The notes below the pieces were generated by a model that searched no databases, was not told where the DNA came from, and was given only the letters and a program-made list of their open reading frames with translations. Position numbers and translations under genes: made by a program. 13,470 nucleotides of DNA from Verrucomicrobiota bacterium (GTDB lineage: Bacteria > Verrucomicrobiota > Verrucomicrobiia > Verrucomicrobiales > DEV007): contig JASFYY010000014.1 in the NCBI GenBank assembly GCA_045046875.1, positions 1 through 13,470 on the forward strand, written 5' to 3'. This document shows, piece by piece, positions 1 through 13,470 of this stretch (the first letter of the stretch is position 1; each line of letters opens with the position of its first letter).

Positions 1-1
1 T

Positions 2-634
2 TCCTTTGCCGAATACTTCGACCCCGATCACATGGGTTTCAAATCATTAAGGGTGATGAACAACGACACCATCCAGCCGGGCGGAGGTTTTCCAAAACAC
101 CCCCACGACAACATGGAGATCTTCACTTACATCATCGAGGGACAATTGGAGCATCGTGATAGCATGGGCAACGGCACGATTATCGAAGCCGGCAATCTAC
201 AATACATGAGCGCTGGTAGCGGCATCCAGCACAGCGAGTTCAATCCCTCGCAAGAAAACCTCACCCATCTCTATCAAATCTGGTTACAACCTAACCAACG
301 CGACGGGGAACCTCGTTACGCCGAAAAACCCCTGGGCGAACTGACCAAGGCAAATCAACTGACCTTATTATTTTCTGCCGACGGCCGGGACGGCTCCACT
401 GCCATTCGTCAGGATGCTGAAATCTATTTAGGCAAGCTCGACCAAAATCAAATCATCTCCGTGCCCGCATCCACCTCAAGTCCGCACGCCTGGATCCAAG
501 TGATCTCCGGTGACATCTCGGTGCTCGGCGAATCCCTCACCACCGGTGACGGCCTGGCCATCGAAAACGCCGCTGACGAATTTTCAATCAAAGCGACGTC
601 TGACACCCAATTATTACTCTTCCGCCTCAGCTAA
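2..634 (+). CDS. Pirin family protein (YhhW-like, bicupin); 5'-truncated by the window edge
   Basis: The frame is open from base 2 (SFAEYFDPDHMGF...), matching the pirin N-terminal SFxxYxDPxxMGF motif, so the true start lies upstream of the window. The metal-binding motifs HPHxxMEI and GIxHSEFN are present, as is QIW. Confidence 0.93.
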   Translation, partial: SFAEYFDPDHMGFKSLRVMNNDTIQPGGGFPKHPHDNMEIFTYIIEGQLEHRDSMGNGTIIEAGNLQYMSAGSGIQHSEFNPSQENLTHLYQIWLQPNQRDGEPRYAEKPLGELTKANQLTLLFSADGRDGSTAIRQDAEIYLGKLDQNQIISVPASTSSPHAWIQVISGDISVLGESLTTGDGLAIENAADEFSIKATSDTQLLLFRLS

Positions 635-675
635 GCCCCTTGCCACCAATCACAAAGAACAAAAACAAACACTCT

Positions 676-1062
676 ATGAAAAACAAAATCGACAACATCG
701 CCGGAGGCCTGCTGGGTCTGTTATTCCTCATATTTGCCGCGAACTTTTTCCTCCACTTCATCCCCATGCCACCATTACCGGAGGGCACACCCGCTGCGGC
801 TTTCATGGGCGCGATGTACGGCGCAGGTTACCTGACCTTTGTCAAGGTAATCGAAATCATCGGAGCCCTACTGATCGCCATTCCCAAAACCCGCAATCTC
901 GGCCTGCTCTTCCTCGGCCCCATCGTGATCAACATTCTGGCATTCCATACATTCCTCACCGGAGGCCATGGACTGACCGACCCACCCGTCATCCTCATCA
1001 CCCTACTTTCTGCTTTCCTTCTTTGGTCAGGTCGTTCATCATTCGCCAAGCTCATCAATTAA
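676..1062 (+). CDS. DoxX-like small membrane protein
   Basis: About 128 aa with roughly four hydrophobic segments and the motifs GYLTFVKVIEIIGALL and LGPIVINILAFH typical of DoxX-family proteins. The ATG at 676 is preferred over the TTG at 640. Confidence 0.75.
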   Translation: MKNKIDNIAGGLLGLLFLIFAANFFLHFIPMPPLPEGTPAAAFMGAMYGAGYLTFVKVIEIIGALLIAIPKTRNLGLLFLGPIVINILAFHTFLTGGHGLTDPPVILITLLSAFLLWSGRSSFAKLIN

Positions 1063-1074
1063 CAAACCTTCAGC

Positions 1075-1953
1075 ATGCATCCCAACGAACTCTCCGAACT
1101 CAGCGACTTCCAACTGCTCGACTTACGTTTGCCTGATGATTATGAGGCAGTTCACCTAGCAGCAGCACTTAACAACTGCGTCTTCGAAGTTTCTTTCATC
1201 GATCAGCTTGAAAAAACCGCGCCCAATCCCTCGTTGACTACTCTGGTTTATGGCGCCAACGATGACAGCATGGAAGCCGCCGTTGCGGTGGAAAAAATGC
1301 AGCAGGCCGGTTATACGGATGTGCAAATTCTGGCAGGCGGCTTCCAGGCGGCCCGACAAGCGGGCCTGCCCATCGTGACAGGCAAGCCCTTGCCTGATAC
1401 AGCACAGCTGACTGACGGAAGGCATGCTATCAACCTGGAAGAATCCAGCCTCGAATGGCTGGGGCGCAACTTGCTGAACAAACATTGGGGCACCGCACCG
1501 ATCGAATCCGGTCATCTCGAGTTTTGCGACGGCAAGCTGACAAGCGGCGAGTTCGTCATCGATTTGCAACAGATGGCATGCAGCGACTTAAAAAACAGCG
1601 ATCTTCACGACATTTTGATCGACCATCTGCATAGTGATGATTTTTTCGACGTCAAAAACCATCCCAAGGCCACTTTTACGCTAAAAAACTCATCGCCTCT
1701 GAACAACAGCTCACCGGGAGCTTGCAACCTCGCCATCACTGGCGAATTAACCCTGCGAGGACAAACCCACCCGATTGAATTCGAAGCCGCCGTCGGTCTG
1801 ACCCCCGAAGGGCAACCTGCTGCGCAAGCCAGCTTTTCAATCGACCGTACCCAATGGGGAATCCTCTACGGATCAGGCAAGTTTTTCCACCGCCTCGCCG
1901 GACACCTGGTCAACGACTTACTCGAATTCCAAATCAAAATACTCACCCACTGA
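1075..1953 (+). CDS. Rhodanese-like domain fused to a YceI (polyisoprenoid-binding) domain
   Basis: The N-terminal part has LLDLRLPDDYEAVHL and GYTDVQILAGGFQA...AGLP (rhodanese signatures). The C-terminal part has HWG, HLHSDDFFDVKNHPKATF, GELTLRGQTHPI and IDRTQWGI (YceI signatures). Confidence 0.85.
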   Translation: MHPNELSELSDFQLLDLRLPDDYEAVHLAAALNNCVFEVSFIDQLEKTAPNPSLTTLVYGANDDSMEAAVAVEKMQQAGYTDVQILAGGFQAARQAGLPIVTGKPLPDTAQLTDGRHAINLEESSLEWLGRNLLNKHWGTAPIESGHLEFCDGKLTSGEFVIDLQQMACSDLKNSDLHDILIDHLHSDDFFDVKNHPKATFTLKNSSPLNNSSPGACNLAITGELTLRGQTHPIEFEAAVGLTPEGQPAAQASFSIDRTQWGILYGSGKFFHRLAGHLVNDLLEFQIKILTH

Positions 1954-1978
1954 TCTCGATCAATAATACTTCTCTGTC

Positions 1979-2503
1979 ATGAAAATACTCGCTTTTGCAG
2001 CATCAACCAGCTCCACCTCCATCAATCGTCAACTCGCCAATCACGCTGCCGCTCAAATCACTGACGGCGAAGTGACTGAACTTGATTTGCGTCAATTTGA
2101 TCTCCCGATTTACAGCTCGGACGAAGAGGAGAACCAGGGCATCCCCGCCGCCGCTCACACATTCAAAGACTTGATCCTCGCTCATGACGGCATCGTATTG
2201 TCCCTTGCAGAACACAATGGCACCTACAGCGCCGCTTTTAAAAATCTCTACGATTGGACTTCGCGCATCGATGCCAAGGTTTGGGTGGACAAAGCCATGC
2301 TGTTACTAGCCACTTCGCCAGGAGCGCGCGGCGGAGTCACCGTGCTCGAAGCAGCCAAAGCCACTTTCCCCAGAATGGGCGCCGATTTGAAAGCCGACTT
2401 CAGCCTGCCTTCTTTCTATGATAACTTCTCTCCAGACAAAGGCATCACCGATAACAAACTCGCTGCCGACCTCAGTAAGGCCATTCAAATTTTCTGCAAA
2501 TAA
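1979..2503 (+). CDS. NADPH-dependent FMN reductase (flavodoxin-like fold)
   Basis: The motifs KILAFAASTSSTSIN, EHNGTYSAAFKNLYDW and ATSPGARGG match the FMN_red family. Confidence 0.9.
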   Translation: MKILAFAASTSSTSINRQLANHAAAQITDGEVTELDLRQFDLPIYSSDEEENQGIPAAAHTFKDLILAHDGIVLSLAEHNGTYSAAFKNLYDWTSRIDAKVWVDKAMLLLATSPGARGGVTVLEAAKATFPRMGADLKADFSLPSFYDNFSPDKGITDNKLAADLSKAIQIFCK

Positions 2504-2512
2504 AATTCCGTC

Positions 2513-4060
2513 ATGAACAAACCAACCATCGCCGCTAACAAACCCATTCCCGTCGAGCTCAAAGCCGGGCAAGAATATTATTACTGCACCTGCGGTAAAT
2601 CGGCCAATCAACCCTTCTGTGACGGCTCGCACAAAGGCACCGACTTTGTCCCCAAGGCTTTTGTCGCCGAAGAAGACGGCGACGCCTACCTTTGCCAATG
2701 CAAACAAACGGCCAATGCTCCCTTCTGCGACGGTTCCCATGCCAACGTCCCTGACGATCAAATCGGTAAGGAATTCGCCCTCGAAGTCGCTGCCGACCCC
2801 GACGCCATGCCCGAGGCCACACCCACACCGGAGGAACCCAGCGTTGCTTTCATTCATCAACTCGCCAAGGAAGGGCTGAGCAAACTGGGTCACCACGGCC
2901 CCATGGACGCCATGGGTGTGCCGCGCTTTGAATTACCCGATTGGGATGGCATCCAAATGATGGTCGCCCAACTCGCGCGCAAACCACTGATGGAAGACGT
3001 CCGTGTCGGCACCGAGCTCATCATCGGCCCCGAAGCCAAAAAGCCCCTGCAATTGGACATCCCCTTGTTTGTCAGTGACATGAGCTTCGGCGCACTTTCA
3101 GAAGAAGCCAAAACCGCCATGGCCAAAGGCGCTGAACTCGCCGGAACCGGAATTTGTTCGGGTGAAGGCGGCATGCTGCCCGATGAACAACAAGCCAACA
3201 GCCGTTATTTTTATGAACTCGCCTCAGCCAAATTCGGCTACGAAGAATCACTACTGAGTCGGGTGCAGGCCTTCCATTTCAAGTGCGGACAGGGAGCCAA
3301 AACCGGCACCGGCGGTCACCTGCCCGGCAATAAAAACGTCGGACGTATCTCGGAAGTGCGCGGTATCCCCGAGGGCCAGTCTGCCGTTTCACCACCTACT
3401 TTTACTGATCTCAGCAGCGTCGATGATTTTAAAAATTTCGCCGACCGGGTGCGGGAGATCAGCGGAGGCATTCCCATCGGTTACAAACTCAGCGCCCAAC
3501 ACATCGAACGCGATATCGACTTCGCGCTCGCCGGCGGAGCCGATTACATCATCCTCGATGGCCGTGGCGGCGGCACCGGAGCCGCTCCCCTGTTGTTCCG
3601 CAACCACATTTCCGTACCGACCATCCCGGCCCTGGCACGCGCCCGCCACCATCTCGACAAAGCCGGTGCCAGTGGACGGGTCACCCTCATCATCACCGGT
3701 GGCCTGCGCACCCACAACGACTTCATCAAAGCCCTCGCCTTGGGCGCCGACGGAGTAGCGGTGGCCAATTCCGCGATGCAAGCCATCGGCTGCATTGGAG
3801 CCCGCATCTGCAATACCAACCTCTGCCCCGCCGGAATCGCCACCCAGAAACCCGAGCTGCGCAAAAAACTCAAAGTCGAAGCGGCAGCACAACAACTGGG
3901 CAATTATTTCGCCGCCACCACCGAACTGATGCAAGTCATGGCCCGCGCCTGCGGCCACAACCACTTGAATCAGCTCAACAAGGACGACCTCGCCAGCTGG
4001 GATAAATCCCTCGCCGAACTGGCCGGCATCGAATACTCAGGATTCGATCCTGCAAGATAA
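2513..4060 (+). CDS. Glutamate synthase-related FMN-binding protein with two N-terminal CDGSH iron-sulfur domains
   Basis: Two CDGSH motifs (CTCGKSANQPFCDGSH and CQCKQTANAPFCDGSH). GltB FMN-barrel motifs MSFGALS, SGEGG, GQGAKTGTGGHLPG and DGRGGGTGA. A [3Fe-4S]-type Cys motif CIGARICNTNLCPAGIATQ. No glutamine amidotransferase domain. Confidence 0.92.
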   Translation: MNKPTIAANKPIPVELKAGQEYYYCTCGKSANQPFCDGSHKGTDFVPKAFVAEEDGDAYLCQCKQTANAPFCDGSHANVPDDQIGKEFALEVAADPDAMPEATPTPEEPSVAFIHQLAKEGLSKLGHHGPMDAMGVPRFELPDWDGIQMMVAQLARKPLMEDVRVGTELIIGPEAKKPLQLDIPLFVSDMSFGALSEEAKTAMAKGAELAGTGICSGEGGMLPDEQQANSRYFYELASAKFGYEESLLSRVQAFHFKCGQGAKTGTGGHLPGNKNVGRISEVRGIPEGQSAVSPPTFTDLSSVDDFKNFADRVREISGGIPIGYKLSAQHIERDIDFALAGGADYIILDGRGGGTGAAPLLFRNHISVPTIPALARARHHLDKAGASGRVTLIITGGLRTHNDFIKALALGADGVAVANSAMQAIGCIGARICNTNLCPAGIATQKPELRKKLKVEAAAQQLGNYFAATTELMQVMARACGHNHLNQLNKDDLASWDKSLAELAGIEYSGFDPAR

Positions 4061-4065
4061 ACAAA

Positions 4066-4088
4066 GCAGCGCGGGTTTTCCCACCCGC
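4066..4088 (+). repeat. Degenerate REP-like hairpin just after the CDGSH/glutamate-synthase gene; possible terminator or mRNA stabiliser
   Basis: GCAGC-GCGGG-ttttccca-CCCGC forms a 5-bp GC stem preceded by GCAG, one change from the GTAG REP tetranucleotide. Confidence 0.35.
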
Positions 4089-4183
4089 CGAACAAGAGCA
4101 AACTCCCGCCAACTAATAAACAAAAAATGTGTCATCAACACAAATCACACAACCCATCGTAAAAGACGTCATCCTATAAAAAA

Positions 4184-4254
4184 TCAGTGTTTATCAGTGG
4201 TTTAAAAACATTATACCCACTGATGAACACTGAGAGGCACTGAGAGGCACTGAG
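4184..4254. repeat. Inverted repeat combined with a 10-bp tandem repeat between convergent genes
   Basis: tcagtgtttatcagtgg (4184-4200) is the reverse complement of ccactgatgaacactga (4217-4233) with one mismatch. The right arm continues as 10-bp units: cactgatgaa, cactgagagg, cactgagagg, cactgag (4218-4254). Confidence 0.85.
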
Positions 4255-4354
4255 CAAGCCCTTTATTTAGCTGGAGAAAATATATCACCAAAGTTCTGAT
4301 TTGCGATCTCCTTATTACTGGACAACAGGAGCGATCGCTCCGGCTGCCTTCGCA

Positions 4355-7300
4355 TCACCCAACAATCCGCAAATCCCCATAACCGTTGCTCGACTTGCTA
4401 ACCTGTATCTGCGCACCAATGCGTTGTTTGAGTGCGTCCACATGAGAAATGATACCAATGGTGCGATTGGACAAACGCAAATTCTCCAAAGCTGCGAGGG
4501 CGATATCCAAGGTATCCGTATCAAGCGTACCAAAACCTTCATCGATAAAAAGACTCTCAATCCGGGTTTCACTGCCTGCTAAATCAGAAAGCCCCAGCGC
4601 CAACGCCAGACTGATCAAAAACGATTCACCCCCGGAAAGACTGCGGGTAGGGCGCACCGCGTCGCCTTGATACAAGTCGACGATCACCAAACCTAAATCA
4701 CTATCCGAAGCGCGCTGAATCTGATAGCGATCATTAAGGTCGACCAAATGACGGTTAGCCAGGCTTAATAACTGCGTCAGGGTCAAGCCCTGCGCATATT
4801 TCGAAAAGGTATCACCTGTAGCCGAACCAATCAGGCTATTCAATTCCACCCATGACCTCGCATCTTCAGTCAATCGCTCGATTTTTTCTATTTGGCCGAC
4901 CTGGGAAGCGCGGGCTTCTTTGTCTTGTTGCAACAATAAATCAATTTCTCCTATTCCCTGGTTCAGTTGAGCCTGCTGTTCATTCTGATCAGCAAGCTCA
5001 CTTTTCAAAACCGTGATTTCATCCTCATCCACACGACTCAGTTGCTCTAACTTTCTCAGTTCTTTTTCGATTTGCTCTATCTGGGCTTGCAGACGGGTTC
5101 GGCGATGAGCCAAATCCTCCGCCTTCTGCATGAGCTCGCTCAGCTGCTCTTGCTCCAAACGAGCCGTTATTAATTCCCCTATACTAGAAAATGCCGAACC
5201 TTGTAAAGCTGTTTCAAGCGCTGCCGTATCAGCTAGAACCGCTTCCTTGCGCCCTTGCTCATCCTTGCGCTTTTGCTCCAACAAATGAGCGCTGCGATTG
5301 ACCGCATCCCCGGCTTCTTCACAACGTTTTCTCCGCTCCGCGCCATCCCCGGAGATCTGGCCATCCACACCACGGCTCTGCCCAACCAATTCCAGCTTGC
5401 CCAATTCGCTACGCCAAATTTTAAGCTCGTCCTCCAGCCGCTTGATCTCATCGGTCAGTGACAACAGCTGCCGTTTTAGTTCCTCACCGTCCTGCTGACA
5501 AGTTTCACGCTGCTTGACCTGCGCTTGATACACAGAATACCGCTCTTCGAGAACATCTGCACGATCCTTGGTTTCACCTGCTAATGAAATCGGCTCAGCA
5601 AATTTCCCCAGCTCTTGATTAAAGCGCTCAACCTGCTTCGCTATTTCCCCTTCACACAAAGTGATTCCTTCACCCAGGTTTTGTTGCTCTTGCGCCAGCT
5701 TACTTTTTGCCTGCTGCAAACTTTGCACCTCCGTCGCCATTACCCGCAAGTCGGCTTGTTGTTTTTTGCTAAATTCCACTGACTTCCTCTGGCCTTCGTC
5801 CAGCTGCTCAAGTTGACTGAGCTTTTTCCCCACCGCGCCGCCTGCTTCCTCCAGCACCGCCATCCATTGCTCGAAAATTTCCTGCGTATCAATCCCTCCC
5901 TCATAAGCCAGCGCTTTAGCTCCCGCCTCAAAACGGACCACTTCTTGCTGTAATGCCTGCTGCAAATCATCCAGGCGCTCTTGCCCGTATTTGAAATCCT
6001 TGCCAGCTTCAATCGCCTTTTTCGATTGCTCATCCAACTCTGCACTCGCCTGTGCCAATACATTATTTTGATCGTCCCGCGCCTTGCGATCAAGATTTTC
6101 ACTATGCCCGATCTCTCCCCCATAAGGGTGATCCTGCGCCCCACAAAGCGGGCACGCTTCCCCTTCTTTCAGATCCGCACGGTGCTCATCGAACGACGCT
6201 ATCTTCAAAGCTTGTTGAAAAATCCGCTCTTTATCCTCCAACACCGCCTGCTCATTCTCAAGCCTCTCCTGCTGCTGCTCATACTTCAAACGCGCCTGCT
6301 GATGTGCCTCACTTAATTCCGGAAGCCCCTGCTTCAGCTGTTCATATTGCTCATTTTTCCCTACCCATTGCTCACGCAGTATTTTTACATGCCGCGCCTG
6401 CTCACCCCTTGTCCGTTGCTCAGCCACCAAACCCCTCCAATGCTGAATACCATACCCATCAGACAATTGCTCGAAGTCAGACCTGGCTTTCTCAGCCTGC
6501 TCTCCGGCGATTTTTACCGCTGCTTTTGCCGTATCTTGCGCTGACGCTCTCTCTGCCAGGTTTCCCTCAGCCTGTCGTGCTTCTTGAACCAGCTGCTGCA
6601 AGCGCCCTTGCAAACTTGACCGCTCCCGCTCCCCTGAGCGGATAGACTCTCCCAAAGGCCTAATCGCCTGCAAAACTTTATCAAGGTTTTTGTCATCAAC
6701 ATGAGACTGCAACCAGTCATCCAGCTGAACCTTTAACTCACTGTTTTTTTCCTGGCTTAGTTCCAATTCAGTCAGCCCTGCCCGCCTAGTCTCCAGCTCC
6801 AATTTAACAAAATCAGCCGTCGCAACAAGTAAACCTCCCGCATGCTCTTGTTGTTGTTTATTTTCCTCTGCCAGACGCCCCACTTGCTGGCGCAATTTTT
6901 CCCGCTCGTTTTTATGACTCTCAAGCTGTAACCACGCCGCGTGAAAAGACAAAGTCGCTTCATGTCGAAGCAAACGTCCACGCTCGACCTCAAAAGCACT
7001 CTCCTCTACCTTCCACTGCGCCAAACCTTGCTGCAATCCCACCAATGACTGCCCCTGTTTGATGAAATCTTCCGAAGCCTTGATCTTGCCAGTCAACTCT
7101 GTCTGCGCAGCTTCCAAGTCTGACAAAATTTTCTTTTTCTCTTTTTTCTCTTGTCGCAAAATTCCCAACTCATCCTCACTTTTGAGCTCAAGTCCCTCCA
7201 TAAGCTGCCGAGCCAAAGTAATCTCCGCATTCTTTTCAGACTGAATCTGATAGGCCTTTTTACCAATATCAGAATAGATCTCCGTGCCGGTGATCTTCTC

Positions 7301-7813
7301 CAACAACTCCCCGCGATCCTTGTCACTCGCATCGAGGAACTCCTTGAAATGCCCTTGCGCTAACAAAACAGAACGCAAAAAACGCATGTAATTCAGCCCG
7401 GTCAGCTCCTCCACCAAGTCGTCGGCTTCTCTGACTTTCTCCGCTAAAATATCCCCCGAACCGTGCTCGGAAATTTCCCGTTTCATGGACTGCACTTTTC
7501 CGTCCGGTTTTTTATGTGCTCGGGCAAGTTGCCACTTGGCCCGATAGCGCCCTTCCTTACACTCGAACAACACCTCAGCAGAACACTCACCCGTGCCACG
7601 AGTCATCATCTCTTCGGGTTTTTCGTTTTCATAACGCGCCGCTTTGCCAAAAAGCGCCAAGGTGATCGCATCCAGAATCGTACTCTTGCCCGACCCTGTC
7701 GGCCCGGTGATGGCAAATATACCCGCCTCACCAAGCAAGCCGTTCTCAAAATCAATGCTGTTCTCACCCTTGAGCGAGTTCAGATTCAGTAAAGTGACTT
7801 TTAATATCTTCAT
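4355..7813 (-). CDS. sbcC: Exonuclease SbcCD subunit C (Rad50-like SMC ATPase)
   Basis: Walker A GPTGSGKS, Q-loop region LLAQGHF, long coiled coils with a central zinc hook CPLCG, signature LSGGESF and Walker B/D-loop FIDEGFGTLD. The start overlaps the sbcD stop (ATGA, 7810-7813). Confidence 0.96.
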   Translation of the reverse strand: MKILKVTLLNLNSLKGENSIDFENGLLGEAGIFAITGPTGSGKSTILDAITLALFGKAARYENEKPEEMMTRGTGECSAEVLFECKEGRYRAKWQLARAHKKPDGKVQSMKREISEHGSGDILAEKVREADDLVEELTGLNYMRFLRSVLLAQGHFKEFLDASDKDRGELLEKITGTEIYSDIGKKAYQIQSEKNAEITLARQLMEGLELKSEDELGILRQEKKEKKKILSDLEAAQTELTGKIKASEDFIKQGQSLVGLQQGLAQWKVEESAFEVERGRLLRHEATLSFHAAWLQLESHKNEREKLRQQVGRLAEENKQQQEHAGGLLVATADFVKLELETRRAGLTELELSQEKNSELKVQLDDWLQSHVDDKNLDKVLQAIRPLGESIRSGERERSSLQGRLQQLVQEARQAEGNLAERASAQDTAKAAVKIAGEQAEKARSDFEQLSDGYGIQHWRGLVAEQRTRGEQARHVKILREQWVGKNEQYEQLKQGLPELSEAHQQARLKYEQQQERLENEQAVLEDKERIFQQALKIASFDEHRADLKEGEACPLCGAQDHPYGGEIGHSENLDRKARDDQNNVLAQASAELDEQSKKAIEAGKDFKYGQERLDDLQQALQQEVVRFEAGAKALAYEGGIDTQEIFEQWMAVLEEAGGAVGKKLSQLEQLDEGQRKSVEFSKKQQADLRVMATEVQSLQQAKSKLAQEQQNLGEGITLCEGEIAKQVERFNQELGKFAEPISLAGETKDRADVLEERYSVYQAQVKQRETCQQDGEELKRQLLSLTDEIKRLEDELKIWRSELGKLELVGQSRGVDGQISGDGAERRKRCEEAGDAVNRSAHLLEQKRKDEQGRKEAVLADTAALETALQGSAFSSIGELITARLEQEQLSELMQKAEDLAHRRTRLQAQIEQIEKELRKLEQLSRVDEDEITVLKSELADQNEQQAQLNQGIGEIDLLLQQDKEARASQVGQIEKIERLTEDARSWVELNSLIGSATGDTFSKYAQGLTLTQLLSLANRHLVDLNDRYQIQRASDSDLGLVIVDLYQGDAVRPTRSLSGGESFLISLALALGLSDLAGSETRIESLFIDEGFGTLDTDTLDIALAALENLRLSNRTIGIISHVDALKQRIGAQIQVSKSSNGYGDLRIVG

Positions 7814-9018
7814 GAATCCCCCCCTTCCTGCACCTCATTCAGCACATGATTAAAACACTGCTTGAGCACCTCTTTCCCGACATCCCCCTGGTAATCCTCA
7901 ATCCGTTTATCAAACACCTGCGACGGCTCCCATTCATTGATCGTGACCGTCACCTCTCCACTGATTGGGTCAAAAGACGCCGCTTGTTTTTTTCTACCAA
8001 CCTTCAACACCTCTGCCCCGGCCTCATCGGCAATCTCCCGAATCTGATCATTAATCGCCGGGCTGATATCCCCCTCGCTCAAGGTAACTTCAATCCAAGG
8101 ACAGAGCTCATTTTTTCCAATCTTAAGCGCTGAAATAGCTGCCGACACTTGATCAAGGCTACCCTCCAAACTTAACAAGCGCCGCGCGAGAGGAACCATG
8201 ACCTCCTCTTGCTGCAGCTGATGATCTTTTGTTATCGTCAGCAACCGTAGTTGCTTATTTTCCGACTCGGAAAAACTCAACGGAATCGGGCTGCCTGAAT
8301 AACGAATATTCTCATTGCCGCCCACCTGCTGCGGGTGATGCAAATGCCCCAAAGCCACGTAGTCAAAACCTTCGCTGAACTGATCCGCTCCGATGCTACC
8401 CAGCTTACCAATATGAATGCTGCGCTCACCGTCCGAGAAATCCCCACCAACAGCCGTCAGATGCCCGGTTGCAATCACCACTTCATCCGGCAGCTTTTCT
8501 TTGCTGACCAGCTCGGCCATCTCTCGGTAAACTTCGACAATGCCCGCCTTGGTGCGTGCCTCCATCGCATCGTAACTCTCTCCCTCCACCGCACGCCGCA
8601 CATCCCGATCCCGCAAAAAAGGAACCGCCGCCACACAGAGTCGCCGGCCATCCTTTTCAAAATGCAGGATCGCATCGGACAAATTCTCCGGCACTTTTCC
8701 TATCACATGAGTGCGCAAGTGGGCCAGCACCGGACTAGACGCCTCCAGGTGCAGCGCCGAATCGTGATTTCCGCCTACGATCACCAGTTCACAATGCTGC
8801 AAAGCAAACAAACGCGTGATGAAATCAAAATAAAGCTGCTCCGCCGCCCGCGGGGGATTAGCCGTATCAAAAATGTCTCCCGCAATGATCAGCAGATCAA
8901 CCTTCTTCGCCTCAATGCACTGCAACAGAAAATCAACAAAGACCCGCTGCTCCTGCAAGCGATCCCGCCCATAGAAATTCTGGCCCAAATGCCAATCTGC
9001 TGTATGAATAATTTTCAT
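7810..9018 (-). CDS. sbcD: Exonuclease SbcCD subunit D (Mre11-like metallophosphoesterase)
   Basis: Motifs HTADWHLG, AGDIFD, GNHDS, TGHL, YVALGHLH and RYSGSPIPLSFSE; immediately upstream of sbcC. Confidence 0.96.
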   Translation of the reverse strand: MKIIHTADWHLGQNFYGRDRLQEQRVFVDFLLQCIEAKKVDLLIIAGDIFDTANPPRAAEQLYFDFITRLFALQHCELVIVGGNHDSALHLEASSPVLAHLRTHVIGKVPENLSDAILHFEKDGRRLCVAAVPFLRDRDVRRAVEGESYDAMEARTKAGIVEVYREMAELVSKEKLPDEVVIATGHLTAVGGDFSDGERSIHIGKLGSIGADQFSEGFDYVALGHLHHPQQVGGNENIRYSGSPIPLSFSESENKQLRLLTITKDHQLQQEEVMVPLARRLLSLEGSLDQVSAAISALKIGKNELCPWIEVTLSEGDISPAINDQIREIADEAGAEVLKVGRKKQAASFDPISGEVTVTINEWEPSQVFDKRIEDYQGDVGKEVLKQCFNHVLNEVQEGGDS

Positions 9019-9256
9019 AAATTAATACCACTGCCTTGCCCTCTTCCTATATCGCCAGCACCAGCCCACGTCCACCGCATAAACCCCCGGCAAAACGACA
9101 AAGCCCTCCAAAGCCAACTCCCCAACACCTTAGCCGCCAGGGTCGGACACCTACGGGGATATCCAGCGAAAAACTTTCAATTTCCATGTTAAGGCCTCAT
9201 TTATCCCCGTCACCCTACACAAAAACAACATCTCGGCCCATTTTGAGCAATTTCTC

Positions 9257-9290
9257 TTGAAGCCAGGCAAAAGCAGAGTAAGATCCGCCC
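9257..9290 (+). promoter_or_regulatory. Putative sigma70-type promoter of tRNA-Val
   Basis: TTGAAG (9257-9262), a 16-bp spacer, TAAGAT (9279-9284) and a GC-rich discriminator CCGCCC, ending 7 bp before the tRNA. This layout is typical of stable-RNA promoters. Confidence 0.5.
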
Positions 9291-9297
9291 AGATCAT

Positions 9298-9372
9298 GCG
9301 CGAATAGCTCAGCGGTAGAGCATCTCGTTTACACCGAGGCGGTCGGGGGTTCAAATCCCTCTTCGCGTACCA
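9298..9372 (+). tRNA. trnV: tRNA-Val (anticodon TAC)
   Basis: Cloverleaf: acceptor stem GCGCGAA/TTCGCGT (G1-U72 wobble), D arm GCTC-AGCGGTA-GAGC, anticodon arm TCTCG-TT TAC AC-CGAGG, T arm GGGGG-TTCAAAT-CCCTC, discriminator A and an encoded CCA. Confidence 0.97.
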
Positions 9373-9403
9373 GCCTTCGCCAAGGCTATGGCTGGCAAGC
9401 CAG
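9350..9403 (+). repeat. Direct repeat copy 1: tRNA-Val 3' end (from the T loop) plus palindromic trailer
   Basis: ttcaaatccctcttcgcgtaccagccttcgccaaggctatggctggcaagccag (54 bp) is repeated at 9535-9589. Confidence 0.95.
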
Positions 9404-9475
9404 CTGTAATTGGGCATTGCTCCCGTCGAACGCAGGTCGGGACTGCCGATCTGATGAGCCCTAGCGAAACAGATG
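9401..9475 (+). ncRNA. Putative type III hammerhead ribozyme, predicted to cleave after GUA (A9408)
   Basis: Core CUGAUGA (9451-9457) and GAAA (9466-9469). Stem II is GC/GC with a CCUA loop. Stem III is CUGU (9404-9407) paired with ACAG (9469-9472), plus two outer pairs. Stem I is AUUGG (9409-9413) paired with CCGAU (9446-9450), extended by CA/UG and UCCCG/CGGGA. Confidence 0.8.
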
Positions 9476-9504
9476 ATCTTATTTTGCGAAGCCTGTTTTG
9501 CAGA

Positions 9505-9532
9505 GCATCATTATCCTGCAAGGAAATGATGC
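9505..9532. other. Strong hairpin ending 2 bp before the second direct-repeat copy
   Basis: gcatcatt-a-tcct-gca-agga-aatgatgc forms a 12-bp stem with a 1-nt bulge. Confidence 0.7.
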
Positions 9533-9534
9533 AA

Positions 9535-9589
9535 TTCAAATCCCTCTTCGCTTACCAGCCTTCGCCGAAGGCTATGGCTGGCAAGCCAG
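9535..9589 (+). repeat. Direct repeat copy 2: duplicated tRNA-Val 3' fragment (att-like) plus trailer
   Basis: ttcaaatccctcttcgcttaccagccttcgccgaaggctatggctggcaagccag (55 bp) differs from copy 1 by one substitution (G>T) and one inserted G. Confidence 0.95.
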
Positions 9590-9595
9590 TGGGTC

Positions 9596-9655
9596 GTAGG
9601 ATAGATTTTCAAATCTGTCCTCCTCCAATAAAACAGATATGGAAATCTGTTCTAC
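9596..9655. repeat. GTAG-type REP doublet in inverted orientation (REPIN-like)
   Basis: GTAGgatagattttcaaatctgtcc (9596-9620) and the reverse complement of 9632-9655 (GTAGaacagatttccatatctgtt) are each GTAG followed by an imperfect palindrome, and they face each other. Confidence 0.75.
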
Positions 9656-9663
9656 CTCACCTA

Positions 9664-11241
9664 TCAATCCTTGATAATCACCCTCCCGGGTTTTGCAGTC
9701 GACACCGGAGGTGATTGCGCTACCGGTACAAGCCCTTCTAACAACTCCTCCTTCGTGATCTTGCCGGGATAGGTATCTACGTATAACTCCACAGCTGCCG
9801 CAATGGATGCCATACGTGCCTCCTTGGTCAATGGGCGACTTTCTCCCTTTGCTCTCGGCCCCAAAGGAACGATCCAATCTGGCACCCCCCAGAGGGGATA
9901 GTCCATCTCGGTCAAATCTGTCGTAGGATCGATCATCACCCTATATGGCCGATCATTCAGAGACACCACGGATATCACCGTGATCTTGGTATCAGGCATG
10001 CCGTTTCTTGCTAACACCTGATCCAGTTCATGGGCATATTGAAGAATCATCCATGGATGTTTTGACATCGCCGATACATGCTCAGGTGCAAGTGTCGGCC
10101 GCAAGTCCGGATGTTCATTGAGCCAGGCTTCCGCTTCAGGGTGGCTGAATTTGAATTTGATGTAAGCCTCCTTACTGCGAAGCATCATCCGCCAAGAGAA
10201 CTTATGACTCACCTCTGTCCAAGCTGGATTATGACCAAAAAAATAAGCTCGTAACGGAAATGCCATTTGGATGGAAAAAAATACCAGCAGCAACCACAGG
10301 GCCATATTATTTGAACGTCTTCCTCCCAGTGCATTCAATTCAGGCGAACGTACCCTGCTGACTCCAGCAATAAATTTCTGAAATCCACCCCAAATCCACC
10401 GACCGGTTGCTGGGTGTAAAAAAATCAAAGTAGAAACAATGCCAATATAAGGGAAAAACCCAATCTTGAAAATACGACTATTCATCAAATGGAACACCAC
10501 TAGGACTGCGATCGCATAAGGCCGTGTTCGCCTCCACAGCAAAAGAAAAGGAGCTCCAAGATCAATCACTATTCCACCATAAGCCGCAAGCCAGGCAAAC
10601 CACTCTTGTCGTATCACCCACGTCAGCGGCGGACGGACGCCGGTGGAGGTCTTGAACCAATATTTCACTGGGTCAGCGTTGAGCCAGTCGACGTTCATTT
10701 TGGCAATCGCTCCATAAAAGTAGAGGATACACAACAAGGCGCGAATTTGGATATAATTCCAAAAAGGCACGACCTGTGGCAACGCATAGCCCTCATCATC
10801 ACGCGAAAAATAGGAACGCAAACTATACGTTTTGTCAGCTCCTGTAAATGCCAACAAAAAAGACATCATGCAAGTTAGGTAAAAATGATTATTGTAATAT
10901 ACCGTATCAATCAAGAATAAGTGCGTGTAAACCAAAGAAAAAACGATGCTTGAAAAGCGAAAGAATACGCCCAGACAAACCCCGATAGCCGCGAGCGACA
11001 GGACCGTTACTTCCACATACCCCATCCAATGCTCGGGAAAGCCATTTACCCAAGTGAAGATAGGATACTTGAAATGAAAAAAAGTCGCAGAATATACGCC
11101 GGTGACCTTGGGAAAACGGGTCACCGCTTCGGCCACCATCAAAGCCCCCCACAACAAGCGAAACAAACCAAGAGTGGCAGCGTCAACCGGTTGGTAAAAC
11201 CAATCAATCAGCCCCTTGTTTTTAGCCGGTTGAAGATTCAT
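9664..11241 (-). CDS. HTTM-domain protein, vitamin K-dependent gamma-carboxylase-like
   Basis: Multi-pass membrane protein with GGCX-like motifs PVDAATLGLFRLLWG, YYNNHFYL, YFYGAIAKMNVDWL, FHLMNSRIFKIGFFP and FSWRMMLRSK, plus the lumenal-domain-like SLNDRPYRVMIDPTTDL. Confidence 0.9.
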   Translation of the reverse strand: MNLQPAKNKGLIDWFYQPVDAATLGLFRLLWGALMVAEAVTRFPKVTGVYSATFFHFKYPIFTWVNGFPEHWMGYVEVTVLSLAAIGVCLGVFFRFSSIVFSLVYTHLFLIDTVYYNNHFYLTCMMSFLLAFTGADKTYSLRSYFSRDDEGYALPQVVPFWNYIQIRALLCILYFYGAIAKMNVDWLNADPVKYWFKTSTGVRPPLTWVIRQEWFAWLAAYGGIVIDLGAPFLLLWRRTRPYAIAVLVVFHLMNSRIFKIGFFPYIGIVSTLIFLHPATGRWIWGGFQKFIAGVSRVRSPELNALGGRRSNNMALWLLLVFFSIQMAFPLRAYFFGHNPAWTEVSHKFSWRMMLRSKEAYIKFKFSHPEAEAWLNEHPDLRPTLAPEHVSAMSKHPWMILQYAHELDQVLARNGMPDTKITVISVVSLNDRPYRVMIDPTTDLTEMDYPLWGVPDWIVPLGPRAKGESRPLTKEARMASIAAAVELYVDTYPGKITKEELLEGLVPVAQSPPVSTAKPGRVIIKD

Positions 11242-11318
11242 TCAAGCAAAATATAGGCGACTCCCCCTATCCCGCAAGCACGAGACTAAAAAACCGTTTA
11301 TGGCATCCACAGATCCGC

Positions 11319-13469
11319 CTAGGGAACATCGCCCGGGTTCGGGAAGTTAATAATGGCACCATTCAGCAAAATAAAGCCATTCGCATCAGACGTCCCATTG
11401 TCGCGCAACGAGAAACCTCCTGCCCCAGTGCTGATATTATCAAGCGTACTGGAAAATGTCACATCATCCCCATCAAGATCCACGCTGATAGCTATGGAAT
11501 CCCCCCCGTTACTCAAAAATTGGTTGCCTGACATGTCAAAACTACCGCTAGCCGTGTCAATGTCATCAGAATCAATTCGTAAGTTCAACCCGTCGCCAGT
11601 ATTGCCTGACACTATGTTATTAGAGAAAATCCCGTTAACCACCAGATCATCATCAATGCCATCAAAACTCAAGTGCACGTCAGCTCCTCGACCCAGGTTA
11701 TTCAGGAAAGTATTACCTGTAGCCTCAAAATCCACCGTCACTATGTCCCCATCGTCAGCTCGGAGGTCAAGCCTGAAACCATCACTTTGATTCGATTCGA
11801 ACCGATTCCCGACAAGTTTGATGCCAAATTCGGCCGTATCCTCTCCATCTGCATCGATATTGATATCAAGCCCTCGACTGCCGTTATTAAGGAAAGCATT
11901 GCTGATAAAAGTAGCGCTGAACATGGCGTCGTCCATATCTGCAACAAGCCTGAAGCCATTTGATGTATTTCCCGAAAAATTGTTTCCTTGAGCCACAATG
12001 TTCTGCACCGCGTTGTTGTCTGAATCAACCTGTAAATCAAACCCCTCAATATTACCCGTAAATTGATTTCCAGATATCATCACGTTGATCACTGGATTAT
12101 TTGGATCCCCAACATCGCCAGATGAATTTATATCTAACTGACCTCCATTGTTTGCATTCCCCGAACTGACGTTATTCCGAATGCCCAGATCAATTACACT
12201 ACCAACATCAGAATCCACCTGCACGCTAAATCCATTCGCCCCATTTCCCATAAATGTATTGCCCGAGATCGTACCAGCAACGTAGCCGGGATCCGTTAAG
12301 TTCGCATCAATGGCAATCTCTAAGCCATCACTCGCATTGTTGCTCAACACATTATTAGTCACACTAAAGGCTGCATTGTTGAGACTATCAAAAAACAGCC
12401 TAACCCCTTCAGCACCAGTCCCTGCAATGGTATTCGCATCAAGTGTGACATTAGCCACATCAGCTGTGGAAACCCCAATCCCTCCTGCAAAGCCATTGAC
12501 AATCGAAAAGCCGCTAAGCGAAAACTGCGGAATATTTGCCACCTGGAATCCCCCATTCAACACCGGTTGTGAGCCATTAGTGAATCGACGCCCACCATTC
12601 GCAGGAAGACCTCTGCCTCCACCCCAAATTTTAACACTCGATCCCGCATCCACCACATTCTCGGTGTAAGTCGTTCCCCTACCCGTCACAAACACATCCC
12701 CACGATTGCCAAACAGGGTGCTCGCCCGATTCACCCCGCCTTGAATCCCACTAAGCGGATTCTCAAAGGTTCCCGGTCCCCCCAGCGTGCCGCGTAAGTT
12801 GTCCACAAAGACAATCGAATCATCAATCACCACGACGCGGGTCTTGGTTTTTGTTTCCGTACTCACTTTACGTTTGTTCGGATCCTCGATAAAACCCGAC
12901 TGACTAGTACGCGCCCCGCTTGACAACCGCAGCGTCTGCTCGGTCATACGATCTCTTACCGTACTGCCTTTTCTGGAAGCCGACGCAAAAGATGGCGTGG
13001 GTGCCATCGCCGCAAAAGGACTAAGTGCATAGCTGCTCGGATAAGTCGAAGCCGATCCTCCCCGCAGAATCGCGCTTTCGCGATTGCGATTACTCATATT
13101 CACCCCGTCAAACATACCTGAGAACGATCCTTGGAAAGGACTGCGTCCGTCGGCCAGATTTTCCATGAAAATCGGAATCGTCATACGAATACCAAACAAC
13201 CAGTTGCTACCGGTGATCTCCTCGTCTGCATAATAGGTGGCATCAATCGCCAATTTTTGCGAAAAGCGTATTTCCGCTCTGCCCTTCAAGCCGCCGATAT
13301 CACTGCCGTAACTGTTGTTAAAATTGTAATAACCCGCGAACCAACGCAAGGCGACATAGCGCTCCAACCATGGGGTGAGCACTCCGATTTCAGCATCAAA
13401 GCCCTGCATCGTATCCTCGAAACGCTCGAACAACTGGTTCACCGTGGTGGTGCGGGTGGTGGTGGTATA
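11319..13469 (-). CDS. Large surface protein: end of an inverse-autotransporter-like beta-barrel followed by a right-handed parallel beta-helix passenger; 5'-truncated by the window edge
   Basis: The frame stays open to the window end (YTTTTRTTTVNQLFE...). Amphipathic barrel-like strands are present (GFDAEIG, WFAGYYNF, GLKGRAEIRF, NWLFGIRMTIP). These are followed by FVDN...GPGTFENPL, a beta-helix cap-like motif, and many N/G/D-rich repeats of the form ISGNxFxxNxxxGFxI. Confidence 0.75.
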   Translation of the reverse strand, partial: YTTTTRTTTVNQLFERFEDTMQGFDAEIGVLTPWLERYVALRWFAGYYNFNNSYGSDIGGLKGRAEIRFSQKLAIDATYYADEEITGSNWLFGIRMTIPIFMENLADGRSPFQGSFSGMFDGVNMSNRNRESAILRGGSASTYPSSYALSPFAAMAPTPSFASASRKGSTVRDRMTEQTLRLSSGARTSQSGFIEDPNKRKVSTETKTKTRVVVIDDSIVFVDNLRGTLGGPGTFENPLSGIQGGVNRASTLFGNRGDVFVTGRGTTYTENVVDAGSSVKIWGGGRGLPANGGRRFTNGSQPVLNGGFQVANIPQFSLSGFSIVNGFAGGIGVSTADVANVTLDANTIAGTGAEGVRLFFDSLNNAAFSVTNNVLSNNASDGLEIAIDANLTDPGYVAGTISGNTFMGNGANGFSVQVDSDVGSVIDLGIRNNVSSGNANNGGQLDINSSGDVGDPNNPVINVMISGNQFTGNIEGFDLQVDSDNNAVQNIVAQGNNFSGNTSNGFRLVADMDDAMFSATFISNAFLNNGSRGLDINIDADGEDTAEFGIKLVGNRFESNQSDGFRLDLRADDGDIVTVDFEATGNTFLNNLGRGADVHLSFDGIDDDLVVNGIFSNNIVSGNTGDGLNLRIDSDDIDTASGSFDMSGNQFLSNGGDSIAISVDLDGDDVTFSSTLDNISTGAGGFSLRDNGTSDANGFILLNGAIINFPNPGDVP

Positions 13470-13470
13470 T

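Follow-up and report, generated by a model that had tools for sequence, protein, structure and literature searches.

A protein-free hairpin unit between tRNA 3'-end copies behind tRNA-Val(TAC) in Verrucomicrobiales, possibly a repeat of the tRNA trailer

Directly behind the tRNA-Val(TAC) gene studied here lies a protein-free unit of 185 bp with a direct copy of the tRNA 3' end on either side, as an earlier description of this DNA had it. We tentatively favor the view that it is a lineage-specific tRNA-flank repeat, likely to be included in the tRNA trailer transcript and shifting in copy number by recombination between tRNA ends.

Results

The tRNA-Val(TAC) locus and its direct repeat

The following features were recognized at this locus of the window (the whole stretch of 13,470 nucleotides that was analyzed):

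9257-9284, + strand: putative promoter upstream of tRNA-Val, TTGAAG (9257-9262) and TAAGAT (9279-9284) separated by a 16-nt spacer
9298-9372, + strand: tRNA-Val(TAC) gene with encoded CCA (ARAGORN; Rfam tRNA, 68.2 bits)
9350-9372, + strand: X1, tRNA positions 54-76 (T loop, 3' strand of the T stem, 3' strand of the acceptor, A, CCA)
9373-9403, + strand: first copy of the trailer repeat (GCCTTCGCCAAGGCTATGGCTGGCAAGCCAG), a dispersed repeat
9404-9422, + strand: unit-specific spacer S, unique in the genome and poorly conserved among relatives
9423-9447, + strand: Y block and ACTGCC, from alignments
9449-9474, + strand: hairpin H1 (AUCUG/CAGAU stem, tandem G.A/A.G, short GC stem, CCUA loop), from covariation
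9486-9492, + strand: GCGAAGC mini-hairpin, a GNA triloop closed by C:G, from conservation
9500-9503, + strand: GCAG, candidate 3' strand of a closing helix P2 with CTGC at 9443-9446
9505-9532, + strand: hairpin H2 (GCAUCAUU..AAUGAUGC, inner UCCU-GCA-AGGA tip), from covariation
9535-9557, + strand: X2, second copy of tRNA positions 54-76, preceded by AA and identical to X1 at 22 of 23 positions
9558-9589, + strand: second copy of the trailer repeat, with one extra G
9596-9655, no strand assigned: REP-like palindromic dispersed repeat (BLAST), a distal flank marker outside the unit

The two copies of the direct repeat, 9350-9403 (54 nt) and 9535-9589 (55 nt), are spaced 185/186 nt from start to start and differ by a G>T mismatch and an additional G, in accordance with the boundaries given in the first-pass annotation, from the T loop (TTCAAAT) to 31 nt past the CCA. 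These 31 nt had been counted as part of an att repeat; they are instead a separate dispersed repeat, outside any att core, which is also found behind the tmRNA gene and behind a displaced tRNA-Ala fragment. The REP-like repeat further downstream has 41 additional short BLAST matches genome-wide. Both hexamers of the putative promoter are kept in the related genomes G005 and G003, and the pair is missing from the consensus-scan list because it matches at 8 of 12 positions. The duplication is not an assembly artefact, since five further assemblies, from the genus and the family, carry it, and independent metagenome contigs spanning 9382-9564 likewise argue against one.

Architecture and coding content of the unit

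The unit is built in the order X(54-76), spacer, Y, ACTGCC, H1, A-rich linker, GCGAAGC, GCAG, H2, AA, X(54-76), and measures 174-186 bp, the hairpin module accounting for ~95-110 nt. The Y block consists of a degenerate inverted copy (CCGTCGAAC), GCA and a direct copy (GGTCGGG, 9435-9441) of tRNA-Val positions 45-51, immediately followed by the conserved ACTGCC at 9442-9447; in most relatives it is the palindrome CCCGACC-GCA-GGTCGGG. The mini-hairpin reads GCGAAGC or GCGCAGC in nearly all units, the tip of H2 in relatives is a G(C/U/A)A triloop, and the GNA triloops arise on the tRNA-sense strand only.

The 131 nt between the repeat copies occur once in the genome, and no extra copies of the unit were found elsewhere in it. 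Two mechanical ORFs cross the unit, at 9388-9714 on the + strand (108 aa) and at 9351-9539 on the - strand (62 aa). The 108-aa frame matched no Pfam family and contains a 1-nt insertion in the closest relative (G005, 92% identical), which agrees with the earlier statement that no convincing ORF lies between the copies. Likewise, an integrase had been reported as missing from the window, and none of the 11 larger window ORFs that were scanned carries an integrase domain.

Distribution, arrays and empty sites

The same module was found behind tRNA-Val(TAC) in G005, G003, G002 and G001 (genus g1) and in G007 (genus g3), and it lies directly behind this tRNA in three genera (g1, g2 and g3) of one Verrucomicrobiales family. 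Among 134 genomes of the family, covariance model R1 gave hits at E<=1e-5 in 24 (5 in g1, 17 in g2 and 2 in g3), a count that includes a partial unit in G082, and with model R3 the number of genomes with units was 28; these searches left most genera of the family without a unit. In 19 of the 20 regions examined, tRNA-Val(tac) is located just upstream. None of the 114 genomes from seven other families of the order carries the element, no match was obtained in 2.9 million viral contigs, and a 21-mer scan of 185,579 species genomes led to 80 fetched loci, ten of which hold the element, all labelled Verrucomicrobiales, Verrucomicrobiota, Akkermansiaceae or uncultured bacterium. The remaining 70 were coding coincidences, the opposite strand encoding GNPDLRP or GIPDLRPFY. 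A loose pattern (GTCGKSAHTGC..GCGMAGC) searched in the 134 genomes returned mostly chance hits in coding DNA, one of the seven followed up being real (G024). A further R3 hit of 28.9 bits (locus L201 of G094) was treated as false because it lies in coding-looking DNA with no tRNA, and the hit at L055 (G132) was the tRNA itself.

Copy number at the tRNA-Val locus is 0, 1, 2 or at least 3 units, and both the multi-unit arrays and the empty sites that a mobile unit had led one to expect do occur. Tandem arrays of 2-3 units exist in other genomes; their units are 98.3%, 94.8% and 92.8% alike, and the last element of an array is Y with half of H1, GCGAAGC, H2 or X. An exact empty site of 186 bp, in which 9404 is joined to 9591, is found for a close strain in contigs of two metagenomes (runs X1 and X4), where the flanks are ~99% identical and depth over 9418-9565 is zero; a homologous deletion from one repeat to the other would leave the same picture. 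The 15 runs listed for this sequence include no RNA run. The unit is absent from G004 and G006 and partial in G082 and G052. As in a tandem repeat, copy number varies at one locus, terminal units are partial and units have diverged, and the variable internal array ends fit unequal crossing-over better than a fixed att core.

Within each genome, the X copies equal the tRNA-Val of that genome, also where it is of the TTCACGTACGT type that lacks CCA. In G095, tRNA-Val(1-51) is fused to the module and preceded by a duplicate of the tRNA's upstream sequence, the place where a promoter is to be expected. The order of the module and the motifs ACTGCC, GCGAAGC, GCAG and AA are kept in at least five genera and three tRNA contexts, amid surrounding spacers that cannot be aligned.

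Secondary structure and covariation

Conserved secondary structure with compensatory changes was found in the alignment fitted to the model. Two-sided changes across genera affect 9 of 10 pairs in H1 and 6 of 6 outer pairs in H2, and overall, as counted on this model-fitted alignment, 18 of 20 pairs show them, 89% of cells being paired vs 64% in shuffles; the observed values were reached by none of 500 shuffles, and slid controls gave 26-39%. Because the hairpins covary, the unit is not the collapsed prophage remnant suggested before, at least not in any simple sense. In inverted repeats, covariation can also come from template-switch correction of palindromes, selection not being needed. Mismatches in the stems are G.U in 20 cells and A.C in 12, a weak strand signal for RNA, and single-sequence folds of 9423-9560 gave modest z values of -2.0 (RNA) and -2.6 (DNA); the lowest-energy fold specific to the present genome (G000) disagrees with the conserved H1. 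Regarding the candidate P2 helix (CTGC:GCAG), 23 of 26 parsed units allow its four core pairs, with a two-sided change in one, and a candidate P1 helix (GCAG/CTGC around GGTCGGGA) shows one double change in the Val type (L037) and is absent from the Phe type. Two further proposals were discarded: pairing of GCGAAG (9487-9492) with CTTCGC in X2 is not kept in g2 units with a different acceptor sequence, and derivation of the second half of the module from a decayed tRNA 5' half (GCGAA..AGAGCATC in G000) is not kept in relatives.

The supposed hammerhead

A hammerhead ribozyme had been proposed within the unit, its supposed boxes (CTGATGAG, 9451-9458) lying in H1. No hammerhead family of Rfam matched in the window at gathering score, nor at E<=10 on 9250-9700. 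The CUG of CUGAUGA (9451-9457) pairs with the CAG that follows GAAA inside H1, leaving core nucleotides base-paired; stem II would measure 2 bp, and neither stem I/III partners nor a NUH cleavage triplet were found at the locus. CUGAUGA is present in two of six aligned sequences, the others reading UUGACGA (2), UUGAUGA (1) and CCGGCGA (1), and units of g2 display a plain hairpin at this position. Judged from its sequence, the hammerhead is already refuted, and therefore the retrozyme or viroid-like rolling-circle idea, with its unit-length RNAs, has no basis. What a hammerhead-bearing circular RNA or retrozyme-like replicon has in its favor, and what the unit shares with hammerheads and retrozymes, are the local strings CUGAUGAG and CGAAAC in two genomes, G000 and G005; it fails the covariance models, the core conservation and the stem architecture of those systems, and we give such a replicon practically no credence. 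Strings of the type CUGAUGA..GAAA together with tRNA-end repeats are insufficient to call a ribozyme-bearing mobile element. Within the window, the tRNA was the sole Rfam match at this locus, and weak hits in 9250-9700 (plastid ycf2, Tymo tRNA-like, miRNAs, Moco, sR53) were chance or the tRNA itself.

Modules at tRNA-Phe and tRNA-Thr

Homologous modules run into the 3' end of tRNA-Phe(GAA) or of tRNA-Thr(CGT), and in the Val, Phe and Thr types alike the right end of the module always joins the local tRNA at T-loop position 54. The left flank of the Phe type varies with the local tRNA (GGC|AC where the T stem is GGCGG, GGT|AT where it is GGTGG), and that of the Thr type is not tRNA-Thr-like. 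Two modules of the Phe and Thr types are separated from the tRNA by island-like DNA of 31 kb and 3.1 kb. In G047, a module with a Val-like left flank ends in a tRNA-Thr 3' end, at the far end of 3.1 kb holding a truncated primase/helicase gene. These modules, like the arrays and the empty site, look like marks of mobility in the comparisons called for earlier. No integrase lies in or beside any unit. Elsewhere in the present genome there are 8 tyrosine-recombinase matches.

Discussion

According to the reading we tentatively favor, the unit would be co-transcribed within the 3' trailer of tRNA-Val. The interval from the tRNA to the unit shows no terminator-like site, so that the unit would become RNA together with the tRNA precursor and, owing to its stable hairpins, would survive processing as a 3'-trailer RNA. 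Units would be lost by precise recombination between X1 and X2, leaving the tRNA intact, and gained by unequal crossing-over, and gene conversion with the neighboring tRNA would hold X, as well as Y in the Phe type, identical to the local tRNA. The presence of the module at the same tRNA in three genera, and its divergence along with the hosts, indicate vertical descent. Nevertheless, pure vertical descent does not explain one module on three tRNA 3' ends; since the junction is always at position 54, some transfer of DNA between tRNA loci is needed. Moreover, the GCGAAGC and C-GNA-G loops point to single-stranded DNA as much as to RNA, such loops being hallmarks of stable DNA mini-hairpins (PMC13037366, PMC3201870).

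The unit could be a miniature integrative element without ribozyme, X-S-Y-Z, comparable to a cis-mobilizable element (CIME); a tyrosine integrase with its gene elsewhere would excise and integrate it at the T loop of the tRNA, and the hairpin module would serve as the arm of an attachment site or as a site active in single strands (an oriT or a priming signal). We regard this reading as unlikely. T-loop-type integrases cut at T-loop position 54, the very junction found in the Val, Phe and Thr types, and this reading would also account for the direct tRNA 3'-end copies on both sides, the exact empty site, the multi-unit arrays and the Val-flanked module of G047 that ends in tRNA-Thr; any of the 8 recombinases could act in trans, and stable DNA mini-hairpins are typical of single-strand origins. 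However, H2 and AA to the left of X2 are unlike the 5' strand of the T stem, which a symmetric core site requires, array ends fall at variable internal points, units within arrays are 2-7% diverged, and sequences cluster by host genus with one locus per tRNA. The lack of an integrase at the units, of viral matches and of further copies in the genome also speaks against it, and a circle of ~185 bp was never observed here in the contigs of DNA runs. Of the protein-free, ribozyme-carrying mini-element originally put forward, the protein-free character and the repeats have stood, and the empty site and arrays that were to be looked for were found, while the ribozyme is absent, and vertical descent and variable array ends weigh against the remainder. 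A broader possibility, that the ~95-nt module is a new protein-free element homing to the T arm of tRNA gene copies, which would pass from one tRNA locus to another and multiply there by way of hairpinned single-stranded DNA or RNA, with enzymes encoded elsewhere, and restore the tRNA locus by precise excision, is in our view unlikely.

In a related proposal, which appears quite unlikely to us, the hairpin module (ACTGCC to AA) would be an insertion between positions 51 and 54, in the T arm of copies of tRNA genes; an enzyme of the host or of an element, working on RNA or on hairpinned single-stranded DNA, would spread it, and it would survive only in non-essential displaced tRNA fragments beside an intact gene. 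Y plus X minus the module gives what a displaced tRNA-Val or tRNA-Phe 3' fragment normally looks like, copies of different tRNAs have the module at one and the same position, the Phe-type left flank follows the local tRNA variant, and G095 has whole tRNA-Val bodies interrupted at positions 51/54. On the other hand, only three tRNA types, each at a single locus, are affected in the 134 genomes, a target-site duplication is lacking, the left flank of the Thr type does not resemble tRNA-Thr, and ectopic recombination via the conserved T-loop sequence could yield the same picture; we know of no candidate enzyme. The unit might also be a functionless, neutral relic, either a decayed island end or an equally decayed tandem tRNA duplicate, with palindromes kept by templated mutation and tRNA-like parts by gene conversion. 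The many carriers in which the unit is lost or partial, its absence from most genera of the family and the weak G.U/A.C asymmetry are consistent with such a relic, which nonetheless seems quite unlikely, given that module order and short motifs have been kept amid unalignable spacers and that a 54-nt direct repeat is expected to delete fast unless retained.

Several known systems resemble the unit in part. Williams, in 2002, reportedly defined sublocation classes of integration within tRNA genes. Displaced tRNA-gene fragments (attL/attR) of tyrosine-integrase genomic islands are the subject of Islander (PMC4383910). As in these islands, a direct copy of the 3' part of the tRNA lies downstream of a tRNA gene that stays intact, and precise loss leaves one copy; of the traits of an integrative element, the direct tRNA 3' repeat at both ends and the empty site are found, and an integrase inside or beside the unit is not. 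In contrast to them, the copies are 131 bp apart with no integrase or cargo, the copy is split at T-arm positions 51/54 by a conserved hairpin module, and the arrangement is conserved over three genera, in tandem arrays with variable ends. CIMEs are att-flanked elements without recombination genes, kilobases long and derived from ICEs; the unit shares with them att-like flanking repeats, the lack of an integrase and possible tandem accretion at a tRNA locus, but consists of 174-186 bp of hairpins only, and its mobilization is putative. The 3'ETS-leuZ of E. coli is an RNA from the 3' external transcribed spacer of a tRNA. Likewise, the unit is non-coding and follows a tRNA gene directly, with release by tRNA processing predicted, but it also carries a copy of the tRNA end and can be tandemly amplified. 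In bacterial 23S rRNA, intervening sequences are hairpin blocks of ~100 nt in a helix of a stable RNA, sporadic and seemingly moving by recombination; the block described here is comparable in size, in its place inside a helix of a stable-RNA gene copy, in its sporadic occurrence among relatives and in its seeming movement from one gene copy to another by recombination, but its host is mostly a tRNA fragment rather than a functional gene. Finally, GCGAAGC/GCGNAGC mini-hairpins and d(GNA) triloops act in single-stranded DNA origins of phages and plasmids, as described in PMC13037366 and PMC3201870. The unit has GCGAAGC or GCGCAGC and C-GNA-G tips in Y, H2 and the mini-hairpin, although here single-strandedness beyond transcription and replication is only hypothetical.

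Searches of the literature, including one on RNA motifs of Verrucomicrobia, found no description of the module, nor does it match Rfam. If it acts as RNA, it would represent an undescribed structured RNA family of Verrucomicrobiales tRNA 3' trailers, with a built-in mimic of the tRNA end. If it acts as DNA, it would be the smallest unit of this att-like, protein-free kind so far found at tRNA genes, and would bear on how inserts are gained and lost at tRNA loci without integrase genes. Either way, loci with 0, 1, 2 or 3 units, together with the known exact empty site, provide a clean natural system for testing recombination between duplicated tRNA ends.

A classical case of a displaced tRNA fragment is also present in this genome, in which a tRNA-Ala fragment lies 41.5 kb from its gene with an integrase adjoining.

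Results

A repeat search and BLAST confirmed the direct repeat behind tRNA-Val(TAC) that had been described in the first-pass annotation: from the T loop it extends to 31 nt beyond the encoded CCA, and its two copies (54 and 55 nt) differ by one mismatch and one extra G and are spaced 185/186 nt apart. The 131 nt separating them occur once in the genome of the window (G000; 5.59 Mb, 163 contigs). In line with the annotation, no integrase domain was found in the 11 larger ORFs of the window that were scanned.

Features at the tRNA-Val locus
Upstream of tRNA-Val and the unit, opposite strand: SbcC/SbcD
9298-9372 (+): tRNA-Val(TAC), by ARAGORN and Rfam
9350-9403 and 9535-9589: direct repeat copies
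9664-11241 (-): HTTM (vitamin K carboxylase-like) gene downstream of the unit, 525 aa, HTTM and VKGC lumenal domains

The unit, i.e. the hairpin module plus the second tRNA 3' end, has the following order in alignments, where tRNA positions are our own count on the gene sequences.

Components of the unit
X: tRNA positions 54-76, at both ends
Spacer: between X and Y, little conserved
Y: in most genomes the palindrome CCCGACC-GCA-GGTCGGG
ACTGCC: between Y and H1, invariant
H1: hairpin
A-rich linker
Mini-hairpin: GCGAAGC, at times GCGCAGC
GCAG
H2: hairpin with a G(C/U/A)A triloop tip
AA, then the second X

Positions 45-51 of tRNA-Val recur as the right arm of Y, and the left arm together with its flank (AACCCCCGACC) reads as the reverse complement of positions 45-55. 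The X copies of each genome match its own tRNA-Val end, including a compensated acceptor variant without encoded CCA (TTCACGTACGT), and drift of the second copy in genus g1 amounts to 0-5 of 23 positions. In a model-derived alignment of 34 distinct rows, which was fitted to the structure and therefore biases the result toward it, 89% of the pairing cells paired, versus 64% in shuffles and 26-39% with slid partners; two-sided changes were seen in 18 of 20 pairs, and none of 500 shuffles attained the observed values. G.U exceeded A.C by a small margin only (20 vs 12). The hairpins of the unit are probably under structural constraint.

The 31 nt past the CCA (GCCTTCGCCAAGGCTAYGGCTGGCAAGCC; 9373-9403 and 9558-9589) had been taken as part of the att-like direct repeats, a view that we abandon: they form a separate dispersed repeat, standing behind both X copies only in G000 and its relative G005 (not in G003, G002, G001 or G007), and should not count as att core. 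In G000 this repeat type also follows the tmRNA gene (repeat copy at C47:81-112(-)) and a displaced tRNA-Ala fragment (repeat copy at C10:18199-18231(-)), with related 30-bp units (CCTCCTTCGCCAAGGCTTCGGCGGTCAGGA) arrayed in tandem at the ends of contigs; further positions of the repeat or related units are C123:1-100, C39:1-100 and C54:82760-82830. In another relative, G095, a stretch similar to this repeat lies behind tRNA-Val.

Among 40 relatives, a DNA search recovered the full arrangement in G005 (92% identical) and, strongly diverged, in G003; a motif scan of fetched tRNA-Val loci found the second tRNA end also in G002 and in G007, of another genus, and alignment added the more diverged copy of G001. 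Covariance model R1 matched at E<=1e-5 in 24 of 134 family genomes (g1 5, g2 17, g3 2; the partial unit of G082 included), many of the genomes surveyed being fragmented MAGs whose assemblies break at tRNA loci. tRNA-Val(tac) was directly upstream in 19 of the 20 regions examined, the exception lying at a contig end, and model R2 gave no match in 114 genomes of the order's seven other families. An exact 21-mer from Y (CGRCCGCAGGTCGGGAHTGCC), scanned over 185,579 species with one genome each, occurred in 88 stretches; the element was present in 10 of the 80 fetched, nine of them with tRNA-Val upstream, under the labels Verrucomicrobiales, Verrucomicrobiota, Akkermansiaceae or plain uncultured bacterium. 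The other fetched loci were coding coincidences, and viral contigs gave 0 matches. The same 21-mer is found in many Proteobacteria and other phyla, where the opposite strand encodes GNPDLRP, which we take to be a TonB-dependent receptor motif, or GIPDLRPFY, presumably PheS-like; as it shows, GC-rich palindromic probes match coding DNA.

Multi-unit arrays, for which the first-pass annotation proposed to look, were found in G066 and G070 (two full 174-bp units and a partial third each) and, at a contig end, in G065 (at least three units of 180 bp). G096 and G073 hold one full and one partial unit each, G052 and G082 a partial unit only, and G004 and G006 none. Similarity between the units of an array is 98.3%, 94.8% and 92.8%, and the ends vary: G066 stops after Y plus half of H1, G096 after GCGAAGC, G073 after H2 without X, and G000 after X2. 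When contigs of four metagenome runs were aligned to the window, an exact empty site, likewise on the annotation's list of checks, appeared in two runs, in contigs of 3541 nt and 1123 nt which join 9404 to 9591, with flanks ~99% identical to the window and zero depth over 9418-9565; two further runs covered 9382-9564 with G005-like variants. Since filled and empty states both occur, the duplication of the tRNA end is real, not an assembly artefact, and is polymorphic among close strains.

The hammerhead ribozyme proposed for the unit was not borne out. No hammerhead family of Rfam matched at gathering score, nor at E<=10 on 9250-9700; CUG of the supposed CUGAUGA box (9451-9457) pairs with the CAG after GAAA within the H1 stem AUCUG/CAGAU (9449-9474), and the would-be stem II has 2 bp. 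This stem covaries in relatives (ATTTG/CAAAT, TTTTGAC/GTCAAAA, GTCCGGC/GCCGGAC), the core reads UUGACGA, UUGAUGA or CCGGCGA in four of six aligned sequences, and in the largest genus the equivalent hairpin entirely lacks a CUGAUGA..GAAA-type loop; what genus g1 keeps is a tandem G.A/A.G step within H1. The retrozyme-like reading was consequently dropped as well.

Model matches revealed homologous modules at tRNA-Phe(GAA) in G007 and G139 (g3), G024 (g20) and G141 (g38). In these, X is the tRNA-Phe end and Y repeats tRNA-Phe positions about 33/44-51, once inverted and once direct, tracking the local T-stem variant (GGC|AC with GGCGG, GGT|AT with GGTGG); in G024 the unit follows a plain displaced fragment 31 kb from the intact tRNA-Phe. 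In G047, a module 3.1 kb behind the intact tRNA-Thr(CGT) ends in that tRNA's 3' end, and its left flank has no likeness to tRNA-Thr and resembles a shortened Val-type Y; it adjoins a 710-aa ORF without family and a primase/helicase-like gene that is truncated (AAA_25, phrog_239). T-loop position 54 is the exact module/tRNA junction in the Val, Phe and Thr types. In G095 (L050, C179, roughly 150-500 along the strand of the unit), complete tRNA-Val bodies (positions 1-51) are fused to the module, which interrupts the T arm at 51/54; they form a tandem on the upstream side of the intact tRNA-Val, and each is preceded by a copy of the intact tRNA's upstream sequence, where a promoter would lie.

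Discussion

The unit fits a tRNA-flank repeat whose copy number shifts when the duplicated tRNA ends recombine: a precise loss would leave the empty site, and unequal exchange would give arrays with ragged ends. A conserved promoter-like pair, putatively the promoter, lies at 9257-9284 ahead of tRNA-Val, and a scan found no terminator-like site between tRNA-Val and the unit; being placed directly behind a tRNA so equipped, the unit is likely made as RNA together with the tRNA precursor, and it may persist and act as RNA. A purely RNA-based and vertical history is nevertheless opposed by the presence of the module at three tRNAs, the constant junction at position 54, the weak G.U signal and the C-GNA-G and GCGAAGC loops, a type known from single-strand origins as DNA mini-hairpins of extraordinary stability (PMC13037366, PMC3201870). 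For these reasons two DNA-level explanations stay alive, both possible: a module that inserts into T arms, and a mini-element mobilised in trans, for which the eight tyrosine-recombinase matches elsewhere in G000 speak. A neutral relic is less likely, because the motifs are conserved across five genera beside unalignable spacers.

In its working the unit is comparable to the displaced tRNA fragments described for genomic islands (Islander) and to att-flanked elements that lack an integrase. It departs from the island pattern in having no integrase and in the layout of its core sites. Rfam has no family for it, and no paper on it was found in the open-access literature searched. We file it among tRNA-end-flanked inserts and repeats, and give a minority probability to the hairpin module being a protein-free element of a new type.

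Other features of the window and genome

Contig C10 of G000 carries an intact tRNA-Ala(GGC) without encoded CCA (59749-59822(-)) and, 41.5 kb downstream, the displaced 3' fragment of this gene, which includes CCA and the native trailer (18199-18262(-)); with a tyrosine-recombinase match (18975-19493), and DUF5131 and ParB-like genes beside the tRNA, this region looks like a classical island. At C9:47232-47306, C118:24970-25044 and C59:18615-18691, tRNA-Val(GAC), tRNA-Val(CAC) and tRNA-Pro(GGG) share another conserved trailer directly after CCA, GCCTTCGCTTCGAATG..AATTCGAAA..GCCGCGCCGTAGCC. In the window, 9596-9655 is a REP-like palindromic repeat (GTAGGATAGATTT..ATCTGT) with ~40 short copies genome-wide, often in inverted pairs, and the product of the gene at 9664-11241 (-) is a bacterial vitamin K-dependent gamma-carboxylase homologue. 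At 11319-13469 (-), an ORF without Pfam family, at least 716 aa long, reaches past the contig end, and at 2513-4060 (+) a glutamate-synthase-domain protein bears an N-terminal CDGSH iron-sulfur finger.
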